Source of the DNA: an uncultured Candidatus Saccharibacteria bacterium
Lineage (GTDB): Bacteria > Patescibacteriota > Minisyncoccia > 2-02-FULL-40-12 > GWA2-44-9
Assembly: GCA_964479835.1 (NCBI GenBank)
Contig: CAYZRE010000001.1
Location: forward strand, 31,630-95,629
Direction of reading: 5' to 3'
DNA length: 64,000 bases
Part shown: positions 1 to 64,000 of the stretch, piece by piece
Position numbering within the stretch: the first letter of the stretch is position 1
Layout: every line of letters starts with the position of its first letter
Program-made: the position numbers and the translations under genes
The notes under the pieces: model-generated
What the model was told of the DNA's origin: nothing
Seen by the model: only the letters and a program-made list of their open reading frames with translations
Databases searched by the model: none

Positions 1-48
1 CTCCTTCGGAGGGAGATATCCTATCCATTGAACGACAAGAGCTCGTGC

Positions 49-333
49 TTAATTGTCCTGCGAATCGACCTGCTTGATGATAGCATCCTCTAACTCGAAA
101 TCCTGGTCGTATAGGATGGTCCCATCCACATCCGTTACCCGGATGTGTTTCAGGTGCCTGCTATCTTTAATGCCATCGCGAAACTGGTATTCAACTTTCG
201 CCAGCCCTTTATCAACTCGTTCCATTGCGGCGTCCAGCGCGGCATCGAATTGATCGTGGATTGATTCCAGATTGAAGCGCTGACTCTCCACTTGGCGAGG
301 CGTCGGTTTATCTGATTGTTTTTCGTTGGTCAT
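49..333 (-). CDS. hypothetical protein (~94 aa)
   Basis: Minus-strand ORF 49..381. Start trimmed to internal Met (MTNEKQ...) at 333, because the longer version would overlap tRNA-Leu at 341-424. No recognisable motif. Confidence 0.35.
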   Translation of the reverse strand: MTNEKQSDKPTPRQVESQRFNLESIHDQFDAALDAAMERVDKGLAKVEYQFRDGIKDSRHLKHIRVTDVDGTILYDQDFELEDAIIKQVDSQDN

Positions 334-340
334 GGTTATG

Positions 341-424
341 TGCTCGGGGTCGGAGTCGAACCGACAAGGCCTTACGGCCACAACATTTTAAGTGTTGCGT
401 GTATACCAATTCCACCACCCGAGC
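341..424 (-). tRNA. tRNA-Leu(TAA)
   Basis: Minus-strand cloverleaf read from reverse complement: acceptor GCTCGGG/CCCGAGC, discriminator A73. Anticodon arm CAACA-CTTAAAA-TGTTG (anticodon TAA). Long variable arm GGCCGTAAGGCC, T-loop GGTTCGACTCC. CCA not encoded. Confidence 0.8.
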
Positions 425-434
425 ATAAATTGTG

Positions 435-506
435 AGGCGCAAGGGGGAATCGAACCCCCGAATAAGGGTTTTGCAGACCCTCGCCTTACCACTTGGCTAT
501 TGCGCC
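435..506 (-). tRNA. tRNA-Cys(GCA)
   Basis: Minus strand: acceptor GGCGCAA/TTGCGCC, U73 discriminator typical of Cys. Anticodon loop CTGCAAA (GCA). T-arm GGGGGTTCGATTCCCCC. Confidence 0.75.
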
Positions 507-510
507 CTCA

Positions 511-2037
511 TTATAACAGCTGTTTGACCTGCTCTTCGGTGATGAACTCCAGTGTATCACCTTCCTGAATATCGCCGCCGAAGCTTGATGTGTCAATGCG
601 CATCCCGCACTCCACGCCCTGGCCTACCTCTGTGGTGTCCACTTTTTCCTGCTGAAGACTGGAGATTTTCCCGACGCGCGTGACGGCCTCGCCGCGCACG
701 AGGTCCACGACGGCGCCCTTTCTGACAACGCCCGACACAACTCGGCCGCCTAGGATAATGGAGCGCGCATCTTTCTTGAACAAGGCCAGTACGCGCAGTT
801 TTCCGATGACCGAGCGCTGGGTCTGTGTCGGCAAAAGTGCAGCGAGATTATTGCGGATGGCTTCGATAAGTTCGTAGATGATATCGAATGATGTGACGAC
901 GATGCCGTCGCGTTCTGCGAGCTTTGCGGCGGCCGGGTCCGTTTGCACACGAAATCCTATAATGACGGCACCTTTTGCGGCGGCGGTCTTTACATCTGCT
1001 TCCGAGATATTTCCGATGCCGGAATCGAGGACGCGGATACCGACCTGCTCGTTCTTAATGGCGCCGATAGACAACTCGATGGCCTCCAGCGAGCTTGCGA
1101 CATCGGCCTTGAAGATAATATTTAGCGTGATGCGCTCGCTTCCGGATGGCTGTTCGCCGCGATAGGTGTCAAACGCCACCGGCGGGGGAGTGATGGAGTC
1201 GGCCGCCAATTCTTCTGCCGCCTTCTTTGCTTTCGCAGTGCGAAACTGTTCGCCGACGCGCGGCGACTCCTGCCATCCGGTCAGTAGTACCGGTTGTGAC
1301 GGGCGGGCCTCTTCGAGTGCGTGCCCGAGGAAATCTTCCATGCTCTTGACCTTGCCAACCACATGACCGACCACAATCCAGTCGCCGACATGCAGAATAC
1401 CAACTTGCACCAGGGCAGTCGCAACATAGCCGCGTTGCTTGTCGAGGTTTGATTCGATAATGATACCCGACGCCGGCCCGGCGGTTATTTCTTTCAGTTC
1501 CTGCAGTTCGGCGACCAGCAGTACCATCTCCAACAGCTCGGGGATACCGGCGCCGGTCTTTGCCGATATTTCCACGGCCGGAGTCTGTCCGCCCCATTCT
1601 TCCACTAATATATTCTCCTGGGCCAGGTCCTGCTTCACTTTCGCGGGACTTGATCCTTCCTTGTCGGTCTTGTTGATGGCAATAACGCAGGGCAGACCCG
1701 CTTCTTTGATGATACCGATTGCTTCTTTCGTTTGGGGCTTTACTGATTCATCGGCGGCCACGACCAGAATAGCGATGTCGGCAACTTTGGCGCCACGACT
1801 GCGGATAGCGGTGAAAGCTTCGTGCCCGGGGGTATCCAGAAAGGTGATGAGCTTGCCGTGAGCTTCTGCCTGGTATGCGCCGATGTGCTGGGTGATGCCG
1901 CCCGACTCACCCGCAACAATATTCGTCTTCCGAATAACATCCAAAAGCTTCGTTTTTCCGTGGTCGACATGCCCCAATACCACCACAACGGGCGGGCGTA
2001 CTGCAGAGGGCTTGTTGTCGGGGGCAATGGACGTCAT
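511..2037 (-). CDS. infB: translation initiation factor IF-2 (short form, 508 aa)
   Basis: GTPase G1 motif GHVDHGKT shortly after the start; the rest of the ORF is of IF-2 length and composition but was not read in detail. Lacks the long N-terminal region of classical IF-2. Confidence 0.9.
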   Translation of the reverse strand: MTSIAPDNKPSAVRPPVVVVLGHVDHGKTKLLDVIRKTNIVAGESGGITQHIGAYQAEAHGKLITFLDTPGHEAFTAIRSRGAKVADIAILVVAADESVKPQTKEAIGIIKEAGLPCVIAINKTDKEGSSPAKVKQDLAQENILVEEWGGQTPAVEISAKTGAGIPELLEMVLLVAELQELKEITAGPASGIIIESNLDKQRGYVATALVQVGILHVGDWIVVGHVVGKVKSMEDFLGHALEEARPSQPVLLTGWQESPRVGEQFRTAKAKKAAEELAADSITPPPVAFDTYRGEQPSGSERITLNIIFKADVASSLEAIELSIGAIKNEQVGIRVLDSGIGNISEADVKTAAAKGAVIIGFRVQTDPAAAKLAERDGIVVTSFDIIYELIEAIRNNLAALLPTQTQRSVIGKLRVLALFKKDARSIILGGRVVSGVVRKGAVVDLVRGEAVTRVGKISSLQQEKVDTTEVGQGVECGMRIDTSSFGGDIQEGDTLEFITEEQVKQLL

Positions 2038-2069
2038 ATGACGCTATAATCTAACATATTATGGGCATT

Positions 2070-2103
2070 TTGGCAAAAAACAAACGGGCCCCGAAGGGCC
2101 CGT
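2070..2103 (-). terminator. intrinsic terminator downstream of the membrane-protein gene
   Basis: 8-bp GC stem ACGGGCCC/GGGCCCGT with GAA loop, followed on the minus strand by TTGTTTTTTG. Confidence 0.55.
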
Positions 2104-2124
2104 TGCGTATACTAGCCTCGGAAG

Positions 2125-2550
2125 TTAATGGTAGTGTGACCTGATCTGGAACAGCAGATACAAATAAATGCCGGTTCCGATAACAAGTCCAAACAGGTCC
2201 ATGCGCAGGATGGAGTAGACTGCTCCGACAAGCGCGTTGTAGTACACGAAGCGCCATCCGACCGTAAGCCGCGCGAAGAGACCGCGAATCGATAACCCGA
2301 GCAGAACGACATTCAAGATAGAGAACACAAGAGCCAATGTGCCGCCGTATGCGCCCCATCCGCCGCCCGCTCTCAAAATCGGCCCCGCAAGTGCACCCAG
2401 ACCCAGAAGGGCCAGGATTGCCGGAAGCGACAATACAACGCCGATCACCGCAAGATACGGAGCTATCTTTACGATACTTGCCTGAACACTGGCTGGCAGA
2501 TTCGGAAGCTTTCCGAACAGGCCCGAGAGAAACTTGTCTAATTCCTTCAT
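2125..2550 (-). CDS. hypothetical integral membrane protein (141 aa)
   Basis: Complete ORF, 3-4 predicted hydrophobic helices, Gly-rich segment GGGWGAYGG, followed by a terminator. Confidence 0.5.
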   Translation of the reverse strand: MKELDKFLSGLFGKLPNLPASVQASIVKIAPYLAVIGVVLSLPAILALLGLGALAGPILRAGGGWGAYGGTLALVFSILNVVLLGLSIRGLFARLTVGWRFVYYNALVGAVYSILRMDLFGLVIGTGIYLYLLFQIRSHYH

Positions 2551-2651
2551 AGGTATGATGAGATTAATACGTTACCGTCATTGTACCACGCAATCCCAGG
2601 GGATACCACAAGGCCCATGGGGTTGATATCTGCGGAGAGGGTGGGCTAGCA

Positions 2652-3077
2652 CTAATGTCGAACCTGGTTCTTATGTATGATTCCGACCGCTTTGCTCAGT
2701 CGTTTGTATCGGGCTTTGAGCTCGTCGAAGCGTTCGGGAGAGATGTTGGTTTCCTCCTCCAGAGCATTCATGAGGGTGACGATAGGGATGAGTGCTTTCT
2801 TTGCGGATTCCCGTAACGGCTCGTTTGCCATGTCTTCCGGACGAAGGTCAATGATGGCATTGAGCTCGTCTAGGGAATGCCGTGCCTCAAAGTCCTCCAG
2901 CATGACTTGGAATTCTGCAACTTCTTTTTCGCAGTCTCTGCGCTCTGTTTCAACCTGCTCATACCGTGAAAGGTTCTCTTCAGCCATCAAGCGCTCTTCC
3001 GCGGTGAGACCATCTTCGCCTCGTTCGGGGGATTCAGGGGATACCCCGCCCATTCCTTCGAATTTATTCATGGACAC
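2652..3077 (-). CDS. hypothetical acidic coiled-coil protein (141 aa)
   Basis: Complete ORF, Glu/Arg-rich heptad-like sequence. No catalytic motif. Confidence 0.4.
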   Translation of the reverse strand: MSMNKFEGMGGVSPESPERGEDGLTAEERLMAEENLSRYEQVETERRDCEKEVAEFQVMLEDFEARHSLDELNAIIDLRPEDMANEPLRESAKKALIPIVTLMNALEEETNISPERFDELKARYKRLSKAVGIIHKNQVRH

Positions 3078-3104
3078 ATAATAACATATCTACCTTCAAT
3101 ACGG

Positions 3105-3191
3105 CGGAGAGGGTGAGATTCGAACTCACGGGGCTCTTGCGAGCCCGGCGGTTTAGTAAACCGCTGCTTTAGACCGCTCAGCCACCTCTCC
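3105..3191 (-). tRNA. class II (long variable arm) Ser-type tRNA with apparent anticodon ACU (loop TTACTAA)
   Basis: Minus strand, 87 nt. Acceptor GGAGAGG/CCTCTCC, G73 discriminator, 3-bp D-stem with long D-loop. Anticodon stem GCGGT/ACCGC, loop TTACTAA. 18-nt variable arm hairpin GGGCTC-GCAA-GAGCCC. T-arm GTGAG-TTCGAAT-CTCAC. Confidence 0.6.
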
Positions 3192-3193
3192 AG

Positions 3194-3372
3194 GGAATTG
3201 TAACGGAAGGATTCATCCTCCGGGTAAACGGCTCACAGTCTGAGCCGTTTACCTCCGGGCTCCGGCCCTCGTGGTATCGGCTACTGCCGATACATCACTC
3301 CGGGCTTCGAATCCTTCCGCGTATTCTACATGATACACAGACAGGTGCCACATGGCACCTGTCTGTGTATAT
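3194..3372. repeat. hairpin-rich spacer containing fragments of tRNA-Ser 3-prime ends in both orientations
   Basis: Copies of GGAAGGATTC / GAATCCTTCCG (matching the T-arm/acceptor of the adjacent tRNA-Ser) at 3202-3216 and, inverted, 3304-3319. Perfect hairpins at 3228-3258 (13-bp stem), 3280-3299 (8 bp) and 3336-3369 (15-bp stem, loop ACAT). Confidence 0.4.
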
Positions 3373-3462
3373 GCGGAGACGGAAGGATTCGAACCTTCGG
3401 TTCGGTTTGACCCGAACACCTCTTTAGCAAAGAGGCTCATTAGACCACTCTGACACGTCTCC
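3373..3462 (-). tRNA. tRNA-Ser(GCT)
   Basis: Minus strand, 90 nt. Acceptor GGAGACG/CGTCTCC, G73. Anticodon arm CCTCT-TTGCTAA-AGAGG. 20-nt variable arm, T-arm GAAGG-TTCGAAT-CCTTC. Confidence 0.8.
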
Positions 3463-3520
3463 AAAAAAGCCTTGCCATTCTACCATTTTTCAGTACTATA
3501 TTCAACAGCGGAGGTGGCCA

Positions 3521-3772
3521 GTGAACTTCTTGCAGGCGCACTACAATCAGTACCGTCAGGCTGGTGGCGATCACACTTCATATGTCATCGTCAACGACCT
3601 CGACGATGCGATGGCCGACACGCTTCAGCAGGCATACGACAAAGAGTTCCCTACCCCCGTATCCGAACAGAAGCAGCGCGAGTTCAAGGAGGGCTTGGAG
3701 GGGCAGACGCAGGAATCGGCGGCCCGCGACGACCTAGAGTGGCTGACAGGAACGGGCCGCTACGGACAGTAG
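3521..3772 (+). CDS. hypothetical small acidic protein (83 aa, GTG start)
   Basis: ORF with GGAGGTGG RBS 4-11 nt upstream of a GTG start, followed by a strong intrinsic terminator. No motif. Confidence 0.4.
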   Translation: MNFLQAHYNQYRQAGGDHTSYVIVNDLDDAMADTLQQAYDKEFPTPVSEQKQREFKEGLEGQTQESAARDDLEWLTGTGRYGQ

Positions 3773-3784
3773 AGAGGGCACCTC

Positions 3785-3813
3785 GGGAGCGCATGAGCGC
3801 TCCCTTTTTCTTT
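3785..3813 (+). terminator. intrinsic terminator
   Basis: GGGAGCGC-ATGA-GCGCTCCC hairpin followed by TTTTTCTTT. Confidence 0.6.
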
Positions 3814-4525
3814 ACCCGCGTGCCACAACAACCGCCGACACCGAAGCCGCGCCGGATTCTTTGAGGGCGCGGGCGCAGTCTTCCAGCGTTGCGCCGGTGG
3901 TGCACACATCGTCGACGAGTACGATGTCGCGGTCGGCGACCATTTCAGGGCGCTGGACGGCGAACGCGCCACGCATGTTATCTAACCGCTCAATGCGCGA
4001 GTGCGTTCGTACCTGACTGCCGGTGTGGCGGATGCGAATCAACGCTGATTCCTCCAGTGGCATCGCTGCCGCAATTGCCAGCCGACGGGCCAACAGTGCG
4101 GCCTGATTGTAATCGCGCTCGCGTAAACGGGTCGGGTGCAAGGGCACCGGCATAATAAGGGGATTGGCGCCGAACATGATTCGGGTACTTGGCCGCAGAC
4201 CGACGACTGTGGCCGTCCAATCGCCCAACGGGATGGCGAGTTGTTGCATGGCGCGGTACTTAAGTGCGTAGACAGCGGTTTCAGCGATGTCTCCCATCGT
4301 GGTGGCCGCAATAAATCGGTCAAGATAGGTATGACCCCGACAGCTTGAGCAGGGAATACCGAGAGTATTAGGACGCCGACACACCAGACAACGCTGCGCC
4401 GACAGCGGTTTGAGTTTCCCGAGACACCCGGCGCACAAGTCGACGCCAAGTATGTCGCATCCGATGCAACGAGCAGGCCAGAGAAGTTCAGCGAACCAAT
4501 GCAGTATTTGGTGTGAGTAATCCAC
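3812..4525 (-). CDS. comFC: competence protein ComFC-like phosphoribosyltransferase (double zinc ribbon plus PRTase)
   Basis: N-terminal CxxC...CxxC...CxxC...CxxC zinc-ribbon pairs and C-terminal PRTase motif VLVDDVCTTGAT. Confidence 0.75.
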   Translation of the reverse strand: MDYSHQILHWFAELLWPARCIGCDILGVDLCAGCLGKLKPLSAQRCLVCRRPNTLGIPCSSCRGHTYLDRFIAATTMGDIAETAVYALKYRAMQQLAIPLGDWTATVVGLRPSTRIMFGANPLIMPVPLHPTRLRERDYNQAALLARRLAIAAAMPLEESALIRIRHTGSQVRTHSRIERLDNMRGAFAVQRPEMVADRDIVLVDDVCTTGATLEDCARALKESGAASVSAVVVARG

Positions 4526-4549
4526 AAGTGGGTCGGTGAATCGGTACGC

Positions 4550-4559
4550 GTGGTATAAT
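4550..4559 (+). promoter_or_regulatory. extended -10 (TGGTATAAT) for pilM, about 11 nt before the ATG
   Basis: TGGTATAATC at 4550-4559 and no RBS before pilM, suggesting a leaderless or very short-leader transcript. Confidence 0.35.
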
Positions 4560-4569
4560 CTAATTACGC

Positions 4570-5664
4570 ATGGTATTCAACCTCTTCAAGTCAAAGAGCA
4601 AGCTTGGTATCGATATCGGAACCTCATCGATTAAGGTTGTTGAGTTGTCGCTCGAAGGTGGTCGCTGGAAACTGGAGAACTACGGCACCTACGAACTTCA
4701 CGGTATAGAAGGGATGGCTGACACCGCAAAGACGGTGATGGACTTATCTGATGCAGAGATTGCCCAAGCAATCAAGAATATTCTGCAGTCGTCCGGCATG
4801 AAGAGCCGCGACGGAGTTGCGGCTATCTCATCATTTTCCACATTCGCCACAGTTATCGAGATGCCGTACATCAGCGAGGAGGATTTAGCAAAGACGATTC
4901 CGTTTGAAGCGCGAAAATATATTCCGGTTCCGCTGGATCAGGTGGTGCTGGACTGGTCCATCATCGGCGTTGTCGGTGCAAAAGGAGAATCTGTTCCGTT
5001 ACCGGCGGTTCCCACCGCACCGGGCACGAGCGTCACGGTTGAAGTATTTCTGGCGGCGGTACCCAAAGACGAAACAGCCCGTTACCAGCGCATCATGAAA
5101 GCCGCGGGCGTTAATCTGCTCGCTCTGGAGTTAGAAAACTCAAGTCTTGTGCGCGCGCTATTGGGCAACGATCTCTCTTCTACTGCCATCTTGAATGTCG
5201 GTGGGCGCAGCTCATCAATTTTGGTAGTCAGCAAGGGCTACGAGCGAGTGAGTCATAACTATGAAATCGGAGGATATGAGATGACTAAAGCTATCGCTGC
5301 TGCACTGGGTATCGGTCCTGACCAGGCGGAAGGTCTCAAGCGCAAATACGGATTAATCGACAGTCCGGAGAACCGGGCCCGTGCGGCAATGATGCCGCCG
5401 GTGGACATGATGGTGTTTGAAACGAAGAAAACGATTGAGTCATTTGAGCAATCATGGGGTGCGAACATCAGCCGTCTTGTGCTCGTCGGGGGATTGGCCA
5501 ACATGCCGGGGCTTTCGCAATATGTGAAACAGCGCATTCCGCGGGATGTGCTTATCGGCAATGTGTTTGCTCGTCTGATATACCCTCCCGAATTAACGCC
5601 ATTACTGCAGACGCTTAGTAATACGCTTTCAATTGCCGTGGGTTGTGCAATGCGTGAAACATGA
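4570..5664 (+). CDS. pilM: type IV pilus assembly protein PilM (actin-like ATPase fold)
   Basis: N-terminus MVFNLFKSKSKLGIDIGTSSIKVVEL is typical of PilM. 364 aa. First gene of a pilMNO-pilB-pilC cluster. Confidence 0.85.
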   Translation: MVFNLFKSKSKLGIDIGTSSIKVVELSLEGGRWKLENYGTYELHGIEGMADTAKTVMDLSDAEIAQAIKNILQSSGMKSRDGVAAISSFSTFATVIEMPYISEEDLAKTIPFEARKYIPVPLDQVVLDWSIIGVVGAKGESVPLPAVPTAPGTSVTVEVFLAAVPKDETARYQRIMKAAGVNLLALELENSSLVRALLGNDLSSTAILNVGGRSSSILVVSKGYERVSHNYEIGGYEMTKAIAAALGIGPDQAEGLKRKYGLIDSPENRARAAMMPPVDMMVFETKKTIESFEQSWGANISRLVLVGGLANMPGLSQYVKQRIPRDVLIGNVFARLIYPPELTPLLQTLSNTLSIAVGCAMRET

Positions 5665-5691
5665 TTCATGATATAATTAAGTAGATTTCCG

Positions 5692-6264
5692 ATGCCATAT
5701 AAAGGAGGGGTACAACTGTTGCCCGAGACCGAGCGTCGACCAACGCTGTCATCCTATACGAGCGGTAACGCTTATTTCTATGCGGCCGTAGTCGTGGGCG
5801 TGGTTATCCTTGTGATAGGCGCTATCTTGGCAGGTTACAAAGCAAATCTGGAAGACCAGATTAGTGTGCTCGATGGTAAAATGAGTGTCGGCGAGAGTTC
5901 GCGCGACAAACAAAAGGAGCAGGAACTCATAGATGCGTCCAAGCAGTCCCGCATTATTAAAGATTTGCTGACCAATAAACTGTACTGGTCGCAGGCACTA
6001 GAGCGCATGCAACAGATGATGCAAGCGGCGGTGACACTCACGGAGATGAATGCAACGGTTACCAAAGGAACCATCTCATTTCGGGCGACGACTGACAGTT
6101 ATGCATCGGTCGCACGCCAACTGGCGACATTCATAGCCGCGACCGGCGTGAATGATATCTCCGTTAATAATATCAAGACCACATCGGAGGGGACGGTCGA
6201 GTTCGACGGGGAGCTGTTTATCGATACCAAATCAATGCTGACGAAACAACAACCAAAAAAATAG
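5692..6264 (+). CDS. pilN: PilN-like bitopic pilus assembly protein
   Basis: Short cytoplasmic N-terminus, single TM (AAVVVGVVILVIGAILAGY), then a coiled-coil periplasmic part, located after pilM. Start uncertain: the AGGAGG at 5703-5708 suggests an alternative TTG at 5719. Confidence 0.55.
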   Translation: MPYKGGVQLLPETERRPTLSSYTSGNAYFYAAVVVGVVILVIGAILAGYKANLEDQISVLDGKMSVGESSRDKQKEQELIDASKQSRIIKDLLTNKLYWSQALERMQQMMQAAVTLTEMNATVTKGTISFRATTDSYASVARQLATFIAATGVNDISVNNIKTTSEGTVEFDGELFIDTKSMLTKQQPKK

Positions 6265-6265
6265 C

Positions 6266-6793
6266 ATGAATCCAAAGAACATATTTGGTGCATTCACGCT
6301 CGCCATCGCACTGTTCTTTTTCTGGCCGGCCGTATACGGATCATGGCAAGAGATGCTCGCACTCCGGTCGGGTGTGAGCGAACGGCAGCAGTTATTGGAT
6401 GCTCGTACTGCCATTTTAACGAATGCGGACCGGGAGTACACGAAATATCAAACCGCAATCAGTGGCGATGCAGGCCGGAATTTTATCCAGCTGGTACCCG
6501 TCAAGAAAAACACTGCAGAACTGATATCTGCGATGGAGGATATCGCCCGGAGTTCCGGTGTGCAACTCTCGCAGGTGCAGATAACGGAGACCAAGGGAAA
6601 AGAAAACGAACAGTACAAAACACTTTCGCTGTCACTTGGGATGAGCGGTTCATATCCCTCACTCCGCAGTTTTCTTAGTAGTCTTGAACAGTATGTGCGC
6701 ATCCTCAATGTGGGGAGCATCCAGGTCTCGGCTGATAAAACAACCGGACAGCTCGAGTATACGGTCAAGGCGGACGCCTATTTTATCAAATAA
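6266..6793 (+). CDS. pilO: PilO-like bitopic pilus assembly protein
   Basis: N-terminal TM (FTLAIALFFFWPAVYG) followed by a coiled-coil and an alpha/beta domain; located after pilN. Confidence 0.5.
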   Translation: MNPKNIFGAFTLAIALFFFWPAVYGSWQEMLALRSGVSERQQLLDARTAILTNADREYTKYQTAISGDAGRNFIQLVPVKKNTAELISAMEDIARSSGVQLSQVQITETKGKENEQYKTLSLSLGMSGSYPSLRSFLSSLEQYVRILNVGSIQVSADKTTGQLEYTVKADAYFIK

Positions 6794-6795
6794 CT

Positions 6796-7062
6796 ATGCC
6801 ACCAACGAAACAAGGATCAGTGCTTCTCTATGTCATCATGGCGTTTGGTTTTATTATGGGCTATGTCTACAATATGCAGGCCGATCCGGTGGCCGCCGTA
6901 CCCGTTCTGGATAACCGTTTTCAGCTGACATCGTTGAAGAACTTGGAAGGCGCGCGCATCGATGAGTCCGTGTTTTCCAGTGAGCAGTACCAAGCGTTGC
7001 GGATTTTCGGCTCGTTGCCGGTCCAAGCGGGTGGCGGCGGAAAAGATAATCCGTTCCAATAA
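6796..7062 (+). CDS. small single-TM protein (88 aa), possible pilus accessory (PilP-like position)
   Basis: One N-terminal TM helix, located between pilO and pilB. Confidence 0.35.
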   Translation: MPPTKQGSVLLYVIMAFGFIMGYVYNMQADPVAAVPVLDNRFQLTSLKNLEGARIDESVFSSEQYQALRIFGSLPVQAGGGGKDNPFQ

Positions 7063-7074
7063 TCACCGTATCCG

Positions 7075-8856
7075 ATGTCGGGTAAAGCCCCTCTGACACT
7101 CATCAATGAATTGGTGCGCATCAACCGCCTGTCGAAGGCGGACGCTGATGGATTGGTCGCAAATGCTCTTAAGGAAGACAAGGATGTAGGCGCGGCGCTT
7201 ATTGAATCGGGCGTGATGTCCGACGGTGAGCTTGCGAAATTCAAGAGCGACCTGTACCGCATCCCGCAGGTGGATTTGGAGAAGACGGAGCCTGACCCGA
7301 ACGCGTTCCAAGAAATCAGCGAGGATGTTGCCGGATTTTATCGTGTGGTTCCATTTGCGGTGGGCGACGGTGTCTTAAAGGTAGGCATCATCGACCCCGA
7401 AGATATCAATGCGCTGGAAGCGCTCAAATTCATCTCATCCGACAAGAAGTTGAAGCTTGAGAAGTTCGTTATTACCTATAAAGACTTCGGCACAACGCTC
7501 AAGAAGTTCAAATCACTCACCGGAGAAGTCGGAAAGGCGTTACAGTCCATCGCCGAGGAGGCCGGTAAAGAGGGAAGTGTTGTGGAAGAGGAGCTGTCGC
7601 TTGACCAAATCACCGCCGAGAGTCCCGTTACCAAGGTGGTCTCGGCGATGCTCAGCTACGGTATTGAGAGCAGAGCATCGGACATCCACATTGAACCGTT
7701 CGATGACCACACACGGGTGCGTTTCCGTATCGACGGTGTCCTGCAGACCGTATTGAATCTTCCCAAGAATCTACACATGGCGGTGGTGACGCGCATCAAG
7801 ATTTTATCCACCCTGAAAATTGATGAGACGCGCGTGCCGCAGGATGGACGATTCAGTATCTTCCAGACAAAGATGAAATTCGATTTCCGCGTCAGCACCT
7901 TTCCCACCAAAGCGGGGGAAAAGGTGGTGATGCGTATCCTTGACCCACTTTCCAGCCGTATCGATCTGGCGACGCTGGGTGTCACCGGCCGCAGCAACGA
8001 ACTCCTGCAGGAAGCCATCATTCGTCCGTTCGGCATGATTCTTATTACGGGACCGACCGGGTCGGGAAAATCAACCACCATTGCCGGCATTCTAAAACAA
8101 ATGAATACGGAAGAGGTAAATATCGTCACTCTCGAAGACCCGATTGAATATTTTATTGATGGGGTCAACCAATCCCAGACGCACGAGGAAATTGGCTACA
8201 CATTCGCCAATGGATTGCGTTCTATTTTGCGCCAAGACCCCGATGTCGTCATGGTTGGTGAAATCCGTGACCGTGAGACCGCAGGTCTTGCGGTGCAGGC
8301 GGCGTTGACCGGCCATATCGTACTCTCGACTCTGCACACCAACGATGCTCTGGGCGTCATCCCACGCCTCGTGGACATGGGCGTGGAAAAATATCTTCTG
8401 CCACCGGTGCTTAATCTCGCGGTGGCGCAACGGTTGTTGCGGCGGCTGTGTGCGACCTGTAAAATAAAAGATACGGCCAACACGGCCGAGGCGCAGATTA
8501 TCAACGACGCACTGACGATGATGCCCGCAAAAATTGCAGCTCCCTACCTCAAGCCACAACATGAAATCTACCGTCCAAATACCAAGAACCCCTGTAAGGA
8601 ATGCGGCGGGAAGGCGTTCAAGGGACGCATCGCTATCTTTGAGATGATTAAGATGACCGACGAACTGGAGAAGATTATTCTGGGTAACCTCTCCGAGTCC
8701 TCTTTGCGTGAAGAGGCGCAGCGACAAGGAATGGCGACGATGTTCCAGGACGGTATTACCAAAGTGCTTGACGGCATCTCTTCCCTTGAGGAGCTCCTCG
8801 AAGTGGCGCAGAGTGCTAGGGAAGAGGAGGAGAAGCCATTAGCTATGAGCCAATAG
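7075..8856 (+). CDS. pilB: type IV pilus assembly ATPase PilB (GspE family)
   Basis: Walker A GPTGSGKST, Asp box, His box, and a C-terminal tetracysteine CxxC...CxxC. Confidence 0.9.
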   Translation: MSGKAPLTLINELVRINRLSKADADGLVANALKEDKDVGAALIESGVMSDGELAKFKSDLYRIPQVDLEKTEPDPNAFQEISEDVAGFYRVVPFAVGDGVLKVGIIDPEDINALEALKFISSDKKLKLEKFVITYKDFGTTLKKFKSLTGEVGKALQSIAEEAGKEGSVVEEELSLDQITAESPVTKVVSAMLSYGIESRASDIHIEPFDDHTRVRFRIDGVLQTVLNLPKNLHMAVVTRIKILSTLKIDETRVPQDGRFSIFQTKMKFDFRVSTFPTKAGEKVVMRILDPLSSRIDLATLGVTGRSNELLQEAIIRPFGMILITGPTGSGKSTTIAGILKQMNTEEVNIVTLEDPIEYFIDGVNQSQTHEEIGYTFANGLRSILRQDPDVVMVGEIRDRETAGLAVQAALTGHIVLSTLHTNDALGVIPRLVDMGVEKYLLPPVLNLAVAQRLLRRLCATCKIKDTANTAEAQIINDALTMMPAKIAAPYLKPQHEIYRPNTKNPCKECGGKAFKGRIAIFEMIKMTDELEKIILGNLSESSLREEAQRQGMATMFQDGITKVLDGISSLEELLEVAQSAREEEEKPLAMSQ

Positions 8857-8863
8857 TACCGAC

Positions 8864-10075
8864 ATGCAATTTTCATACCAAGTCAAAGCACAAAATGGCG
8901 TAGTATCCAACGGGCTCATTGAGGCACCTGATGAGAATGCGGCCGTCGCCGAGCTACACGTCCGAGGATTCGTTTTGCTGTCTCTCGGGGTAATCGAAGA
9001 AGGGGTATTTAGCGGTGACATCATGCGTTACTTCAATCGGCCGAAGACGCGGGATGTGGTGATATTTACACGCCAGCTGTCTACGCTCATTGAAGCCGAT
9101 ATCCCGCTGGCCGAAGGTATCAGGACGCTGGCGAATCAGAGCGACAATCCTATATTTTCCAAGATGATCGCCGATATCAGTGACAAGATTGAGGGCGGCT
9201 CTTCATTGTCGGCGGCGTTTGCGGAGCATCCGAAGCTGTTTACGCAGTTCTATGTCAAACTCATCCGGGCCGGTGAAATATCAGGCCGTCTCCAACAGTC
9301 TCTCATCTATCTTGCCGATTACTTAGAACGCAATCAGGCCATTACCAGCAAAGTACGCAACGCATTGGCGTACCCCATATTCGTCATCTTTGCCATGGTG
9401 GTGGTGGCGATTATTATGGTGGTATATGTCTTACCTCAGCTATTAGTTATTTTTAAAGAGGCCGGCGATATACAATTACCCATCACGACGCGGGCGCTTA
9501 TCGCCGTCACCGATTTTGCAAACCACTACATTCTGCTGATTTTGGTGTTCATTATTATCGTTGTGGTCGGTTCCCTCCAGTGGGTGCGTACCCCGGACGG
9601 TAGGATATGGTGGGACAAGTTCAAAGTCAGGATTCCGGCGTTCGGCATCATCCTTAAATCGCTCTACCTGTCGCGTATCGCCGAGAATATGGCGACGCTC
9701 ATTAAATCGGACATCGCTATCCTTGATGCTCTGCGGGTCACTGGCGATATCGTGGACAATGTCGTGTACCGTGACATCCTTCTGCATGCCGAAGAGGAAG
9801 TACGCGGGGGAGGGAGTATCTCTGATGTGTTCCGCCAATATAAAACCCAGATTCCGGCGCTGATGACCTCGATGATTGCCATCGGCGAACGCACAGGAAA
9901 AATGGACTTCATGCTCGGACACGTCAGCAAGTTCTACCGTGCAGAGTCCGAAAACCGCATTGAGAGCATTTCATCGCTTATTGAACCGGTGCTGGTCGTC
10001 GTGCTGGGGCTGGGAGTTGCCGTGCTGGTCTCCAGTATCCTTCTGCCGCTGTACTCACTGGTCGGCATCTCGTAA
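8864..10075 (+). CDS. pilC: type IV pilus inner-membrane platform protein PilC (GspF family)
   Basis: 403 aa, two GspF repeats, three TM segments. Confidence 0.9.
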   Translation: MQFSYQVKAQNGVVSNGLIEAPDENAAVAELHVRGFVLLSLGVIEEGVFSGDIMRYFNRPKTRDVVIFTRQLSTLIEADIPLAEGIRTLANQSDNPIFSKMIADISDKIEGGSSLSAAFAEHPKLFTQFYVKLIRAGEISGRLQQSLIYLADYLERNQAITSKVRNALAYPIFVIFAMVVVAIIMVVYVLPQLLVIFKEAGDIQLPITTRALIAVTDFANHYILLILVFIIIVVVGSLQWVRTPDGRIWWDKFKVRIPAFGIILKSLYLSRIAENMATLIKSDIAILDALRVTGDIVDNVVYRDILLHAEEEVRGGGSISDVFRQYKTQIPALMTSMIAIGERTGKMDFMLGHVSKFYRAESENRIESISSLIEPVLVVVLGLGVAVLVSSILLPLYSLVGIS

Positions 10076-10153
10076 ATCTCGTCCTGTTGATAACAGGGCA
10101 TTGTGTCGGGGAGAGAGAGGTATAAAGTATAGGAGTACTGCTAACGAACCACG

Positions 10154-10666
10154 ATGAAAAATTTGAAGGACACCATAATTAATCTGCGACGGAAGGGAAC
10201 CCGAGGTTTTACGTTGATTGAATTATTGGTGGTCATCGCCATCATCGGTATTCTCGCAACACTGGTATTGTTGCAACTAGGTGCTGCTCGGGCAAAGGCG
10301 CGAGACACCCAACGCATCACGGCAGTCAACCAGATTCGCAGTGCCGTCGAGCAATACTATGAAGACAATAATGCATACCCGGCTGGGGTTACCGACCTAC
10401 TTCTGTCAAAGTACTTCTCCAACGGCAAGGTACCCTTGGATCCCACTACGTTGGTCGGGTACAACTACTGCATGAGTGGAGTGAAATATCAGATTGCGGC
10501 CGAGCTTGAACAAAAGGCGGCGGCACTGAAAAGTGACTCCGACCTGACGGTAGCCGATATAGGACCGGCAACATGTAAGAATGGGGTGGGAGATGCAGCG
10601 GGGTCACCAAATGAGGTATGCACTGCTGGAGCCGATGACTGTGTTTACGATCAGGGGCAAAAGTAA
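10154..10666 (+). CDS. pilA: major type IV pilin (prepilin, class III signal peptide)
   Basis: Prepilin cleavage motif RG|FTLIELLVVIAIIGILA. 170 aa with C-terminal Cys residues. Own terminator downstream. Unusually long 19-aa leader. Confidence 0.8.
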   Translation: MKNLKDTIINLRRKGTRGFTLIELLVVIAIIGILATLVLLQLGAARAKARDTQRITAVNQIRSAVEQYYEDNNAYPAGVTDLLLSKYFSNGKVPLDPTTLVGYNYCMSGVKYQIAAELEQKAAALKSDSDLTVADIGPATCKNGVGDAAGSPNEVCTAGADDCVYDQGQK

Positions 10667-10680
10667 CTACTCATGGAGTA

Positions 10681-10712
10681 CAGAAGACCCGCATATGCGG
10701 GTCTTCTGTTAT
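10681..10712 (+). terminator. hairpin terminator after pilin gene
   Basis: 12-bp stem CAGAAGACCCGC/GCGGGTCTTCTG, followed by TTATACT (weak U-tract). Confidence 0.45.
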
Positions 10713-10723
10713 ACTAGGGGAAC

Positions 10724-11482
10724 ATGATAATCCTCGTCGCAGTTTTGGTGGGACTTCTCTTGGGCAGCTTCTTAAGCGTGTTGTTGGACCGTTGGCCGCA
10801 CTGGCGGGGTGCCGCTACCGGGCGGTCCCAATGCCCACAGTGCCACCAAACACTGAAATGGTTCGATTTGATACCGTTGATCAGTTGGCTGGTCCTTGGC
10901 GGTAAGTGCCGCTATTGCCATGCGCCGATATCAAAACTATATCCGGCTCTGGAGCTCACCATGGCCGGCGTATTGGGTCTCTATGCGTTCCTATTCGGCG
11001 TTCCGTCGTCGTGGTATGTAACAGATTATCTCGTGCTGTTCGCCCTAGTGTCGCTGTTTTTCTTCGATTTAAAGCATCGTGTACTTCCCGATGCCATTCT
11101 TCTGCCACTGCTGATTGTCGTCGGGGCACGACTGCTTTCGCAACGACCCGATATGCTCGTCAACGCATGCGCTACCGGCGCACTTATGGCCGGGTTACTG
11201 GGACTATTATATCTGGTGTCCCGCGGGCGCTGGCTTGGACTGGGTGATGTGAAGCTCGCATTTGTTATCGGCATCTTGTTCGGCTATCCCGGCGCAGTGG
11301 GCGTTACGCTGATTGCCATTTGGTCCGGCGCGCTCGTCGGCGTAGCATTGATACTTGCTAAACGCGCGAATATGAAGACGGCATTGCCATTCGGCTCATT
11401 CTGGGTCGCGTCTGCTATCATTGCTATGATGATGCCCGGTCCGATATACTTTATAAGCGGGCTGTTCACGCCAATGTTCTAA
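10724..11482 (+). CDS. pilD: prepilin peptidase PilD (A24 family)
   Basis: N-terminal CPxC...CRYC zinc motif and DLIPLISWLVLGGKC. Multi-pass membrane protein. Confidence 0.85.
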   Translation: MIILVAVLVGLLLGSFLSVLLDRWPHWRGAATGRSQCPQCHQTLKWFDLIPLISWLVLGGKCRYCHAPISKLYPALELTMAGVLGLYAFLFGVPSSWYVTDYLVLFALVSLFFFDLKHRVLPDAILLPLLIVVGARLLSQRPDMLVNACATGALMAGLLGLLYLVSRGRWLGLGDVKLAFVIGILFGYPGAVGVTLIAIWSGALVGVALILAKRANMKTALPFGSFWVASAIIAMMMPGPIYFISGLFTPMF

Positions 11483-12000
11483 TGAAAGGATTTACGCTTA
11501 TTGAGGTGCTCGTGGTGATAAGTATCACCGGCATCCTTACCGGCCTCTTGGTTGTGAACTTTTCGCGGACGCGTGTGGACCTGAATCAGACCACGCTGAC
11601 CGTGAAGGCCGCCATTCGCGAAGCACAATCCACGGCACTCTCGGGCGCACTATTCGGAACGCCCAACGTTTCCCGATGCGGATACGGGATTCATTTTACC
11701 GCGAATGGGTACGCCATCTATGCGGGACCGATATCCGGTCAGAACGTTTGTGTGGTTCAAAACTATGGCTATGCCATTAACAGCGAAGTTGTTCGACTTG
11801 GTCTCCTTTCAAATTCCGTACTTGAGATTGTCATACCCGCACCGGATATTTTCTTTGAACCGCCTGATCCGAAAACTTACTTTATCGGCTCCGGTTGGGG
11901 TAAAACGGCGATTATCACTATCCGTGTTAAAGGAACCACCACATGCCCTTCTGCGGATTGCCGACAAATCAATGTCACGACATCAGGACAAATACAGTAG
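11482..12000 (+). CDS. minor pilin / pseudopilin (prepilin N-terminal methylation domain)
   Basis: MKG|FTLIEVLVVISITGILTG N-terminus. Confidence 0.7.
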   Translation: MKGFTLIEVLVVISITGILTGLLVVNFSRTRVDLNQTTLTVKAAIREAQSTALSGALFGTPNVSRCGYGIHFTANGYAIYAGPISGQNVCVVQNYGYAINSEVVRLGLLSNSVLEIVIPAPDIFFEPPDPKTYFIGSGWGKTAIITIRVKGTTTCPSADCRQINVTTSGQIQ

Positions 12001-12499
12001 CACGAGAAATGCCGGCTTCACGCTCGTGGAAGCGCTGGTGTCATTAGTATTGCTCACGACGGCTCTGGTGCCGGCCTTTATTCTTGCCACCGACGCTCTG
12101 AAATTGTCGACCGGTATACGCAATTCGCTCATCGCGGCAAATCTTGCGCAAGAAGGAGTTGAGATAGTTCGTGCGATTCGTGACACGAACTGGTTCGCTG
12201 GTGTGCCGTTTACTACGGGACTGGATACATGCGGTGCAGGCTGTCTGGTCGTGTGGAACGGGTCACCACCGTGGCCGTTGCCCGTGGGTGATACAACGCC
12301 GCCGCTGATGTGGGATAAGCAGTCCGGATTGTACCAGTACGTGACCGGCGTTGTTTCGCCATTCAGCCGGAAAATAACTATTGCGCCAAGTTCCGGGTCT
12401 GTTGTCGAACTTGTTGTGCAAAGTGAAGTAACTTGGGTTGAGCGTTCAATTCCGAAGACTATCGTTGTTGAGTATCACCTCTATGATTGGGTCCAATGA
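11972..12499 (+). CDS. minor pilin / pseudopilin
   Basis: Internal start of ORF 11705..12499 chosen at the Met preceding NAG|FTLVEALVSLVLL. Overlaps the end of the previous pilin gene by 29 nt. Confidence 0.55.
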   Translation: MSRHQDKYSSTRNAGFTLVEALVSLVLLTTALVPAFILATDALKLSTGIRNSLIAANLAQEGVEIVRAIRDTNWFAGVPFTTGLDTCGAGCLVVWNGSPPWPLPVGDTTPPLMWDKQSGLYQYVTGVVSPFSRKITIAPSSGSVVELVVQSEVTWVERSIPKTIVVEYHLYDWVQ

Positions 12500-13041
12500 C
12501 AGGCCATGACCACAAACAATCCGGCTTCTCGCTTGTTGAACTGCTGGTTGCAGCGACCATCTTCACATTCGTCGTGACGGCGGTGAGTGGTTTGTTTCTG
12601 CAGGCACTGGATATTCAGCGTCGTGCAGCAGGCATCCAGAAAATTCAGGAAAATGCGTTGTATGTCCTTGAATCCATAACTCGCGAAGTTCGCGTCAGCG
12701 TTGTCACCAGCGGCGATGCCGATTGTTTGTCACCCGTCTCGCTCACAACAACGCTCACAATAGACCATCCAGTGAACGGTCCCGTCATCTATGAGTATAG
12801 CCAGCTTGTCACTAGTGGCGGGACAATCGGCATGATTAAACGCAATGGTGAACAGATTACATCGGCGGATGTCGATGTTACCGCATTCGCATTCTGTGTG
12901 AGTGGGTCGGGGGCTGATGGTCTGCAGACACGCGTCACGATTCCTATGACGCTGCAGACTGTAGGGGGCAAAACCATCAACGCTGTATCGTTGCAGACCA
13001 CAATTGTTTCCCGTGATGTATCGACTGATATAGTACAATGA
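12487..13041 (+). CDS. minor pilin / pseudopilin
   Basis: KQSG|FSLVELLVAATIFTFVV N-terminus. Confidence 0.65.
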   Translation: MGPMTGHDHKQSGFSLVELLVAATIFTFVVTAVSGLFLQALDIQRRAAGIQKIQENALYVLESITREVRVSVVTSGDADCLSPVSLTTTLTIDHPVNGPVIYEYSQLVTSGGTIGMIKRNGEQITSADVDVTAFAFCVSGSGADGLQTRVTIPMTLQTVGGKTINAVSLQTTIVSRDVSTDIVQ

Positions 13042-13406
13042 CTATGAAAAATCAGCGTGGCTCCATCCTTATCTATACTATGCTTACCATGTCCGTGATG
13101 TTGGCCATCGGGCTGACGCTCAATTCGCTGTTTCTGGGTAAACTCAAAGGCGCTGCAGCAGCGCGAGACTCGGTTGTGGCGCTGTATGCTGCCGACAGTG
13201 CGGCAGAGATGTGTTTGTATGAGGCGCGCCAAAAAAGTCAGCAACCGCCTATCATTTTTTCCAATGGCGCGACATACACGATTGTCGATAGTAAAACCGA
13301 CGTCGACATTACCGATGACTGCTCGGTGCTGGTGGGCGACTCGTTCCAATTTCGGGCGACGGGTACTTATCGGGGCGTTCGCCGCTCACTGGAAATAAAC
13401 CAGTAA
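13038..13406 (+). CDS. PilX-like minor pilin
   Basis: N-terminus MKNQRGSILIYTMLTMSVMLAIGL resembles the PilX N-terminal domain. Last gene of the pilin block. Confidence 0.5.
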   Translation: MTMKNQRGSILIYTMLTMSVMLAIGLTLNSLFLGKLKGAAAARDSVVALYAADSAAEMCLYEARQKSQQPPIIFSNGATYTIVDSKTDVDITDDCSVLVGDSFQFRATGTYRGVRRSLEINQ

Positions 13407-13428
13407 GCGATATAGAGTAGGGATAGTT

Positions 13429-15444
13429 ATGAATAAGACGCAAGCACAAGAACGCGTCGGGAAACTGCGTGTGCTTATCGATACCTATCGGTACGAGTAC
13501 CATGTGCTCGACAAGCTTTCGATTTCCGAAGATGCGCTGGACTCTCTGAAGAAAGAATTGTTCGATTTGGAACAACAGAATCCGGAGCTCGTGACGCCTG
13601 ATTCGCCGACCCAACGCGTTGCGGGCACGCCGCTGGAGGGGTTCACGAAAGTCCAACATCCAGGGCGTATGATTTCGCTCAACGATGCGTTTTCAGAAGC
13701 AGATTTGCGTGATTGGTTGGAGCGTCTGGAGAATGTTCTGGGCCACCCGTACACGGACGAGTATTACTGTGATCTGAAGATGGATGGACTTGCGATTGAG
13801 TTGCGCTACGAAGACGGTCTGCTGGTGCAGGCGTCAACTCGCGGTGACGGTATGATAGGGGAAGAGGTCACGCAGAATATTCGTACCGTAGATGCGGTTC
13901 CGCTCCGACTGCGTTCCGATGAACATAAGGTTCCTTCGCTCCTGCTCGTGCGCGGGGAGGTATTCCTAAAGAAAAGTGAATTCAAGCGCATCAACAGAAA
14001 GCTTGAACACGATGGTGAAAAAATATTCGCAAATCCCCGTAATCTTGCCGCCGGTACCATTCGGCAACTTGATTCTGCCGTCACCGCAGGACGGAAGCTT
14101 TCCTTTTATGCGTACAGTATTGTAGGTTCCGACGGCTCGTACGGTGACAACTTCGATTCACACAAAGCTGAATACGACGCACTACGCCAGTGGGGCTTAG
14201 CGGTGAATCCGCACGGCCGGGTAGTGGCCGGTACAGCAGAAATTTTTTCGTTCTACCATGAATGGGAGACCAAGCGCGACGCACTGGACTACGAGTTTGA
14301 TGGCACGGTTATCTCTGTTAACGACAACGACACTTATCGGCTGGCTGGTGTTGTCGGCAAGGCACCGCGAGGTGCGATTGCATTCAAGTTTGCGCCGCGG
14401 CAAGCGCAGACTGTTATTGAAAATATCATTGTGCAGGTGGGTCGTACCGGCGTACTGACACCGGTTGCCGTGTTACGCCCGGTGAACATTGGCGGCACCA
14501 CAGTCGCGCGCGCGACACTGCATAATATGGATGAAATTGCGCGGCTGGGGGTAAAAATCGGGGACACGGTCATCGTCGGCAGGGCGGGGGATGTGATCCC
14601 CGATATCATTAAAGCGCTTCCTGAACTACGGACCGGCAAAGAGAAAGTATTCCACATGCCGAAGCGTTGTCCCGTCTGTGGGGAGTCGGTACAAAAGGAC
14701 CCCGAACAGGTTGCGTATAAGTGCGGCAATACAGATTGTCCCGCAAAGAAGCGCGAAGCCATCTACCACTTTGTCAGCCGCAACGCCATGAATATAGATG
14801 GAGTCGGCCCGAAAATCATTGACGCGCTCATGGATGCCGGTTTTGTACAGGACGCCCCAGACTTGTACGCCCTGTCGGTAGACGACATCATGAACCTGGA
14901 TCGTTTCGGCGAGGTATCCGGCCGCAATGTGGTTGACGCGATGCATGCACGCAGAAAAGTACCTCTGAACCGCTTTGTGTATGCGTTGGGCATCGAGCAT
15001 GTAGGAGAGCAGACCGCCCGCGCGTTGGCGGCACATTTTGGTACGCTGGGGAACATAAGCACGGCAACAGTTGAACAGCTCGAATCGGTGCCGGATGTCG
15101 GTCCCGTTGTTGCCCGCAGTATCAGTACATGGTTTTCTCGCGCATATAACCGGAAACTGCTGGAGAAATTTGTTCGCGCAGGCATGAAAATTGAACCGGA
15201 GAAGACCATAAGCCGAGGCGTGCTGTCGGGAAAAACCTTTGTGATTACCGGGACACTGGACACGATGAGTCGTGACGAAGCAAAGCAACGCATTCGCGCG
15301 CTGGGCGGGGATATCAGCGAATCGGTTTCTAAGAAAACTTCGTATGTCGTTGCCGGTGCGCAGCCGGGTTCAAAACAGCAGAGAGCGCAAGAATTGGGCG
15401 TCCCGATACTCGATGAACCGGGCCTTCGCAAGCTCTTGAAATAG
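13429..15444 (+). CDS. ligA: NAD-dependent DNA ligase LigA
   Basis: Adenylation motif CDLKMDGLA (KxDG), OB fold, Zn finger CPVCGESVQKDPEQVAYKCGNTDC, HhH and BRCT regions. Confidence 0.9.
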   Translation: MNKTQAQERVGKLRVLIDTYRYEYHVLDKLSISEDALDSLKKELFDLEQQNPELVTPDSPTQRVAGTPLEGFTKVQHPGRMISLNDAFSEADLRDWLERLENVLGHPYTDEYYCDLKMDGLAIELRYEDGLLVQASTRGDGMIGEEVTQNIRTVDAVPLRLRSDEHKVPSLLLVRGEVFLKKSEFKRINRKLEHDGEKIFANPRNLAAGTIRQLDSAVTAGRKLSFYAYSIVGSDGSYGDNFDSHKAEYDALRQWGLAVNPHGRVVAGTAEIFSFYHEWETKRDALDYEFDGTVISVNDNDTYRLAGVVGKAPRGAIAFKFAPRQAQTVIENIIVQVGRTGVLTPVAVLRPVNIGGTTVARATLHNMDEIARLGVKIGDTVIVGRAGDVIPDIIKALPELRTGKEKVFHMPKRCPVCGESVQKDPEQVAYKCGNTDCPAKKREAIYHFVSRNAMNIDGVGPKIIDALMDAGFVQDAPDLYALSVDDIMNLDRFGEVSGRNVVDAMHARRKVPLNRFVYALGIEHVGEQTARALAAHFGTLGNISTATVEQLESVPDVGPVVARSISTWFSRAYNRKLLEKFVRAGMKIEPEKTISRGVLSGKTFVITGTLDTMSRDEAKQRIRALGGDISESVSKKTSYVVAGAQPGSKQQRAQELGVPILDEPGLRKLLK

Positions 15445-15488
15445 AGCTAGAATCGTGCTATAATAGAAAGAACGAGTCAGGAGGTGTT

Positions 15489-15953
15489 ATGCACATTCCG
15501 GGGTGGCTTGAGTGGGTACTTCGCTGGGGCATGTGGCTTTTCAGGCCCAAATACCTCGCCGGGGTCTTTCCCGTCTGCCTCGACGACGCGGGGCGCGTGC
15601 TTCTCATCCGTAAGCGCCTGGGCGCGGCTATCGGTTGGCAGTTGCCCGGCGGCGCCAAAGAGTACGGGGTATCCCTTGAGCGGTCGGCGTGTCAGGAGCT
15701 TAAGGGCGAGACAGGGCTCACGACAGAGCCGGGTTGCCTTGTGCTCATGAGCGTCCACTGCGTCGAGGCGCATCGGGACCTGAACTTCGTCTATCTCGTG
15801 CGTTCGTGGGGCGGTGAGCTTGGACCTCGCGACACAACCGAGATTGCCGAAGCCCGTTGGGTTTCTGTCTCCGATGCGTACAAGATACTGTATCCGCCAC
15901 ATCTCCTCATGCTCATGGATGCCCTCGACCAGCGGTACCTATCGGGCCAGTAA
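15489..15953 (+). CDS. NUDIX hydrolase
   Basis: Nudix box GGAKEYGVSLERSACQELKGETGL. Confidence 0.6.
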   Translation: MHIPGWLEWVLRWGMWLFRPKYLAGVFPVCLDDAGRVLLIRKRLGAAIGWQLPGGAKEYGVSLERSACQELKGETGLTTEPGCLVLMSVHCVEAHRDLNFVYLVRSWGGELGPRDTTEIAEARWVSVSDAYKILYPPHLLMLMDALDQRYLSGQ

Positions 15954-15958
15954 TCCTG

Positions 15959-15990
15959 AAGAGCCTCGCGTGCGGGGCTCTGTTTTTATT
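15959..15990 (+). terminator. intrinsic terminator
   Basis: GAGCCTCG-CGTG-CGGGGCTC hairpin followed by TGTTTTTATT. Confidence 0.6.
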
Positions 15991-16018
15991 ATGTCAAAGA
16001 AATTGCTAGGATTGTGTA

Positions 16019-16095
16019 GGCGGTGTGGCGAAGGATAACGCACAGGGCCTGCAAACCCTGTATCGGTGGGTTGAAATTCCCACCCGCTGCCTCCA
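16019..16095 (+). ncRNA. tRNA-like element (Cys-GCA-like, 8-nt anticodon and T loops, encoded CCA); possible unusual tRNA or tRNA pseudogene
   Basis: Folds as acceptor GGCGGTG/CGCTGCC (two G-U pairs), D-arm GCG-AAGGATAA-CGC. Anticodon arm CAGGG-CCTGCAAA-CCCTG (one extra nt relative to CTGCAAA). T-arm GTGGG-TTGAAATT-CCCAC. Ends ...T-CCA. Followed by its own terminator. Confidence 0.35.
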
Positions 16096-16117
16096 ACCCG
16101 TTCTTTCTTCTGGTGAG

Positions 16118-16154
16118 TCTCCCTGAACGAATTCGTTCAGGGGACTATTTTTTT
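16118..16154 (+). terminator. intrinsic terminator after the tRNA-like element
   Basis: Perfect 9-bp stem CCCTGAACG/CGTTCAGGG (loop AATT) followed by GACTATTTTTTTG. Confidence 0.55.
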
Positions 16155-16181
16155 GCCGAAAACCGTGGTATTTTTGTGCAT

Positions 16182-16484
16182 ATGCTGACGGATACAGAGA
16201 TAGAACACATCGCGAAATTGGCGCGCATTGGGCTGTCGGGTGAGATGCACGCACACATGAAACATGACCTGTCCAAGGTCCTCGATTATATTGCGCTGCT
16301 GGAGAAGGCTGACACTGCGGGAGTCGAGCCGTTGTACCAGGTGACCGGTTTGCAGAATCAGACCCGTCCTGACGAGCGACGGGGCGATTTTGTTATGGAT
16401 GCGAAATTGATGGAATATCTGATCGGGCAAGCTCCGCATTCGCAGGAGCGGTTCGTAAAAGTAAAATCGGTGAAAGCAAAATGA
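16182..16484 (+). CDS. gatC: Asp-tRNA(Asn)/Glu-tRNA(Gln) amidotransferase subunit C
   Basis: About 100 aa, [19 protein letters not shown]... typical of GatC. Internal start of ORF 16023..16484. Stop overlaps the gatA start (ATGA). Confidence 0.75.
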
Positions 16485-17890
16485 CAGACACAGGCTACAC
16501 CATAGCATCAGCGCGCGAGGCATTCGCTTCGGGGAATCTGACGCCCGAGCGCCTCTTCGAACACTATCGGGGGCGCGTCGGCGAGCGCAACGAGGAGCTT
16601 AATGCGTTTCGTAATACTGATTTTTCGTTTGTGCAACGCGAGCTCGACACCTCGGTTCTCACGGGGATTCCGTATGCTCTGAAAGACAACATGCTCGTTG
16701 CGGGCACCGTCGCAACCGGCGGTTCTCGAATTTTGGAGCATTATGTCTCGGCGTACGATTCCACTGTCTTTACCAAACTCGATACTGCAGGTGCGCAATT
16801 GTTGGGAAAAACAAACATGGATGAATTTGCGATGGGAAGTTCGGGGGAGAACAGCGCCTATGGCGTTGTCCGCAATCCGTGCGACACGACTCGGGTGCCT
16901 GGCGGCAGTTCGGCCGGTTCCGCGGCCGCGGTGGCCGGTGACCTGTGTGTTTTTGCGCTTGGCTCTGACACTGGCGGTTCTATCAGGCAGCCCGCCGCGA
17001 TGTGCGGCGTTGTCGGTCTCAAGCCCACCTATGGGCGCGTTTCGCGCCACGGCCTGATGGCCATGGCTTCTTCGCTGGACCAGATCGGCCCCCTGACAAA
17101 AACAGTCCGCGACAGCGCACTGGTGTTGAGCGCTATCGCAGGACATGATGTGTTTGATTCCACGACTGTGCCGCGCGATGTTCCGGACTATATTGAGACA
17201 CTTGAACAGGACATTACCGGATTACGCGTCGGCGTGCTTGCCGAGCATTTCGGAGAGGGTTTGGCACCGGAGGTCAAAGAGCGTGTGGAAGAGGCAATCG
17301 CGATATTGAAAAAACGCGGAGCAGTTATCACGCCTATTTCGCTTCCGCACAGCGCGTATGCATTGGCGGTCTACTATATCGTTCAGCCCTGTGAAGTTTC
17401 GGCGAATTTGTCGCGGTATGACGGCATCCGCTACGGATATTACGCGCGTACTGCGGAAAATCTGTTGGAGGTATACACGAAAAGTCGCGCACAGGGACTG
17501 GGCGCCGAATCCCTACGGCGCATTATGCTGGGCACCTACGCGTTATCGGCAGGTTACTTTGATGCGTACTATCTCAAAGCACAGAAAGTCCGTGCACTCA
17601 TCCGGCAGGACTTCGACCGTGCATTCGAGAAGGTGGATATTATTGCCGGCCCCACGACGCCTACCGTTGCCTTCACGATAGGGGAGAAATCAGACGACCC
17701 ACTAGCCATGTACCTCTCCGACATCTACACGGTGCCGGTGAACCTTGCAGGCGTGCCCGCAATTTCTGTGCCCTGCGGAGTCGGTGCACAGTCTGGCCTG
17801 CCGGTCGGCCTGCAACTCATCGGTGATATGTTTCAAGAAGCGACGATATTGCGCGCGGCGTGGCATGTCGAGCAAGGACTTCAACGATAG
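16481..17890 (+). CDS. gatA: Asp-tRNA(Asn)/Glu-tRNA(Gln) amidotransferase subunit A
   Basis: Amidase signature GGSSGGSAAAVA. 469 aa. Confidence 0.9.
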
Positions 17891-18499
17891 ATGATGTTCT
17901 ACGAAAATATTCCCACAATTGTCAACTCAACAGTGCAGGCGCTCTACCAGGGCGTGTATAGGCCCTGGGATATACTGTCTCCCGCGCGACTGTTTGATTT
18001 TGTACAGACAAACAACCAGGTTGCCAGTATCAAGGTGCTTCTGTCGCAGGTCTCACTGGTGCTGTCTGCGGTGTTTACGCTGTTTATTGTCTTTGTCATG
18101 ATGCAAAAGCGTGTGCTCAAGGCGCAACAGGAACCGACGACAACCACATCGTCCGCACGAGGCACCACAGAAGTGCCGGCCGGCATCCTGCGCAACCGAT
18201 GGAACGAGCTTTGTAAACATTTGGAGTCTACGCACGAAGCCCAATGGAAGATGGCAGTCATCGAAGCGGACAAACTGGTTGATGATGCGCTGGTAAAATC
18301 GGGATTCCCGGGGGATACTTTCGGCGACCGTTTGAGCAATATCCAGCCGGGTACATTACTATCGCTGGATGGTATTTGGTGGGCGCACAAGGTACGCAAT
18401 CGACTTGCGCACGAGGTCGACTATTTTTTGCGGTATACCGAAGCACGTCAGGCTATCGGATACTTCGAGGCCGCGCTCTCTGAACTAAAACTTATTTGA
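17891..18499 (+). CDS. hypothetical membrane protein (202 aa)
   Basis: One TM (VSLVLSAVFTLFIVFVMM), Thr-rich linker, C-terminal helical domain. Confidence 0.4.
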   Translation: MMFYENIPTIVNSTVQALYQGVYRPWDILSPARLFDFVQTNNQVASIKVLLSQVSLVLSAVFTLFIVFVMMQKRVLKAQQEPTTTTSSARGTTEVPAGILRNRWNELCKHLESTHEAQWKMAVIEADKLVDDALVKSGFPGDTFGDRLSNIQPGTLLSLDGIWWAHKVRNRLAHEVDYFLRYTEARQAIGYFEAALSELKLI

Positions 18500-20322
18500 C
18501 GATGTTCCGAATATTCCGCGCACAATCGCCGATGCACAGAGCCCTTATCGGGACAGCTGTTGTTGTGATTGCGATATTCATCGCATCGGGGGCAGACGCT
18601 TGGTATTTCTCAAATCGCATTGTGTCGCGGACGTGGGTTGGCAGTGTTGCGGTAGGCGGCATGACGCGCGACCGGGCTGCGGCAAGCATTCAGGAAGCGG
18701 TCGACACGCTCGATACTGAGGGCATCCTACTTTCCGTCGAAGGCTCACCAGAGGTCATTGTACCTGATAGTATCGCACTCGATCTGAATTTAAGCGAAGC
18801 AATCGATGGCGCGTTTCTGCGAGGGCATGAAGGAGGAGCACTGAAACAGACATGGCAGCGGGTGTCCGCGTTATGGTCACCGCAACATTTCGATGCGCCC
18901 GTGCGTATCGACGAAGGGGCTTTGCGTGTTCAGATTTCCGAAGTTGCCAATGCCACTGATTTTGAACGAAGTGATATCAGATTGCAGGTTATCGCTGCTA
19001 AGGTTGCGTTGTTGACCGACACGAAGCCCGGTCGCGCCATCGATCAGAATGAAACTTTCAATCTTATCCAAAACTCTCTGCGGAGACTGGACCATGAGCC
19101 GATTGTTCTGCAATTACATGATGATATACCCCGTGCCGACGCGGTAAAAGCGCAGTCAGCGGTGATGACCGCTCAAAAAATGATTTCTCGCTCACTATTA
19201 CTTCGGTACGAAGATATTCAGTTTTTCATCAGTCGCGAACGGCTTGGCTCATGGGTGATATCCGAATATGACGGTGACCAACTCAGACCGGGCCTGAATC
19301 GGGGAACAATCAGTATTTATGTGACGACTGTTGCCGATGCGCTTAATATTGCCTCGGAACCTCCGCAGATCACCACGCAGGACGGCCGCGTCACGGGATT
19401 CATGCCTTCGAAGGTCGGCCGTTCAGTGGAGGAAGACAAGCTGACGGATATGATTGTCGATGCGGTTACCGCCCGTATCGGAACCGATAAAGTCGGTGAC
19501 ACGCTCGTCGTCCCGCTGAAGTCAACCAGATTGGCACTTATCGGCTTGGACACAGCTTCGGGTATTACCGAGATTATCGGCAAGGCGACCACGACATTTG
19601 CCGGAAGCCCGAGGAACCGTATCTCCAACATCAAGAACGGGGTCAAATTCCTTTCCGGTGCGGTCATACAGCCGGGGGATGAATTCTCGGCCCTGGCGAC
19701 CCTGGGGACCATCGATAACACGACAGGTTACCTTCCCGAGTTGGTCATCAAAGGGGACCGTACAATCCCTGAATTCGGTGGGGGATTGTGTCAGGTATCA
19801 ACGACGCTCTTCCGCGCCGTCATGGATACCGGTCTCCCTATTACGGCACGGCGGAACCACAGCTTTCGCGTCTCGTACTACGAAAAAGACGGCAATGGGG
19901 TGTTTATCGGTCCCGGCCTGGACGCCACTATCTATGAACCGAATCCCGATTTCAAGTTCCGCAACGATATGAGCACACCCGTGCTCATCATTGGCTATGT
20001 CATCGGCGATAAGGTCTCGTTCGAGCTCTATGGCACGGGCGACGGGCGGACCAGTCAGATTATCGGTCCCACGCTGCTGACCACAATACCCGCAGGCGAG
20101 CCGGAATACATCGAAACACTCGACTTGGCACCCGGAGTGATTAAGCAGGTAGAGGTTCCGCACCCGGGCGGCTCCACGAAAGCGACCTACATTATTAAAT
20201 ATGCTGACGGCCGTACGGTGCCGCAGGAGTTCTTGAGCTGGTATCGTCGCTGGCCTGCCAAGTATCTCAAAGGGGTGGCAGTGTTGTCTTCTCCGACCCC
20301 GATCCCGACCCCTGCGCCGTAA
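18496..20322 (+). CDS. VanW domain-containing membrane-anchored protein
   Basis: N-terminal TM. VanW core FGGGLCQVSTTLFRAVMDTGLPI...RNHSF. C-terminal Pro/Thr tail PTPIPTPAP. Confidence 0.7.
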   Translation: MTMFRIFRAQSPMHRALIGTAVVVIAIFIASGADAWYFSNRIVSRTWVGSVAVGGMTRDRAAASIQEAVDTLDTEGILLSVEGSPEVIVPDSIALDLNLSEAIDGAFLRGHEGGALKQTWQRVSALWSPQHFDAPVRIDEGALRVQISEVANATDFERSDIRLQVIAAKVALLTDTKPGRAIDQNETFNLIQNSLRRLDHEPIVLQLHDDIPRADAVKAQSAVMTAQKMISRSLLLRYEDIQFFISRERLGSWVISEYDGDQLRPGLNRGTISIYVTTVADALNIASEPPQITTQDGRVTGFMPSKVGRSVEEDKLTDMIVDAVTARIGTDKVGDTLVVPLKSTRLALIGLDTASGITEIIGKATTTFAGSPRNRISNIKNGVKFLSGAVIQPGDEFSALATLGTIDNTTGYLPELVIKGDRTIPEFGGGLCQVSTTLFRAVMDTGLPITARRNHSFRVSYYEKDGNGVFIGPGLDATIYEPNPDFKFRNDMSTPVLIIGYVIGDKVSFELYGTGDGRTSQIIGPTLLTTIPAGEPEYIETLDLAPGVIKQVEVPHPGGSTKATYIIKYADGRTVPQEFLSWYRRWPAKYLKGVAVLSSPTPIPTPAP

Positions 20323-20334
20323 CCACCAAGAACT

Positions 20335-23300
20335 ATGTCCGATTTCAAGGAGCTTGAAGAGCGCATGCTCGCATTCTGGGAAGACAACGATGTCTTCCGA
20401 AAAAGCATGCATCAACACGAAGGACGGAAGCCATTCGTGTTCTTCGAGGGGCCGCCGACAGCCAACGGAAATCCCGGCATCCATCATGTCATCGCGCGCG
20501 TCTTCAAAGACCTCATCAGTCGCTACAAAACAATGCGCGGACACTTTGTATTGCGCAAAGGCGGATGGGATACCCATGGACTACCCGTTGAAATACAAGT
20601 CGAGAAAGAATTGGGATTCAAGAGCAAGAAAGATATCGAAGCGTACGGCATCGCCGCCTATAATGCCAAGTGTCGTCAGTCTGTATGGAAATTCAAGGAA
20701 GAGTGGGAGCGCTTCACGCGCCGCATTGGATACTGGGTAGACCTCCAGAATCCGTATGTGACCTATGAGAATCCGTACATCGAATCGCTCTGGAACATCA
20801 TCGGCCGCATCTGGGACAAGAAGCTACTCTATCAGGCGCACCGTGTCGTTCCATTCTGCACTCGCTGCGGTACGCCGTTGTCCAGTCATGAAGTCGCACA
20901 GGGCTATAAAACGGTCACGGACAATTCGGTGTATCTGAAGTTCAAAGTGAAGAGTTCCAAGCTCAAGCTTCCCAAGAATTCGTTCATTCTGGCATGGACC
21001 ACAACGCCGTGGACATTACCGGGCAACGTCGCACTCGCGGTTGGTCGCGACATCAACTATGTCCTCGCCACATCAAGCGGAGGAGACGAGCATTATATTA
21101 TTGCTGCTGACCTGGCCAATAAAGTACTGGGTGCGCCGCTTGCTATCGAACGCCAGTTCACGGGCCGTGAACTCATCGGCACTTCCTACCAGCCGTTATT
21201 TGCCGTCAAAGCTCTCAAAAAACCGAAGTCATACAAAGTGTATGAGGCCGATTTTGTTTCAACTACTGATGGCACGGGTGTCGTACACACAGCGGTTATG
21301 TACGGTGAGGACGATTATCAGCTGGGCACGAAGCTCGGACTAGTGAAACAGCACACCGTTGATGAACAGGGGAAATTCTTCGGTGTATCGAAAGAGTTGG
21401 ACGGAGCATATGTCAAAGCCGTGAGTACAGAAGCCATTATTCTGGATAAACTGAAAGCTGATAACGCATTACTCACGACTGCTCCCTTCGAGCATGAGTA
21501 TCCGTTTTGCTGGCGTTGTGATACTCCGCTGTTGTATTACGCGAAGGACAGCTGGTTCATCCGCATGAGCGCAATCAATGCTCAACTGCTTGCAAATAAC
21601 GATACGATTAACTGGGTTCCGGAACATCTCAAAGACGGGCGTTTCGGCCAGTGGCTTCGCGAAGGAAAGGATTGGGCGTTTTCTCGTGAGCGCTACTGGG
21701 GTACACCGCTTCCCATTTGGCAGGCCCGCGACAAGAAAGGCAAGGGGACCGGGCAGTGTCTGGTCGCTCACTCAATGGAAGACCTCGACACCTATCGCGG
21801 CGATAAGCCGGCTCACTTCTGGGTGATGCGCCACGGTGAAGCGCGCAAAAATGTGGACCATATCATCGACCAGGGCGAACTTGAGTCGCCGCTGACTGAT
21901 GTCGGCAGAGAGCAGGTAATCAGCGCGGCGCGGGCGCTCAAAAAACAATTATCTTCCGCGCGCACGAAATTGACCGCCGTCATCTCATCACCGATTCAGC
22001 GAACACTGGAGACGGCCGAGATTGCAGCGCAGGAGTTGGGCATAAAGACCATCGTTACCGATGAACGATTGCGCGAAATTAAACTCGGTCCGACACTGGC
22101 CGGATGTCATGACGGTAAGTACCACGAGCTCTACCCGACCTACGAGTCCAAGTTCACCCAGCAGCCGCCCGGGGGTGAGTCACTCGCCGATTTGAGGACC
22201 CGCATGTGGCAGATGCTTACGGAGCTGAACACGAAGTACTCCGGCAAAGATGTTTTGCTGGTCAGCCACGAATATCCCATCTGGATGATGACGGATGCAG
22301 CAAACGCGTGGAACAGGGAGCAGTCCATTACCGAGAAACAGAAACGCGGGAATGATTTTATCGGGTTTGCGTCCGTCGAGCAGCTGGTTGTGCGCAATCT
22401 ACCGCGCGACCCCGCAGGTATGCTGGACCTACACCGACCGTTCATCGACGATATTGTTCTGAAGTATCCCGATAGTTCTGCCAAGCTATATCGCGTGCCG
22501 GAAATTGCCGATGTGTGGTTCGATTCCGGTGCTATGCCCTATGCGCAGTGGCACTGGCCATTTGAGAATGAAAAAGTTTTCCAACAGCAGTTCCCGGCCG
22601 ATTTCATCTCCGAGGCCATCGATCAAACCCGCGGATGGTTCTACACGCTGTTGGCGGTCTCTACATTATTAGGTGACGGTGCACCGTACAAAAATGTACT
22701 GTCTCTGGGGCACATCTTAGATGAGAAGGGTCAGAAGATGTCAAAATCGAAAGGCAATATCGTCATGCCTGACGATGTATTCAGCGCGGTCGGCATTGAC
22801 GCAACGCGTTGGTATTTTTATACGGTAAATGCGCCGGGCGATACAAAGAATTTCTCCATGAAGGAGGTGCGCGAGCGTTTGACCGGTTTTATGATGACAC
22901 TCAACAACTGTCTGCGTTTCTATGAACTGTACCGAGCACAGCACGATACGATTCATCCGGAATTTTCCTCGGAGTCTTCTTCGAACTTGCTGGACAAGTG
23001 GATTGTGTCGCGACTGCGCGAGGTTACCGTGCTGGCGACTGCGCGACTGGACACCTACGATATTACCGTGGCTGCCCGCGAGCTGGAGCGATTCGTCGTA
23101 GACGATTTTAGTCAGTGGTGGCTTCGTCGCAGTCGCAAGCGCAGCGATGCTCTGCCGTTGCTGAGGCATATCCTGCGCTCGTTATCACTACTTCTCGCCC
23201 CGTTTATTCCGTACACAGCCGAGGAGCTGTGGCAGAAGCTCAAGTCGGAAGGGGACCCTCTCTCGGTACACCTTGCCGATTGGCCCGCCACCGGCGACAA

Positions 23301-23811
23301 GACGGCGATTGATGTGCAACTACACCAACAGATGATGCAGGTACGCGAGTACATCAGTGCCGGACTTGCGGCACGCAAAGAAAATCAGATTAAAGTCCGC
23401 CAACCTCTGCAATCAGTGACCGTCCCGGGCAAAAAATTGCACAATGACTTGGAAGATCTTATCCGTGATGAACTCAATGTGAAAGAAGTGAAATATGAAC
23501 CCGGTGCCGCAATTATGCTCGATGTGCACATTGGTACGCAATTGCGCGCGGAAGGATTCGCGCGTGAAGTGATGCGTACCGTGCAGGATATGCGCAAGGA
23601 ATTAGGCTGTCAGGTGACCGACCGCGTGTACTGCCAATGGTTTAGTGAGGATGCAGAAGTCAGCGCTGCGCTTCTTCAGCACGGCGACATGATTGCCCGC
23701 GAGACGGGCCTGTCGGCATTCGTGCATCAGGCCGACGATAAGACGCTTACCATTGAGAAAAACTTCGAGCTTGCTCTCGGTAAAGCTCTTTGGATTGGTA
23801 TCCGAAAATAA
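20335..23811 (+). CDS. ileS: isoleucyl-tRNA synthetase with embedded histidine-phosphatase (PGM-like) domain
   Basis: HIGH variant PPTANGNPGIHHV, KMSKS (KMSKSKGN), WCxRC, GTPLPIW, DVWFDSG. About 250-aa insert carrying RHGE...SPLT...VSHE histidine-phosphatase motifs between GTPLPIW and DVWFDSG. Confidence 0.9.
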   Translation: MSDFKELEERMLAFWEDNDVFRKSMHQHEGRKPFVFFEGPPTANGNPGIHHVIARVFKDLISRYKTMRGHFVLRKGGWDTHGLPVEIQVEKELGFKSKKDIEAYGIAAYNAKCRQSVWKFKEEWERFTRRIGYWVDLQNPYVTYENPYIESLWNIIGRIWDKKLLYQAHRVVPFCTRCGTPLSSHEVAQGYKTVTDNSVYLKFKVKSSKLKLPKNSFILAWTTTPWTLPGNVALAVGRDINYVLATSSGGDEHYIIAADLANKVLGAPLAIERQFTGRELIGTSYQPLFAVKALKKPKSYKVYEADFVSTTDGTGVVHTAVMYGEDDYQLGTKLGLVKQHTVDEQGKFFGVSKELDGAYVKAVSTEAIILDKLKADNALLTTAPFEHEYPFCWRCDTPLLYYAKDSWFIRMSAINAQLLANNDTINWVPEHLKDGRFGQWLREGKDWAFSRERYWGTPLPIWQARDKKGKGTGQCLVAHSMEDLDTYRGDKPAHFWVMRHGEARKNVDHIIDQGELESPLTDVGREQVISAARALKKQLSSARTKLTAVISSPIQRTLETAEIAAQELGIKTIVTDERLREIKLGPTLAGCHDGKYHELYPTYESKFTQQPPGGESLADLRTRMWQMLTELNTKYSGKDVLLVSHEYPIWMMTDAANAWNREQSITEKQKRGNDFIGFASVEQLVVRNLPRDPAGMLDLHRPFIDDIVLKYPDSSAKLYRVPEIADVWFDSGAMPYAQWHWPFENEKVFQQQFPADFISEAIDQTRGWFYTLLAVSTLLGDGAPYKNVLSLGHILDEKGQKMSKSKGNIVMPDDVFSAVGIDATRWYFYTVNAPGDTKNFSMKEVRERLTGFMMTLNNCLRFYELYRAQHDTIHPEFSSESSSNLLDKWIVSRLREVTVLATARLDTYDITVAARELERFVVDDFSQWWLRRSRKRSDALPLLRHILRSLSLLLAPFIPYTAEELWQKLKSEGDPLSVHLADWPATGDKTAIDVQLHQQMMQVREYISAGLAARKENQIKVRQPLQSVTVPGKKLHNDLEDLIRDELNVKEVKYEPGAAIMLDVHIGTQLRAEGFAREVMRTVQDMRKELGCQVTDRVYCQWFSEDAEVSAALLQHGDMIARETGLSAFVHQADDKTLTIEKNFELALGKALWIGIRK

Positions 23812-23813
23812 CT

Positions 23814-24215
23814 ATGACACTAGGCTGGATTTTTCGTTCTGTTTACCGACAGCGGCCATCCGTGGCGCGTGTCCAGTACCTGCGCCATCGGGAAGGTGCT
23901 CGCGAGTTCATTGCGGCGCGTATTGCGTACTGGCAGAGTGTGCAATTATTCGCGGTTGAGCGGGTGAGCATCAAAAATCACAGCCGTATCTGGGGCAGTT
24001 GTTCAAGTCTCGGCAACCTAAATTTTAACTGGCGACTCGTGCATCTTCCGGTAGAGCTTGCCGATTATGTTGTCGTGCACGAATTGTGCCATACCATTGA
24101 ACATAACCACTCGCGCAGCTTCTGGGCGCTTGTGGAAGCTCTGATGCCCGACTGGCGTGTCCGTCGCGCGGCCCTGCGTCACCATCACCCGATGAGTTCA
24201 GTCTATGCCATATAA
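23814..24215 (+). CDS. DUF45/YgjP-like metal-dependent hydrolase (HExxH)
   Basis: HELCHTIEHNHS motif. Start 3 nt after the ileS stop. Confidence 0.5.
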   Translation: MTLGWIFRSVYRQRPSVARVQYLRHREGAREFIAARIAYWQSVQLFAVERVSIKNHSRIWGSCSSLGNLNFNWRLVHLPVELADYVVVHELCHTIEHNHSRSFWALVEALMPDWRVRRAALRHHHPMSSVYAI

Positions 24216-24431
24216 AATAGCAAAACGGACGGGCGCCAGGCCGTGGAAGATTATCAACCTCGACCGTAATGAGGTAGTCGGATCTAGTATGACAAAAAAG
24301 ATTGCCGAGGCGTCGGTACGCGCACGCCTAGCCGGTGAGCACGGGGGACTTGTGCAGCGCAAACGCCGCTAGAATGCATAGAGGGATAAGAGTATACTCT
24401 CAACGGGTACTCGTGATATCATAAAAAGACT

Positions 24432-24986
24432 ATGACAAATCGACACATCATATTTCAGGATCCGCCAGTAGCCCAGTCCATGTTTGGCAGTACGAAGACC
24501 GCATTGTTCTGGTTGGTGGTTCGGTTGTATGTCGGATGGGCGTGGATGGAGTCGGGGTGGGGAAAAATCCACAACGCTGCATGGGTAGGAGATAAAGCGG
24601 GTAGTGCGCTTTCCGGTTTTGTACAGGGCGCACTTGCGAAAGCAAGCGGGCCACACCCTGATGTGCAGAGTTGGTACGCGTGGTTTCTTACACATGCAAT
24701 CCTTCCGAATGCTCCGGCTTGGGGCCATGTCGTCGCATGGGGAGAATTGGCCGTCGGTATTGGGTTAGTGCTCGGCGTACTAACCGGGGTTGCTGCATTC
24801 TTCGGTGCGTTCATGAATCTGAACTTCCTGATGGCCGGCACGGTAAGCGTGAACCCTATATTGGGTATCATGGCGCTTGGCTTGGTGATGGCATGGAAGG
24901 TTGCCGGCTACATCGGCATTGACCGGTGGCTTCTCCCTCTGCTAGGTACGCCGTGGCAGCCGGGGAGAGTGTTCCACGGCAAGTAA
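24432..24986 (+). CDS. DoxX-family membrane protein
   Basis: Four predicted TM helices with a DoxX-like arrangement (FWLVVRLYVGWAWMESGW...). Confidence 0.45.
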   Translation: MTNRHIIFQDPPVAQSMFGSTKTALFWLVVRLYVGWAWMESGWGKIHNAAWVGDKAGSALSGFVQGALAKASGPHPDVQSWYAWFLTHAILPNAPAWGHVVAWGELAVGIGLVLGVLTGVAAFFGAFMNLNFLMAGTVSVNPILGIMALGLVMAWKVAGYIGIDRWLLPLLGTPWQPGRVFHGK

Positions 24987-25009
24987 TTCATTTAACTTTA
25001 TTATCTCCT

Positions 25010-25345
25010 ATGGACGAGATGCGTGTTTCTTCGAAGGGTCCGGAGCATGAAAAGGCGGGACAGGCAGTAGAAGATGTGGGCGCTGATGCAGCGGTGCTTC
25101 TGGATGTCAGGGGTGATGATGAATGGGTTGCTGGTCACGCGAAAGGCGCCACTCATTGGGAATTGGCTCGACTTGAGGCCGGAGAGTTGCCCGATATTCC
25201 GAAAGATGCTCGTGTGTATGTGCATTGTGCTGTAGGTGGACAGGCACAGGCAGCCAAAGAGATACTTACACAGAACGACTGGAACGATGTAACTAATATC
25301 GGTGGTTTGGAAGACTGGGAAAACGCCGGTGGAGAGGTCGAATAG
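25010..25345 (+). CDS. single-domain rhodanese (sulfurtransferase)
   Basis: Active-site loop VHCAVGGQAQ, about 110 aa. Confidence 0.65.
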   Translation: MDEMRVSSKGPEHEKAGQAVEDVGADAAVLLDVRGDDEWVAGHAKGATHWELARLEAGELPDIPKDARVYVHCAVGGQAQAAKEILTQNDWNDVTNIGGLEDWENAGGEVE

Positions 25346-25346
25346 A

Positions 25347-25802
25347 ATGAAAACCGCATTTCTCATCCTCGGGCTCGTGGTTGCACTGTCAGGTGCGGCG
25401 GTGTTCGGGCGCTCTCTGGTGAAGCAACCGACGGCAACTTCGTCAGCCACACCATCACCGTCAGCGACACCGGACCCAATGATTGTTGTTGACGAACCAA
25501 AGCCCGGGGCAGTAATTTCGTCTCCGCTGAAAGTGACCGGTAAGGCGCGCGGTAACTGGTATTTTGAGGCGAGTTTCCCTGTTGTTCTGACGGACTGGGA
25601 CGGCAAGATTATTGCCCAGGTTCCTGCGCAAGCGCAAAGCGATTGGATGACGACCGATTGGGTTGAATTTGAGGCGACGCTCACCTTCACGAATCCCGGC
25701 GCGGTGGTCAGTAGCCGTGGCGCACTGACTCTCCAGAAAGACAACCCATCCGGTTTGCCCGAGTATGACGATTCTCGCGAGATACTTATCTTTTTTAAGT
25801 GA
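25347..25802 (+). CDS. secreted Gmad2-like immunoglobulin-like domain protein
   Basis: Signal peptide MKTAFLILGLVVALSGAAVFG, Ser/Thr/Pro linker, WYFEASFPVVLTDWDGKIIAQVPAQAQSDWMTTDWVEFEATL. Confidence 0.5.
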   Translation: MKTAFLILGLVVALSGAAVFGRSLVKQPTATSSATPSPSATPDPMIVVDEPKPGAVISSPLKVTGKARGNWYFEASFPVVLTDWDGKIIAQVPAQAQSDWMTTDWVEFEATLTFTNPGAVVSSRGALTLQKDNPSGLPEYDDSREILIFFK

Positions 25803-25810
25803 GCATTGAT

Positions 25811-26206
25811 ATGTCGTACCAATCAAGCATTACCCGCGACACGAAGGACAACAGCAACTTCCGCAAAGTCCTTTTTACCGGTCCCCGAAGCCAGTTGGTA
25901 GTGATGGATATCCCGCCCGGCGGTGAGATTGGAAAAGAGACACACGAGCATGTTGAGCAGACGCTTTTTTTCCTGTCCGGCTCGGGTAAGGCGATACTCA
26001 ACGGCGTGGAGTCTTCTGTCGTCGCGGGCGACGCGGTTGTCGTCACGCCCGGCACCGAGCATAACTTTATCAATGACGGTTCGGAGCCATTGAAGATTTA
26101 CACTGTCTATGCGCCACCCAATCATATCGACGGGCGCGTGCACGCGACGAAGGAGGATGCTGACGCTGACACCGCCGATGAAGATTTTGGACACAGTACG
26201 CGCTAA
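25811..26206 (+). CDS. cupin-domain protein
   Basis: Cupin motifs G(D)x5HxH-like (ETHEHVEQTLFFLSGSG ... VVVTPGTEHNF). Start could be GTG at 25799. Confidence 0.5.
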   Translation: MSYQSSITRDTKDNSNFRKVLFTGPRSQLVVMDIPPGGEIGKETHEHVEQTLFFLSGSGKAILNGVESSVVAGDAVVVTPGTEHNFINDGSEPLKIYTVYAPPNHIDGRVHATKEDADADTADEDFGHSTR

Positions 26207-26211
26207 CCGAT

Positions 26212-26787
26212 ATGAACATCGAAGCTACCGTCATTAGGAAGATGCCTATCCGTGAGCACGACCAACTGGTCGTGCTTTACAGCAGGGAAGTAGGTAAGAT
26301 GACCGCCGCCGCCCGCGGTTCGTTGCGCATCCATAGTAAACAGGCGCTTGCGCTTGATGAAGGCAACCTGATCCATTGTGAATTGGTTGACGGTAAAGCA
26401 GGTCCGATTATGACCGGAGCACAAGCGGTTCGTTCATACAGCAGTGCAAAAAGTTCAGTGCTCCGATGGGCGGCGGCGCAGTTTTTCTTGCAGACTATCG
26501 ATGCTCTTGTATACGACGAACAGCCCGATGTCCTTTTATGGTCATGTCTGACCGATACTCTCACCCGACTGGACGAGGCCGCAGACGGTGATGCGCTTTC
26601 GGTATTTCGTCGATGCCAGGGGTCCTTGTTAGAGGTGCTGGGGTACGGCGCACGGAACGAGACGGCAGTGGCATCGGTGCGCATACACCGCGGCGCGATG
26701 GACGAACAATTTGAAGTAATCGCACAGCGCAGACTTACTGCCTTGGATTTGTTCTACGATGTGGCCGCACGCCAATATTCGTGGTAG
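26212..26787 (+). CDS. recO: DNA repair protein RecO (short form)
   Basis: N-terminal OB fold IEATVIRKMPIREHDQLVVLYSREVGKMTAAARG, typical RecO_N. Confidence 0.6.
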   Translation: MNIEATVIRKMPIREHDQLVVLYSREVGKMTAAARGSLRIHSKQALALDEGNLIHCELVDGKAGPIMTGAQAVRSYSSAKSSVLRWAAAQFFLQTIDALVYDEQPDVLLWSCLTDTLTRLDEAADGDALSVFRRCQGSLLEVLGYGARNETAVASVRIHRGAMDEQFEVIAQRRLTALDLFYDVAARQYSW

Positions 26788-26798
26788 AATAAGCAACG

Positions 26799-28637
26799 AT
26801 GCCCGCCGATTTCGAGATTTCGCCACTTATCACTCCACCACCGCTGGAGCCGACTCCGGTGTCACCGACCCCGCCGGCTTTACCGCCGGTACGATTGCCG
26901 ATGACTTCTTTAATCATGACAAAAAAATCCAGCCAAATGCTCAAGTGGCTCATTCTGGTTGCCGCCGGCCTCATTGTTGTCACGGTCGGAGCATTATGGT
27001 GGGGTGGCAGTTCTTTCTCCGATAAGGATGTCATACTGACACTCGAGGCACCTGATCACGCAACCTCCGGAGATGAAATTACCTACAAAATTTCGTACCG
27101 CAACAATACGCGTTTGTCGTTGTCGGCGATGAGTTTCCGTTTATTCTATCCGGAGGGGTCACTCGTACTCAAAGACGGACAGCCAACGACACCGGAGAGC
27201 GAAGGATTTGTGGTGGACAAATTGGATCCGGGACAAAGCGGAACAAAAGAGCTCAAAGTGTTCATGGTGGGGGATAAGGGCACGATTCGTAGCGCACGGC
27301 TGAATCTGATATTCAATGCGGGGACGCTGAAATCGTCATTTCAAAAAGAGGCTACTGCTGCCACTACTATTACGACACTGCCCGTGACGTTGACACTGGT
27401 AGCTCCTCCCACGACAGTTACCGGCCAGCCCATCCAGTACCTTTTGGATATCCGTAACGATTCCGGACAGGATCTGACCGATTTAAAGCTTGTTCTCAGC
27501 TATCCGGACGGATTCGTCGTGCAAAAAATGAATCCGAACCCGTCGAGCGGTAACACGATCTGGAATATCGATACCCTTGGCACCAGCGGCGGCAAACGTA
27601 TTACGGTCGACGGCGTCCTTCAAGGCAGCGAACGGGAGACAAAGACGGCCACCGCCGTACTGCAACGCAATTTGAACGGTCAGTATGTGGATTATGTTCG
27701 CACCGAAGCGTTCACCATGATTTCCAGTCCGTTGTTGTCGGTGACGATATCACCCGAAGGCGGTCGCGATTTCGTAACCTTCCCGGGAGATACGCTTCGT
27801 TACACCATCACCTATACCAATAATTCCCGATTCACACTTCTGGGTCTCTTGTTGGGGGTGAAGCTAGAAGGGGATATGTATGATCTGGCACGTCTGCAGA
27901 CGCAGCAGGGATTCTTCGATGATGCTACCCGCACGCTCGTCTATGATTCGGCCGGCGTGCCGGACCTCGGAGCATTAGTTCCCGGACGCACCGGCAGACT
28001 TACTTTTTCAGTTCCTCTCAAAGCCGGACTGTCGGGCTCATCGAGGGGTGGCGCATCGAGTTTCTTCGTCAAAGCAACCGCAAAATTGAGCACAAGTAAT
28101 GTGCCCAGCGGTATTGACGGGAACGAAGTATTCGCACTTGACAGTGTCATCACTAAAATCGGCTCTCAACCGACGCTCGCGCAGGCCGTGCTGTACGACA
28201 ACGGAGCGGGTTCCGGACCAATGCCGCCGGTCGTCGGATCCGAGACAATCTTCACGATGCGCTGGCAGCTCACGAATCCCGGCAATGATGTCCGTACTGC
28301 AAAAGTAACCGCTACGCTTCCTCCCGGCGTCTCATTTAAAGATGCGTCGACTGCCACCAACGGAACACCGCCGGTATACGACCAGACGCGCAACACGGTG
28401 ACCTGGACGGTCGGTACTCTGGCGTTCGGTACAGGCAACGGCACTCCCCGGTACGAGGCGACATTTAAGATTTCTATCAAACCGTCTTCTTCCCAACAAA
28501 ATACGAGCGTTAAACTTATCAGCGGCTCCACGCTGTCCGGTACCGACGGATTCACCGGCCAGACCGTGCAATCAAAGCCGCGTGATGTGACGACCAATGA
28601 TGTCGAAGGCCATCTCAACGAAGGCACGGTGCAGTAG
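26799..28637 (+). CDS. large cell-surface protein with repeated Ig-like (DUF11/conserved-repeat-like) domains
   Basis: Pro-rich N-terminus, TM/signal anchor LKWLILVAAGLIVVTVGALWW, then about 5 repeats of about 100 aa with a TY.I.Y.N....L pattern. Alternative start at 26916. Confidence 0.55.
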   Translation: MPADFEISPLITPPPLEPTPVSPTPPALPPVRLPMTSLIMTKKSSQMLKWLILVAAGLIVVTVGALWWGGSSFSDKDVILTLEAPDHATSGDEITYKISYRNNTRLSLSAMSFRLFYPEGSLVLKDGQPTTPESEGFVVDKLDPGQSGTKELKVFMVGDKGTIRSARLNLIFNAGTLKSSFQKEATAATTITTLPVTLTLVAPPTTVTGQPIQYLLDIRNDSGQDLTDLKLVLSYPDGFVVQKMNPNPSSGNTIWNIDTLGTSGGKRITVDGVLQGSERETKTATAVLQRNLNGQYVDYVRTEAFTMISSPLLSVTISPEGGRDFVTFPGDTLRYTITYTNNSRFTLLGLLLGVKLEGDMYDLARLQTQQGFFDDATRTLVYDSAGVPDLGALVPGRTGRLTFSVPLKAGLSGSSRGGASSFFVKATAKLSTSNVPSGIDGNEVFALDSVITKIGSQPTLAQAVLYDNGAGSGPMPPVVGSETIFTMRWQLTNPGNDVRTAKVTATLPPGVSFKDASTATNGTPPVYDQTRNTVTWTVGTLAFGTGNGTPRYEATFKISIKPSSSQQNTSVKLISGSTLSGTDGFTGQTVQSKPRDVTTNDVEGHLNEGTVQ

Positions 28638-28674
28638 TTGCAGGAACCGCGCTGACACGATAATCTGAGCCCTT

Positions 28675-29964
28675 ATGCCGAAAGAACAGGATTTAATGGA
28701 TGCAGTCGTCTCGCTCTGCAAGCGGCGCGGGTTTGTGTACCCGGGCTCGGAGATTTACGGAGGGCTTGCCAATAGCTGGGACTACGGCCCGTTGGGCACG
28801 GAGCTGAAAAATAACATCAAGCAATTGTGGTGGAAGAAGTTCGTGCAGTCACGCGATGACATGGTGGGTATCGATGCTGCGCTCATTATGAATCCCAAAG
28901 TATGGGAAGCATCGGGGCATATCTCACACTTCAGCGACCCGCTCGTAGAATGCAAGAAATGCCATACGAGATTTCGCGCTGACCAGATTAAAGGGGAGTG
29001 CACGAATTGTGGCGCGAAAGAGTTCACGGAAGCAAAGCAGTTCAACATGATGCTCAAGACATTCCTTGGACCTGCCGAAGAAGAAGCAAATGTTGTCTAT
29101 TTCCGTCCTGAGACGGCGCAGGCGATGTTCGTAGATTTCAAGAATGTCCTCGATACATCCCGAAAAACATTGCCGTTTGGTATCGCTCAAATCGGAAAAG
29201 CATTCCGCAACGAAATAACCCCGGGCAACTTTATTTTCCGCACGCGCGAGTTCGAACAGATGGAAATTGAGTACTTCGTCCGCGAGAATGAATGGGAACA
29301 GCATTTTGAATACTGGCAGAAACAGATGCGCGAATGGGTCACAGAAATCGGCATCGATTCGTCACATATCCACGAAGTCGATATTCCCGACGGCGAGCGT
29401 GCCCACTACTCAAAGCGCACGATCGATTTTGAATATGACTACCCGTTCGGTCAGAAGGAGCTCTATGGTTTGGCGTATCGCACTGATTTTGATTTGAGGA
29501 ATCACTTCAAGGAACCGCCGTACAAAGACCCACAAACAAGCGAAGCATCATATCCGCATGTCGTTGAACCCACCTGGGGCGTCGATCGGTCAGTGTTGGT
29601 AGCGCTTCTGGAAGCATACAGAGAGGAAGAAGACCGGGTTGTCCTGAAATTGCCGCCCAAACTCGCACCGTTCAAGGCGGCAGTTTTTCCGTTGTTGAAA
29701 AATAAGCCGGAGTTGGTGGCGAAAGCGAAAGAAATCTACGCTGTGCTCCGCAAAGATTTTACTGTTGACTGGGATGACCGTGGTAACATCGGCAAACGCT
29801 ACTATGCGCAGGATGAAATCGGCACACCTGCCTGCATTACCATCGACTTCGACACACTTGAGAATGAAACGGTCACCGTGCGCGACCGTGACACGAAGGA
29901 ACAAAAACGAGTTGCCATCACCGAACTTTCTGCTCTCATCGACGCCTCTCTAGCGGCGCATTGA
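28675..29964 (+). CDS. glyQS: glycyl-tRNA synthetase (alpha2 dimeric type)
   Basis: Class II motifs. N-terminus RGFVYPGSEIYGGLANSWDYGPLG. Confidence 0.9.
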   Translation: MPKEQDLMDAVVSLCKRRGFVYPGSEIYGGLANSWDYGPLGTELKNNIKQLWWKKFVQSRDDMVGIDAALIMNPKVWEASGHISHFSDPLVECKKCHTRFRADQIKGECTNCGAKEFTEAKQFNMMLKTFLGPAEEEANVVYFRPETAQAMFVDFKNVLDTSRKTLPFGIAQIGKAFRNEITPGNFIFRTREFEQMEIEYFVRENEWEQHFEYWQKQMREWVTEIGIDSSHIHEVDIPDGERAHYSKRTIDFEYDYPFGQKELYGLAYRTDFDLRNHFKEPPYKDPQTSEASYPHVVEPTWGVDRSVLVALLEAYREEEDRVVLKLPPKLAPFKAAVFPLLKNKPELVAKAKEIYAVLRKDFTVDWDDRGNIGKRYYAQDEIGTPACITIDFDTLENETVTVRDRDTKEQKRVAITELSALIDASLAAH

Positions 29965-30021
29965 CGAGAAGAAAAATTCTTGTATTAGTGGAATCAGTTT
30001 CATTTCCAATGAGGAGGCGCT

Positions 30022-30981
30022 ATGCGCACAATGCTCGTGGCAATGCTCGTGGCGCTCTCCTTGAGCGCCTGTGGTGGAAAAGGCGGTTCACCGACTGTCC
30101 CCAGTGATGGCCCGGTTTCATTCACTCTGACCATTCGTGCCGCGCGCTTGCCACAGGATCCGATTGTCGGCGCAATTGTTGCGACGGATGATTCCCGCGA
30201 GTACAACACCGATGGCGAGGGAATCGTTTCGTTGAGCCTGACTGATGTGGGCAGGAGACTGCGCGTTACGGCACACGGCTACACTGGCCCCAGCACTATC
30301 ATCTTCCGGCCTAACGGGCAGGGGATGACGCATTATCTGTTGCCCGACGATGCCGAGATGCCGTACTCCTGGCTCAAAGAGGCGTTCTACCGTAGCGACG
30401 ACGGCCAATGGTTGTGGCGTCCGATGCCCGGGCGTCTGGATGTAGAGCTGTCCAACGAAGGCAGAGCAGACTCCCGAGTGTCCGACGCGCTTGCGTGGGG
30501 CTCGGACACGCTCAACAATGCCCAACGCCAGGTTTCCTTCAATGTTGTCGGAGCGGGTCAGACCGGTGCGGTAAAGATATACCGCGACCCATCTGACCCC
30601 GTCTTTCGGACAGCGGGTTACGAAAATGTGTGGGCGTTCACCGCCATTACGACCAGCGGTCCCGTTGTCGTCGGAGCGCGCATTGTTTGGAAGTTTTTCT
30701 TGGACTACCCAAACAGTGCCTTGCCCGAGCACATCGGCAAAGCGATGGGCCACGAGCTTGGCCATGTCATCGGTATCCAGGGGCATCCCTGTTGCGGTGG
30801 CATCATGAACTCGCCGCTCGTTCTACAGGATTTCAGTCAGCAGGAAAAAGAAGCATTCGGCTATCTGTTCCTGCGTCCACCCGGTACCCGTCCGCCTGAC
30901 AACCTGGCGGCAGCACCACAGATGTCGGCTTCATCAAGAGGTGAGCGGCGCGAGATGCTGGTCTGTGTCCTTCGTCAGTGA
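30022..30981 (+). CDS. lipoprotein zinc metalloprotease (metzincin-like HExxHxxGxxH)
   Basis: Lipobox LSLSAC. HELGHVIGIQGH zinc-binding motif. Confidence 0.6.
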   Translation: MRTMLVAMLVALSLSACGGKGGSPTVPSDGPVSFTLTIRAARLPQDPIVGAIVATDDSREYNTDGEGIVSLSLTDVGRRLRVTAHGYTGPSTIIFRPNGQGMTHYLLPDDAEMPYSWLKEAFYRSDDGQWLWRPMPGRLDVELSNEGRADSRVSDALAWGSDTLNNAQRQVSFNVVGAGQTGAVKIYRDPSDPVFRTAGYENVWAFTAITTSGPVVVGARIVWKFFLDYPNSALPEHIGKAMGHELGHVIGIQGHPCCGGIMNSPLVLQDFSQQEKEAFGYLFLRPPGTRPPDNLAAAPQMSASSRGERREMLVCVLRQ

Positions 30982-30985
30982 CCCC

Positions 30986-31016
30986 GGGCCGCGAGCTACC
31001 CTCGCGGCCCTTTATA
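30986..31016 (+). terminator. intrinsic terminator
   Basis: 10-bp stem GGGCCGCGAG/CTCGCGGCCC followed by TTTATATT. Confidence 0.55.
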
Positions 31017-31059
31017 TTCTGCCTTTGCCGCTTCTTCGATTCTGGGTTACCATTTCGAC

Positions 31060-31533
31060 ATGCCAAAAGTCACACTACTTAAAAAGAAAAGCTATCTGGC
31101 CATGGTGCGCAATGCTGCCAAGGGGGGAAATTATATGTTTCAGAACAAGTACGCCCTGGTTGATGGGGTAGAGCACGATATCCTTGATGGGGGAGCGCTC
31201 TCGTGTTCGTTCTTCCTCTCTGGCGTGCTTTATGTGAACAAGCTTATTAAAGACATGCATACTAATATGCTTGGTCTGGAAAAAGATCTGGAAGCCAGCG
31301 GATGGCAGCAAGTCACAGAATTACGCGAAGGAGCGCTGCTGGTGTGGGAGGCCCGCCCGCCGGTCAAGGAGCGTTCGTGGGAGCCGACGCAACTCCACGC
31401 GGGAATCTATATCGGCAATGAGCGAGCAGTATCAAATGGCTCCAATACAACACTAATGCCCGAAGAACATCACTACACCTACGACGGTGCTCGCAAGATT
31501 TCTCGCATCTGGTGGCACCCGGAGTTGGAATAG
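31060..31533 (+). CDS. NlpC/P60-like papain-fold cysteine hydrolase (putative)
   Basis: Cys in GGALSCSFFLSGVLY and His in QLHAGIYIGNERAV, spaced as in NlpC/P60/CHAP. No signal peptide. Confidence 0.4.
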   Translation: MPKVTLLKKKSYLAMVRNAAKGGNYMFQNKYALVDGVEHDILDGGALSCSFFLSGVLYVNKLIKDMHTNMLGLEKDLEASGWQQVTELREGALLVWEARPPVKERSWEPTQLHAGIYIGNERAVSNGSNTTLMPEEHHYTYDGARKISRIWWHPELE

Positions 31534-31620
31534 TTGCATTTCTCTTAAAAATGGGTTATGATGGAACTTGCATTTAGCCCGGTGACAGCGGGTATACTCC
31601 CGAGTTACCGTTGGCCCGAT

Positions 31621-31694
31621 GCGGGCGTAGCTCAGCTGGTTAGAGCGTCCCCCTGTCACGGGGAAGGTCACCGGTTCGAATCCGGCCGCCCGCG
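31621..31694 (+). tRNA. tRNA-Asp(GTC)
   Basis: Acceptor GCGGGCG/CGCCCGC, G73. D-arm GCTCAGCTGGTTAGAGC. Anticodon arm TCCCC-CTGTCAC-GGGGA. T-loop GGTTCGAATCC. Promoter-like TTGCAT-17-TATACT upstream. Confidence 0.85.
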
Positions 31695-31699
31695 CAGAT

Positions 31700-31732
31700 A
31701 CCAAAAGCGCTCACATAGGGGGCGCTTTTGGT
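31700..31732. terminator. hairpin after tRNA-Asp (possible terminator)
   Basis: ACCAAAAGCGC...GCGCTTTTGGT 11-bp stem with an 11-nt loop. The A/T tracts are part of the stem, so the orientation is ambiguous. Confidence 0.35.
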
Positions 31733-31745
31733 ATACTATAACCAT

Positions 31746-32126
31746 ATGCGCATCAAGCCTTCATTGGTAACAGGTGCAGCCACAATCGTGGCGCTCGCGG
31801 CCGTGGGCGTCGTGGTATTGGCGACCGAGCCGTCACAGGATCAGCAGGAACTGATAATGCTGTTGTGGGCCGCATTGTTTCTGACGATGTGGGGTTTTAT
31901 GTGCACACTCCTTTTATTGATGCGGCAAACGATTGCACAGGCTCTGTGGACTGCGCTACCACCGGCGGTAGCGGCCGTTGGCCTGCTGGCAGCACTCCAT
32001 CGCGGAGTGCTGGGACAACGATTGCTTGAGGGTATTATTTTGACTACAGTGGTGCTATCCTCCGTTATCCGGTGGAAGCTTCGCCGGGAAAAAGCGCATA
32101 CAGGGCACACTTCAGAAAATCAATGA
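31746..32126 (+). CDS. hypothetical membrane protein
   Basis: Three to four TM helices. Start chosen at the second Met of ORF 31728..32126. Confidence 0.4.
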   Translation: MRIKPSLVTGAATIVALAAVGVVVLATEPSQDQQELIMLLWAALFLTMWGFMCTLLLLMRQTIAQALWTALPPAVAAVGLLAALHRGVLGQRLLEGIILTTVVLSSVIRWKLRREKAHTGHTSENQ

Positions 32127-33259
32127 ACATCACCATAGAGACGCCGGAAGCATTAGCGATTCGCAAACATCTGGAAGCGAGACACGACGCAGTCAGCGAG
32201 CGGCTGAAGCGCTTTTTAGCACTGCCAGACCTGTCACGCACCCCGGGAAGCCCCATCAATGAGCTAGCCGAACGGATTACTTCTATCCCGGACTTTAAAG
32301 ACTTTGATATCGTTGATGTCCCGGAAATCGTGCCTGCGGACAAAAGCTTCGACCTCTTTGATTTTGCTGCCGACCATCCGGCCCGCAGTCCGTCTGATAC
32401 CTATTATGTCGACGGCAATACTATCCTGCGTACGCACACGACGATCTCGTGGTATTACTACCTGACATCGGACCGGGCAAAAGAAAAGATTAAGAATCAT
32501 GAGCCGCTCGGCGTCTTCACCTACGGAAAGGTATACCGCAAAGACGAGATCGATCGGAATCACATGAATATCTTCCATCAGATGGACGGCTATTACCTGA
32601 TGCCGAAAGACAAAGGCATCGTGAGCGTTGATGACCTGAAGGATGTCCTCACAAAAATAGCGCAGGCGGTATTCGGACCGGATGTGAAGTATCGCTTCAA
32701 TGCGGATAATTTTCCGTATACTGATCCGAGTTTAGAGATGGAGATCGATAAAGGCGGAAAGTGGGTTGAAGTGCTGGGAAGCGGCATGGTGAAGGGGAGT
32801 GTACTGGAAAAACTGGGCATTGATTCGTCTCGCTACACAGGTTGGGCGTTCGGATTCGGCCTTGAGCGTTTGGCAATTATCAGCATGGAGCTACCTGATA
32901 TCCGGTTGCTGTGGTCCCATGACCCGCGCGTGTTGAAGCAGTTGAAGCTCGGAAGCAAATTCAAAGAAGTGAGTAAATTCCCGCCGATTACACGAGATAT
33001 TTCTTTTATCGTGCCGAAAGATTTTACGCCGAATAATTACTTTGACCTCATCCGTGATCTTGGCGGCCAGCTGGTCGAGGAAGTCACTCTCTTAGATCAT
33101 TACGACAATGACGATAAGTTCGGGTCGGACAATACCAGCTATACCTACCGCATCGTCTACCGCTCCAACGAGCGCACGCTTGCCACGGCTGAAATCGATC
33201 CGATTCAGGCGAAAATCACCCAAGAGACTATCTCCCAGTTTGGCGCGCAGGTCCGATAG
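32123..33259 (+). CDS. pheS: phenylalanyl-tRNA synthetase alpha-type catalytic subunit fused to a C-terminal FDX-ACB anticodon-binding domain
   Basis: Class II motifs (DHPARSPSDTYY..LRTHTT, FHQMDG, GWAFGFGLERLAI) plus a C-terminal FPPITRDISFIVPKD...YRSNERTLATAE FDX-ACB signature. No pheT downstream. Confidence 0.8.
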   Translation: MNITIETPEALAIRKHLEARHDAVSERLKRFLALPDLSRTPGSPINELAERITSIPDFKDFDIVDVPEIVPADKSFDLFDFAADHPARSPSDTYYVDGNTILRTHTTISWYYYLTSDRAKEKIKNHEPLGVFTYGKVYRKDEIDRNHMNIFHQMDGYYLMPKDKGIVSVDDLKDVLTKIAQAVFGPDVKYRFNADNFPYTDPSLEMEIDKGGKWVEVLGSGMVKGSVLEKLGIDSSRYTGWAFGFGLERLAIISMELPDIRLLWSHDPRVLKQLKLGSKFKEVSKFPPITRDISFIVPKDFTPNNYFDLIRDLGGQLVEEVTLLDHYDNDDKFGSDNTSYTYRIVYRSNERTLATAEIDPIQAKITQETISQFGAQVR

Positions 33260-33359
33260 TAAACGGCTCGCCGCCGCGGCGTCCTGTCGAGGACTACCTC
33301 CGGGATAACAAGCCGTTTAAATGGCCATTTATGGGCCTTTTCTGATGGCCTGGGGGTGT

Positions 33360-35518
<2,159 letters not shown>

Positions 35519-35567
35519 CGCTTTGGGGCAGTTCTGGTACTATGCCCCCATCGCCTCCGGGCGCTTT

Positions 35568-35599
35568 TGATTCCAATTTGTCTATACAAATTGGAATCA
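35568..35599. promoter_or_regulatory. perfect 13-bp inverted repeat (TGATTCCAATTTG-N6-CAAATTGGAATCA) upstream of secE
   Basis: Palindrome read directly in the sequence. No following U-tract, so it is not a canonical terminator. Candidate operator. Confidence 0.35.
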
Positions 35600-35657
35600 G
35601 GCAGATTTGATGCCGATAGGCCTAATCAAATCTGAGTTACATTGTATACTCAAGCCG

Positions 35658-35840
35658 ATGGACAAATTTATCACATTCTTGCGCGAAGTGCGCGTCGAGC
35701 TGGGCAAGGTCACCTGGCCTTCCCGGCAGCAACTGCTCGCCTATACCGGGGTTGTGCTTGGGTTGTGCTTATTTTTCGCCCTCTTTCTGGGGGGTCTTGA
35801 TACAGTTTTTGGGTGGGTCCTCAACCGCCTGGTCGGGTAA
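35658..35840 (+). CDS. secE: preprotein translocase subunit SecE
   Basis: About 60 aa with a single C-terminal TM; conserved position before nusG. Internal start (MDKFITF) of ORF 35607..35840. Confidence 0.65.
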   Translation: MDKFITFLREVRVELGKVTWPSRQQLLAYTGVVLGLCLFFALFLGGLDTVFGWVLNRLVG

Positions 35841-35857
35841 ACCATTATCTTCACTCC

Positions 35858-36403
35858 ATGCCGAAGCAAGTAATCACCGGTCAGCGCGAATGGTATGCGA
35901 TTCATACCTATTCAGGATACGAGGATAGCGTTGCCCGTAGTCTCAACCAGCGCGTCGAATCACTTGGCTTCGAGGGAAAGATTTTCAATATTTTGGTTCC
36001 CAAAGAGAAAAAAATCCGGGTTAAAGGCGGCAAGCGCGAGGTCGTGGAGGAAAAGATTTATCCCGGCTATGTACTCGTAGAAATGATTGTTTCCGATGAC
36101 AGTTGGTATGTCGTTCGTAATACACCCAGTGTCACCGGTTTTATCGGGGCAGGAACCACGCCAACGCCGCTGGCCCGGTCAGAGGTGGACACCCTGTTGG
36201 CTCGCATGGGCGTTGAGGAGCCCAAGTATAAGGTGGATGTCGTGGTAGGTGAACGGGTCAAGATTTCCGACGGCCCCTTCAAGGACTTTGACGGTAAGGT
36301 CAGCGAAGTTGATGTGGAGAAGGGTCGGGTCAAGGTGCTGGTTACCATTTTCGGTCGCGAGACACCCGTCGAATTGGATTTCCTTCAGATGAAGAAACTG
36401 TAA
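35858..36403 (+). CDS. nusG: transcription termination/antitermination factor NusG
   Basis: NGN domain [12 protein letters not shown]-terminal KOW; about 180 aa. Confidence 0.85.
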
Positions 36404-36426
36404 TTTATCACTTATCATTTCCCCAC

Positions 36427-36849
36427 ATGGCAAAGAAAATAAAAACAATCGTCAAACTGCAGGTCGAAGGTGCCCGCGCCACGCCGGCGCCACCGGTCGG
36501 TACTGCACTCGGACCGCATGGCATTAATCTGCAACAGTTTGTGATGCAGTTCAACGAGGCGACCAAAGATAAGGCCGGCCAGGTAACACCGGTAGAAATC
36601 ACTATCTTCGAAGATCGTTCGTTCGAATTCAAACTCAAAACCCCGCCTGCAGCATATCTGTTGCGTGTTGCAGCCGGTCTGGAGAAGGGAAGCGGAGAGC
36701 CCAACAAGAATAAAGTTGGCTCCGTGACAAAAGCACAACTCAAAGAAATCGCCACACAGAAAATGGACGACCTTAACGCCAATGATATCGATGCCGCGAT
36801 GGAAGTCATCGCCGGCACTGCCCGCAGTATGGGTATTGAGGTGAAATAA
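36427..36849 (+). CDS. rplK: 50S ribosomal protein L11
   Basis: [34 protein letters not shown]. Confidence 0.9.
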
Positions 36850-36865
36850 TTCCGTTCTCGTCTCG

Positions 36866-36898
36866 GTAAGACCCCTCCTTGCGGAGGGGTCTTACTTT
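36866..36898 (+). terminator. intrinsic terminator after rplK
   Basis: 13-bp stem GTAAGACCCCTCC/GGAGGGGTCTTAC followed by TTTGG. Confidence 0.55.
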
Positions 36899-36933
36899 GG
36901 TATGCTGGCAATCCAGTTCTTTAGGAGGAATTC

Positions 36934-37566
36934 ATGATTATTCTGCTGGAGGGCGCAGAAGGAGCCGGTAAGACCACCAACGCCAAGCGACTGGAAGAGC
37001 ATCTCCGGCTTGCGGGTGTCGACGTGCTGTATACCCGTGAACCGGGAGGCAATCCAATCAGCGAGGCCATTCGCGGAATTCTACTGGACCCCATGTATGC
37101 GGGGCAGGTTGACCCACTGGCCGAGTTCTTCCTGTTTCAGGCCTCGCGAGTTCAGTTCATCAACCATGTCCTGCGGCCTGCCACCGAGGCCGGCCGGACG
37201 GTCATCTTGGACCGCTACGCTCTCTCGACAATCGCGTACCAGATCGCGGGGCGGGGATTGCCGATGGCGCAGTGTCTCAACGCAATCGAATTTGCCCTCG
37301 GCGGACTGTTGCCGGATCTGACATTCCTGCTGATGGCCAACTACGAGACGGGGCGCGCTCGTCAGGAGCTACAGAAGAAGAAGCTGGATCGGATGGAATC
37401 AGAGACGCGGGAGTTCCACGAGCGGGTTATCGATGGCTACTGGGCCTTCTCTAAGGTCCTCCCGGCATGGAACATCCACACCATCGAGACGGACGGGCTG
37501 CCACCCGACGGCGTGTTCAATCGGATGCTGGACATCATGCGCGCCGAAGAGGGGGTCATCGGGTAG
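36934..37566 (+). CDS. tmk: thymidylate kinase
   Basis: P-loop LEGAEGAGKTT, DRY motif; about 210 aa. Confidence 0.85.
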   Translation: MIILLEGAEGAGKTTNAKRLEEHLRLAGVDVLYTREPGGNPISEAIRGILLDPMYAGQVDPLAEFFLFQASRVQFINHVLRPATEAGRTVILDRYALSTIAYQIAGRGLPMAQCLNAIEFALGGLLPDLTFLLMANYETGRARQELQKKKLDRMESETREFHERVIDGYWAFSKVLPAWNIHTIETDGLPPDGVFNRMLDIMRAEEGVIG

Positions 37567-37568
37567 TC

Positions 37569-37595
37569 GGGGGCGTGAGAACGCCCCTTTTTCTT
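37569..37595 (+). terminator. intrinsic terminator after tmk
   Basis: GGGGCGT-GAGA-ACGCCCC followed by TTTTTCTT. A second 12-bp hairpin lies at 37598-37631. Confidence 0.6.
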
Positions 37596-37723
37596 CGTCC
37601 TGACATTATATAAACAATGTCAGGACGGGCAGAATCGCAACGCGAAGCGTTTAGGCGATTCTGAGTTACCATAGATAAAAGCTATGTATTCCTGAATATT
37701 TCCATGGTACAGTAGCACTACAC

Positions 37724-39220
37724 ATGACGGAATATCTCACGACAATCGGGCTCGAAGTACATGCGGAGCTGAACACGAAAACAAAGATGTTCTGCGACTG
37801 CGCCAACGACCCATTGGAGAAATCTCCCAACCTGAACATCTGTCCCATCTGTATGGGCCATCCCGGAACGCTCCCGGTTATCAATCGCGGCGCCGTCATG
37901 CGACTCATTGCGGCCGGTTTGGCGCTGGGGTGCAGTATCGAAAAACACTCATTCTTCGAGCGCAAGAATTATTTCTATCCCGACCTCCCCAAGGGCTATC
38001 AGATATCCCAGTTTCAGGTCCCATTTTGTCGGGAGGGCTCGTTGACCGTCAACGGAAAAAAAATTCGCATCGAGCGTATCCATCTGGAAGAGGATGCCGG
38101 AAAGCTGATACATGAGTCGGCAGGTGATGTAACGCTTGCCGATTACAACCGCGCCGGTGTTCCGCTCATGGAGTTGGTCACCCATCCCGACCTTACGCAA
38201 GCCGAAGAGGTGCGCCGGTTTGCCCAAGAGCTTCAACTCATTCTGCGTTACTTGCATGTGTCCGATGCTGACATGGAGAAAGGTCAGATGCGGGTTGAGG
38301 TTAATTTATCCCTACGGCCCAAAGGACAAAAAGAATATGGCACTAAAGTAGAGGTCAAAAATATCAATTCAATTTCTTCCGCCGCAAAGTCGGCCGATTA
38401 TGAAATAAAGAGACAGAGGGAGGTGCTTGAATCGGGCGGGACGCTCGTGCAGGAGACGCGAGGATGGGATGATGTGCATGACAAGACCGTGAGCCAACGA
38501 ATCAAAGAGGGGAGCGCCGACTACCGGTACTTCCCCGAACCCGACCTCCCGCCCATCGTATTTACCGATGAGGAGATAGAAGCCATCCGCGCATCGCTTC
38601 CGGAGCTTCCGGCGGCCCGTCGGGCGCGGTTTGGTCGCGAGTATGGCCTGCCCGAAGGCGATGTGGAAATTTTGACGGTGTTCAAAGAGTTGGGTGATTA
38701 TTTTGAAGAGGTTGTCTCGGAGTTGAAGGCAGAAGACGATCCCATTACGGGCGAGGCATTGAATGGTCTCGCTACGCGAGATCTCGCGAAGCGAGACAAA
38801 CTTTCAAAAGTAGCTGCCAACTGGCTTATCACGCAACTACAGCCGAAGCTCAATGCCGTCTCGGCAGTCCCCCAGGACACAAAAATTACTCCTGCGCTGT
38901 TCGCTGACTTTATCGTCCGTGTGGCGTCAGGACAGATTGGCAGTACCGCCGCACAAGTTGTATTGCAGGCGATGTGGGAGACGGGGGAAGACCCCGAAGA
39001 CATTATTAAATCAAAAGATCTCGCGCAGGTGTCGGATTCCGTATCGATGAATAGCTTTGTTGAGGACGCTATCGCCCAGAGCGAAAAAATCGTTGCCGAC
39101 TTCAAGAGCGGCAAGGAGCCGGCCCTCAAGGCGCTTGTCGGCAAGGTGATGGTGCTCTCCAAAGGCAAGGCGGACCCGCAGGTGGCCGAGCAGATGTTAC
39201 GGGATAAGCTGAGCTCGTAG
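37724..39220 (+). CDS. gatB: Asp-tRNA(Asn)/Glu-tRNA(Gln) amidotransferase subunit B
   Basis: MTEYLTTIGLEVHAELNTKTKMFCDC. 498 aa with the GatB/YqeY C-terminus. Confidence 0.9.
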   Translation: MTEYLTTIGLEVHAELNTKTKMFCDCANDPLEKSPNLNICPICMGHPGTLPVINRGAVMRLIAAGLALGCSIEKHSFFERKNYFYPDLPKGYQISQFQVPFCREGSLTVNGKKIRIERIHLEEDAGKLIHESAGDVTLADYNRAGVPLMELVTHPDLTQAEEVRRFAQELQLILRYLHVSDADMEKGQMRVEVNLSLRPKGQKEYGTKVEVKNINSISSAAKSADYEIKRQREVLESGGTLVQETRGWDDVHDKTVSQRIKEGSADYRYFPEPDLPPIVFTDEEIEAIRASLPELPAARRARFGREYGLPEGDVEILTVFKELGDYFEEVVSELKAEDDPITGEALNGLATRDLAKRDKLSKVAANWLITQLQPKLNAVSAVPQDTKITPALFADFIVRVASGQIGSTAAQVVLQAMWETGEDPEDIIKSKDLAQVSDSVSMNSFVEDAIAQSEKIVADFKSGKEPALKALVGKVMVLSKGKADPQVAEQMLRDKLSS

Positions 39221-39353
39221 GGTTTGTGGATAACACATATTGACGCGACAAGCGACCCGGAATAAGTTGTAGGTGGGTCTCAAGAGAAAGAAAGCCAACC
39301 GCAAGGGGAAGCTAGGGAGTGTGTAACAAAACTATATCGCTCTTGGGGCCTAC

Positions 39354-39388
39354 AAAATGAACCACCATCGGTGGCTCATTTTGTTTTT
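39354..39388. terminator. bidirectional hairpin terminator between gatB and miaA
   Basis: 13-bp stem AAAATGAACCACC/GGTGGCTCATTTT (one mismatch) with T-tracts on both sides. Confidence 0.5.
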
Positions 39389-40314
39389 CCGGCAGACTTC
39401 AAGAATTTGTTTACCAGCCTTCGGGCATGAGCAGTGTTTTTTATCCTGACAATGTCGGGATTCTTACGCCACCAGGTGAGTTGGCGTTTTGCGTAGGCGA
39501 TAATGTCGCGCAGGAGCCCGTCGCGCATCGCTACGAGGTTCAACCTCCTCTGCTGCCGAGGTTGAACCTCGGCAGACTGCAGATACTGCGCGACCCAGCG
39601 ATACTCGAGGCCCAACACTTCAAGGCGCTTCCATGAGACACCGCTTTTGTGTAGACGATGAACCTCAGCAAGCATGCCATGTTTAAGCCGGGCATCCAAC
39701 CGCTTCCGGATACGGAGTTTGAGTTGTGCCACAGGGAGCGAAATGCCCAGATATAACGGCTCATACGGTGAGCCGTTTATCCTTTTGGGCACCGGACGGC
39801 CGGTAGTAAGGACGATTTCCAGTGCACGGATGAGGCGGACAGGGTTGTGACGGTCGATGGTCGCAGCGCGGGCGGGGTCGAGCTTCTCAAGGCGCGCAAA
39901 GAGCTGTGCCGAGGACAGTTGCCGCAGCTTAGCGCGTAGTTTCGCATTTGGTCTCACTGCGGGCAGGGAGAGGTCATACACGAGCGCATCTATCCAAAAT
40001 CCCGTACCGCCACAGATGATGGGGAGTTTGCCACGACGCACGATATCTCGGACGGCCTTCTGCGCCTTGCGCTTAAAGCGGGCCACAGAATACTGACGGG
40101 TAGGGGAGGCGACATCTAACAGCCAATGACGCACCAGTTCCTGCTCGCGTTTTGTGACTTTGCCCGTGCCGATATCCATGCCACGGTACACCTGCCGTGA
40201 ATCGGCGGAGATGATTTCTCCATTGAATCTTCGGGCCAGCGCAATCGCTATATCAGATTTTCCTGAAGCGGTGGGGCCTGAAATCACTACTATCTTCACC
40301 TTATCGGACGCCAT
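39376..40314 (-). CDS. miaA: tRNA dimethylallyltransferase
   Basis: P-loop GPTASGKS, ADSRQVYRGMDIGTGK. Start chosen at the Met before the P-loop; overlaps the thrS stop by about 14 nt. Confidence 0.8.
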   Translation of the reverse strand: MASDKVKIVVISGPTASGKSDIAIALARRFNGEIISADSRQVYRGMDIGTGKVTKREQELVRHWLLDVASPTRQYSVARFKRKAQKAVRDIVRRGKLPIICGGTGFWIDALVYDLSLPAVRPNAKLRAKLRQLSSAQLFARLEKLDPARAATIDRHNPVRLIRALEIVLTTGRPVPKRINGSPYEPLYLGISLPVAQLKLRIRKRLDARLKHGMLAEVHRLHKSGVSWKRLEVLGLEYRWVAQYLQSAEVQPRQQRRLNLVAMRDGLLRDIIAYAKRQLTWWRKNPDIVRIKNTAHARRLVNKFLKSAGKTK

Positions 40315-42049
40315 CCGATTTCGCCGCGATTTCTTTTTTGAGATTCGAGATGAACTGGTCAAGCGACATCTGTCCCAAGTCCTCGCCGCCGCGTTTGCGT
40401 ACCGACACAACCCCTGCGGCGATGTCTTTGTCGCCCAGTATCACGGCGTAGGGAACTTTCATCGTCTCGGTAGCGCGGATCTTCTTTCCGATGGTCTCTT
40501 TTGCGTCATCCACCTGAACGCGGATACCCGCAAGCAGCAGCTCGGGGAGCAGTGCATGCGCGGCGTCGCTATGTTTATCGGAGATGGGAAGTACTGCCAC
40601 CTGAACAGGGGACAGCCATAACGGAAGTGCGCCTGCGGTGTGCTCGATGAGCACTGCCATAAACCGCTCGAGGGAGCCCATAATGGCCGCATGAATCATT
40701 ACGATGCGCTCCTTCTCTGCTTTTTCGTTGGTGCAGGTGAGGTCAAAGCGCTCCGGCATGTTCATGTCGAGCTGAATCGTGGCAACCTGATGCTCGCGCC
40801 CGATGGCGTCGCGCCCCATGAAATCAAGTTTCGGACCGTAGAACGCAGCCTCACCAAGGCCGTCGATAGCATCAATATTTTTGTCGGAAACAATGGAGTG
40901 AAGTATCTCTTCAGCAGCTTCCCAATTAGCGGCGTTACCCAGATATTTCTCCGGCTGTGCAGGGTCGCGCAGAGACAACCGCACGCGCAGGGGGATACTA
41001 AACGCACCGTAGAATTCGTGAATGATATCCCATATCTTGAGGGCTTCCTCTTTCACCTGACTCATACGGCAAAACACATGGGCATCGTCCTGTGTGATTG
41101 AGCGTACGCGTGTAATGCCGGCGAGTTCGCCGGACTGTTCGTCGCGGTACACCATGGTTGTGTTTGCGTATCGCTGGGGAAGCTCGCGGTAGCTGTGAGG
41201 ACGGCGTGCGTAGATTTGTGCGTGGTGCGGGCAGTTCATGGGCTTCATGGCAAACTCATGCCCCTCGCGCGTGGTGATGCGGAACAGGTCATCTTTGTAT
41301 TTTTCCCAGTGGCCACTTTTCTCGTATAGCTCTTTTTTCGTGATGTGCGGGATTTCGACGCGCTCGTATCCGCGGGCGCGGCGCAATGACCAGACGAAAT
41401 CGTCCAGTAAGTTGCGTACCAGGGTGCCACGGGGAGTCCACAGCGGCAGACCGGAGCCGACCAATTCGGAGAAGGTAAACAGGTCGAGTTGGAGACCCAG
41501 CACTTTGTGGTCGCGCTTTTTTGCCTCCTCTATCATGGTGACATGCGCGTTCAGCGCTTCGGCGGTCTCAAACGCATAGCCGTAGATGCGGGTGAGCATG
41601 GTGTTCTTCTCGTCGCCCCGCCAATACGCGCCGGCAACCTTATCGAGCTTGAACGATGCTGGGTCGATAGAGGATGGGTCGTCGACATGACCTCCGCGGC
41701 ATAGGTCGGTGAAGTCTCCCGAGGTGTACAGCGTTATTTTTTCGCCTTTGGCGGCAATCTCTTCAATCAGTTCGAGCTTGTAGGGGTTGCCGTTGAAAAG
41801 CGAGCGTGCCTGGTCGGCCGACACCTCTTTGTGTAAAAAGGATTTCCAGGAGGGCAGTAGTTTCTTCATGGTCGCTTCGATGCGGGTCAAATCCTCGTCG
41901 CTGATGGGTTTGGAGAATTCGAAATCGTAGTAAAAACCGGTGTCGATGGCGGGTCCGATAGTGGGCTTTGCGTCCGGGTGCAACTCCGTAACAGCCGCGG
42001 CGAGCAGGTGGGCCAACGAGTGACGGATGTGTTCGATGTTCTGTGCCAT
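40301..42049 (-). CDS. thrS: threonyl-tRNA synthetase (lacks N-terminal TGS domain)
   Basis: Class II motifs, editing-domain HxxxH (IRHSLAHLLA), anticodon-binding C-terminus. 582 aa. Confidence 0.9.
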   Translation of the reverse strand: MAQNIEHIRHSLAHLLAAAVTELHPDAKPTIGPAIDTGFYYDFEFSKPISDEDLTRIEATMKKLLPSWKSFLHKEVSADQARSLFNGNPYKLELIEEIAAKGEKITLYTSGDFTDLCRGGHVDDPSSIDPASFKLDKVAGAYWRGDEKNTMLTRIYGYAFETAEALNAHVTMIEEAKKRDHKVLGLQLDLFTFSELVGSGLPLWTPRGTLVRNLLDDFVWSLRRARGYERVEIPHITKKELYEKSGHWEKYKDDLFRITTREGHEFAMKPMNCPHHAQIYARRPHSYRELPQRYANTTMVYRDEQSGELAGITRVRSITQDDAHVFCRMSQVKEEALKIWDIIHEFYGAFSIPLRVRLSLRDPAQPEKYLGNAANWEAAEEILHSIVSDKNIDAIDGLGEAAFYGPKLDFMGRDAIGREHQVATIQLDMNMPERFDLTCTNEKAEKERIVMIHAAIMGSLERFMAVLIEHTAGALPLWLSPVQVAVLPISDKHSDAAHALLPELLLAGIRVQVDDAKETIGKKIRATETMKVPYAVILGDKDIAAGVVSVRKRGGEDLGQMSLDQFISNLKKEIAAKSDGVR

Positions 42050-42182
42050 AGGCGCAGAATATCAGATATTACGGCCCTCGCAAAGACTCCTTGACAAAAG
42101 CATTTAACCCGTGATATTATTGAGACTCAAGGCCGCCACTCACGTGCCATGAGAGGCAGGGCCATTAATGATATCTGACAGA

Positions 42183-42233
42183 GGAGGACACTAGGAATGG
42201 CGCCATTGCTTCCGAACAGTCCACCGGGCTAAC
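42183..42233 (+). other. candidate mini-ORF (11 aa, MAPLLPNSPPG) with strong RBS
   Basis: GAGGAGG, 8-nt spacer, ATG at 42198, TAA at 42231, followed 5 nt later by a strong terminator. Confidence 0.2.
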
Positions 42234-42238
42234 AACGA

Positions 42239-42274
42239 CGGGGAGCGCTGAGGTCAGCGCTCCCCGTTTTCTTA
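42239..42274 (+). terminator. strong intrinsic terminator (plus-strand orientation) in the thrS-dnaE intergenic region
   Basis: 13-bp stem ACGGGGAGCGCTG/CAGCGCTCCCCGT followed by TTTTCTT. Confidence 0.5.
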
Positions 42275-45200
42275 TGCAACGATGGCGATTGGCTTCGCGG
42301 TGTCACAGAGCAGTTTGAGGTTACCGTCGCGGTTATCGAGTTTGCCGGACAACACGACCACCGTGTTGGGGGCCCAAGCGTTCGGGGACTTCTCCAGTAC
42401 GGAAGGGAAGACGACCACTTCAATTTTCGCCGTGATGTCTTCGATGATTGAGAACAGCATCGGTTTGCCGGTTTTGGTGAGGATTTTCTTTGTACTGGTG
42501 ATAAGACCGGCGATTTTTGCCTGCGAGCCGGGGATTGGCTTGAGATCTTTGATGGCCGTCGGCCGCTCAAGAGCAAGGCGTGCTTGATATTCGCTTAATG
42601 GATGTTCGCTGATGTACAGACCAATGAGTTCTTTTTCCCACCGGAGACGGTCGGCTTTCGCTGCGGGCTCAGCGGGCGTCAGTTTCACGGGCGGCAGTTC
42701 TGCTTGCATGGCCTCCCCGAATAGACTGACCTGTCCCATTGTGGAGTGTCTTTGCTTTTCTTTTGCGTGAATGAGGAGGGTCTCGATATTCGCCAGCAGT
42801 GTATTGCGTTCACCCATACTGTCGAGTGCGCCGCATTTTGCGAGCGTCTCCAGCGCTTTGCGGGACATGTCTTTATGCTGGACGCGGACAATTAAATCTT
42901 CGATGTCCGCGAATGGTCCGTTGGTGCGACGCTCTTGGATGATGGCACCGACCACGGACGCGCCGATATTCTTGACGGCAGTGAGCCCGAACCGTAGTGA
43001 TGGCTTTTCCGCTGTGCCGATGACGGTGAACCGCTCGGCACTTTCGTTGATGTCGGGGGGTAACACCTGAATATCCATCTGCCGCGCTTCATCTATGAGA
43101 AACGCAACGCGTTCAATGTCGCCGGTTTCCGAATTCATGAATGACGCCATGAATTCGTTCGGATAGTTTGCTTTCAGATACGCAGTCTGGTACGCAATCA
43201 TGCCATAGCAAGCCGCATGTGCTCGGTTGAATCCATAACTGGCGAACGGTTCTATGAAATTCCACACCTGTTCTGCGAGTGCGCGCGAGTGTCCGATAGT
43301 GACCGCGCCCTGACAGAATTTTTCTTTTTGTTCGTCCAAAAGTGACCGTATCTTTTTGCCCACTGCTTTACGCAGGATGTCTGCTTCTGCATAGGTGAAT
43401 CCGGCGAATGTGCGGGCAACCTGGAGCACCTGGTCCTGAGTAACGATAACTCCGTAGGAATCTTTTAGAACGGGCTCCAGAGAAGGGTGCAGGTAGGTGA
43501 CGCGCTTACGGCCGTGCTTGGCGTCAATGAAATCAGGAATGGCGTCCATCGGACCCGGTCGGTACAGCGCGACCATAGAGAGGATGTCTTCAAACTCCGT
43601 GGGTTTGAGTTCTTTGAGGTACCGCTTCATGCCGGACGATTCCAATTGGAACACGCCCGTGGTCTGTGCTTTCTGCAGGAGCTCGAATGCCTTGGGGTCA
43701 TCCATCGGGATAGTATCTATATCAATCGAGACGCCGAGGTTGGACCGGACCATGTTCACGGTATCCTCAATGATGGTGAGGTTGGAGAGACCCAAGAAAT
43801 CCATCTTCAACAATCCCAAGTCTTCGACCGCGTGCATTTCGTACTGGGTGATGATGTCGTTCTCGTTCGTGCCCATCTGAAGCGGCACATATTCGGTAAG
43901 TGGTTGTGGCGTGATGACCACCGCGCAGGCGTGCGTGGACGCGTGTCTCGCCACGCCTTCGAGTTTGCATGCCGCGTCGATGAGTGCTTTTGCCTGGGTG
44001 TCGGTGTGGTAGAGCCGAGTGACCTCTTCAACATTCTCCACGCAGTACTGGAGAAACGGTTTGCCGGTGCGCTTACCCGGATAGTCGGGAATAGGACCGG
44101 CCGGGATAATCTTGGCGATGGAATCACAGAAATCATAGGTGTATCCCAGAGCGCGGCCGGCATCACGGATACTGCCCCGGGCGGCCATGGTGCCGAAGGT
44201 AATGACTTGGGCGACATGATCTTTGCCGTACTTGTCTACAACATACTGGAGCACTTCGCCGCGCCGCGCATCGGCGAAATCAAGGTCAATATCCGGCATA
44301 CTGATGCGCTCGGGGTTCAGAAAGCGTTCAAAAATAAGATTGTATTTGATGGGGTCAACATTCGTGATGTTCAGGGCGTAGGTCACGAGACTTCCGGCGG
44401 CAGAACCTCTGCCCGGACCGACTAAGATACCCTGTTGCTTTGCCCAGTTCACGAAATCTTGGACGATAAGGAAGTAAGACGAAAAGCCCGTCTCTTTGAT
44501 AACTCCCAGTTCGTAGTCCAACCGTTCAGTGATACTTGGCGCAAGTTTCTTTCCGTATCTTCGTTGTGCGCCCTCGTATGCCAGGACTTTGAGATAATCA
44601 TACGCGTCCCTGTAGCCCTTGGGCAGCGCATACGGCGGCAGTTTTGTTTTCCCCAACTCAATAACCAGATTACAGCGATCGGCGATGGCGGTCGTATTCG
44701 CGAATGCCTCGGTAGTCACATCCGCCGGCAGAGAAGCGAACTTTTCTCGCATGGTCTCTTCGGAGCAGAAGGAAAAATCATCCTGATTCATGGAGAACCG
44801 CTTTTCATCGTGAATCGTGTTGCCCGTCTGCACCGCAAGCAGAATGTCGTGCGCTTTGGCATCTTCGGGGAGGCAGTAGTGTGAATCTTGACTCGCGACA
44901 AGTCCGATGCCCAGCTCGCGGGCGAGTGCGACGAGCTTGGGCGTCATCTCGTTTTGCTCCGGCATGTTGGTGTGCTGCTGCAGTTCAATGTAGAAGTTGT
45001 CGGGCCCCATGATATCGCGGTACTCGGACGCTATGCGACGAGCTTTCTCGTCAGCACCTGCCGCCAGCGCGCGCGATATCTCTCCGCCAAGACAACTTGA
45101 TAACGCGATGAGACCCTCGTGGTGTTCGCGCAGAAGTTGTTTGTCGATGCGCGGCTTGTAGTAGAACCCTTCCAGATGCGCCGCGGTGACGAGTTTCACG

Positions 45201-45532
45201 AGATTACGGTACCCGGTTTCATCTTTGGCTAACAGGATGAGATGCCAGCGTTTGTCGGTATCAATACCGGGGCGTTTGTCATGTCGCGTCGTGTCGGTGA
45301 TGTACATCTCGCACCCGATGATGGGCTTGATGCCGGCCTTCGTCGCTTTTTTATAAAATTCGATGGCACCATAGAGCACGCCGTGATCGGTCAGCGCCAT
45401 GGCGGTCATGCCGTGCTCTTTCGCGCGCTTTACCAGTGCATCGATTTTTGAGAGCCCATCCAAAAGCGAGTAGTGCGAATGCGTGTGCAGATGAACGAAT
45501 GGTGAGGTGGGCATGTCGATCAGGTGAAACAA
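42272..45532 (-). CDS. dnaE: DNA polymerase III alpha subunit
   Basis: N-terminal PHP domain HLHTHSHYSLLDG; 1086 aa. Confidence 0.95.
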   Translation of the reverse strand: MFHLIDMPTSPFVHLHTHSHYSLLDGLSKIDALVKRAKEHGMTAMALTDHGVLYGAIEFYKKATKAGIKPIIGCEMYITDTTRHDKRPGIDTDKRWHLILLAKDETGYRNLVKLVTAAHLEGFYYKPRIDKQLLREHHEGLIALSSCLGGEISRALAAGADEKARRIASEYRDIMGPDNFYIELQQHTNMPEQNEMTPKLVALARELGIGLVASQDSHYCLPEDAKAHDILLAVQTGNTIHDEKRFSMNQDDFSFCSEETMREKFASLPADVTTEAFANTTAIADRCNLVIELGKTKLPPYALPKGYRDAYDYLKVLAYEGAQRRYGKKLAPSITERLDYELGVIKETGFSSYFLIVQDFVNWAKQQGILVGPGRGSAAGSLVTYALNITNVDPIKYNLIFERFLNPERISMPDIDLDFADARRGEVLQYVVDKYGKDHVAQVITFGTMAARGSIRDAGRALGYTYDFCDSIAKIIPAGPIPDYPGKRTGKPFLQYCVENVEEVTRLYHTDTQAKALIDAACKLEGVARHASTHACAVVITPQPLTEYVPLQMGTNENDIITQYEMHAVEDLGLLKMDFLGLSNLTIIEDTVNMVRSNLGVSIDIDTIPMDDPKAFELLQKAQTTGVFQLESSGMKRYLKELKPTEFEDILSMVALYRPGPMDAIPDFIDAKHGRKRVTYLHPSLEPVLKDSYGVIVTQDQVLQVARTFAGFTYAEADILRKAVGKKIRSLLDEQKEKFCQGAVTIGHSRALAEQVWNFIEPFASYGFNRAHAACYGMIAYQTAYLKANYPNEFMASFMNSETGDIERVAFLIDEARQMDIQVLPPDINESAERFTVIGTAEKPSLRFGLTAVKNIGASVVGAIIQERRTNGPFADIEDLIVRVQHKDMSRKALETLAKCGALDSMGERNTLLANIETLLIHAKEKQRHSTMGQVSLFGEAMQAELPPVKLTPAEPAAKADRLRWEKELIGLYISEHPLSEYQARLALERPTAIKDLKPIPGSQAKIAGLITSTKKILTKTGKPMLFSIIEDITAKIEVVVFPSVLEKSPNAWAPNTVVVLSGKLDNRDGNLKLLCDTAKPIAIVA

Positions 45533-45687
45533 AATCCCTGCGGGCAGGGAATAACAAATTTGCAGGGGCGGCGGACCATGGAGGCATTGTAGTCCTATGT
45601 GGGGCAGGTCTCAATGTGGATAGTTTTTCGTCGCCGCGACGTCCTGTCGAGGACTACAATTGAGGCTATTGCATCGCGTCTTTTTTT

Positions 45688-45716
45688 GTGGTATTCTCAT
45701 CCGGCAGTTTTGCCCA
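45688..45716 (+). promoter_or_regulatory. putative promoter for rpmF
   Basis: TTGCAT-17 nt-TATTCT. Confidence 0.3.
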
Positions 45717-45768
45717 CGGGGGCGTACTAATATATACTGAAAACGACATGGGAGTTCCACGACACCAT

Positions 45769-45969
45769 ATGGCCAAGGGAAAGCAGCTGCGCCGTCGCAG
45801 CCACTTGGCGTTGAAAAAGCAGGTACTTATCGCCTGCAAGCAGTGCAAAAAGATGGGCAGACCGCACACGGTGTGCAAGTACTGCGGATACTACAAGGGT
45901 CGCGAGGTGGTCAATGTGCTGGCGAAGCAGATGAAGAAGGCAGAGAAGAAGAAGCATCAGGCGAAATAG
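45769..45969 (+). CDS. rpmF: 50S ribosomal protein L32 (with Lys-rich C-terminal extension)
   Basis: MAKGKQLRRRSHLALKK...CKQC...CKYCGYYKG zinc ribbon. Confidence 0.8.
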   Translation: MAKGKQLRRRSHLALKKQVLIACKQCKKMGRPHTVCKYCGYYKGREVVNVLAKQMKKAEKKKHQAK

Positions 45970-46013
45970 GTTCGAGATCGGTTTGTGAGGAGGGTCGGTT
46001 CCTTATTTAACTT

Positions 46014-46505
46014 ATGGCATCAAGACATCTGGCACGGTCGGTTGCGATGCAGTCCCTCTATGAGTGGGACTTCAAAAGTCGCAATAACGACCTGCTACCT
46101 GAAATCCTTGGGCATACGATTAAGGAGTTCGGCGAAGGGCTCGATGAGCCAGAATTCGTCGTCCAACTGGTGAAGGGGACGCTGGACCATGTTGATGAGA
46201 TTGACCGTATCATCGAGCGTGCCGCCCCGCAGTGGCCCATTGACCAGATTGCTATGGTTGACCGCAATGTACTGCGTCTCGGACTCTTTGAGCTGATGTG
46301 GGGCGATCGCGACGCGGTTCCGCCCAAGGTTGCCATCAATGAGGCCATCGAGCTGGCAAAATCATTCGGTGGCGAGTCCAGCGGCAGGTTCATCAATGGA
46401 GTGCTTGGAACCGTGTACAAAGAAATGGGTGAACCGGGCAAAGACGATGCTCCACCGCGCAAAAAGGAAGAAGAAAAGCCCCTAGAACTTTCAGAAGAAT
46501 CATAA
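46014..46505 (+). CDS. nusB: transcription antitermination factor NusB
   Basis: ARxxAxQxLY motif ([17 protein letters not shown]); about 160 aa. Confidence 0.8.
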
Positions 46506-46572
46506 TCACTTGGCCATAGACCAAGCATGGAGGCGATGCCGCCGTGCGTGATGTGTGGCTGGGCGTCACGAG

Positions 46573-47274
46573 ATGTCGAGTCAGAAGCTGGCGCCTCTTC
46601 AGGAGCGCATCGGATATTCGTTTAAAAACTCCAAACTGTTGGAGCAAGCATTGACGCACCGCTCGTATCTCAACGAGCATCCCGACTGGCCCATCGGCCA
46701 CAACGAACGACTGGAATTTTTGGGAGATGCGGTGTTGGAACTTATCGTCACTGATTATCTGTACGAGAACTATCCGACGAACCCGGAAGGGGAAATGACC
46801 AACTGGCGCGCCGCGCTGGTGAACGCCAATATTCTCTCGGAAATTACCGCGGATTTCGGACTCAACGACTTTATGTTGCTTTCACGCGGAGAAGCTCGCG
46901 ACATGGGACGGGCACGGCAGTATATTCTGGCGAATGCCATCGAGGCGCTCATCGGCGCGATGTACCTCGACGGCGGGTACGAGCCCTGCAAAGCATTTGT
47001 CACTAAATTTGTGCTCGTCCGTCTTGCCGATATTATCTCAAAAAAGTCATACCGCGATTCGAAATCGCTCCTGCAGGAACAGGCGCAAGACCGCATCGGC
47101 GTGACACCAACCTACCGAGTGACCGAAGAGTGGGGGCCAGACCATGCCCGGCAGTTCAAAATCGGTGTGTATCTGGGCAAGGAACATGTGGGCGAGGGAC
47201 AGGGCGAGAGTAAACAAGATGCGCAACAGGCGGCGGCTGAAGACGCTCTGCGCAACAAGGGTTGGAGGGGATAA
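46573..47274 (+). CDS. rnc: ribonuclease III
   Basis: Signature ERLEFLGDAVLELIVTDYLY; C-terminal dsRBD. Confidence 0.85.
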   Translation: MSSQKLAPLQERIGYSFKNSKLLEQALTHRSYLNEHPDWPIGHNERLEFLGDAVLELIVTDYLYENYPTNPEGEMTNWRAALVNANILSEITADFGLNDFMLLSRGEARDMGRARQYILANAIEALIGAMYLDGGYEPCKAFVTKFVLVRLADIISKKSYRDSKSLLQEQAQDRIGVTPTYRVTEEWGPDHARQFKIGVYLGKEHVGEGQGESKQDAQQAAAEDALRNKGWRG

Positions 47275-47285
47275 CTTATATATAA

Positions 47286-47657
47286 ATGGATACAATACCA
47301 ACTCCGATTTCCAACAATGACCCGCAACCCATAGAAGCAAGGTCGGGCTATTCTCGCTCGCGCATGTTTGCAATTGTGCTTCTTATTGCTCAATTATTCC
47401 TGATAGTACTATCAGCTTTGTTGGTGACCAGTGGACGAGGGCTACTCACGCTAGCCACCAGCTTCCTCATGACTCCTGTTACGCTGCTCGGGATTATTCT
47501 CTCCATTCGACTTATTGTAAAAGTAAGAGAAAGTCGCCTCCTCGGCTATGCCCTCCTGGTGCTATTTATTGCATTCTATTGGTATCAGTACGACATCGAG
47601 CATCTCCTTGTTGCCCAGTGGGATAACTATTATGAAAGCAGAACGAGGAGTTACTAA
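47286..47657 (+). CDS. hypothetical membrane protein (123 aa)
   Basis: Three TM helices. Confidence 0.4.
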   Translation: MDTIPTPISNNDPQPIEARSGYSRSRMFAIVLLIAQLFLIVLSALLVTSGRGLLTLATSFLMTPVTLLGIILSIRLIVKVRESRLLGYALLVLFIAFYWYQYDIEHLLVAQWDNYYESRTRSY

Positions 47658-47687
47658 AGAAAACGCCGCCCTCTTTCGGGGGCGGCG
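47655..47687 (-). terminator. intrinsic terminator (minus orientation)
   Basis: CGCCGCCC...GGGGGCGGCG 8-bp stem followed on the minus strand by TTTTCTTT. Confidence 0.45.
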
Positions 47688-47693
47688 GTGGCG

Positions 47694-47960
47694 TTAGCGC
47701 CATTGCATGGTCAGGTCGGCGATGAGGCTGGTGTGGATGGAGACGATGATGGTCTTTTCCGGCGACTCCCACAGTAGAGTGACCACCTCGTCCCCGAACT
47801 TTAGCCGCGTCGGCGGCTTGAGTGCCAGGGTGGTCTCTCCGCCGATGTTGTCGATATGGTCGATGACATCGAAGGGGAAGATCCCACCGATGTTGCCGGG
47901 CCTCCAGCCACGGTCGTCCACGAGCTGGAGCGGCTTGGTGAACTTGATGAGGACCAGCAT
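47694..47960 (-). CDS. hypothetical small protein (88 aa), second gene of a coupled pair
   Basis: Protein-like composition. Start ATG overlaps the stop of the upstream ORF (TAATG). The upstream part of ORF 47694..48251 was judged an alternative-frame artefact. Confidence 0.35.
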   Translation of the reverse strand: MLVLIKFTKPLQLVDDRGWRPGNIGGIFPFDVIDHIDNIGGETTLALKPPTRLKFGDEVVTLLWESPEKTIIVSIHTSLIADLTMQWR

Positions 47961-48325
47961 TATCTCTCCTTGACCGTCAAATTGGCAGGGATGCGAATCT
48001 CGCGTTGTCTCGCTCCCGCGATGACGAGCGTTTTTCCGCGACACATCACTACCAGGTCCTCGAGGGCACATGCGGCCGATTCGGCCATGGCCAACGGGGG
48101 CTGCATGGTTTCCCTGAGCCAGAGGGTCGAGGAACCGTTCACGCAGTCGATTCGCAGATTCGCAACCCACTCCTTGGAAATGTGATGGAATTCGACGCGG
48201 ATGATGAGGCGTGCCTTGCGGGCGAACCTTTCGAGAGTGGTCACTGTGCACTTCCTTTCAATGAGCGACGATTTAATCATACCACATGAATGCGATAATG
48301 GCAAATACTTGCCTTTTCTGCGCAT
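47961..48325 (-). CDS. hypothetical small protein (about 106-121 aa), weak PilZ-like features
   Basis: ORF divergent from rpsP. RxxxR-like ERFARKAR and a D/N..G segment. Assignment uncertain. Confidence 0.35.
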
Positions 48326-48345
48326 GTGGTGTAAGATAATGAACT

Positions 48346-48633
48346 ATGTTGATGATTCGTCTGCAACGCATCGGGAAAAAGAAACAAGCCCATTTTAAGG
48401 TGGTTGTGCTCGAGCACACCAAGAAACCCCAGGGCAAGTACCAGGAAATGCTCGGAACCTACGATCCCCGTGGTAAGGTGTTCAAGGCGGACCGCGAACG
48501 CGTTGAGGCCTGGATGGCCAAGGGCGCGCAGATTAGCCCAACCGTCAACAACCTCATGGTCAATTACAAGATATGGGACCGGCCGAAGATGGAGAGCTGG
48601 AAACCGAAGAAGAAAAAGGAAGAAAAGAAGTAA
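48346..48633 (+). CDS. rpsP: 30S ribosomal protein S16 (Lys-rich C-terminal tail)
   Basis: MLMIRLQRIGKKKQAHFKVVV. Confidence 0.85.
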   Translation: MLMIRLQRIGKKKQAHFKVVVLEHTKKPQGKYQEMLGTYDPRGKVFKADRERVEAWMAKGAQISPTVNNLMVNYKIWDRPKMESWKPKKKKEEKK

Positions 48634-48644
48634 TACGAAAATCA

Positions 48645-48677
48645 CAAGAGGGAGCCAAGGGGCTCCCTCTTGCTTTG
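48645..48677 (+). terminator. hairpin terminator after rpsP
   Basis: 12-bp stem CAAGAGGGAGCC/GGCTCCCTCTTG, followed by a weak U-tract. Confidence 0.45.
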
Positions 48678-48684
48678 AGAGACA

Positions 48685-49317
48685 ATGCAGATGCTCACCA
48701 TAGACCTCACCGCGGATTATATGCCCGCCACAGACCGGCTTGTCGCTGTGTTGCGCCGTGGTGGTACGGCGGTCTTCCCGACGGACACACTCTACGGGTT
48801 AGGATGTAACGCGTTGGACGGGACTGCGGTCGGCAGAGTATTTGATATTAAACACCGCAGTTATGTGAAAGCACTGCCGATGCTGGTTCGTGATCTATCA
48901 TGGGCTCGGGAGCTTGCCTACATCACTCCCGAACAGGAGAAAGTCATCGAGCGCTTCTGGCCGGGTAAAGTAACTTTTGTACTCCCACGTCGCTCACTGG
49001 TCCCGGCCGTCATGTGCGGGGGAGGGCAGACCGTCGGTATCCGCGCGCCCGACTACCCGTTCCTCCAGACGCTGTTGCGCCACTTGGGCTATCCGCTCAC
49101 GGGGACTTCAGCAAATGTGTCAGGTTCGGAACCGACCAGCGACGCCGTGCACATTGCCGCCGCATTTGCGGCTACGGCTCCTCAACCGGATGTGATTATT
49201 GATGCCGGGCCGTTGCCCGATTCACTCCCATCGACTGTTGTGGACCTTTCCGGTCGCATGCCGCGAATTCTACGCCAAGGCGCAGTGCGTGCTGACAAGA
49301 TATTGGCGCTCTTGTAG
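48685..49317 (+). CDS. tsaC: L-threonylcarbamoyladenylate synthase (YrdC/Sua5 family)
   Basis: FPTDTLYGLGCNALD motif; about 210 aa. Confidence 0.8.
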   Translation: MQMLTIDLTADYMPATDRLVAVLRRGGTAVFPTDTLYGLGCNALDGTAVGRVFDIKHRSYVKALPMLVRDLSWARELAYITPEQEKVIERFWPGKVTFVLPRRSLVPAVMCGGGQTVGIRAPDYPFLQTLLRHLGYPLTGTSANVSGSEPTSDAVHIAAAFAATAPQPDVIIDAGPLPDSLPSTVVDLSGRMPRILRQGAVRADKILALL

Positions 49318-49320
49318 GCC

Positions 49321-49485
49321 TAGAGCATATTTCAGAACCCTCTTTCGTAGCGAGATCACAGAATGGTGAGCGAAAGACGAAGAAATTTCCGAGGCATAGC
49401 CGGAGCTACGCCGAGGAAAGTTCTGAAGTCTTGCAGCCAGCATTCTGGGATTGCAGCAGAATACGGGGTTCTGAAATATGCTCTA
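49321..49485. mobile_element. MITE-like 165-bp element with 20-bp perfect terminal inverted repeats
   Basis: TAGAGCATATTTCAGAACCC at 49321-49340 and its exact reverse complement at 49466-49485. Internal short inverted repeats. No coding capacity. Confidence 0.4.
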
Positions 49486-49791
49486 ACACTTGGCGATGTG
49501 CACATGCATCTCCTGACCGCAGTGTTGGCAACGCTTTTCGGTCAGTGCGCACGAGAGGCAGAGATGAAAATCCTGGCTTGTCGTGTGCACTGAACAGTGC
49601 GTACAGGTGCCGTTGCGGCTGTCGACCCACGAACCGTCGCATTCACGACAGAGCAGATAGGATTCGGGCAACGGTTCCGACCGCTGACGCTCCTGCTTTT
49701 GTTTGTGTAATTGTTTCATCCCTCCGCGCACGCAGCGCGATACGCGCATGATAGCATGTTGATTTTCCTTGCAATGGGGGCAGGTGTGCAT
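49483..49791 (-). CDS. Cys-rich small protein with five CxxC motifs (multi zinc-ribbon)
   Basis: CPHC, CREC, CTHC, CLSC, CQHC. Stop lies inside the right TIR of the MITE-like element. Confidence 0.4.
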   Translation of the reverse strand: MHTCPHCKENQHAIMRVSRCVRGGMKQLHKQKQERQRSEPLPESYLLCRECDGSWVDSRNGTCTHCSVHTTSQDFHLCLSCALTEKRCQHCGQEMHVHIAKC

Positions 49792-50023
49792 AAATACAAA
49801 ACAAATAGGCGCCGACGGGATGTCGGCGCCACTGCAACTGCGGGTACCTAGGATTCGACTTCGACGACGGGCGGGCGTAACTTTCGCTTGGTCAGGCGCC
49901 GTGTGAGACGGCGATGACCGCGCTTGAGCTCGCGTGTCTGCCGAGCAACCACGCTCGGGTGCACTTCGCCGATGGCGAGGTGCAGTTCACGCCGCCGCGT
50001 CTTCGTCAGGGCTTTCAACGCCA

Positions 50024-50245
50024 CTAGTTTTCCTCCGATGAATCGACGCATCCGCTGCAGAAGTACCCTCCGAGCGTTTGGACGGCCCGTTCGGGACTCA
50101 CCTGGTGGCCACACTCGGCGCATACCAGACGGTCGTGTGACGGCTGACAGTTCAGCTGAATCTGCGCTTCGGTCAGCTGGACGAATACCGGGTGGGTGGT
50201 CTCGATGCGTCTGAGGCTGGAATCACTACTGACGGCTAAGGTCAT
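50024..50245 (-). CDS. DksA/TraR-family C4 zinc-finger protein (73 aa)
   Basis: CAECGHQVSPERAVQTLGGYFCSGC matches the TraR/DksA zinc-finger pattern. Confidence 0.5.
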   Translation of the reverse strand: MTLAVSSDSSLRRIETTHPVFVQLTEAQIQLNCQPSHDRLVCAECGHQVSPERAVQTLGGYFCSGCVDSSEEN

Positions 50246-50345
50246 TGCGTCTCCTTTATGGATGCTCCTGGCACTTCTCCGACTGGTGAACTACGCTATC
50301 TTTAATTATATCACGGATAACTGTAATAAGCAAGCTTCTCTTTTG

Positions 50346-50427
50346 TGCCCGGGGTGGGAGTTGAACCCACAAGCCTTGCGGCACACGATTTTGAGTCGTG
50401 CGTGTATGCCAATTCCACCACCCGGGC
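50346..50427 (-). tRNA. tRNA-Leu(CAA)
   Basis: Minus strand. Acceptor GCCCGGG/CCCGGGC, A73. Anticodon arm CACGA-CTCAAAA-TCGTG. Long variable arm. T-loop GGTTCAACTCC. Confidence 0.8.
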
Positions 50428-50526
50428 AATCGGACCGTATCATACCGCAAAAACAGCATCTTTTCAAGGCGCGGCGGGCACTTATCCGATTGCTTTTCTG
50501 TCGGTGGCCCGTACAATGAAAAGGTC

Positions 50527-51288
50527 ATGGCGCGCATTATTGCTGTCTGTAATCAGAAAGGCGGAGTGGGGAAGACCACTACATCGGTCAATCTTGGTGC
50601 GTATCTTGCCGCGCAGGGCAAATATGTTTTGCTCGTCGATTTAGATTCGCAGGCCAACGCTACCTTGGGGCTGGGCGTTCAGGTCCAGCCGACTGCGCAG
50701 AATGTGTACCATTCACTCGTCAGTGACGCCAATCCGTTGTCCATGGTGCGCAAAACATCCATCTTCGGCTACGATATTCTACCGGCCGCGCAATCGTTGG
50801 CGGGTGCGACCGTGGAGCTCGTAAGTATGGAAGAGCGCGAGTATCGCCTTCGCAAAGCACTCAATCATCTGCGCAACAACTACGATTATGTGCTTATCGA
50901 TTGTCCGCCGTCACTGGGACTTCTGACCATCAACGCGCTCGCGGCTGCCGACCATGTACTGATTCCGGTGCAGTGCGAATATTATGCACTCGAAGGGTTG
51001 GGCCAACTGATGCGTACCATCGACTTGGTGCGTGGTGGAATCAATCCCGACTTGAGCGTGTTAGGCGTCGTACTCACGATGCATGACAAACGCAACCAAC
51101 TTTCTCAGCAGGTAGTCAGTGAAGTGACACACAATTTTCCGGGCCGCGTGTTCCAATCCGTGGTACCCCGGGGTATCTCGGTGGCCGAAGCGCCCAGTTT
51201 CGGAAAAACAATTCTGGAGCATGACCCGTCCGGAAATGCCGCCATGGCGTACCGGCACTTGGCAGAAGAGATAATTCGTTTACACTAG
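50527..51288 (+). CDS. parA: chromosome partitioning ATPase ParA (Soj)
   Basis: Deviant Walker A CNQKGGVGKTTTSVNL. Confidence 0.85.
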   Translation: MARIIAVCNQKGGVGKTTTSVNLGAYLAAQGKYVLLVDLDSQANATLGLGVQVQPTAQNVYHSLVSDANPLSMVRKTSIFGYDILPAAQSLAGATVELVSMEEREYRLRKALNHLRNNYDYVLIDCPPSLGLLTINALAAADHVLIPVQCEYYALEGLGQLMRTIDLVRGGINPDLSVLGVVLTMHDKRNQLSQQVVSEVTHNFPGRVFQSVVPRGISVAEAPSFGKTILEHDPSGNAAMAYRHLAEEIIRLH

Positions 51289-51292
51289 GGCC

Positions 51293-52207
51293 ATGCCGAA
51301 AAAACTCTTTGGACTGGGAAAAGGACTTGGTTCGTTGATTCCCGATTCTGTCGCGGATGCGGTCAACAACCGCCGTGAGAGTATCTTTTTCGTTGAAGTT
51401 GCAAAAATACAACCGAACCCCGATCAGCCCCGCACTGATTTCGACCAGACAGCACTTGCCGAATTGTCGCGGAGCATCCGGAAGTTCGGCGTGCTCCAGC
51501 CGTTGTTGGTTTCAAAAGTAGAGGAAGACCTTCCGCGGGGGAGAGTGGTCACCTACCAACTCATCGCCGGCGAGCGCCGGTGGCGTGCGGCACAACTTGC
51601 GGGGTTGCCGACCGTGCCGGTGATTATCCGCGATGACCTCACGCCTGCCAGCTCCGGCACGAAATCAAATCGGCTCGAAGTCGCGCTCATCGAGAATCTC
51701 CAGCGTGAAGACCTTAACCCCATTGAGCAGGCCGAAGCGTATGTGCGGCTCGCCGGTGAATTCGGTCTCAGGCAACAGGAAATTGCCGACAAAGTTGGCA
51801 AGTCACGCGAGGCGGTCGCCAATGTCATGCGCCTGGTGAACTTACCCAAGTACATCAAGGACGCAACCCGTGAGGGACGCATCACCGGTACCGCAGCTCG
51901 CTCACTCCTGTCGTTCCAGGAAGCAGCCGCGCAGAAACACGCATATGAACAAATCACTACCGGCGGATTCTCTACCAAAGACCTCGAATATGCTGCATCA
52001 TCGGCAAAAGTTGCCGTCGGTCGGCGCAGGTTGCGACACAATGAGAAGTTCGATGACCTGATGCGCAATCTTGCCGAGCACTTGGGAGCCCCCGTCATCA
52101 TCCGTGCGCAGAACTCTTCAGCACGAGCCGGCCAAATCGTTATCCGCTTTGCCGACGAGGAGCACCTCAATACCGTCGTAAAAAAAATTATCGACAAGCC
52201 TGTCTAA
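51293..52207 (+). CDS. parB: chromosome partitioning protein ParB (Spo0J)
   Basis: ParB box [12 protein letters not shown] and an HTH. Confidence 0.85.
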
Positions 52208-53943
52208 CTCTGCCAGTCGGCCGAGAGAAGCCGCTGTGAATCAGCGGTTTTTATGTTGGCGCAATCGGCGACATGTACCGTGACGCCACGCGTGAGCGTG
52301 AGGTAGCCGATGACAGCGGAACTGGTGGTGGGCTCGCAACACTTGCCCAGGCGATACGCCAGCCCTCGTTGGCCGTCGATGAGAATTGGCGCCAAGACGG
52401 TCTTCAGTTGTGCGTTTCCTTTTGTTGGCCGTGGCTTTTTCAGTTTGCGTTTTTGCGAGGAGGACACCTCGTCGATTGGTTCCGAATCTTGACGCCGTGT
52501 GTACCAGCTGCGAATATGTTTTGCCGCCTGGTTGGTTTTGACGAATCGCAGCCAGTCTTTGCTGGGCTTGGCTTCTTTCCCCTTGATGATTTCCACGACA
52601 TCCCCGGACTGTAGTGCGGAGTTCAGTGGTACGATACGACCGTTCGCCAGTGCGCCGGTCGTGTGGTGACCGAGCTCCGAGTGAATAGCATAGGCAAAGT
52701 CCAGCGGCGTGGCGCCTTCAGGGAGGTCTCTGATGTCGCCATGAGGAGTGAGCACGAAGATGCGATTCTTGAAGAATTCTATTTTCAGGTCGGCCATACC
52801 CTGCGAAGTTTTGATATCGCGCAATACATTCTTGAGTTGGTTAACCCACGCAAGCTCCTGTTGTTTTGCTGATACCGCACGCGGTTTTCCCGCTTCAGTA
52901 TATGCCCAGTGTGATGCGATACCGTTCTCGGCATGGTCGTGCATCTCCGGAGTGCGGATTTGGATTTCGGCGATGCGGCCCCGTTCGCAAAACACGGTGG
53001 TGTGCAGTGAACGGTAGCCGTTGGGCTTGGGCAGGGCGATAAAATCCTTCACGCGTCCGGGCATTGGCTTGTAGTGTGCGTGGATGACGCCCATCGCTGC
53101 GTAGCAATCTTTTATTTCGGGCACGATGATGCGCATCGCGACGAGGTCGAGCACTTTATCGGGCTCCATGTTGTAGCGGTGCAGTTTTTCATACAGTGAC
53201 CACATCCGTTTTGCGCGTGCGTGGATATCGATGACAGGGATGCCAGCGTCAATCAGGAGACGCTTTACGACCGGGGCGGTTCGTTCGATGTAGTGCAGTC
53301 GGCTTTCGTACTTACCTTTGATGGTCTTTTTCAGCCACGCATATTCGGTGGGGTAGGCGAATGGGAAAGCCAAGTCATCAAGCTCGCCATTGAGACGACC
53401 CATACCGAGTCGTCCTGCGATAGGCGCGTATATTTCCATGGTCTCGCGGGCGATGCGTTCGCGGTCGGCAGCAGGCAAGTAGCGCAGTGTACGCATGTTG
53501 TGCAGGCGGTCGGCCAGCTTGATAATGATGACGCGCAGATCTTCGGCCATGGCGAAAAACATCTTCTTCAGCGATTCGGTCTGCAGGTCGGCGGACTTCT
53601 TGTCTTTGCGGGTCCCGCGTAGTGTGATGGCGGACAATTTCGTGACGCCGTCCACTAAAAATGCGACTTCTGTGCCGAATCGGCGTTCAAGCTCTTCTTT
53701 CGTGACCGGCGTATCTTCCAGGATATCGTGGAGTAAAGCTGCAGCTACTGTTGACGCATCAAATCCCAAGTCCGCAAGGAATGCGGCCACCTGAAGGGGA
53801 TGAGTGAAATAGGGTTCGCCGGAAGCCCGCAGCTGACCCTCGTGGCCGTGTTGGGCAAACTCAAACGCCTGCTCGATGAGCGTTTGGTCGGAAAGGCCAA
53901 AGCGGCCGATGATGTCGGACAATGCAGGTTCCATTTGACGCAA
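52204..53943 (-). CDS. relA: bifunctional (p)ppGpp synthetase/hydrolase (Rel/SpoT homolog, short form)
   Basis: HD domain HDILEDT, synthetase motif RIKDFIALPKPNGYRSLHTTV, TGS domain. No ACT domain. Confidence 0.85.
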   Translation of the reverse strand: MRQMEPALSDIIGRFGLSDQTLIEQAFEFAQHGHEGQLRASGEPYFTHPLQVAAFLADLGFDASTVAAALLHDILEDTPVTKEELERRFGTEVAFLVDGVTKLSAITLRGTRKDKKSADLQTESLKKMFFAMAEDLRVIIIKLADRLHNMRTLRYLPAADRERIARETMEIYAPIAGRLGMGRLNGELDDLAFPFAYPTEYAWLKKTIKGKYESRLHYIERTAPVVKRLLIDAGIPVIDIHARAKRMWSLYEKLHRYNMEPDKVLDLVAMRIIVPEIKDCYAAMGVIHAHYKPMPGRVKDFIALPKPNGYRSLHTTVFCERGRIAEIQIRTPEMHDHAENGIASHWAYTEAGKPRAVSAKQQELAWVNQLKNVLRDIKTSQGMADLKIEFFKNRIFVLTPHGDIRDLPEGATPLDFAYAIHSELGHHTTGALANGRIVPLNSALQSGDVVEIIKGKEAKPSKDWLRFVKTNQAAKHIRSWYTRRQDSEPIDEVSSSQKRKLKKPRPTKGNAQLKTVLAPILIDGQRGLAYRLGKCCEPTTSSAVIGYLTLTRGVTVHVADCANIKTADSQRLLSADWQS

Positions 53944-53945
53944 GT

Positions 53946-55988
53946 CTATAACTCTTTTGTGGCGGTATCAACCTTCGACTCCTCGGGTGCCGCCGCATCT
54001 TTGGCAATCTTTTCGGTGTGTTTGCATTTCGGGAAATTCACGCAGGCGATAAACTTGCCGAAGCGACCGGCGCGGTAGATGAGCTCACCTCCGTCTTTGG
54101 GGCAGACACGGCCGACTTTTTCAACCGGCGCGGTTGATTTTGGTTCTTTGAGTATGTTTTTGCAGGTGGGGAAGTTCGAGCAGGCGATAAATTTTCCGAA
54201 ACGACCGCGCTTGACCACCATCGGACTGCCGCACTTGTCACAGGTTTTATCGGTGGTTTCTACCTCGGAATCTTTGGAGACCTGCGCTTGCTCCATCTTT
54301 TCCTTGATGCCCAACGCCAGCGGCGCATAGAACGCGCGGATGGTAGGTACCCACTGGCGTGTGCCGGCGGCGATGTCGTCGAGCTGGTCTTCCATACCGG
54401 AGGTGAACTTCGGGTCTACGATGCGCGGGAATTGTTCCACCAGGTAGTCGTTCACATCCAAGCCGATTTGCGTGGGGTGAAAATAGCGGGAGCGGTCTTT
54501 TTCCACATACTTACGCAAAATGATGGTCGATATGATGGCCGCGTAGGTGCTGGGACGGCCGATACCTTCTTTTTCCAGTGTCTTGATGAGCGATGCTTCG
54601 TTATATCGGGGGGGTGGCTTGGTGAAGTGTTGTTCGGGTTTGAGCTCCTGCAGGGCAAGCGTTTCACCGGAGCGCACCAGCGGTAGATCGTTGTCTTCGA
54701 ACTTGGACGGCAGGACCTTGAGCCATCCGTCGAACTTGAGCACCGAACCGTTCGCGCGGAAGCCGTAGCTGACAGTTGGTAGCTTGTAGCTGGTAGCTCC
54801 GATGTCGATGGCGGTCGCATCAAACACCGCATCGGCCATCTGGGATGCCAAGAACCGCCGCCAGATAAGGTCGTAAACTTTCAGTTGCTGCGGAGACAGT
54901 GAGGCGGCCATGACTTCCGGCGTACGCTCGGGATCGGTGGGACGCACCGCTTCGTGCGCTTCCTGCGCGCTCTTGGATTTCGTCTTGAACTTACGGCGTT
55001 TGTAATAATTCGCTCCGTATTGAGATTCGATGAACGCTTTGGACTGCCCGAGCGACTGTTCGGACACACTGACAGAATCGGTGCGCATGTAGGTAATGTA
55101 GCCTGCTTCGTACAGACCTTGCGCGAACATCATCGTCTGCTTGCTGGAGTAGTGGAGGCGTTTGTTTGATTCCTGTTGGAGCGTGGAGGTCGTAAACGGC
55201 GCGTGCGGCATACGCGATGTTTCGGTGCGCTCAACCGCGGCGACCGTAAAGGGAGAGCCATCCAACGCCGCAAGTATCTTTTTCGATGTGATTTCGTCGG
55301 GGATGTCGAACTTGTCCAGGGGTTTGCCGTCGCGTGCCGTCAGTTGAGCGATGATGGGCAGGTCTTTGTGTTCGTCGGATAGCAGTGTCGCAGTGATGGT
55401 CCAGTATTCCGCCGGCTTGAACGCTTCGATTTCGCGTTCGCGGTCGACAATCAACCGTGTGGCGACAGATTGTACGCGCCCCGCCGAAAGGCCGCGGTAG
55501 TAACGCTTCCAGAGCACCGGCGAGAGCTTATAGCCGACCAGACGGTCCAGCACGCGGCGTGCCTGCTGGGCATCTACCAGATGACGGTCGATATCCCGCG
55601 GATTCGCGATGGCGTGCTCAATGGCCTGTTTGGTGATTTCATGAAAGACGATGCGCTGGATTTTGAGGTCTTTGTTTTTTTTCTTGAGCTTTGCCAGACC
55701 GAGCGCTTCATAGAGATGCCATGCAATCGCTTCTCCTTCGCGGTCTTCGTCTGTTGCCAGCACGATGGTGTCCGCTTTGGCCACTTCTTTTTTTAGCAGG
55801 GTGAGATTCTTCTTTGCCTTGGTCGGCACGATATAGGTTGGTGCGAACTCGTGTTCAGTGTCGATGCCTAGTTCTGATTTTGGCAAATCGCGCACATGTC
55901 CGTAACTTGAAAGCACGACAAAATCATCTCCCAGATACTGGGAGATAGTCTTTGCTTTCGTGGGGGATTCGACGATAACGAGTTTCAT
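53946..55988 (-). CDS. topA: DNA topoisomerase I
   Basis: Toprim MKLVIVESPTKAKTI and two C-terminal CxxC zinc ribbons. Start placed at the Met immediately after the dprA stop. Confidence 0.9.
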   Translation of the reverse strand: MKLVIVESPTKAKTISQYLGDDFVVLSSYGHVRDLPKSELGIDTEHEFAPTYIVPTKAKKNLTLLKKEVAKADTIVLATDEDREGEAIAWHLYEALGLAKLKKKNKDLKIQRIVFHEITKQAIEHAIANPRDIDRHLVDAQQARRVLDRLVGYKLSPVLWKRYYRGLSAGRVQSVATRLIVDREREIEAFKPAEYWTITATLLSDEHKDLPIIAQLTARDGKPLDKFDIPDEITSKKILAALDGSPFTVAAVERTETSRMPHAPFTTSTLQQESNKRLHYSSKQTMMFAQGLYEAGYITYMRTDSVSVSEQSLGQSKAFIESQYGANYYKRRKFKTKSKSAQEAHEAVRPTDPERTPEVMAASLSPQQLKVYDLIWRRFLASQMADAVFDATAIDIGATSYKLPTVSYGFRANGSVLKFDGWLKVLPSKFEDNDLPLVRSGETLALQELKPEQHFTKPPPRYNEASLIKTLEKEGIGRPSTYAAIISTIILRKYVEKDRSRYFHPTQIGLDVNDYLVEQFPRIVDPKFTSGMEDQLDDIAAGTRQWVPTIRAFYAPLALGIKEKMEQAQVSKDSEVETTDKTCDKCGSPMVVKRGRFGKFIACSNFPTCKNILKEPKSTAPVEKVGRVCPKDGGELIYRAGRFGKFIACVNFPKCKHTEKIAKDAAAPEESKVDTATKEL

Positions 55989-55990
55989 AA

Positions 55991-56872
55991 TTATTGAGGA
56001 GTGATTGCGTAGATGCCTGCGCCCTGATGACGGACTGCGTTGTACAACTCGAGCATCGCCACTGCCGCCATCGTGCGCGGCGTATCGTATCCGGTCTGCG
56101 AGGCGAGCGTGTCCAGATGCGTCGGACCATTTTGTCGCAGTAGTGTCAGTATACACTCTTGTACCGGGTCCGATGTGGACAGAGCCTGTTCAGGCAGGGG
56201 GATCTGACGCATTTTGTACGACTCCAGAATATCCGCCGCGCACAGCACGGGCCGCGCTCCTTGCTGGATAAGCCAATTGGAACCCACCGAACGCGGCCAA
56301 TAGATGCTGCCCGGTACGGCGAACACATCTCGGTTCTGATCAAGTGCGGATTTTGCAGTGATAAGCGAACCGGATTTCATATCAGCTTCAATGACGACGA
56401 CACCGCGAGACAGTCCGGAAATAATGCGGTTGCGCATCGGGAATGTCCACTGCTGGCCGTATACTCCTTCTTCGTATTCTGAAATCAAAAGGCCGTTGGC
56501 GGCGAGGATGTCATGCGCAAGCCGCACATTATCGACAGGAAAGATACTGGCGTCATCAAGGCCTGTTCCGAAGACTGCAATGGTGTTTCCTTTGGCATCC
56601 AGTGCGGCGCGGTGTGCAGCTGAATCAATGCCGGTCGCCAGGCCGCTCACAATCGTCACGCCGTTTTGTGCCAACTGGCCGGCAATATCGCCACAAGCTT
56701 GCCGGCCATAGTCGCTGGCCTTGCGGGTGCCCACAACACCCACGCAAAAGGAATCCATGAGTGCGATATTGCCGCGACAGTACAGTTGAGCGGGCGGATC
56801 AGAGATGCGCTTCAGTAATTCAGGATAGCGAGTGTCGCTTAAGCGAAGGGTGATGATTCCGGAGTTTTCCAT
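55991..56872 (-). CDS. dprA: DNA processing protein DprA (Smf)
   Basis: Rossmann-like core GVVGTRKASDYGRQ; about 290 aa. Confidence 0.85.
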   Translation of the reverse strand: MENSGIITLRLSDTRYPELLKRISDPPAQLYCRGNIALMDSFCVGVVGTRKASDYGRQACGDIAGQLAQNGVTIVSGLATGIDSAAHRAALDAKGNTIAVFGTGLDDASIFPVDNVRLAHDILAANGLLISEYEEGVYGQQWTFPMRNRIISGLSRGVVVIEADMKSGSLITAKSALDQNRDVFAVPGSIYWPRSVGSNWLIQQGARPVLCAADILESYKMRQIPLPEQALSTSDPVQECILTLLRQNGPTHLDTLASQTGYDTPRTMAAVAMLELYNAVRHQGAGIYAITPQ

Positions 56873-56962
56873 GCAGGTTGCATATAATATGGAAGGGAAG
56901 TGTATTTGTCAACGCCGGGGGCAGTTTCCATTACCGAAAGCTTCGTATACTATGGAGAGGTC

Positions 56963-57685
56963 ATGTATCTTTCTGTTGTCATTCCCGCCTATAATGAAGC
57001 GAAGCGCATCGGCTCGACATTGGAGGCAGTGTGTTCGTGGCTGGCAAAGCAGGATTTTGCTTCGGAGGTTATTGTAGTCAATAATCATTCTACAGATACA
57101 ACAACCGATGCCGTCAGAGAAATGATGAACCGGTATCGTTCTATCCGGCTTATTGATGAGAAGCGTCCGGGCAAGGGATACGCAGTGACAACGGGCATGT
57201 TGTTTGGCACGGGCGAGGTGCGGTTGTTCATGGATGCCGACAACAGTACCACTATCGAACATTTCGATGCCATGCGGCCGCTCTTAGAACAGGGGATAGC
57301 GGTAGTCATCGGCTCACTGGCAGTGCGCGGTTCTACCGTCGTTCGCGGGGGATCCGAACCGCTCTGGCGTCAGTTGTTGGGCAAGGCAGGCAATCTCTGG
57401 ATTCAGATGTGGGCGGTGCCGGGCATCTGGGATACCCAACGCGGGTTCAAGGCGTTTGCCGCGCGCGCGGCACAGGAAATATTTTCACGGCTCACGATTT
57501 TCGGTTGGGGATTTGATGTCGATGTGCTCGCATGCGCCCGTGCCCGCGGCTTCCGTATCCGTGAAATTCCTATCACCTGGAACAATCCTCCCGAGACCCG
57601 CGTGGACTTCTGGACGTATCCGAAAGTACTCATGGAGACGGTACTGGTCGGGTTCAAACGCATCCGTGGCGGATATAAGAAATAA
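56963..57685 (+). CDS. family 2 glycosyltransferase (polyprenyl-phosphate sugar transferase-like)
   Basis: YLSVVIPAYNEAKRI and DADNS (DxD) motifs. Confidence 0.7.
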   Translation: MYLSVVIPAYNEAKRIGSTLEAVCSWLAKQDFASEVIVVNNHSTDTTTDAVREMMNRYRSIRLIDEKRPGKGYAVTTGMLFGTGEVRLFMDADNSTTIEHFDAMRPLLEQGIAVVIGSLAVRGSTVVRGGSEPLWRQLLGKAGNLWIQMWAVPGIWDTQRGFKAFAARAAQEIFSRLTIFGWGFDVDVLACARARGFRIREIPITWNNPPETRVDFWTYPKVLMETVLVGFKRIRGGYKK

Positions 57686-57696
57686 AAAATAAACCG

Positions 57697-58719
57697 ATGG
57701 CAGTCAACGAATTCAGAAAAGATCTCGTCTCGGGCGAATGGGTGCTCATCTCCAGCTTGCGCGCCAAGCGACCGCATGACGGACAGCGCGAACGCCTCAT
57801 GCAAACGAAAGAGGGATGCGTCTTTGAGCCTGCGCGCATGAGTGACCAGTCCCCGCCATTGTATGTATACGACAACGGAAAGCCGATAAGTTGGCACGGC
57901 GACTGGGACGGGTCGTGGACCACCGCGGTCATTGGAAACAAATTTCCCGCGTTACAACCCGGTGTCTGCGGAGTACCCACGCAGGTCGGGCCGTATTTGA
58001 CGCAGGAGGCGAATGGTTTTCATGAATTGGTGATTACGCGTGACCACGACGCGCACTTCGCACAGTTCACTGATGCGCAAACGCAGGAGGTTCTGCAGGT
58101 GTATCGTGACCGATACGCGGAAATCTCAAAAGATGACTGCGGCGACTATATCAGTATTTTCCACAATCATGGGCGTGCGGCGGGTGCCAGTGTTTCCCAC
58201 AATCATTCGCAAATTATTTCTACCCCCATCGTACCGCCAGAGGTTGTCCGTTCACTCAAAGGATCCAACGAATACATGAAGCAGCATGGCGTACCGGTGC
58301 ATCAGGCAATGATTGAATGGGAGCTACGAGAAAATAAACGCATCGTGTACGAGAATGAGCAATTCATCGCGTTTTGTCCGTTTGTCTCCAAGGCAGGATA
58401 TGAGATGCGCATCTTTCCCAAGCGTCAGACACCGCAGTTCGAGTTGTCCGATGACGCCACACTTCTGCAGTGCGCCAACGCTCTGAATGTCGTGCTTCGC
58501 AAGCTGTACGTTGCACTGGACGATGTGGACTACAACTTTTATATCCATACCGCACCGGTTCTGCGTGATTCGCTTATTGACTATGATTTTTATCACTGGC
58601 ATATCGGGATTGTGCCGCGTATCCCGATAGCCGCCGGATTTGAGCTGTCTACCGCAATCTATATCAACGCGTTTGATCCCGATGACTGTGCGAAGCACTT
58701 GCGGGAAACGAAAGTATGA
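57697..58719 (+). CDS. GalT-like nucleotidyltransferase (HIT superfamily, HxHxQ)
   Basis: SHNHSQ motif, zinc-ligand His/Cys pattern; about 340 aa. Confidence 0.65.
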   Translation: MAVNEFRKDLVSGEWVLISSLRAKRPHDGQRERLMQTKEGCVFEPARMSDQSPPLYVYDNGKPISWHGDWDGSWTTAVIGNKFPALQPGVCGVPTQVGPYLTQEANGFHELVITRDHDAHFAQFTDAQTQEVLQVYRDRYAEISKDDCGDYISIFHNHGRAAGASVSHNHSQIISTPIVPPEVVRSLKGSNEYMKQHGVPVHQAMIEWELRENKRIVYENEQFIAFCPFVSKAGYEMRIFPKRQTPQFELSDDATLLQCANALNVVLRKLYVALDDVDYNFYIHTAPVLRDSLIDYDFYHWHIGIVPRIPIAAGFELSTAIYINAFDPDDCAKHLRETKV

Positions 58720-59495
58720 AGAAGCTCGTCGTCGCGAACTGGAAGATGAATCCGCGGACTCTTGCCGAGGCGCAGGATATTGTCGCGAAAATTGATGAAC
58801 ATGTCCGTGGGCTTGGCTCGGGGGCGCAACAACTGGATGTCGTGGTATGCCCGCCCTTTGTTTTTTTAGAAGATGTCTCTTCGATATTGGGTGAAGGAAT
58901 GCTGTCGGGTGTCGCAATGCTTGGCGCGCAAGACATAGCGGCGCGCGATGATGCCGCGCAGACGGGCGAGGTAAGTGGCCCACAGCTGGCAAAGCTCGGC
59001 GTGCGGTATGTGATTGTCGGCCACAGTGACCGACGGTATAAACTAGGAGAAAGTGACGAGATGGTGAACGCGAAGCTGCAGGCTGCGCTACGCAACGGAC
59101 TGGTGCCCATCGTCTGTGTGGGCGAACGCTCGCGCGACGGCGCATGGCAAGATGCGCTGAAGGCGCAAGTGGCCGCAACGCTCCGAGGACTGACGCCAGG
59201 GCAGGTCAGCCAGTGCCTTATCGCCTACGAGCCCGTCTGGGCCATTAGCACCAGTCCCGATGCCAGGCCCGACACGCCTGCCGGCGCCGTGCTGTCTATG
59301 GAGCTTATCCGCGAGGCGTTGGCCGATCATTTTGATGTAGCGCAGCACGCGTTCCTCTACGGTGGTTCGGTGACGCCCACGAACGCACAGGATTTTCTGG
59401 AGCGTTCGGAAATCGGGGGAGTGCTCGTCGGTGGCGCCAGCGTCCGCCCCGAGGACTTTTGTACTATTCTTTCCATTACCAGCCGTCACGCATGA
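58716..59495 (+). CDS. tpiA: triosephosphate isomerase
   Basis: VVANWKMN, VIVGHSDRR, and YEPVWAISTS (the AYEPVWAIGTG motif). Confidence 0.85.
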   Translation: MKKLVVANWKMNPRTLAEAQDIVAKIDEHVRGLGSGAQQLDVVVCPPFVFLEDVSSILGEGMLSGVAMLGAQDIAARDDAAQTGEVSGPQLAKLGVRYVIVGHSDRRYKLGESDEMVNAKLQAALRNGLVPIVCVGERSRDGAWQDALKAQVAATLRGLTPGQVSQCLIAYEPVWAISTSPDARPDTPAGAVLSMELIREALADHFDVAQHAFLYGGSVTPTNAQDFLERSEIGGVLVGGASVRPEDFCTILSITSRHA

Positions 59496-60544
59496 AGATT
59501 ATAGACCAACTCGAAAACCTGGAAGGCAAAAAAGTGCTGTTGCGTGCGGATTTCGATGTGCCGGTCATAAACGGCTCAATCGGTGAGCCGTTCCGGATCC
59601 AGCGCCAGAGGGAGAATTTACGCTATCTTCTCGATCATGGAGCGCGCGTGACCATAGCGGCGCACATCAGCGCTGTGCCCAGCTTCGAACCGCTCGTGCC
59701 CCAGCTGGAGAAGATTCTTGGTGTCGACATCCAATTCGAGAACGGTGACGGCCCCGTGGTTCTGCGGGAGAATTTGCGAGCTGACCCCGGCGAAGAAAAC
59801 AATAATGAAGCGTTCGCACAAAAGTTAGTGGCCGGGTGTGATATCTACGTGAACAACGCGTTCGCGGTCTGCCATCGTGAGCATGCATCCGTTGTGACGG
59901 CGCCGATGATGATTCCCGCCTACGCCGGTCTGCTGGTGAAAGAAGAGACGGAGACGCTTTCGCAGTTTATTGACGCGCCCGCGCACGGTAAGGTGGTATT
60001 TATCGCCGGCGCCAAGGGAAGTACAAAAGCTCCGGTCGTCCGGCATATTATCGGGAAGGTACAGCAGGTGGTCGTGGGCGGGGTATTGGCCAACGATATA
60101 CTCAAAGCACTGGGCCGTGATGTCGGCAGTTCACAAGTGGATGAGAACGCACATGAGCTTTTAGCGGGGCTGGACCTGCATGATCCGCGCCTGGTGATAC
60201 CGACCGATGCGATTATCGACAACGGTCAGATGGTCGATATCGGTCCGCAGACGACGACCGCATTCACGGCACTGGCGGCATCCGCATCTCTGATTGTGTG
60301 GAACGGCCCCATGGGGCGTTATGAGGATGCGCGGTTCATGGCCGGGACCGAAGCGATCGCTCGCGCTATTACATCAAGCGGGGCACTATCGATTGTCGGA
60401 GGCGGGGACACTATCTCCGCGGTTGATTCACTCGGCTTGTTGGATAAATTCAAATTCGTCTCAACCGGCGGGGGAGCGATGCTCGCATTCCTTGCGGGCA
60501 CACAACTGCCCGGCCTCAGGGTGCTCGGGTATTACCATGACTAA
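59492..60544 (+). CDS. pgk: phosphoglycerate kinase (short, about 350 aa)
   Basis: LLRADFDVP near the N-terminus and a C-terminal GGGA motif (FVSTGGGAMLAFLAG). Start overlaps the tpiA stop (ATGA). Confidence 0.85.
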   Translation: MKIIDQLENLEGKKVLLRADFDVPVINGSIGEPFRIQRQRENLRYLLDHGARVTIAAHISAVPSFEPLVPQLEKILGVDIQFENGDGPVVLRENLRADPGEENNNEAFAQKLVAGCDIYVNNAFAVCHREHASVVTAPMMIPAYAGLLVKEETETLSQFIDAPAHGKVVFIAGAKGSTKAPVVRHIIGKVQQVVVGGVLANDILKALGRDVGSSQVDENAHELLAGLDLHDPRLVIPTDAIIDNGQMVDIGPQTTTAFTALAASASLIVWNGPMGRYEDARFMAGTEAIARAITSSGALSIVGGGDTISAVDSLGLLDKFKFVSTGGGAMLAFLAGTQLPGLRVLGYYHD

Positions 60545-61427
60545 ATTTATCGAGCACCGTTCAGCCCGCCGCGCCGCCTCAAAAGATATCGTGGTTCTTT
60601 ATCATGCGGAATGCACCGACGGTTTTGGCGCAGCATGGGCAGCCTACGAAACGCTCGGCACCACGGCTGATTATCATCCCGTTGTGTATCAAGTACCACC
60701 ACCTGATGGGCTCGTAGGGAAGACAATCTATACGCTCGATTTCACCTATTCGCGTCCTGTGATGGAAAAACTCATCCGTGACAATAAGCAAGTTACCGCA
60801 CTGGACCATCACGTTACGGCACGCGAGACAACTGAACTGACCCACGACTTTCGGTATGCCCTGGACCATTCGGGTGCGATGCTTGCGTGGGAGTACTTTC
60901 ATCCCGGCGTTCCTCCTCCGTATCTCATTCGCATTATTGAGGACACTGACCTTCATCGGTTCGCTATCCCGGATTCCGTGACATTAAGCGATTGGCTAGA
61001 TCAATTTGATTTTGAGTTCAAGCTCTACTCAAAAATAGCCCGGACATTGGATTCCGCATCAGGTGTCCGACGCGCGCTTCTCCAAGGAGTCGCTATTCGG
61101 GCATATCGTGAGAAACTTGTGGAACGAATGGTGAAGAATACTTCATACGAAGTCGATTTTTCCGGATACCGGGTATTAGCGGTTACTGCGGAACAATTTC
61201 ATTCCGAAATTGGCAACGAGCTTGCCAAAGGCCACCCGTTTGGCGTTACCTGGCGCGTACGGCGCGACGGCGTTTGTGTCTCGCTTCGTTCGACGCCGGG
61301 GGGTATCAATGTTGCCGAGATTGCGCTTCGCTATGGCGGAGGTGGACATGAACATGCTGCGGGTTTTACGGTACCCACACTCGACGACCTGCCGTTTGTG
61401 GCAGTACACTCATCTGACGAACAATGA
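60537..61427 (+). CDS. DHH-family phosphoesterase (NrnA-like)
   Basis: DHH motif LDHHVT and DHHA1 GGGGHEHAAGF. Start overlaps the pgk end by 8 nt. Confidence 0.7.
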   Translation: MTKFIEHRSARRAASKDIVVLYHAECTDGFGAAWAAYETLGTTADYHPVVYQVPPPDGLVGKTIYTLDFTYSRPVMEKLIRDNKQVTALDHHVTARETTELTHDFRYALDHSGAMLAWEYFHPGVPPPYLIRIIEDTDLHRFAIPDSVTLSDWLDQFDFEFKLYSKIARTLDSASGVRRALLQGVAIRAYREKLVERMVKNTSYEVDFSGYRVLAVTAEQFHSEIGNELAKGHPFGVTWRVRRDGVCVSLRSTPGGINVAEIALRYGGGGHEHAAGFTVPTLDDLPFVAVHSSDEQ

Positions 61428-61867
61428 ATGTTTCCGTGTACACAATTTACACCGACGGCGGCTCACGCGGTAATCCCGGGCCTGCCGCATCAGGGTATGT
61501 CATCGAAGGGCCCGGCATGCGGCGTACGGAACAGGGCCATTATTTGGGAGTGGAAACGAACAATGTCGCCGAGTATTCGGCGGCTATTTTGGCACTGAAC
61601 AAATTGAAAACACTTATCGGAATGGAACGCGCCCGCTCGGCCCATGTTCGTATCATGTCTGATAGCGAGTTGCTGGTTCGACAAGTAAACGGGGAGTATA
61701 AGGTCAAAGATGCGGAACTCAAAAAACTATTTGTTGATCTGTACAACGCCCGGCAGGATTTCGCCAAGGTCACTTTCACGCATGTCCGCCGTGAACACAA
61801 CAAAGATGCCGACCGCATGGTCAACGAAGCGCTGGACCGTCAGGACTCTCCGAAACTCGAGCTGTAG
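61424..61867 (+). CDS. rnhA: ribonuclease HI
   Basis: YTDGGSRGNPGPA and an ...SD...E...D catalytic pattern. Confidence 0.85.
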   Translation: MNVSVYTIYTDGGSRGNPGPAASGYVIEGPGMRRTEQGHYLGVETNNVAEYSAAILALNKLKTLIGMERARSAHVRIMSDSELLVRQVNGEYKVKDAELKKLFVDLYNARQDFAKVTFTHVRREHNKDADRMVNEALDRQDSPKLEL

Positions 61868-61882
61868 TATAATAGAACTACT

Positions 61883-62647
61883 ATGAGCAGTCCGGAAACG
61901 ATTGAATTAGATATTAAGGAACAAGAGCGCACACTGGAAGCCCTGCAAACCGAGGAGCGGTCTGGCAGAAGCCTGCTTTCGCCCGAGCGCCTGCGTGTCA
62001 TGGGGGAGGCGCTCGAGGACAAAAAGCGCCACCTGGAAGAATTTAAACAGCGGCCGGGTGAAACTCCGAAGCTCTCACTTGAGCTCTATGATGAGCGGGT
62101 CCGCGATATTCTTACGGAAGTTGTTTCCCTTCAGGAAGTATTCGGATTTGTGCTCAAAAAAGGGCTGACGAAGAAAAAACTCCAGATGCTCCACGATGGT
62201 TTGGACGCTGCGCAAGATAAACTCCAGGAACTCGATGGTCAGACCGAAGATGCCGCGCGTTCCAAGGAGCGGCGAGCTCTGATGGGACTCATGGATAAAC
62301 TGCGAACCGACTATCCGGCAACTTTGCGGCAAATCGGGGAGCTCTCGGCCGTTCGCGACCTCCACCGCAGAGTTCGAGCAGCGTACACTTCGGTTCAGCA
62401 CACGCTCACCGTGGACCAGCGTCGCGAGATGCGCAAACAAATCGCCTCGTTATCATCGTTGGTTCGGCGTGCTGAAGATGAGCGACTGGCAGGAGTGAGC
62501 GCGGCCGTCTTTGCAGCGGTATCTCACGCCACAGAGCATGCTCCTGCCGTTGCACATGCCGCGGTCGCCAATATCCCAAAACAGATGCCGGTAACCGCCA
62601 AGAAAAGTCCGCTGGCAATGTTTGCCGCGGCATTCCGATTGAAGTAG
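61883..62647 (+). CDS. hypothetical coiled-coil protein
   Basis: 254 aa, Glu/Arg/Leu-rich heptads. Confidence 0.4.
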   Translation: MSSPETIELDIKEQERTLEALQTEERSGRSLLSPERLRVMGEALEDKKRHLEEFKQRPGETPKLSLELYDERVRDILTEVVSLQEVFGFVLKKGLTKKKLQMLHDGLDAAQDKLQELDGQTEDAARSKERRALMGLMDKLRTDYPATLRQIGELSAVRDLHRRVRAAYTSVQHTLTVDQRREMRKQIASLSSLVRRAEDERLAGVSAAVFAAVSHATEHAPAVAHAAVANIPKQMPVTAKKSPLAMFAAAFRLK

Positions 62648-62715
62648 TTTAGGAAGATTATCTATCCACAGATGATGTGCGACCCCGCTGTCAGAGCGGG
62701 GTATACTGTATCCAT

Positions 62716-63009
62716 ATGCCAGACGAACCGGCAGGTCAGGATGTGGCCGCACACGCGCAGGCATTAGGTGCTGATATTTTGGCGAAACTTGACGAACTGA
62801 CACAACAGCCGACACCGGCCGAAAGCGTCCCGGCCGGTGTGACACTGGAGGAGCGCAAGCGGCTTGCACAGCAGGCCGTCGACAAGATGGATGCCATCGT
62901 CGCCCGCTTTCTTGCGCAGGTAGAAGTACAACAGACCGCAGGACAAGAAGCACAGGCGGCCAGCGCGCAGGGAGAGATAGCACGCATCAAAGCGAGCATC
63001 GGTGCATAA
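62716..63009 (+). CDS. hypothetical Ala/Gln-rich small protein
   Basis: ORF only. Start uncertain: GTG at 62677 or ATG at 62716. Confidence 0.3.
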   Translation: MPDEPAGQDVAAHAQALGADILAKLDELTQQPTPAESVPAGVTLEERKRLAQQAVDKMDAIVARFLAQVEVQQTAGQEAQAASAQGEIARIKASIGA

Positions 63010-63013
63010 TGGC

Positions 63014-64000
63014 ATGACCAATACTATCCTTGAAGAACTCGAAATCCCGCGGCCGCCCTATCGCATGGCGCGTCCTGTCGCGTCGCTTGCAGTTGCCGAT
63101 GCACTTCCCGCACACCGAGCAGATACCATGAGCCCGGAAGCGTTACAGAGAGAATTCGCAGCTGCGCTCCCCGAACCAAAGCCCGAAGAGAAACCCGCAT
63201 CGCCCGAAGCGATTGACTCATCTGTTGATGATGCTAAACAAAAAGCCGAACAGCGTATTGTCGCTGTCCCGTCGCCGGACGTTAAAGCGAAAAATGATGC
63301 GAAGGGTAAGATAGAAGATGTTCGTGCCGAATATCACGCACAGGTGTCGCTAAGAGAGGGTCGTACCCCGGAGCAAGCGTCGGCAGAGTTTCGAGGCGAG
63401 GGGAAAGCTCTTAATTCAATTGAAGATGAATACGAAAGCACTGAAGCTGCTTTGCGGCGCGCAGAAACTGCTAAAAATCCACAAGAAGTAGAGCGTCTCA
63501 CAAAAGAAGCAAAACAATACAGCGATGTGATTGAACGCAAGGCGGCTGCCGAGGCCGCGCTTTCCGCAAAGCCCGAATCCGCACCGACGCCGGCAGGCAG
63601 CGGGGACGGTGCGCACGCGGGCGATATCATCACTGAAGGAAAGACGCGTGCGCGCGTTCTGGAGGTTGATGCCAAAGGCAGGCCCACGCGACTGGAAGTG
63701 ATTGAGGAGCCGCAACCCGAACCGGTTTCCGGCGAACCGATCCAAACTCCGTCGGGAAGACTCGGTGAATTTGGATTTGGCATGCAATTGACTCCGGAGC
63801 AACAGGCAGCACTGCGGGCGGCAAAGCCATCAGAAAAAGCGCCGACGCCCGAAAGTCCCGGCGAGCGTCAGCTGCAGGAAGAACGCGCCCGCAAAGAAGA
63901 TATTGCATTTAAAGGCGCCGTAACCCGAGCGCAAACAGAAGCGATTAAGAAAAATGAGGTACAAGAACAAGAGGGAAAGGCGGCTCGTGCCCCGCGCACA
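63014..64000 (+). CDS. hypothetical charged low-complexity protein (3-prime partial, continues beyond window)
   Basis: No stop codon across 329 codons in this frame, Lys/Glu/Ala/Pro-rich. Not in the supplied ORF track, presumably because the ORF is incomplete. Confidence 0.45.
   Translation, partial: MTNTILEELEIPRPPYRMARPVASLAVADALPAHRADTMSPEALQREFAAALPEPKPEEKPASPEAIDSSVDDAKQKAEQRIVAVPSPDVKAKNDAKGKIEDVRAEYHAQVSLREGRTPEQASAEFRGEGKALNSIEDEYESTEAALRRAETAKNPQEVERLTKEAKQYSDVIERKAAAEAALSAKPESAPTPAGSGDGAHAGDIITEGKTRARVLEVDAKGRPTRLEVIEEPQPEPVSGEPIQTPSGRLGEFGFGMQLTPEQQAALRAAKPSEKAPTPESPGERQLQEERARKEDIAFKGAVTRAQTEAIKKNEVQEQEGKAARAPRT

Follow-up and report, generated by a model that had tools for sequence, protein, structure and literature searches.

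The near-total lack of tRNAs with adenosine at position 34 of the anticodon (A34) has been an unexplained rule since Crick's wobble paper, above all for two-codon boxes. A34 of bacterial tRNA-Arg(ACG) normally becomes inosine (I34). For the box shared by Ser and Arg, a review describes A34 as "universally missing" (PMC8007984). The seven split-box ANN tRNAs were likewise called universally absent, and were built artificially, by Raval et al. (2026; bioRxiv 10.64898/2026.05.15.725136), whose genomic survey is based on GtRNAdb; we assume that this database probably covers CPR bacteria and uncultured phages poorly. According to the literature summarized in the same preprint, all four codons are read by unmodified A34 in Mycoplasma and mitochondria, as they are by an engineered tRNA-Gly.

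The closest described systems are engineered Escherichia coli tRNAs carrying ACU, made either from a Methanocaldococcus jannaschii orthogonal tRNA (PMC11066159) or as native G34A libraries (bioRxiv 10.64898/2026.05.15.725136). Such tRNAs mature, are active, distinguish AGU from AGC at a ratio of at least 95:5, and are not edited by TadA (PMC11066159; bioRxiv 10.64898/2026.05.15.725136). With the orthogonal tRNA, AGU was read at 9.4% and AGG at 0.36%, reading of AGC and AGA was below detection, and E. coli TadA left the ACU anticodon without inosine (PMC11066159). Serine identity has been described as "independent of the anticodon" and as following rules for G73, G1-C72, and G2-C71 (PMC9976931). 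In the open-access full-text literature we found no description of a natural tRNA-Ser(ACU) or tRNA-Ser(ACT), and a paper on tRNA introns in Patescibacteria gives, supplements included, counts by amino acid and none by anticodon. "Ser-ACT" calls may well have been seen by annotators and left without comment. The tRNA-Ser(ACU) described below is an overlooked natural exception to the universal absence of A34 in the Ser/Arg box.

Structure and setting of the tRNA-Ser(ACU) gene

The window, that is, the whole 64-kb stretch of DNA analyzed, is a segment of bacterial chromosome with a GC content of about 54%. ARAGORN called six tRNA genes within it, including a tRNA-Ser(gct) and, on the minus strand at positions 3103 to 3191, a tRNA-Ser(act); the isotype names given by this program come from the anticodon only. 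In a search of the whole window, the tRNA family RF00005 matched positions 3105 to 3191 of the minus strand over its full length (56.4 bits against a gathering score of 29; E value, 1.7e-9). The first-pass annotation had proposed a well-formed 87-nt class II tRNA with G73, a long variable arm, and a good T arm at this place, and both searches and the sequence itself bear this out for the gene at 3105 to 3191 (minus strand), which has no encoded CCA. Its 5' half reads GGAGAGG UG GCU GAGCGGUCUAA AGC A GCGGU UUACUAA ACCGC C, and its 3' half continues with GGGCUCGCAAGAGCCC C GUGAG UUCGAAU CUCAC CCUCUCC G.

The acceptor stem has 7 bp and the T stem has 5 bp, with UUCGAAU as the T loop. The D arm is of the Ser type (GCU...AGC, with C11-G24), and the 16-nt variable arm, GGGCUC-GCAA-GAGCCC, forms a 6-bp stem of its own. 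A direct reading of the sequence confirms the 5-bp anticodon stem GCGGU/ACCGC and the 7-nt loop UUACUAA (TTACTAA in DNA), which places U33, A34-C35-U36, and A37. The anticodon ACU lies at 3155 to 3157 of the minus strand (AGT on the plus strand), where the sequence and the position given by ARAGORN coincide, and A34 pairs with the plus-strand T at 3157. The tRNAscan-type check suggested earlier was made with ARAGORN and returned the same anticodon. U8, A14, G18G19, U33, UUCGAAU, and G73 are all present and every stem is intact. In all structural features tested, the gene agrees with a bacterial tRNA-Ser, the anticodon alone excepted: ACU is outside the known bacterial Ser set (GCU, GGA, UGA, and CGA) and is a Watson-Crick match to the Ser codon AGU.

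A conventional decoder of AGY, tRNA-Ser(GCU), lies 181 nt upstream on the same strand at 3374 to 3462 (from 3373 in the ARAGORN call; Rfam score, 56.9 bits). As had been noted, its loop UUGCUAA (TTGCTAA) differs from that of the ACU gene by G34 to A34 alone. The bodies of the two tRNAs are substantially different, as had also been noted: the GCU gene has the acceptor strand GGAGACG, the anticodon stem CCUCU/AGAGG, the T stem GAAGG, and a D arm and variable arm of its own. Because all five of these arms differ, the two are separate genes.

A consensus scan found four promoter-like sites against 0.5 expected. One of them, TTGAAT-17-TAGAAT with a TG element (3477 to 3505, minus strand), is located just upstream of tRNA-Ser(GCU) and is a predicted promoter that could drive both Ser tRNAs. 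Another, GTGGCA-17-TAGAAT (3323 to 3351, minus strand), stands between the tRNAs, upstream of the ACU gene, and is weak evidence for a promoter because it overlaps a hairpin. This hairpin (3333 to 3370, minus strand), detected by repeat search and folding, follows directly after tRNA-Ser(GCU), has perfect 18-nt arms and no U tract, and is possibly a processing or termination signal. In three related loci (L003, L004, and L129), a hairpin of other sequence occupies the corresponding position. Next comes a strongly structured spacer element (3203 to 3320, minus strand), which ends 11 nt before the ACU tRNA; at the borders of this element, the 3' part of tRNA-Ser(GCU) is repeated, once in direct and once in inverted orientation. 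The interval from 3192 to 3372 folds with a minimum free energy of -102.5 kcal/mol (z, -11.4), and a scan of it at a permissive E value matched no Rfam family.

The neighbors of the tRNAs are genes for IF-2, two small hypothetical proteins, a ComF-like phosphoribosyltransferase, and a type IV pilus operon (PilM, PilO, PilB, and PilC); LigA, IleRS, PheS, and DnaE are encoded farther along the window. IF-2 and DnaE are nearest to proteins of Patescibacteria metagenome-assembled genomes, several of them labeled Candidatus Yanofskybacteria or Paceibacterota, and a protein on an NCBI contig (P0121) is 100% identical to the DnaE of the window. With IF-2, pilus genes, DnaE, LigA, and aminoacyl-tRNA synthetases around it, the setting is chromosomal and is not that of a phage tRNA array.

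Distribution of tRNA-Ser(ACU) in Patescibacteria and phages

The syntenic locus (pilus operon, comF, tRNA, small open reading frames, IF-2, and tRNA-Cys/Leu/Arg) was fetched from relatives by way of IF-2 homologues with 75 to 82% identity. Six related contigs of Yanofskybacteria-like type, assembled independently (NCBI, JGI, and ENA), carry a Ser tRNA with A34. In five of them (L005, L006, L128, L129, and L255), it stands upstream of IF-2 in the same neighborhood, and L256 carries A34 too. Both the GCU and the ACU gene are found at the syntenic site in L005 (GCA_964444955.1), L006 (JGI 3300040746), L128 (GCA_964491455.1), and L129 (JGI 3300037851). L129, with 59% GC, has the two genes in tandem as in the window, 54 nt apart. 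L002, L003, and L004 have GCU alone at this site, and in L001, a 90%-identical relative, the locus is rearranged. The comparison of orthologous loci, offered earlier as a way to refute the ACU assignment, thus gave a divided answer: three relatives do have only the standard GCU gene, whereas five have GCU together with ACU and a sixth contig has ACU.

L255 and L256 were found by a metagenome scan with a pattern specific for the tRNA body in which position 34 was left free; every match had A34. In L255, a tRNA-Arg(tct) gene lies 29 nt upstream of tRNA-Ser(act). Within the clade, the anticodon arm of the ACU genes is invariant, and the acceptor, T, and variable stems vary by compensatory changes. 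A GCU gene of the body type seen in the window accompanies the ACU gene in L005, L006, L128, L129, and L067. In each of the five syntenic loci with ACU, as in L067, the GCU gene has the D arm GUCAGAG and the stem CCUCU, and the three loci without ACU at the site have one with the D arm GGCUGAG and the stem GCACG. Over the whole set, at least 12 loci have a GCU gene no more than 8 kb away from the ACU gene, as is expected if the ACU tRNA does not cover AGC.

For a wider view, a collection with one genome per species was scanned with the 21-mer GCAGCGGTTTNCTAAACCGCC, in which N stands at position 34. Among the 120 matches listed, position 34 was A in 27 loci (tRNA-Ser(ACU)), G in 71 (ordinary tRNA-Ser(GCU)), T in 17 (class I tRNA-Arg(UCU)), and C in 5 (class I tRNA-Arg(CCU)). 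Because such scans fix the anticodon stem or loop and the counts are among matches listed, they are not frequencies of the families; taxon labels are the submitters' own. ARAGORN named all 26 complete A34 matches among those listed Ser(act). Again among the matches listed, A34 was found in 15/15 with a CPR title, and none of the 71 G34 matches had such a title. The CPR titles with A34 include Gottesman-, Levyi-, Woese-, Pace-, and Saccharibacteria, Minisyncoccia, and "Patescibacteria group." Nine of the 12 A34 loci listed under other labels have a low GC content (38 to 48%) and CPR loci as their best translated matches, so that these nine are probably CPR as well. Two high-GC loci labeled Planctomycetota (L013 and L037) fall outside this pattern and have a tRNA like a common phage type. 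L056 has a second ACU gene whose different anticodon stem puts it out of reach of the search pattern.

Alignment of 29 distinct ACU tRNAs as a cloverleaf left 99.4% of the stem cells paired, against 37 to 63% in controls with a slid alignment. Changes on both sides were seen in 15 of the 24 pairs (108 cells), a level reached by none of 500 shuffles, and all four scored pairs of the variable arm showed compensatory changes. The invariance of the anticodon stem carries no weight here because the search pattern imposes that stem. G1-C72, G2-C71, C11-G24, and G73 are invariant in 29/29; these invariants agree with the serine identity rules of PMC9976931, and tRNAs for Leu and Tyr have A73.

Phage sequences in IMG/VR were scanned for GGTTTACTAAACC followed, after a gap of 15 to 40 nt, by GGTTCGAATCC. 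ARAGORN called Ser(act) in each of the 120 loci listed, with at least 71 distinct sequences; G73 is present in 115 of these 120, and the variable region measures 14 to 21 nt in all. Most of the listed loci lie within arrays of 5 to 21 tRNA genes, as is typical of phages, with Asn(gtt), Thr(tgt), Gln(ttg), Arg(tct), Glu(ttc), Lys(ttt), Ile(tat), and others as partners, and open reading frames of two of the loci match PHROG families. Arg(tct) accompanies Ser(act) in 46 of the 120 listed loci and Ser(gct) in one. Among the 734 tRNAs of the listed loci, the sole other anticodon with A34 is Arg(acg), which occurs three times, and G34 is kept in all other NNY boxes. ACU genes of phages, though homologous in type to the gene in the window, make up a set of their own. 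No ACU stem-loop came up in the GenBank phage collection when it was searched by megablast and blastn with ACU tRNAs of the phage type and of the window, as well as with anticodon arms of 32 nt; the matches checked were Ser(tga) in Bellamy, 121Q, Bastille, and RN05-S and GCU in S-CBWM1. Since short queries miss ACU genes with other stems, this result does not establish absence from cultured phages. A megablast search of the same collection found no cultured relative of one IMG/VR locus. Overall, Ser tRNAs with A34 are common across many of the ultra-small Patescibacteria (CPR) and many tRNA arrays of uncultured phages.

Codon meaning and decoding

The 61 long open reading frames of the window contain 164 AGU, 182 AGC, 62 AGA, 50 AGG, and 1,082 CGN codons. 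Comparison of DnaE with 116 homologues shows that three of its AGA codons (residues 325, 375, and 529) stand where 115 or 116 of the homologues have Arg, that a fourth is aligned with Lys/Arg, and that AGU codons encode residues 381, 411, 831, and 936 at invariant Ser positions. In genes common to the fetched relatives, the orthologous residues at three AGA and five AGG sites of the window are mainly Arg and never Ser, and AGU and AGC align chiefly with Ser. The sole AGA codon of IF-2 is at a variable site with Arg and Lys among the aligned residues. These alignments show that AGA and AGG mean Arg, and AGU means Ser, in the genome of the window.

AGA is used at 13.4 per 1,000 codons in low-GC CPR loci with an ACU gene, where it is one of the two top Arg codons, level with CGT, and at 16.8 per 1,000 in the ACU-bearing phage loci, where it is the top Arg codon. 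Because AGA is thus a leading Arg codon where ACU genes occur, reading it as Ser would be very costly. This cost, together with the AGA codons at invariant Arg sites, gives no support to a reassignment of AGA to Ser. AGU is the top Ser codon in the phage loci (19.3 per 1,000). It makes up about 65% of AGY in AT-rich phages and CPR and 48% in the genome of the window (54% GC); its share is 0.33 to 0.48 in ACU-bearing relatives of the clade and 0.25 where ACU is absent from the locus. AGU codon bias as the driver of the ACU tRNA is only suggestive because other boxes with codons ending in Y also shift with GC content. The benefit of a tRNA dedicated to AGU is clear for AT-rich phages and CPR and less clear for the genome of the window or L129; with an AGU share of 0.33 to 0.48, a demand for such a tRNA is not obvious in this clade.

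We consider it probable, from the sequence comparisons above, that the locus gives rise to an additional, functional isoacceptor for serine, tRNA-Ser(ACU), which is charged with Ser and reads AGU, likely with an unmodified A34, beside tRNA-Ser(GCU). SerRS recognizes its tRNAs by the long variable arm, by G73, and by the acceptor stem and not by the anticodon, and with these identity elements present it would be expected to charge the tRNA with Ser. A34 would stay unmodified and pair with AGU in Watson-Crick fashion, and reading would be restricted to AGU, as the E. coli data suggest. tRNA-Ser(GCU) would read AGC and, by wobble, AGU, and tRNA-Arg(UCU/CCU) would keep AGA and AGG as Arg. Like other readers of ANN codons, tRNA-Ser(ACU) is expected to have t6A37. 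Of the two-codon boxes of the NNY type (Phe, Tyr, His, Asn, Asp, Cys, and Ser-AGY), serine appears to be the only one whose synthetase ignores the anticodon. Since SerRS does not use it, a change from G34 to A34 should be free of aminoacylation cost, and we propose from established identity rules that this lack of a charging cost may be why ACU is the sole A34 anticodon of a split box in nature. The phage arrays listed, with G34 in every other NNY box, fit this proposal.

One rival, raised in the first-pass annotation, is that TadA or a relative converts A34 to inosine, so that AGU, AGC, and AGA are read and AGA is ambiguous or reassigned to Ser. Besides the precedent of tRNA-Arg(ACG), an engineered Phe tRNA(AAA) was apparently edited in part in E. 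coli, and a tRNA reading both AGU and AGC would explain why the phage loci so rarely include Ser(gct), although the host supplies GCU. The idea fares badly against the codons themselves: under I34, NNA would share the meaning of NNU and NNC, whereas AGA aligns with Arg and AGU with Ser, Ser is aligned with no AGA or AGG codon, and AGA stays a leading Arg codon in ACU-bearing phage and low-GC CPR loci. A tRNA-Arg(UCU) gene adjoins the ACU gene in L255, and the GCU gene, which would be redundant if ICU read AGC, is retained beside ACU. The substrate loop of TadA is U33-A34-C35-G36, UUACUAA has U36, and the ACU anticodon stayed unmodified in E. coli. In CPR, according to Shulgina and Eddy (PMC8629427), the gene for tRNA-Arg(ACG) "appears to be lacking" and Arg(GCG) is used in its place; our CPR-like loci have Arg(gcg) four times and Arg(acg) never. 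We considered tRNA-Arg(GCG) as a marker of TadA loss, an idea weakened by its presence in Chloroflexota control loci too. A tblastn search of the 64-kb window with E. coli and S. aureus TadA revealed no TadA-like open reading frame and gave spurious matches to NusB and RNase III; for a stretch of this size, that is weak evidence about the genome. The evidence indirectly favors an unmodified A34, and we regard inosine with Ser at AGA as very unlikely. A broader variant, in which inosine or some other modification at position 34 in CPR and/or phage-infected cells widens or retunes decoding, is unlikely as well; it would mean, for example, reading of AGU and AGC or a low, regulated insertion of Ser at AGA/AGG, and would make the family a natural example of a Ser/Arg split box decoded ambiguously or according to conditions. 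An unmodified A34 might also "superwobble" over the four AGN codons at a tolerated low level, giving Arg-to-Ser mistranslation and a statistical proteome. The four-codon reading summarized by Raval et al. and the trace of AGG reading in E. coli speak for it, and AGA and AGC reading below detection in that experiment and the presence of cognate Arg tRNAs speak against it. Such misreading is arguably negligible because the ACU tRNA persists in lineages with AGA as a leading Arg codon. Some AGR misreading may occur, but a superwobbling tRNA of this kind is just as improbable as the AGA-reading inosine tRNA.

It is also conceivable that tRNA-Ser(ACU) is mainly not a decoder and acts as a Ser donor for aminoacylation of cell wall or lipids or as a backup that escapes an anticodon nuclease or toxin directed against tRNA-Ser(GCU). 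"Missing" anticodons may mark noncanonical functions (PMC8007984), phage tRNAs can evade nucleases of the anticodon loop (PMC10264068), and the ACU type is abundant in phage arrays. Nevertheless, the T stem with its loop UUCGAAU is canonical, as are U33 and A37, the anticodon exactly matches a much-used Ser codon in the phage loci, and no linked aminoacyl-transferase gene is found within the window; we give this explanation little credence. Finally, a one-base error in a GCU gene, a possibility that had been raised together with that of a pseudogene, or a decaying duplicate could mimic the locus. Only one G-to-A change separates it from a standard anticodon, and the exact 87-nt sequence has no match in the collection of one genome per species, a result that says no more than that this collection lacks the species. 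However, A34 occurs in six related contigs of separate projects, in at least 27 other genome loci, and in at least 120 viral loci, A is found in all body-specific matches with a free position 34, and covariation is strongly compensatory. Because A34 recurs in six independent related assemblies and the intact stems change in a compensatory manner among relatives, sequencing error and pseudogene are, as judged from sequence comparison, ruled out, and an artifact or dead gene is extremely improbable.

A natural, conserved tRNA-Ser(ACU) gene that recurs beyond one genome corrects the statement that the ACU anticodon of Ser is "universally absent," and a simple rule is suggested for the exception, namely, that it can arise in the one NNY box with a synthetase blind to the anticodon. 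As a natural system, the gene also lends itself to tests in vivo of decoding by an unmodified A34 and of the reason for the avoidance of A34 elsewhere. For annotation and inference of genetic codes, it follows that a Ser(ACU) call in a CPR or phage genome should be taken neither as an error nor as evidence for recoding of AGA.

Comparison with known serine and A34 tRNAs

tRNA-Ser(ACU) resembles bacterial tRNA-Ser(GCU) in its class II cloverleaf, G73, G1-C72/G2-C71, C11-G24, U33, and A37. The anticodon stem-loops are equal except at position 34: the pattern GCAGCGGTTTNCTAAACCGCC with G at N occurs in at least 71 loci, from Chloroflexota, Verrucomicrobiota, Nitrospira, and others among the matches listed. 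The anticodon stem of the ACU genes is the one found almost universally in bacterial GCU genes, and many ACU genes of CPR, those in genomes of the Microgenomates type included, have the UCGCAUAG D arm of Chloroflexota GCU genes. Unlike tRNA-Ser(GCU), the ACU tRNA has A34 for G34, so that it is expected to read AGU only, without G:U wobble, and it coexists with a separate GCU gene. Outside the anticodon arm, the coresident GCU gene is usually less like orthodox GCU genes than the ACU gene is (in L036, 0.84 for ACU versus 0.60 for GCU), as measured against a reference set biased by the search pattern; in the clade of the window, this difference vanishes. The notion that the ACU gene keeps the ancestral body, tentative in view of the biased reference set, fits most pairs of the Microgenomates type and does not fit the clade of the window.

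With tRNA-Arg(ACG), which becomes ICG through TadA, and with tRNA-Leu(AAG) of some Bacillota, the ACU tRNA shares a gene-encoded A34 and, for the former, the loop sequence U33-A34-C35. Those tRNAs serve four-codon boxes, in which reading of U, C, and A by I34 is harmless, whereas the ACU box is split with Arg; moreover, position 36 is U rather than the G of tRNA-Arg(ACG), and there is no sign of AGA as Ser. Mollicutes and organelles have natural tRNAs that keep A34 unmodified in reduced genomes, for example, tRNA-Thr(AGU) in Mycoplasma and tRNA-Arg(ACG) in yeast mitochondria, and tRNA-Ser(ACU) is probably similar in this respect. They differ in belonging to family boxes, where they are valued for four-codon reading, while ACU belongs to a two-codon box, in which such reading would do harm, and tRNA-Ser(ACU) is an extra tRNA, not a replacement.

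A Ser tRNA of the AGN box and an anticodon-blind SerRS are also features of invertebrate mitochondria, in which AGR is reassigned to Ser, and of allo-tRNAs and Ser tRNAs with mutated anticodons. In contrast to these recoding tRNAs, tRNA-Ser(ACU) pairs with AGU, itself a Ser codon, AGA and AGG stay Arg, and the acceptor and T stems are 7/5 bp and not 8/4 or 9/3. The same anticodon is found in the engineered E. coli ACU tRNAs, both the M. jannaschii orthogonal tRNA and the native G34A libraries. Those, however, are laboratory constructs made for an anticodon thought to be absent, whereas the gene in the window is natural and belongs to a conserved family.

Spacer between the two serine tRNA genes

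The spacer that separates tRNA-Ser(ACU) (3105..3191, minus strand) from tRNA-Ser(GCU) (3374..3462, minus strand) is highly structured; as a whole (3192..3372), it has a fold energy of -102.5 kcal/mol (z, -11.4). Within it lies an element of about 118 nt (3203..3320, minus strand) that is closed by the pair GGAAGGATTC/GAATCCTTCC. The element contains two copies of the 3' part of tRNA-Ser(GCU): one is direct and 12 nt long (3203..3214, identical to 3379..3390), and the other is inverted and 14 nt long (3306..3319). No family was matched in an Rfam search of 3192..3372 with a permissive E-value. Directly 3' of tRNA-Ser(GCU), there is a perfect hairpin (3333..3370), which has arms of 18 nt and lacks a U tract. 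Three relatives (L003, L004, and L129) also have a hairpin at the equivalent position, with a different sequence.

The gene arrangement varies among the relatives that carry the ACU gene. The GCU gene is oriented opposite to the ACU gene in L005, L128, and L255, and 3.6 to 5 kb of hypothetical genes lie between the two in L005, L006, and L128. Taken together, the tRNA copies in the spacer element, the inversion of the GCU gene, and these intervening genes suggest site-specific recombination or integration at tRNA-Ser(GCU).

Protein genes in the window and its relatives

Residue 765 of DnaE (42272..45532, minus strand) is encoded by an AGT (Ser) codon, which is one base from AGA/AGG, while 108 of the 116 homologues have Arg at this position. 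It is the single site of this kind; the remaining conserved AGT sites are all Ser. The isoleucyl-tRNA synthetase (1158 aa; 20335..23811, plus strand) has a histidine-phosphatase domain (PF00300; E, 7e-33) inserted at residues 496 to 661. In relatives L001 (3587..4228) and L004 (11564..12259), a gene that weakly matches LAGLIDADG lies directly 3' of the IF-2 gene and either adjoins or overlaps the beginning of tRNA-Cys; this gene is not present in the window.

Ser(act) genes in other genomes and in phages

Among the matches listed from the genome scan, the anticodon stem GCGGU/ACCGC and its flanks are common to tRNA-Ser(GCU), tRNA-Ser(ACU), tRNA-Arg(UCU), and tRNA-Arg(CCU) in many phyla; these four tRNA types serve the AGN codon box. 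A Levyibacteriota contig (JAHFKE010000107.1; L056, 1..3507) carries six Ser tRNA genes in 3.5 kb (two ACT, one GCT, two TGA, and one CGA) alongside an Arg(gcg) gene. Two high-GC contigs binned as Planctomycetota have a Ser(act) gene whose T stem includes a U:U mismatch (L013, 2976..3066; L037, 7429..7519). Because this gene is similar to the commonest phage type among the IMG/VR matches listed, the two contigs may derive from a phage or prophage and would then not represent an occurrence in bacteria outside the Patescibacteria.

In the Ser(act)-bearing phage arrays, tRNA-Ile(tat) is frequent (at least 18 genes among the IMG/VR matches listed); this anticodon, like that of Ser(act), has been described as absent from bacteria. 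Within the IMG/VR loci fetched, among the matches listed, the order Lys-Glu-Ile(tat)-Ser(act)-Asn-Gln-Thr-Arg(tct) recurs.

Follow-up and report, generated by a model that had tools for sequence, protein, structure and literature searches.

The 64-kb window analysed in this study (the whole stretch of DNA) carries a 77-nt element upstream of gatC which is best read as a conserved, independently transcribed RNA derived from tRNA-Cys, of the kind of non-canonical tRNAs and tRNA-like small RNAs. Judged from the sequences of the window and of related genomes, the element is very likely a functional and independent RNA gene. The joint claim that it is such a gene, and is at the same time neither a leader of gatC nor a pseudogene, is also considered likely.

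Structure of the RNA element

The 5' part of the element reads GGCGGUG UG GCG AAGGAUAA CGC A CAGGG CCUGCAAA CCCUG UAUC, and after UAUC the 3' part continues GGUGGG UUGAAAUU CCCACC CGCUGCC U CCA (Table 1). Its minimum free energy (MFE) fold is a complete cloverleaf of -33.7 kcal/mol, which represents 79% of the ensemble. A preliminary description of this DNA had reported a near-cloverleaf with a Cys-like loop and an encoded CCA at the same place; the sequence was described correctly, and the fold is in fact the full cloverleaf. The 8-nt anticodon loop and the 8-nt T loop, which were also pointed out there, are both present in the MFE fold. The "1-nt bulge" placed before the 3' strand of the acceptor stem is better explained as a sixth pair of the T stem, which covaries among the family sequences (G-C in 11 and A-U in one). 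The variable region comprises 3-4 nt in the window. The canonical set of a 7-nt anticodon loop with U33, a 5-bp T stem and a 7-nt T-psi-C loop is absent from the element of the window.

The folding energy is modestly unusual (z = -2.46), and three of 200 shuffled sequences were equally stable. We regard the element as going beyond chance because it is conserved in relatives with compensatory changes, rather than on folding energy alone.

Table 1. Predicted features of the RNA element and its surroundings (positions in the window).
Feature	Position	Strand	Evidence or remark
tRNA-Cys-like RNA, 77 nt	16019..16095	+	fold, detection, covariation
Acceptor stem, 7 bp	16019-16025 / 16085-16091	+	
D arm	16028-16041	+	3-bp D stem
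Anticodon stem	16043-16047 / 16056-16060	+	
Anticodon loop, 8 nt, CCUGCAAA	16048-16055	+	
T stem, 6 bp	16065-16070 / 16079-16084	+	
T loop, 8 nt, UUGAAAUU	16071-16078	+	
U73	16092	+	
Encoded CCA	16093-16095	+	
3' trailer, from CCA to terminator	16096..16119	+	contains GTTCTTTC
Extended -10 box of the element, TGCTAGGAT	16004..16012	+	hexamer TAGGAT at 16007-16012; TAnnnT position kept in relatives
Intrinsic terminator of the element	16120..16154	+	10-pair hairpin 16120-16143, ACTA, T7 16148-16154
Intrinsic terminator of the Nudix gene	15960..15987	+	9-pair stem 15960-15981, then GTTTTT
gatC	16182..16484	+	Pfam GatC, 100 aa; neighbour, outside the RNA gene
Extended -10 box of gatC, TGGTATTTT	16166..16174	+	hexamer 16169-16174, 7 nt before ATG
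gatA	16481-17890		follows gatC
gatB	37724-39220		elsewhere in the window

Detection by tRNA search programs

Default ARAGORN and a scan at Rfam gathering thresholds reported six ordinary tRNAs in the window and left the element unreported. ARAGORN matched the element at -ps80 only, as 'tRNA-?(Ala|Cys)'. In a local Rfam tRNA search of 351 nt the element scored 26.1 bits (E = 0.002), under the cut-off of 29 bits (RF00005). A covariance model, built from ten sequences of the family, scored the element at 89.3 bits when applied to the 64-kb window, and its only other match there was the canonical tRNA-Cys at 51.1 bits.

The element is sometimes absorbed into an over-long gene call for GatC. Among the 120 GatC homologues listed, most proteins were about 100 aa in length and only four had 136-154 aa. 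An N-terminal coding extension of GatC (ORF 16023-16484) was considered and rejected as an artefact, with substitutions that are compensatory in the stems. The absence of the element family from annotations is thus explained: standard finders are blind to it, and it is swallowed into GatC calls.

Distribution in related genomes

Relatives were obtained from the DNA around GatC homologues and from a metagenome scan with a GatC alignment. The GatC homologues were 57-97% identical and all belonged to Patescibacteria, those with a name being Yanofskybacteria, Paceibacterota or "Patescibacteria group". An exact look-up of the GatC and the GatA of the window found neither on record. GatA was rejected as a probe for relatives, being too conserved: it gave 80 loci, 48-60% identical and spread over many phyla, with no tRNA and no family member upstream.

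The element was found upstream of gatC in 11 distinct lineages (window, L081/L082, L083-88, L090-92, L093 (= L185), L186, L096, L097, L173, L175 and L179), whose GatC proteins are 70-97% identical to that of the window. The covariance model recovered all members with 48-90 bits. With the same model no element was detected in L095 (GatC 81% identical) or L181-184 (74%), at more than 60 gatC loci with GatC of 61% identity or less, or at the 80 GatA loci from other phyla. Most gatC loci of the Paceibacteria type are without the element, and since it is missing in the close relatives L095 and L181-184, it is dispensable. By these searches, the element occurs only in a narrow group of Patescibacteria belonging to the Paceibacteria/Parcubacteria type. 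A scan of viral contigs with an anticodon-arm pattern yielded three chance matches, none with a cloverleaf.

Covariation and conserved positions

Standard pairs occupied 98.0% of the stem cells in the 12 distinct sequences, and 14 of the 21 pairs had changed on both sides; as these sequences come from 11 related lineages, the counts do not represent independent events. Neither the pairing figure nor the covariation figure was reached by any of 500 shuffles, and sliding the 3' partners by 1-3 columns lowered the pairing to 39-59%. A set of 10 sequences agreed on the stem covariation. Compensatory changes were present in all four stems. In the acceptor stem, for example, GGCGGUG/CGCUGCC of the window corresponds to GGUGGUG/CACCACC in L173 and to GACGGCG/CGCCGUC in L083, and in the T stem GGUGGG/CCCACC of the window corresponds to ACUGGU/ACCAGU in L173.

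Several positions did not vary. G1, G4, G5, U73, C74-C75-A76 and the loop bases G34 and A36 were invariant in the 12 sequences, as was the anticodon-stem core of A-U, G-C and G-C; C32 and A37 were kept in at least 90% of the sequences. All members have an acceptor stem of 7 bp, and all 12 have U73 followed by an encoded CCA. The acceptor stem opens with the pair G1-C72, which is G-U in two of 12 sequences.

Other parts have drifted. Nine lineages have an anticodon loop of 8 nt, and L093 and L186 have one of 7 nt (YUGCAAC); in L083, L090, L173 and L175 a pair can form between the two end bases of the loop, which leaves 6 nt. Position 33 is U or G, with G in three lineages. Position 35 is C in eight of 12 sequences including the window (GCA, within an enlarged loop) and A in the other four (GAA; L081, L082, L096 and L179). 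The T arm occurs with 6 bp and an 8-nt loop, 5 bp and a 6-nt loop, 4 bp and a 7-nt loop, or 4 bp and a 13-nt loop, and the standard UUCRA T loop was found in none of the 12 family sequences.

The preliminary description had left the choice between a decaying tRNA and a tRNA-like RNA. Its second option is retained, while the pairing, the compensatory changes and the outcome of the shuffles given above argue against decay. A decaying tRNA-Cys pseudogene, persisting by chance or linkage, could account for a score below the tRNA thresholds and for the indels seen in both the anticodon loop and the T loop. The loss of the element in two close relatives would also fit, as would the only versions that look degraded, which have deletions and no CCA and come from the low-coverage contigs L085 and L089. 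However, decay would not explain compensation in all four stems with U73 and CCA invariant, nor the conservation of promoter position and terminator (see below), nor the persistence of the element in small, streamlined genomes while GatC diverged to 70% identity. In addition, no relative has an intact canonical gene at the site: ARAGORN reported none, and 10 relatives gave no match with E <= 1 to the Rfam tRNA model. The comparison of this region among relatives, which had been suggested before, thus found a retained element with a covarying cloverleaf and no canonical tRNA in its place, and we consider a pseudogene extremely unlikely.

Promoter, ends and terminator

A 6-nt spacer separates the TAGGAT hexamer from G16019. 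Ten of the 11 lineages have TAnnnT, usually extended by TGn, at 6-7 nt before G1; among random positions of the same loci, 1.7% have such a box at this distance. The sequence of the hexamer differs among lineages (TAGGAT, TAAGCT, TAGTAT, TATAAT, TAGAAT, TATGCT, TAGCAT, TATACT and TACAAT) and its position is conserved. Transcription of the element therefore probably starts at G1, which is the mature 5' end, and if so no cut by RNase P should be needed. The six canonical tRNA genes of the window have -10-like boxes at about 3 to 22 nt upstream, so that their leaders vary, and none of the six encodes CCA. The tRNA genes of Nanoarchaeum equitans, as reportedly described by Randau et al. in 2008, are leaderless, with promoters placed for a start at the mature 5' end, in an organism that has no RNase P. 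There the whole tRNA set is leaderless, whereas here this is predicted for the gene of the element only, beside canonical tRNAs with varied leaders.

Downstream, the hairpin and T7 of the preliminary description were confirmed, but the stem has 10 pairs instead of the 9 bp given there. A hairpin with a T run occurs within about 45 nt of the element in eight of 11 lineages; elsewhere it lies past a longer trailer (L097), past a 62-aa ORF (L173) or past a second tRNA-like gene (L175). The motif GTTCTTTC of the trailer also occurs in the trailers of the elements of L175 and L179. On the upstream side, a Nudix gene (15489-15953) ends with its own terminator, and the element is therefore separated from upstream transcription.

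A further possibility is that the element is only a cis-acting signal in the shape of a tRNA, such as a processing site for RNase P/RNase Z, an operon insulator or an attachment site for an integrase. The t-elements of plant mitochondria are a precedent for processing sites of this kind, tRNA genes are common targets of integration, and the element does lie within the variable, insertion-prone interval between ligA and gatC. But with the predicted start at G1, RNase P would have nothing to cut, and the Nudix gene is already insulated by its upstream terminator. The 3' half of the element is not repeated anywhere in the 64-kb window, and this speaks against an attachment site; none of these roles needs an invariant U73-CCA or invariant anticodon-loop bases. 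A cis-acting signal is thus most improbable.

Relationship with gatC

As noted before, the ATG of gatC follows the T run by 28 nt and has no obvious ribosome-binding site, and we likewise found no Shine-Dalgarno sequence before this ATG. A Shine-Dalgarno-like motif precedes gatC at only one of 64 loci. TGnTAnnnT was found 6-10 nt before the gatC start at 29 of the 64 loci, including all of the 13 closest, compared with 0.9% of random positions. The gatC mRNA is thus probably leaderless and transcribed from its own promoter, and this would explain the "missing" ribosome-binding site. It also removes the main reason for regarding the element as a leader.

The preliminary description had raised the idea of a tRNA-mimic regulatory or leader RNA before gatCA. 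Such an RNA might sense the status of tRNA or bind GatCAB or a synthetase, with control of gatC exerted through the downstream hairpin. It is true that all 11 lineages have the element beside gatC but differ in the gene on the opposite side (Nudix, a secreted protein of about 150 aa, LigA or VWA), that the T tract of its terminator adjoins the gatC promoter, and that gatC of L175 is also preceded by the second tRNA-like gene, whose anticodon loop is truncated. We nevertheless disfavour a leader and consider it very unlikely. The element has its own -10 box and terminator, gatC has its own -10 box, and in three lineages other DNA intervenes between element and gatC: the 62-aa ORF in L173, the second tRNA-like gene in L175 and about 250 nt in L097. 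Most gatC loci have no element at all, among them those with GatC of 61% identity or less and two closer ones. For Rfam leader families, T-box or other, there was no match at E <= 10 save a 14-bit chance match on the opposite strand. GatCAB reads U1-A72 as the first pair, and the first pair of the element is of a different kind.

Antisense pairing of the anticodon loop with gatC was also considered. The gatC of the window contains a 7-nt match to the loop (in the GGTTTGCAG codons), but this complementarity is kept in only two of 11 lineages, and it was rejected as chance. More distant relatives have a ligA-gatC arrangement. The adjacency of element and gatC is most simply explained as inherited synteny, in which ligA and gatC became separated by insertion of the element and of other small genes.

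Origin from tRNA-Cys and relation to translation

By sequence comparison, the element is a divergent paralogue of tRNA-Cys. The canonical tRNA-Cys of the same genome (434-506, minus strand) has in common with it G1-G2-C3-G4, U73 and G34/A36/A37, as well as the GCA anticodon (in most members) and the A-U, G-C, G-C core of the anticodon stem. The two are identical in 43 of 77 aligned columns; this search for the closest paralogue covered the tRNAs with a short variable arm in the window, which are only Cys and Asp, with no tRNA-Phe from the same genome. Unlike the canonical tRNA-Cys, the element has an 8-nt anticodon loop with an extra base 5' of C32, a 6-bp T stem, an 8-nt T loop without UUC and a shorter D loop. 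Its gene encodes CCA where the canonical gene continues UCAC, has a promoter set at +1 and is missed by standard tRNA finders. Cysteine identity depends mainly on U73 and GCA, and minihelices acquire it from U73 alone (PMC9976931). The A at position 35 in four of 12 sequences should weaken recognition by CysRS.

It should be asked whether the element is an odd but working tRNA of translation, either a minor isoacceptor for Cys or a suppressor of the frameshift or missense type, in which the 8-nt loop would read four bases or the GAA variants would insert Cys at Phe codons. The full cloverleaf, U73, CCA and GCA in eight of 12 sequences are all in agreement with this, and L093 and L186 have the normal 7-nt YUGCAAC loop, so that some members might still decode. 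Natural tRNAs with 8-nt loops or odd elbows do exist, such as yeast mitochondrial tRNA-Thr(UAG), which like the element combines an 8-nt anticodon loop with a cloverleaf, and tRNA-Pyl (PMC7609411). But the yeast tRNA has a fixed anticodon and a co-evolved mitochondrial ribosome, whereas in the element the loop size and positions 33 and 35 vary between close relatives. The other tRNAs of the window are all canonical, and therefore the translation apparatus shows no adaptation to deviant tRNAs; one of them is already a tRNA-Cys. Against decoding are also the change of U33 to G in three lineages, the anticodon loop that can close to 6 nt in four, and a T arm without the UUC motif, whose extremes are a 6-bp stem with an 8-nt loop and a 4-bp stem with a 13-nt loop. 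A role in translation is thus unlikely.

Proposed function

The function that we favour, tentatively and as one which may apply, is that of an RNA which is charged and acts off the ribosome. The parts that never or hardly vary (the 7-bp acceptor helix, U73, CCA, G34, A36 and A37) are those which a synthetase would read. The features on which the ribosome, EF-Tu, RNase P and the CCA-adding enzyme depend are altered or drifting, namely an anticodon loop of 7 nt with U33, the T-psi-C loop, a T stem of 5 bp and the elbow of the D and T arms. From this division, with fixed parts for the synthetase and drifting parts for the ribosome and EF-Tu, we infer that the element is most likely aminoacylated, probably with cysteine. 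Once charged it would act as an aminoacyl carrier, a charge sensor or a decoy, and would neither decode codons nor control gatCA.

A more specific version, which we regard as doubtful, is that the element represents a class of acceptor RNA in Patescibacteria that has so far gone undescribed and is dedicated to non-ribosomal use, made ready to use, charged at its acceptor end and serving as an aminoacyl donor or sensor. In that case the start at G1 and the encoded CCA would make both RNase P and the CCA-adding step unnecessary, charging would proceed through the U73 end largely whatever the anticodon, and the reshaped anticodon loop and elbow would exclude the RNA from the ribosome. Alternatively, such an acceptor RNA may have a functional tie to the GatCAB neighbourhood, where L175 carries its second tRNA-like gene.

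Candidate partners were sought in the 64-kb window, which gave housekeeping genes only. Among its Pfam-annotated genes no aminoacyl-tRNA-dependent partner was found, that is, no Fem/MurM, MprF, cyclodipeptide synthase, LanB/PEARL-type protein or extra CysRS. A monomeric PheRS-like gene (32072-33259), suggested by the GAA variants, was rejected as a dedicated partner and assigned as a housekeeping enzyme, because it maintains about 70% identity in many groups of Paceibacteria, a much wider range than that of the RNA. A possible partner would be a synthetase blind to the anticodon, for example SepRS without the anticodon-binding domain; such a SepRS has been reported in some Parcubacteria (PMC5424206, PMC8762117).

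Comparison with known systems

The tRNA-like RNA considered here resembles several known tRNAs without being the same as any of them. One is the tRNA-Other of B. cereus, an extra tRNA paralogue which keeps the synthetase determinants and has an altered T arm or loops. The closest analogy for the mechanism is the tRNA-Gly for the peptidoglycan bridge of S. aureus (PMC9976931), since these tRNAs are also extra paralogues with synthetase determinants kept and T arm and loops altered, and are poor partners for EF-Tu and the ribosome. The non-proteinogenic tRNA-Gly species escape EF-Tu via changes of the T arm (PMC9976931), and the T arm and loop of the element, as read from its sequence, are non-standard and variable among members, so that it might act in a similar way. 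A difference is that the non-proteinogenic tRNAs have 7-nt anticodon loops, normal dimensions and known partner enzymes or phenotypes, whereas no such partner of the element is encoded in the 64-kb window.

The selC* tRNA-Cys and the allo-tRNAs (Mukai et al. 2017, reviewed in PMC7609411) have 8/4 or 9/3 acceptor/T arrangements and long variable arms. Like the element they are minor and deviant tRNAs with cysteine identity (U73, sometimes with a non-GCA anticodon) beside a canonical tRNA-Cys. Unlike these and tRNA-Sec, the element has a 7/6 arrangement (7/4-5 in some relatives); its variable region is short and its anticodon loop enlarged.

In the literature on tRNA-like RNAs or unusual tRNA-Cys in Patescibacteria/Parcubacteria we found no description of this element family; the papers cover selC* tRNA-Cys, allo-tRNAs, tRNA-Pyl, mitochondrial tRNAs, S. 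aureus tRNA-Gly, introns of Patescibacteria and SepRS of Parcubacteria. The paper on group I introns in tRNAs of Patescibacteria (PMC13011429) and the papers on SepRS concern canonical tRNAs.

Significance for Patescibacteria

A side result of practical use for gene calling in this group is that gatC, and probably many more of its genes, appear leaderless, with an extended -10 box shortly before the start codon.

The genomes of Patescibacteria are tiny and the organisms rely on host cells; an extra structured RNA which is kept under selection in such genomes is therefore probably useful. Should the element be charged and yet act off the ribosome, bacteria would have a new case of a tRNA serving outside translation, and also a natural tRNA gene for which neither RNase P nor the CCA-adding enzyme is needed.

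tRNA genes and aminoacyl-tRNA synthetases

Six canonical tRNA genes were present in the window in addition to the tRNA-Cys-like RNA gene upstream of gatC. None of them carried an encoded CCA: in all six, the discriminator base was followed by C and then by a base other than C. The ordinary tRNAs of this genome therefore depend on a CCA-adding enzyme. Two of the six were serine tRNA genes lying next to each other, a normal tRNA-Ser(GCU) and one with the anticodon ACU, and both scored well (56-57 bits). To our knowledge, A34 is unusual in bacteria except in tRNA-Arg(ACG).

The window also encoded a monomeric PheRS-like protein of the mitochondrial type, composed of a class II core followed by a C-terminal FDX-ACB domain. 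Among proteins of solved structure, human mitochondrial PheRS came closest (E = 1e-55). In NCBIfam it stayed under the cut-off of "pheS_mito" as well as that of "PheS-related mystery ligase SrmL", and the gene had no pheT next to it. The protein is kept at about 70% identity over many groups of Paceibacteria, in which its NCBI label is "hypothetical protein", and because the database homologues have 378 aa, the true start of the gene is probably near 32123. In the IleRS, a histidine-phosphatase domain (His_Phos_1) occupied residues 496-661, an insertion that separates one half of the catalytic domain from the other.

Features of the window and of a related locus
Feature	Location	Strand	Remark
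Six canonical tRNA genes	window 340-506, 3103-3462, 31621-31695, 50345-50427		no encoded CCA
tRNA-Ser(ACU)	window 3103-3191	-	A34
tRNA-Ser(GCU)	window 3373-3462		adjoins tRNA-Ser(ACU)
Nudix hydrolase	window 15489-15953		hydrophobic N-terminus; upstream of RNA gene
Open frame	window 16023-16484	+	from within RNA gene through gatC
Motif GTTCTTTC	window 16100-16107		3' trailer of RNA gene
gatC promoter/start region	window 16166-16184		conserved extended -10 box before ATG (loci compared, L081-L186)
Conserved ~200-aa protein	window 17891-18499	+	directly after gatA
IleRS	window 20335-23811	+	1158 aa
PheRS-like protein	window 32072-33259	+	monomeric, mitochondrial type
gatB	window 37724-39220	+	outside gatC-gatA operon, 20 kb off
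Second odd tRNA-like gene	L175 1870-1940		between Cys-like element and gatC; identical in L176-L178

Surroundings of the RNA gene

In the window and in two related gatC loci (L081 and L097), the Nudix hydrolase gene was separated from the RNA gene by an intergenic spacer alone. In L175 a 152-aa secreted protein sits between the two, and a signal-peptide protein of about 150 aa, which had no match in Pfam, was the upstream neighbour of the RNA gene in L175, L179, L093/L185 and L186. It is conceivable that the Nudix hydrolase has a putative RppH-like action on 5'-triphosphate RNA. The motif GTTCTTTC was common to the trailers of three lineages (window, L175 and L179), and was not found in those of the remaining lineages compared.

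Among the loci compared, a second tRNA-like gene before gatC was seen only in the L175 lineage (L175-L178). It scored 46 bits against the Rfam tRNA model, with a normal T arm and a D arm that, judged by eye, resembles that of tRNA-Glu/Gln, and the loop closed by its anticodon stem had just 4-6 nt. The label given by ARAGORN was "tRNA-???", with the anticodon "ga". It had neither a -10 box of its own nor CCA.

The gat genes and the start of gatC

The protein of about 200 aa, which had no match in Pfam or NCBIfam, was found 3' of gatA in all related loci. In four database entries (P0005, P0010, P0019 and P0046), GatC was annotated with 136-154 aa versus the usual length of about 100 aa, and because of these over-long calls the RNA gene is masked by coding annotation.

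Of 64 Paceibacteria-type loci, 29 had a conserved extended -10 box (TGnTAnnnT) 6-10 nt 5' of the gatC ATG, and only one had a Shine-Dalgarno motif at gatC. From these sequence features the gatC mRNA appears to be leaderless, and such an arrangement may be general across the Paceibacteria-type group. The apparently leaderless pattern of gatC bears on the calling of start codons in this group.

Follow-up and report, generated by a model that had tools for sequence, protein, structure and literature searches.

The forward strand of the 64-kb window (the whole stretch of DNA that was analyzed) carries an ileS gene whose product is a type-2 isoleucyl-tRNA synthetase (IleRS) with a complete histidine phosphatase inserted into it, an identity and an architecture that leave hardly any room for doubt. 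The start at position 20335 is supported by the residues MSDFKELEER, which also open close homologs, and the features of the gene are located in the window as follows:

20335..23811, + strand: ileS, type-2 (eukaryote/archaeal-like) IleRS with the inserted phosphatase domain; a single uninterrupted ORF of 1158 aa
20476..20487, + strand: class I signature, in the noncanonical form G48-I-H-H51 (GXHH, not HXGH)
20935..21504, + strand: CP1 editing domain, flanked by the first zinc site (C175/C178 and C392/C395)
21721..21792, + strand: N-terminal remnant of the CP3 zinc knuckle (QARDKKGKGTGQCLVAHSMEDL), in which the window subclade no longer has the CxxC
21793..22410, + strand: inserted histidine-phosphatase domain (His_Phos_1, PhoE/PspA-like), aa 487-692, delimited by alignment with insert-free IleRS2
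21829..21837, + strand: R499-H500-G501, phosphate-binding Arg and nucleophilic His of the domain (R and H invariant in 119/119)
22000..22002, + strand: R556, second phosphate-binding Arg (SSPxxR), invariant
22075..22077, + strand: E581 of the LRE motif, the putative general acid, without variation in the embedded family
22267..22269, + strand: H645, second catalytic His, in the motif SH(G/E)xP(I/L)W, invariant
22411..22509, + strand: C-terminal remnant of the CP3 zinc knuckle (…LDLHRPFIDDIVLKYPDSSAKLYRVPEIA), which has lost the other Cys pair
22510..22530, + strand: DVWFDSG strand, at which the Rossmann fold continues with its second half (D726, W728, D730, S731, and G732 invariant)
22735..22749, + strand: KMSKS loop (K801, S803, and K804 invariant)
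22993..23754, + strand: anticodon-binding domain and type-2 C-terminal domains (Anticodon_1 and DUF5915, from Pfam)

The window protein scores 841.9 bits against the ileS equivalog model of NCBIfam (TIGR00392, cutoff 621.4), and its top match among solved structures is the IleRS2 of P. megaterium (8C8V; TM 0.83, 34% identity), which together with Thermus thermophilus IleRS (1ILE) represents the same enzyme family. The order of domains is common to IleRS2 and the window protein (Rossmann fold, CP1 editing, CP2/CP3, KMSKS, anticodon-binding, type-2 C-terminal), and Pfam recognizes along the ORF tRNA-synt_1 in two stretches, His_Phos_1, Anticodon_1 (aa 887-1027), and DUF5915 (aa 999-1140), the C-terminal organization being that of a type-2 enzyme, which has ARD-type domains after the anticodon-binding domain and lacks a zinc-binding domain at the C-terminus. 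Conserved motifs are found at residues 391 (FCWRC), 456 (GTPLPIW), 499 (RHG), 551 (SSPIQR), 579 (LREIKLG), 643 (VSHE), 726 (DVWFDSG), and 801 (KMSKS). The motifs cited in the original prediction are present, with the exception of the canonical HIGH, in place of which stands the GXHH variant described for IleRS2, where it is functional and tied to mupirocin hyper-resistance (PMC10485003); in the family (n = 119), GxHH occurs in 69 sequences, HxGH in 39, and AxHH in 10. Membership in MupA/MupB was rejected (NF000257 and NF000258; scores of 754 and 720 bits, with 1900 required), as was membership in the IleRSs with an N-acetyltransferase domain (NF040702; 308.6 bits against 1999, GNAT domain absent). 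The editing-site residues W221-TTT-PWT-LPGN (TTTPWT at 222-227), G313/G315/H318, and D327 are invariant in 101 sequences, and the CP1 editing domain is that of a type-2 IleRS, with a fold that agrees with the IleRS2 structures. From the intact motifs and from its being the sole class Ia gene in the window, we infer that the protein charges tRNAIle with isoleucine, presumably as the housekeeping enzyme of a Patescibacterium related to Yanofskybacteria/Paceibacterota. No second IleRS, second His_Phos domain, or argS was found in the 64-kb window.

The insert comprises about 205 aa and lies, in frame, between both halves of the CP3 zinc knuckle. The distance from GTPLPIW to DVWFDSG is 270 aa in the window protein versus 57-72 aa in insert-free type-2 IleRSs, a contrast that had been anticipated correctly, if with a figure (~290 aa) that was too high. 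The original prediction had also placed an in-frame domain of the histidine-phosphatase superfamily, inside an otherwise intact IleRS, at 21780-22500 (aa 482-722), an interval that encloses the insert; the expected His_Phos_1 profile (PF00300, Pfam) does match at aa 496-661 (E=7e-33, 114.4 bits vs. a cutoff of 21.7). It is followed by a tail (aa 662-692) made of a C-terminal helix and a beta-hairpin. In the AlphaFold model of the window IleRS, which is confident and has a low-confidence loop around aa 871-880, the insert forms a well-folded separate domain, which answers the check for an independent lobe that had been proposed. A look for the same insertion in related genomes had also been proposed, and PF00300 indeed occurs at the same site in all 120 of the best full-length homologs (51-100% identity; Yanofskybacteria/Paceibacterota), some 30 further homolog fragments having the domain too; the insertion is typical of a large Patescibacterial clade and is not unique to the window genome. 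As for the knuckle that surrounds it, 81 of 119 relatives keep the CxxC in the N-terminal half, where the window protein has one Cys (C475), and 79 of 119 have two Cys in the C-terminal half, where it has none; most family members have the knuckle cysteines and the domain together. The window IleRS differs from solved IleRS2 in lacking these cysteines, and no characterized or solved IleRS has an enzyme domain of ~205 aa in the CP3 zinc-knuckle loop, the solved chains measuring at most 1061 aa.

By its profile match, catalytic core, and alpha/beta fold, the insert belongs to branch 1 of the histidine phosphatase superfamily, and several observations indicate that it is likely active. R499, H500, S552, R556, E581, R623, and H645 are invariant in 119 sequences, including the catalytic His, Arg, and Glu to which the original prediction had pointed, and each of the 113 domain copies examined, among which are tandem, site-2, site-3, and free-standing ones, has the complete pentad R-H-R-E/D-H, with E or D at the acid position throughout. 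This holds despite a mean identity of 39% for the insert versus 63-71% for the IleRS core (119 sequences), and a dN/dS of 0.07-0.13 (~0.1) denotes purifying selection. Together with the confident AlphaFold model, the intact catalytic residues and the dN/dS argue for a working enzyme.

The domain had been called phosphoglycerate mutase-like, which is right for the superfamily and wrong for the mutase proper: its closest folds are small-molecule phosphatases (PspA, GpgP, PhoE), not true mutases or protein phosphatases. The acid-residue motif of cofactor-dependent mutases (dPGM) is ERHYG, and the insert has instead LREIxLG, of the phosphatase type. A true dPGM was rejected by score as well (dPGM_arch, 78.9 bits vs. 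225; GpmB, 53.5 vs. 261), and TIGR01258 pgm_1 is not among the best 25 of the 31 families matched by the window protein. As a matter of fact, the insert scores under every curated family cutoff of NCBIfam for known metabolic phosphatases; alpha-ribazole phosphatase CobC (TIGR03162) gives 61.6 bits against 162.9, and the cutoff for phosphoserine phosphatase PspA (NF045917) is not reached. Relative to the broad-specificity and metabolite phosphatases of branch 1, PhoE/YhfR (1H2E), PspA (4IJ5; a phosphoserine phosphatase), Rv2419c (4QIH/6S2Q; a glucosyl-3-phosphoglycerate phosphatase), and CobC (6E4B), whose structures were compared with it, the insert is 18-30% identical and stands apart by its own SH(G/E)xP(I/L)W motif, its hairpin tail, and its embedding in, and coupling to, IleRS. 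A word-indexed search with the insert alone returned weak PhoE-like matches only (best E 1e-14), and an exhaustive search was far richer. The best NCBIfam phosphatase model is PRK07238, the bifunctional RNase H/acid phosphatase of the Rv2228c type, to which the insert was not assigned (95.9 bits vs. 326, RNase H domain absent); like the insert, it joins a branch-1 histidine phosphatase to a nucleic-acid enzyme for obscure reasons, but it does so by end-to-end fusion to RNase H, whereas the insert is internal to a synthetase. With a median pI of 6.8 and a net charge of -1, the domain is near-neutral to acidic rather than basic, a character that speaks against a generic RNA-binding module. A defense-system component was likewise discarded, as PADLOC gave no match for the insert or its free relatives.

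With regard to genomic context, a genome scan was seeded with a six-sequence alignment (A2), and the locus set consists of 80 species-representative Patescibacterial loci, retrieved with patterns drawn from phosphatase residues alone. The phosphatase is tied to ileS in 80 of these 80 loci, which are the top-scoring relatives of one ileS-adjacent seed (32-65% identity to it), their synteny partly reflecting shared ancestry. It is a separate same-strand ORF just upstream of ileS in 52 loci (41 of them at a distance of <=190 bp), is embedded in the IleRS frame in 27, and lies between IleRS halves in one; no embedded locus of the set has an additional free copy. argS stands immediately before the unit in 39 of 43 free loci and 11 of 20 embedded ones, the usual order being argS-phosphatase-ileS. 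Translation genes abound around the unit (argS, smpB, infC, and genes for ribosomal proteins). A plain N-terminal read-through fusion would be the simplest to arise, yet it is found in none of the 52 adjacent pairs, and this absence of end-to-end fusion, when internal insertions recur, suggests that the placement of the domain within the catalytic half is important. Rough trees of IleRS and of the domain, obtained by neighbor-joining on divergent sequences, intermingle the free and the embedded states. The ileS-linked clade has the SH(G/E)xP(I/L)W motif and the C-terminal hairpin tail as its own, common to the free-standing members; more distant free-standing relatives are without linkage to ileS, and the closest free-standing matches P0252 and P0254 sit on contigs whose shortness leaves no useful gene context. 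The window domain has the motif, the tail, and the insertion in ileS by which we define the ileS-linked His_Phos clade here, and in a rough neighbor-joining tree it clusters with that clade, apart from PhoE-like outgroups.

The architecture of the window protein is also one of several. In other IleRSs above the ileS cutoff, the domain occurs as tandem copies, in the stretch from WFDSG to KMSKS, or past KMSKS, which brings the insertion sites to three, two beyond that of the window protein; tandem cases have two to four copies per IleRS, and one protein has four. P0382 represents a double-insert lineage. An apparently unrelated lineage carries the domain in IleRS at other sites. Relatives of the insert are fused to RNase H (P0359 and P0384), and the tRNA-modification enzyme TsaC is the fusion partner of a related domain. 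A supposed ArgRS-phosphatase fusion (P0370) proved to be another IleRS fragment.

A full-text search of the literature retrieved no published account of a phosphatase domain within, or gene-paired with, IleRS. Public databases label such sequences merely as "class I tRNA ligase family protein." The IleRSs with GNAT (NF040702) are likewise class I synthetases plus a second catalytic domain, and the MetRS of Mycoplasma penetrans bears an N-terminal aminotransferase that supplies its amino-acid substrate (PMC7694997). In both, however, the additional domain is appended at a terminus, when the phosphatase of the window protein is nested in the catalytic core, and isoleucine has no obvious phosphorylated precursor.

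Since sister lineages keep the phosphatase gene just ahead of ileS, the two enzymes probably cooperate, in a way that has not been described. The insert is the in-cis version of the small gene that sister lineages hold separately between argS and ileS, and we propose that phosphatase and IleRS form a two-component unit buildable in trans or in cis. A complete and apparently competent PhoE/PspA-like histidine phosphatase has entered the CP3 zinc-knuckle loop of the catalytic domain and would act as a phosphomonoesterase beside the synthetic half of IleRS, with His500 as presumed nucleophile, Arg499 and Arg556 as phosphate grip, and Glu581 as acid, along with His645. The phosphate would be taken off a small, probably nucleotide-like ligand linked to adenylate or acceptor-end chemistry, candidates being a by-product of the reaction and a tRNA or nucleotide species that is phosphorylated and cannot be charged, and its removal would sustain isoleucylation. 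The roles put forward in the original prediction, a link to editing or Ile-AMP or a moonlighting module, are conjectural. That phosphatase and IleRS are genuine functional partners seems probable to us. The full explanation, in which the insert is the in-cis form of an ileS-coupled phosphatase that dephosphorylates a probable small nucleotide-like ligand for isoleucylation, has about even chances of being right, and any specific substrate assignment is doubtful at best. As counterpoints, the three insertion sites are variable surface loops that could be permissive, so that mere tethering fits as well as geometric coupling; the nearest solved relatives act on metabolites outside translation; and the non-basic domain argues against generic RNA binding. 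Besides, we know of no chemistry that would make a phosphomonoesterase useful to IleRS specifically rather than to all synthetases.

Of the rival explanations, the one that survives best, while unlikely, holds that a metabolic phosphatase (e.g., of the phosphoserine, sugar-phosphate, or phosphoglycerate type) hitch-hikes on IleRS, its chemistry being unrelated to isoleucylation. An accidental place in the argS-ileS operon would have been followed by repeated capture into permissive surface loops of IleRS, an essential and steadily expressed carrier that would secure expression and stoichiometry in tiny genomes. Such a course agrees with nearest folds and sequences that are all metabolic phosphatases, with a domain that is not basic, with gene proximity, which favors capture, and with the RNase H fusion in the same superfamily branch, for which no functional link is established. 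It also agrees with the location of the three sites in variable loops, one of them the low-confidence loop at ~aa 871-880, and the two to four tandem copies suit an increase in dose or sub-functionalization better than a precisely docked partner. However, hitch-hiking squares poorly with a linkage that lasts in every one of 80 deeply diverged loci, with free and embedded forms that substitute for each other and never co-occur, and with internal insertions that recur when the easiest, end-to-end fusion is never found; nor does it sit well with the use of other IleRS sites by an apparently unrelated lineage or with the failure to reach any curated cutoff for known metabolic phosphatases.

It is less probable still that the domain heals the acceptor end of tRNA, by freeing tRNAIle, just before charging, of a terminal phosphate at its 2' or 3' position (or, if the CCA end is pyrophosphorylated, of the last phosphate there). 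Toxin systems do yield tRNAs whose charging is blocked by a phosphate or pyrophosphate at the 3' end, the insertion sites are grouped around the KMSKS region in the catalytic domain's second half, and both the translation-gene-rich neighborhood and the fusions of a related domain to TsaC and RNase H would be in keeping with such a role. Yet the domain is not basic and is devoid of nucleic-acid-binding features, the nearest structures bind small metabolites, defense-system models give no match, and damage to CCA ends would hit all tRNAs, beyond tRNAIle; to our knowledge, no member of this superfamily branch acts on RNA ends.

Also improbable, and more so, is a cis-acting protein phosphatase that would dephosphorylate IleRS itself (e.g., at a Ser of the KMSKS loop or its vicinity) or a partner, either as regulation or as immunity to HipA/HipT-like kinases. 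Kinase toxins hit the KMSKS-type loops of GltX and TrpS, and HipA/HipT-like kinases inactivate class I synthetases. In this regard, the KMSKS loop is flanked in the sequence by the three insertion sites, and the superfamily includes protein phosphatases such as PGAM5, Sts, and SixA, all of them present among the fold matches, the closest of which are the small-molecule phosphatases named above. A non-catalytic structural module, which would replace or stabilize the CP3 knuckle or offer a docking surface (e.g., for ArgRS), its chemistry being irrelevant, has very little to recommend it: the domain does sit inside the zinc knuckle, whose cysteines are gone in the window subclade, and the operon place between argS and ileS would suit docking, but the full pentad persists in 113 of 113 copies despite divergence elsewhere to ~30-40% identity, and knuckle cysteines and domain coexist in most family members. 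Finally, an assembly or annotation artefact uniting ileS with a separate phosphatase gene, in favor of which nothing speaks except the odd architecture and which the original prediction had already set aside, is next to impossible, as IleRS sequence flanks the domain on both sides in one frame, a second, independent Logan assembly (run SRR6868923) has the identical protein with the same neighbors, and more than 120 homologs from many samples and assemblers share the architecture.

Coming back to the two-component unit of phosphatase and IleRS, a stronger version can be put forward, if only tentatively, in which the phosphatase would be an obligate catalytic partner of IleRS, possibly within an ArgRS-phosphatase-IleRS assembly, and would carry out a new isoleucylation-coupled dephosphorylation across much of Patescibacteria. 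The step concerned could rid the synthetic site of a phosphorylated nucleotide or by-product, or could unblock a phosphorylated tRNAIle end. If this were true, aminoacyl-tRNA synthesis would have a new accessory activity, which evolution connected on several occasions and at several sites, either in trans or in cis.

From a broader perspective, aminoacyl-tRNA synthetases are among the best-studied enzymes, and their appended domains have repeatedly exposed editing, tRNA binding, substrate supply, and signaling. In the window protein, the catalytic core of an essential synthetase houses a second and apparently active enzyme, as the fused form of an argS-phosphatase-ileS unit that is conserved in a major uncultured bacterial radiation, and the recurrence of this union at three sites, with as many as four copies, is a classic signature of functional partnership. 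Because no isoleucylation step known to us requires a phosphomonoesterase, the finding points either to an unrecognized phosphate-dependent step of translation or its quality control in these minimal cells, or to the use of IleRS as a chassis for a metabolic enzyme.

The isoleucyl-tRNA synthetase (IleRS) gene of the window, ileS, is a single unbroken reading frame that encodes a type-2 enzyme with a histidine-phosphatase domain (hereafter the insert) nested within it, as the original prediction had proposed for the segment 21780-22500, which correctly brackets the insert. It lies in a very tightly packed, single-strand stretch:

18496-20322 (+), VanW-like gene, stopping 12 nt upstream of ileS
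20335-23811 (+), ileS, 1158 aa
20476-20487 (+), class I signature of IleRS, G48-I-H-H51 (GXHH)
21721-21792 and 22411-22509 (+), flanks of the insert
21793-22410 (+), insert, aa 487-692
23790-24215 (+), longest version of the YgjP-like metallopeptidase ORF, sharing 22 nt with the 3' end of ileS

The protein reaches 842 bits against the NCBIfam ileS equivalog model (cutoff 621), and Pfam recognizes in it tRNA-synt_1 in two stretches, His_Phos_1 (PF00300), Anticodon_1, and DUF5915; the His_Phos_1 match, foreseen at about residues 490-650, is placed at 496-661 (E = 7e-33, 114 bits). An assembly artefact is ruled out by the identical protein, with the same neighbors, in an independent Logan assembly (run SRR6868923) and by the architecture shared among homologs, and the insertion in continuous frame stands. 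Indeed, all 120 best matches of the full-length query (51-100% identity) carry PF00300 inside a type-2 IleRS, their named sources being Candidatus Yanofskybacteria, Paceibacterota, or Patescibacteria, and a junction-spanning query retrieved about 30 fragment proteins with both PF00133 and PF00300. Public gene calls (P0121, 1148 aa) start ileS 10 codons downstream, at 20365, but 20335 is the likelier start, because the alignment to the two closest homologs begins at the upstream Met (MSDFKELEER). Within the window, this is the only class Ia synthetase and the only His_Phos domain, and the other genes (GatA, LigA, GyrB, DnaE, VanW-like) are those of an ordinary chromosome. At 3103-3191, adjoining a tRNA-Ser(GCT) at 3373-3462, ARAGORN also predicts a tRNA-Ser whose anticodon, ACT, has A at position 34; a serine tRNA with unmodified A34 would be unusual, and the call may be an error or a real oddity.

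The motifs quoted in the original prediction were all found at their expected places, with the exception of HIGH, in whose stead the protein reads GXHH. Across the insert-bearing family, the signature is GxHH in 69 of 119 proteins, HxGH in 39, and AxHH in 10. GXHH is a known IleRS2 variant shown experimentally to confer mupirocin hyper-resistance (PMC10485003), which suggests past exposure of these bacteria to IleRS-targeting antibiotics.

In the alignment, insert-free IleRS2 fragments follow the order WGTPLPxW-CxxC-…IGSxxEL-(about 15 aa)-DLHRPYxD-…CxxC…-DVWFDSG, and the four-cysteine zinc knuckle of IleRS2, named CP3 in the nomenclature of PMC11685878, directly precedes the strand where the Rossmann fold resumes. 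The insert places about 205 residues between the "EL" and "DLHRP" halves, the GTPLPIW-to-DVWFDSG spacing being 270 aa (rather than the predicted 290 or so) against 57-72 aa in insert-free type-2 IleRS, a contrast that was rightly anticipated, and 251-289 aa in other insert-bearing relatives. Most of these relatives keep the CP3 cysteine pairs (the first in 81/119, the second in 79/119), and the window subclade has lost all four from the flanks of the insert; the first zinc site of IleRS is intact in the window protein (C175/C178/C392/C395).

When the insert was used as query in an exhaustive search without profiles, 394 cluster representatives were returned at E<=1e-10, with IleRS motifs in 89 of the best 146. 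The closest small free-standing relatives are encoded by a 186-188-aa His_Phos gene flanked by argS and a type-2 ileS that lacks the insert; one such gene stops 2 bp before ileS. An alignment of six such small proteins, with patterns taken from phosphatase residues only, was scanned against one genome per species and yielded 215 relatives, of which the best 80 loci all belong to Patescibacterial MAGs (Staskawicz-, Nealson-, Portnoy-, Uhr-, Taylor-, and Moranbacteria, Paceibacterota, Parcubacteria, and many generically labeled) and all tie the phosphatase to ileS.

Arrangement of phosphatase and ileS in the best 80 loci
Own ORF immediately upstream of ileS and on its strand: 52 (gap <=190 bp in 41, stop/start often overlapping)
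In frame inside ileS, separating the two halves of IleRS: 27
Between the IleRS halves, below threshold: 1

No free copy accompanies the embedded form in any embedded locus of these 80, and argS lies directly upstream of the unit in 39/43 free and 11/20 embedded loci with enough upstream sequence. These loci being the top-scoring relatives of one ileS-adjacent seed, their synteny is partly due to shared ancestry; even so, they span several groups at candidate-phylum level, with identities to the seed as low as 32%. PhoE-like proteins of other phyla, which are more remote relatives, are not linked to ileS. The order argS-small His_Phos-ileS recurs in many Patescibacteria (L005:5428-10436, L006, L003, L007-L086), again with frequent stop/start overlap and with smpB, infC, and rplT nearby; an ArgRS-phosphatase-IleRS assembly is conceivable. 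Many MAGs titled "uncultured Candidatus Saccharibacteria bacterium" (L012, L014, L015, L017, and others) have this gene order, and a rough tree places them with IleRS of the Staskawicz-/Nealsonbacteria type; their label appears to be a catch-all name and not a true classification. P0254 (220 aa), a free-standing relative of the insert at greater distance, is encoded on a 2.3-kb contig (ENA ERZ27297570) by a gene overlapping the beginning of a TIR-domain gene, with a DUF4258 gene downstream on the opposite strand; this neighborhood resembles a conflict system more than a translation locus.

In low-resolution neighbor-joining trees, one for the IleRS backbone and one for the domain, free and embedded states are interspersed, and PhoE-like outgroups fall outside the ileS-linked clade as a whole; the interspersion suggests several switches between in-trans and in-cis forms. 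N-terminal read-through is the easiest fusion for an adjacent gene pair, and a simple one was seen in none of the 52 adjacent phosphatase-ileS pairs. Other proteins passing the ileS cutoff carry the domain in other numbers or places (L088:8001-12260 is a locus with such a variant).

Variant architectures passing the ileS cutoff
Two tandem domains, same site: P0322, P0364
Four tandem copies: P0247
One domain in the DxWFDSG-KMSKS interval: P0266, P0382
One domain between the KMSKS/stem-contact region and the anticodon-binding domain: P0338, P0382, P0366

P0382 lacks the CP3 insert, and the gene content of its lineage (neighbors PurA, DAHP synthase, POR, SufBD, and an SLH protein) does not look Patescibacterial. 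In a single representative, P0375 (L087:977-2140), a Sua5/YciO/YrdC (TsaC) domain is fused to a His_Phos domain with 33% identity to the insert. TsaC/Sua5 is the threonylcarbamoyl-AMP synthase of the t6A37 pathway, an amino-acid-adenylate-forming enzyme that serves ANN-decoding tRNAs; this second adenylate-forming, tRNA-related enzyme joined to a related phosphatase is, as a single example, only suggestive.

Synthetases with an extra catalytic domain have parallels in the IleRS with a GNAT domain, for which NCBIfam has a model, and in the MetRS with an aminotransferase (PMC7694997), from which the window protein differs by its nested histidine phosphatase. Full-text literature searches found no description of such an IleRS or of the argS-phosphatase-ileS unit, and both are absent from the recent papers on IleRS2 evolution and structure that were consulted, including PMC10485003. 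The sequences themselves are not new, since insert-bearing proteins have been public for years, some under UniRef names like "Isoleucine-tRNA ligase [Candidatus Yanofskybacteria…]"; it is the nested-phosphatase feature that is apparently undescribed.

Mean identity to the window sequence across 119 aligned proteins is 39% for the insert and 63-71% for the IleRS core segments, yet R499, H500, S552, R556, E581, R623, and H645 are invariant. Against the two closest homologs, dN/dS is about 0.07-0.13 for the insert and 0.05-0.06 for the core, values that are approximate because dS is near saturation. AlphaFold2 modeled the whole protein with a mean pLDDT of 90.1 and a pTM of 0.82 (insert and linkers, 92-97) and, in keeping with a separately folded domain, the insert alone with 94.0 and 0.91. 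The IleRS part best matches P. megaterium IleRS2 (8C8V, TM 0.83), and the insert is absent from all solved IleRS structures in this comparison.

Best structural matches of the insert, with score
PspA 4IJ5: 21.1
GpgP/"hydrolase 1" 6S2Q: 19.9
PhoE 1H2E: 19.7
Riboflavin-pathway HFP 9MMH: 19.5
CobC 6E4B: 18.5
SixA (protein phosphatase): 14.6
PGAM5 (protein phosphatase): 14.4
Sts-2 (protein phosphatase): 13.6

By sequence, the nearest solved protein is PhoE (E=1.5e-12), and the insert falls below every curated cutoff for dPGM, CobC, PspA, GpmB, or RNase H/acid phosphatase. We therefore place it in branch 1 of the histidine phosphatases, with the small-molecule phosphatases but outside all characterized subfamilies; the histidine-phosphatase part of the original assignment stood, the PGM-like part fell short of the dPGM cutoff. 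No defense-system model matches it.

The relatives of the insert act on small phosphomonoesters, and all insertion sites lie on variable surface loops near KMSKS, in the latter half of the catalytic domain. From such positions the domain could act on something on the side of IleRS that handles ATP, the adenylate, or the acceptor end, but the loops may simply be tolerant of insertions. The main rival, a metabolic phosphatase for which IleRS is a mere carrier, has to be set beside both this tolerance and the constant linkage to ileS, and we regard it as possible but doubtful. Healing of tRNA ends, for a domain that might act at the acceptor-end side and is not basic (median pI 6.8), seems improbable, and a protein phosphatase acting in cis more improbable still. 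The pentad R-H-R-(E/D)-H is present in 113/113 aligned domain copies, from every architecture met (embedded, free-standing, tandem, at alternative sites, in the four-copy array, and TsaC- and RNase H-fused), and a purely structural role for this well-folded domain is very improbable.

Conserved adjacency, mutual replacement of free and fused forms, and repeated fusion at multiple positions all agree, and together they form the classic Rosetta-stone signature of proteins acting together, and the strict retention of catalytic residues in every copy indicates that phosphatase activity, beyond the fold, is probably under selection. The leading mechanism would be the removal of phosphate, next to the IleRS synthetic site, from a nucleotide-like by-product or else from a phosphorylated, non-chargeable species, any single substrate being at best a tentative guess. 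On the strength of this signature and this retention, the window gene is read here as a phosphatase-IleRS unit in its in-cis form.

Follow-up and report, generated by a model that had tools for sequence, protein, structure and literature searches.

A probable single-chain phenylalanyl-tRNA synthetase of a large Parcubacteria family, encoded next to gyrB

The stretch of DNA analysed here (64 kb, called the window) carries a gene whose 378-aa product joins a catalytic core of the type found in PheS, the alpha subunit of phenylalanyl-tRNA synthetase (PheRS), to an FDX-ACB anticodon-binding domain of the type that forms domain B8 of the beta subunit, PheT (Table 1). The fusion had been proposed in an initial annotation, made from the letters alone, and is borne out by a Pfam search; likewise, every string quoted there (FHQMDG, GWAFGFGLERLAI, KFPPITRDISFIVPKD and YRIVYRSNERTLATAEID) occurs in the translation. 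The N-terminal coiled coil of canonical PheS was said to be missing, and PF02912 indeed has no match anywhere in the protein: a short helical region stands in for the canonical coiled coil of about 85-100 aa. The sequence beyond motif 3 had been put at about 130 aa and is in fact shorter, with about 105 aa to the C-terminus, 95 of them FDX-ACB. Judged by alignment, the linker between the domains would be the former C-terminal tail of PheS, passing directly into the anticodon-binding (ACB) domain. The ATG start agrees with the N-termini of homologues; an alternative GTG at 32072 was rejected, as it would add 17 aa that are absent from every homologue. An identical protein (P0001) is present in public data.

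Table 1. Position of the single-chain PheRS gene, its parts and its neighbours in the window.
Feature	Coordinates	Strand	Basis or remark
Small membrane-protein ORF, upstream	31728..32126	+	TGA stop overlaps PheRS ATG (ATGA)
Single-chain PheRS gene, 378 aa	32123..33259	+	ORF list; PF01409 + PF03147; stop codon 33257-33259
N-terminal short helical region, aa 1-42	32123..32248	+	No PF02912; predicted helices aa 8-19, 23-33
PheS-type class II catalytic core, aa 43-273	32249..32941	+	PF01409, E=4e-57
Motif 2 region GKVYRKDEIDRNHMNIFHQMDG (R139, H147, Q153, D155)	32525..32590	+	Alignment to E. coli PheS
Phe-pocket strand FPYTDPSLE (F197, Y199, T200, S203, E205)	32711..32737	+	Alignment to E. coli PheS
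Motif 3 GWAFGFGLERLA (A242 = E. coli A294; R249 = motif 3 Arg)	32840..32875	+	Residue mapping
Linker LPDIRLLWSHDPRVLKQL..., aa 257-283	32891..32971	+	Aligns to E. coli PheS C-terminus ...DLRSFFENDLRFLKQF and FARS2 linker
FDX-ACB (PheT-B8-type) anticodon-binding domain, aa 284-378	32972..33256	+	PF03147, E=2.5e-22
G34-contact residues D325, Y327, S339, R378	33095-33097, 33101-33103, 33137-33139, 33254-33256	+	Alignment to human mtPheRS
gyrB, conserved downstream neighbour	33398..35518	+	Pfam: DNA_gyraseB, Toprim, HATPase_c, GyrB_C

The overlap with the stop codon of the preceding small ORF makes it likely that the two genes are co-transcribed and translationally coupled, and relatives carry a small ORF at the equivalent position, with low sequence identity. 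A scan around the PheRS gene found no promoter or terminator exceeding shuffled background, and no break in composition was seen there. The downstream gene is gyrB, as the initial annotation had stated, and the same order recurs in L002, L003, L091 and approximately 40 of some 60 metagenome loci, the locus being conserved beside gyrB-(secE)-nusG-rplK. In relatives' loci, covered for 10 kb either side of the fused gene, some neighbours are tRNA-related: six have a gene for a stand-alone PheT-B2-like tRNA_bind protein immediately upstream, and six have one for a CCA-adding enzyme downstream. Compared with its counterpart on the 733-kb scaffold L002, the window's single-chain PheRS is 70% identical, against 65% for GyrB and 57% for GatB: the gene is under strong purifying selection within a conserved housekeeping locus.

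The window gene is a member of a large and scarcely described family of single-chain PheRS in Parcubacteria (CPR), with representatives in Yanofsky-, Lipton-, Harrison-, Wolfe-, Staskawicz- and Nealsonbacteria, usually before gyrB. Homologues number in the thousands across Parcubacteria, so that the gene is not rare, and they lie on numerous independent contigs, the longest about 785 kb. Near-complete single contigs with family members are a Staskawiczbacteria contig of 785,252 bp (MFA5878154.1, locus tag WC845_02185) and ERZ23486227 scaffold_1 of 732,986 bp. One family member lies in a metagenome-assembled genome (MAG) labelled Oligoflexia, among metabolic genes untypical of CPR. Against TIGR00469 (pheS_mito), the window protein scores 232.9 bits, below the curated cut-off of 258.35, and assignment to that family was rejected; five other members of the single-chain family score 229-251 bits, and P0121, the representative of a 50%-identity cluster, passes with 264.3 bits. 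The window protein is also below the cut-offs of TIGR00468 (pheS; 166.6 bits against 237.45) and of its top NCBIfam match, SrmL (NF051887; 241.2 bits against 300). Because its scores are just under these three cut-offs, the protein is labelled "hypothetical" by NCBI, and UniProt automatically names family members phenylalanine--tRNA ligase. A literature search found no paper describing a single-chain PheRS from bacteria or CPR, and none on SrmL as a protein.

Residue conservation was assessed across 140 members of the family, with E. coli PheS numbering verified on T251 and A294. The mapping covered 26 catalytic, ATP and Phe-pocket positions; every one is conserved, and most hold the PheRS residue, including T200 (E. 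coli T251) and A242 (E. coli A294); at the second pocket Phe position, the subgroup to which the window protein belongs has Y199 in place of Phe. The class II signature is present and invariant, with R139 of motif 2 and R249 of motif 3 in FHQMDG and GWAFGFGLER. R139, H147, Q153 and D155 are 100% conserved (E. coli R195, H202, Q208 and E210), and F197, Y199, T200, S203 and E205 of the pocket strand align to E. coli F248, F250, T251, S254 and E256. In human mitochondrial PheRS (mtPheRS), the anticodon base G34 is contacted by D364, F366, S375 and R414 (PMC7540514; PMC8136816), and these correspond to D325, Y327, S339 and R378 here, which are 96-100% conserved in the 140 members; D292 corresponds to T. 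thermophilus beta-D696. Conversely, about 12 non-catalytic residues that are invariant in canonical PheS are not kept in the single-chain proteins, nor in FARS2, which fits the loss of an alpha/beta interface, assuming that these residues serve that interface in the canonical enzyme.

The AlphaFold (AF2) model of the protein is confident (pLDDT 92.4, pTM 0.87), and in Foldseek comparisons it superposes on closed human mtPheRS (3cmq/5mgh) with TM 0.79-0.80 and rmsd 2.4-3.1 A over about 390 columns (E ~1e-34), compared with a TM of only about 0.55 for PheS chains alone. The ACB domain is docked on the core in the model, as in closed mtPheRS, and the predicted overall fold and domain arrangement thus match those of the mitochondrial enzyme. 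Human mtPheRS is also the best solved relative across both domains (E ~1e-55).

By the standard account, bacteria have a heterotetrameric PheRS, (alpha-beta)2, that possesses an editing site, and single-chain enzymes are organellar. With the canonical enzyme (TIGR00468/TIGR00472), the window protein shares a core and active-site residues homologous to PheS and a C-terminal domain homologous to PheT domain B8, but it is one chain instead of two, with neither the coiled coil nor an adjacent pheT, and it lacks domains B1 to B7 and hence an editing site. With FARS2 and yeast MSF1 (TIGR00469; PDB 3CMQ, 3TUP), it shares the short N-terminus, the PheS-type core and the tail leading into a B8-type FDX-ACB domain, and with FARS2 also the G34-reading set (D, an aromatic residue, S and the C-terminal R) and the absence of an editing domain from the chain. 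It differs from FARS2 in being bacterial and encoded in a housekeeping locus before gyrB, in having no presequence, and in lacking an insertion by which the FARS2 alignment is split in two. Taken alone, the ACB domain has its highest score with the pheT_bact profile (82 bits), and the catalytic core is approximately equidistant from FARS2 and bacterial PheS. The initial annotation had suggested an alpha-only enzyme like the organellar one, and residue conservation and predicted fold give good support to this part of its proposal; a mitochondrial affinity of the sequence itself does not follow, as "mitochondrial-type" is true, at sequence level, of the architecture only.

Phylogenies of the kind it had suggested were built by neighbour-joining on Kimura distances from the single-chain family, FARS2, SrmL and canonical PheS. 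The single-chain family forms its own clade (91% and 100% bootstrap), as do the other three groups, and the trees give no order among the four clades, including any sister relation to FARS2. Signature columns favour a grouping of the single-chain family with FARS2 in both the core (5:1:0) and the ACB domain (4:2:0).

The absence of pheT from the window, also claimed at the outset, is confirmed: no ORF of at least 500 aa is PheT, and a full-length profile built from 68 canonical PheT proteins and run on the six-frame translation of all 64 kb matches only the single-chain PheRS ORF, at the B6/7 and B8 positions. The window holds no second PheS-like or FDX-ACB segment, and neither a PheT B1-B5 piece nor a second PheS was found there or in relatives' flanking sequence totalling about 1.0 Mb, an absence that says little, since only about 1.3 occurrences of canonical pheS/pheT would be expected by chance in flanks of about 1 Mb. 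Elsewhere, published supplementary tables show that the closed Paceibacteria genome PMX_810_sub has canonical pheT and pheS side by side and lacks a fused gene, and that pheT is present in some Gracilibacteria; canonical pheST occurs also in a Nealsonbacteria record, a label likewise borne by members of the single-chain family. In the canonical loci sampled, which come from Firmicutes and Gammaproteobacteria only and served as outgroups and as the source of the PheT profile, pheT directly follows pheS in at least 68 of 80.

SrmL ("PheS-related mystery ligase") is a further Parcubacteria family with the same two-domain layout and a similar length (397-415 aa), and in two Nomurabacteria MAGs it is encoded directly before gyrB. 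GCA_026395995.1 and GCA_026395955.1 are MAGs that bear SrmL. Two proteins that truly belong to the family, P0216 and P0230, reach 376 and 412 with NF051887. SrmL has the invariant changes H85N, D92Y, Y94R, F197H, S203G and G219E, whereas the window protein keeps H, D, Y, F, S and G at these six positions, the PheRS state; at the G34 site, SrmL has E, T and N and no C-terminal R, compared with D, Y, S and R in the window protein. On these diagnostic residues and on its score, membership of the window protein in SrmL was rejected. The two families form separate clades with full bootstrap for each, and their proteins are 33% identical, as against 58% for GyrB from the same genomes. The lists of contigs carrying single-chain PheRS and SrmL do not overlap, a comparison with almost no power to detect co-occurrence.

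Our preferred reading, to which we assign a probability of roughly 0.62, is that the gene encodes a self-sufficient, editing-free single-chain PheRS, most likely a housekeeping enzyme, that replaces PheS/PheT in this Parcubacteria lineage. Its parts differ in strength: conserved residues and predicted fold make it highly probable that the protein is a working tRNA-Phe ligase independent of PheT, and we consider it probable, with rather less assurance, that it is the only PheRS in its genome. Such an enzyme would be monomeric and would not edit. The PheS-type class II core would activate phenylalanine, the fused B8-type FDX-ACB domain would read G34 of the tRNA-Phe GAA anticodon, and a hinge movement of the two domains between closed and open states, as in mitochondrial PheRS, would deliver the acceptor end to the active site. 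No PheT would be needed and the B3/4 editing site would be absent, so that the synthetic site alone would have to discriminate against tyrosine, and the enzyme would have displaced the canonical heterotetrameric PheS/PheT in this lineage.

The protein might instead be an auxiliary second PheRS, a real tRNA-Phe ligase that serves a special purpose (such as another regulatory state, inhibitor resistance or the supply of Phe-tRNA for a non-ribosomal process) beside canonical PheS/PheT encoded elsewhere. We regard this as rather unlikely. SrmL, standing before gyrB in Nomurabacteria, no longer has the Phe and G34 residues, and in that lineage at least, a fused gene must therefore have been present together with another PheRS; in addition, canonical pheST is present in the Nealsonbacteria record and in at least one closed genome from Paceibacteria, and the family member from the Oligoflexia-labelled MAG has a gene context unlike that of CPR. 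However, duplicate aminoacyl-tRNA synthetase (aaRS) genes are unexpected in genomes of less than 1 Mb, the single-chain PheRS is conserved like core housekeeping proteins, and its PheRS-specific residues are kept in 140 members, in contrast to the clearly non-essential SrmL, which has drifted to a new invariant set. The pheST-bearing PMX_810_sub lacks the fusion, which, for this single genome, suggests complementary rather than joint occurrence.

Two further alternatives lead away from a self-sufficient PheRS altogether. That the protein is an aaRS-like ligase of another specificity, as is supposed for SrmL, is suggested by the rank of SrmL as its top NCBIfam match and by the Tyr at the second pocket Phe position in its subgroup; we consider it very improbable given a score well under the SrmL cut-off, the PheRS state of all six positions changed in SrmL, an intact G34 set, and the separation of the two families in the trees. 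It is slightly less probable still that we are dealing with an ordinary alpha subunit which bears an extra domain and forms a heterotetramer with PheT from another locus: the core is genuinely homologous to PheS (167 bits with TIGR00468), but the coiled coil is absent, many non-catalytic invariants of canonical PheS are lost as in monomeric FARS2, the protein has an anticodon-binding domain of its own that is docked on the core in the model as in closed mtPheRS, and pheT is not adjacent, contrary to the large majority of canonical loci. Eukaryotic or organellar contamination, or an assembly chimera, could be suspected from human FARS2 being the nearest solved structure, but we regard it as excluded by a bacterial CPR setting whose synteny is conserved across numerous independent contigs, the lack of a composition break and the overlap of the ATG with the stop of the upstream bacterial ORF.

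Beyond the preferred reading of a housekeeping single-chain PheRS, a wider one may be put forward tentatively, although as a joint claim it strikes us as doubtful: such an enzyme might be the sole, editing-free PheRS in much of Parcubacteria and represent an old bacterial lineage ancestral to FARS2 and to the copies in huge phages, in which case FARS2 would not have arisen independently by the joining of alphaproteobacterial pheS to pheT, and SrmL at the Nomurabacteria locus would have been re-tooled as a ligase specific for a new amino acid and a new RNA. Since SrmL occupies the same locus, its comparison with the single-chain PheRS amounts to a natural experiment on how the specificity of an aaRS shifts. 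Should many CPR bacteria have no PheRS other than the single-chain enzyme, annotation and marker-gene schemes built on the presence of both pheS and pheT would assess these genomes wrongly, the minimal PheRS design would not be confined to organelles, the question of the origin of FARS2 would be re-opened, and a major bacterial radiation would translate its Phe codons without PheRS editing.

The open reading frame that the initial annotation had read as a monomeric, mitochondrial-type PheRS was recovered on the forward strand as described, and every motif string quoted for it is present in the translation. Its longest frame opens at GTG 32072; we took ATG 32123 (MNITIETPEAL...) as the start, which matches the N-termini of all homologues and yields 378 aa. 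Pfam places PF01409, the PheS-type catalytic core, at aa 43-273 (E=4e-57) and PF03147, FDX-ACB, at aa 284-378 (E=2.5e-22). It returned no match to PF02912, the N-terminal coiled-coil family of PheS, bearing out the missing coiled coil. As in FARS2, the human mitochondrial PheRS (mtPheRS), the PheS C-terminal tail (...DIRLLWSHDPRVLKQL) leads through a short linker into a B8-type domain (beginning SKFPPITRDISF). In the window protein about 105 residues follow motif 3, rather than the roughly 130 first counted. The protein has no B3/4 editing domain. Among window ORFs of at least 500 aa none is PheT, and a six-frame search of the window with a PheT profile built from 68 full-length canonical proteins matched the fused ORF only, at the B6/7 and B8 positions, in keeping with the claim that the window lacks pheT; nor does the 64-kb window hold a second PheS-like or FDX-ACB segment.

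The core was compared in an alignment with SrmL ("PheS-related mystery ligase", NF051887), canonical PheS and FARS2-type proteins, and the E. coli numbering was checked against two well-known residues of PheS, T251 and A294. The 140 family members conserve every one of the 26 catalytic, ATP and Phe-pocket positions that were mapped (including H85, R103, T107, R139, H147, Q153, D155, F197, T200, S203, E205, E216, G219, G221, A242, G244, G246 and R249); as second pocket aromatic, the window protein's subgroup has Tyr (Y199) and the other subgroup Phe. In human mtPheRS, F366 (T. thermophilus beta-Y731) provides the stacking surface for anticodon base G34, to which D364, S375 and R414 form hydrogen bonds, and the D364G substitution abolishes activity (PMC7540514; PMC8136816). 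By alignment, the equivalents of these G34 contacts are D325, Y327, S339 and, at the C-terminus, R378; each of them is 96-100% conserved, and so is D292 (T. thermophilus beta-D696). An AlphaFold model of the window protein (pLDDT 92.4, pTM 0.87) superposes over its whole length on closed human mtPheRS (TM 0.79-0.80, rmsd 2.4-3.1 A) and more poorly on the open tRNA-bound form 3TUP (TM 0.60), and PheS chains overlay only its core. Taken together, the conserved residues and the modelled fold support the prediction of a functional ligase for tRNA-Phe that works by the mtPheRS mechanism. About 12 noncatalytic positions at which 22 canonical PheS sequences never vary (e.g., E134, D136, Y137, N144, R176, P190, D215, R244 and P245 in E. 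coli numbering) are not conserved in the fused family, and likewise in FARS2, a loss that may reflect relaxed constraint at the subunit interface.

Against NCBIfam, the whole protein scored highest with SrmL (241 bits, cut-off 300), then with pheS_mito (TIGR00469; 233, cut-off 258) and pheS (167, cut-off 237), reaching none of these cut-offs. The core by itself scored 187 with SrmL, 167 with pheS and 155 with pheS_mito, and the ACB domain 82 with pheT_bact, 68 with pheS_mito and 41 with SrmL. Pairwise phmmer scores put the core at equal distance from the FARS2-type and canonical PheS (median 133.5 vs. 131.6 bits), and the ACB domain is slightly nearer the FARS2-type (46.8 vs. 36.1). Neighbour-joining, with canonical sequences sampled from Firmicutes, Gammaproteobacteria and one plastid-like sequence, gave four clean clades, namely the fused family (bootstrap 91% and 100% in two analyses), SrmL, canonical PheS (100%) and FARS2-type (weaker), with the branching order among them not settled; signature columns lean toward grouping the fused family with FARS2 (5:1:0 in the core, 4:2:0 in the ACB domain). 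The term "mitochondrial-type" is thus justified for architecture and mechanism, FARS2-type enzymes likewise joining a PheS core and a B8-type domain in a single chain, but is not demonstrated as a statement of phylogeny.

The window looks like part of a CPR/Patescibacteria genome: its IF-2 is short, and it encodes type IV pili and numerous aaRSs. Its GC content (52-55%) shows no compositional break at the fused gene. Public data contain an identical protein and very many homologues of equal length with both Pfam domains, from Yanofsky-, Lipton-, Harrison-, Colwell-, Wolfe-, Staskawicz-, Nealson- and Portnoybacteria and "Paceibacterota" (67-93% identity to the window protein in the first homologue list), which NCBI names "hypothetical protein", JGI "phenylalanyl-tRNA synthetase alpha chain" and UniProt/UniRef "phenylalanine--tRNA ligase". 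Distant members (P0124, P0128) have Trp at positions where Gly is otherwise invariant (e.g., FGIWVER vs. FGFGLER), and at loci such as L086 the table 11 translation differs from the listed protein, consistent with CPR genomes that read UGA as Gly (code 25) having been translated under a different table. A further member, with 43% identity to the window protein, comes from a MAG labelled Oligoflexia, among metabolic genes atypical of CPR (peptidase M20, GCS2, MR_MLE, FrhB); either the family is not confined to CPR or this contig was binned wrongly. A search of 1.84 billion cluster representatives returned 289 matches at E<=1e-30: a handful of bacterial clusters, then about 130 FARS2-type proteins (six of six tested exceed the TIGR00469 cut-off), with canonical PheS from about rank 140. 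Separately, a FARS2-type gene lies on a phage-like contig (L084) that is densely packed with genes on one strand and encodes a dNMP kinase, dCMP deaminase and an eIF-1a-family (PF01176) protein. An "uncultured phage" record also contains a match, which spans the core and extends into the beginning of the ACB domain.

The 3' neighbour is gyrB, as first noted, followed by nusG, rplK, tmk and gatB; upstream, the stop of a small membrane-protein ORF overlaps the start codon of the fused gene (ATGA), and relatives have a poorly conserved small ORF at the equivalent position. The order fused gene then gyrB recurs on the 733-kb scaffold L002, in L003 and L091 (Staskawiczbacteria), and in about 40 of the roughly 60 metagenome loci that extend far enough downstream; in six loci a CCA-adding enzyme takes the place of gyrB. 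At L097, this gyrB is a 1291-aa open frame with a large insertion, which looks like an intein, soon after the N-terminal ATPase motifs. Directly upstream of the fused gene, on the same strand, six other loci among the 80 from metagenomes encode a stand-alone tRNA_bind protein (120-145 aa); the window has no such gene. These proteins resemble PheT domain B2 (77-99 bits against the PheT profile; PF01588 E ~1e-18) and could be pheT remnants or tRNA-binding helpers acting in trans. Elsewhere in the window, a tRNA-Ser with anticodon ACT lies near tRNA-Ser(GCT); serine tRNAs with A34 are unusual. GlyRS is of the single-chain dimeric type, not the bacterial alpha2-beta2 type, and residues 496-661 of IleRS form a histidine-phosphatase/phosphoglycerate-mutase-family domain (PF00300, E=7e-33) that interrupts the synthetase, similar to the interrupted IleRS reported for SR1 (Kantor et al., 2013; PMC3812714).

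Coordinates of the genes discussed, in the window and in public contigs
Feature	Sequence	Coordinates	Strand	Details
Fused PheRS gene	window	32123-33259	+	378 aa
gyrB	window	33398-35518		
IF-2 gene	window	511-2037	-	508 aa only
GlyRS gene	window	28675-29964	+	NF003211, TIGR00389
IleRS gene	window	20335-23811	+	1158 aa; TIGR00392, 842 bits
tRNA-Ser(ACT)	window	3103-3191	-	ARAGORN
tRNA-Ser(GCT)	window	3373-3462		ARAGORN
Stand-alone tRNA_bind	L118	348-881		PF01588
Stand-alone tRNA_bind	L138	3503-3862		PF01588
Stand-alone tRNA_bind	L139	539-982		PF01588
Stand-alone tRNA_bind	L145	2856-3263		PF01588
Stand-alone tRNA_bind	L154	9233-9679		PF01588
Stand-alone tRNA_bind	L156	3010-3450		PF01588
SrmL gene	L089	10001-11194		GCA_026395995.1
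SrmL gene	L090	1705-2898		GCA_026395955.1
Family member	L085	10001-11245		GCA_019694465.1
Distant family member	L086	9463-10833		
FARS2-type single-chain PheRS gene	L084	8001-9065		P0151; 160-kb Logan contig
Core and ACB-start match	LR745206.1	614016-614888		635-kb record
gyrB with insertion	L097	1878-5750		

True SrmL proteins (376 and 412 bits) constitute another Parcubacteria family, from Nomurabacteria and "Minisyncoccia", to which the window protein clearly does not belong. In two Nomurabacteria MAGs the SrmL gene sits directly before gyrB, the position of the fused gene in the window; sequence identity between SrmL and the window protein is 33%, against 58% for GyrB from the same genomes. 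The SrmL pocket carries H85N, D92Y, Y94R, F197H, S203G and G219E, invariant in 100 sequences, and its G34-contact set reads E, T, N with no C-terminal Arg. Because of these replacements, SrmL is unlikely to be a PheRS and looks like a re-tooled, aaRS-like ligase with a new specificity, whose hosts must have another PheRS. This shows that, at least in the SrmL lineage, a fused gene at the gyrB locus and another PheRS have coexisted.

We put the probability that the fused enzyme is the sole PheRS of the window genome at about 0.6-0.65. The family's invariant PheRS residues count toward this status, and the fused proteins of the window and L002 share 70% identity, a higher figure than for GyrB (65%) or GatB (57%). 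Redundant aaRS genes are seldom kept in genomes of this size, and in six relatives only the stand-alone B2-like piece adjoins the fused gene. Neither the window nor about 1.0 Mb of flanking DNA from relatives contained a PheT B1-B5 piece or a second PheS, an absence that weighs little because only about 1.3 chance inclusions were expected. That the protein is instead an auxiliary second PheRS beside the canonical heterotetramer of PheS and PheT seems less likely. Counting against sole status, pheT is recorded in some Gracilibacteria, and PMX_810_sub, a closed Paceibacteria genome (Ca. Minisyncoccus archaeiphilus), has adjacent canonical pheT (B3_4, B5, FDX-ACB) and pheS (with its N-terminal domain) in its annotation table; this table lists PF03147 just once, so that the genome is without the fusion. 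In the simplest scheme, a past period of redundancy between fusion and canonical enzyme would have had three outcomes: loss of the fusion (Minisyncoccus), loss of the canonical enzyme (the window protein's family) or re-tooling of the fusion (SrmL).

Databases hold thousands of these bacterial single-chain proteins, under the name PheRS in UniProt, and the literature searched yielded no paper describing either a bacterial single-chain PheRS or SrmL. The window protein is a bacterial, CPR instance of the kind of single-chain PheRS known from organelles, and its significance would be greater if whole genomes lack the canonical enzyme, or if better trees tie FARS2 to its lineage.
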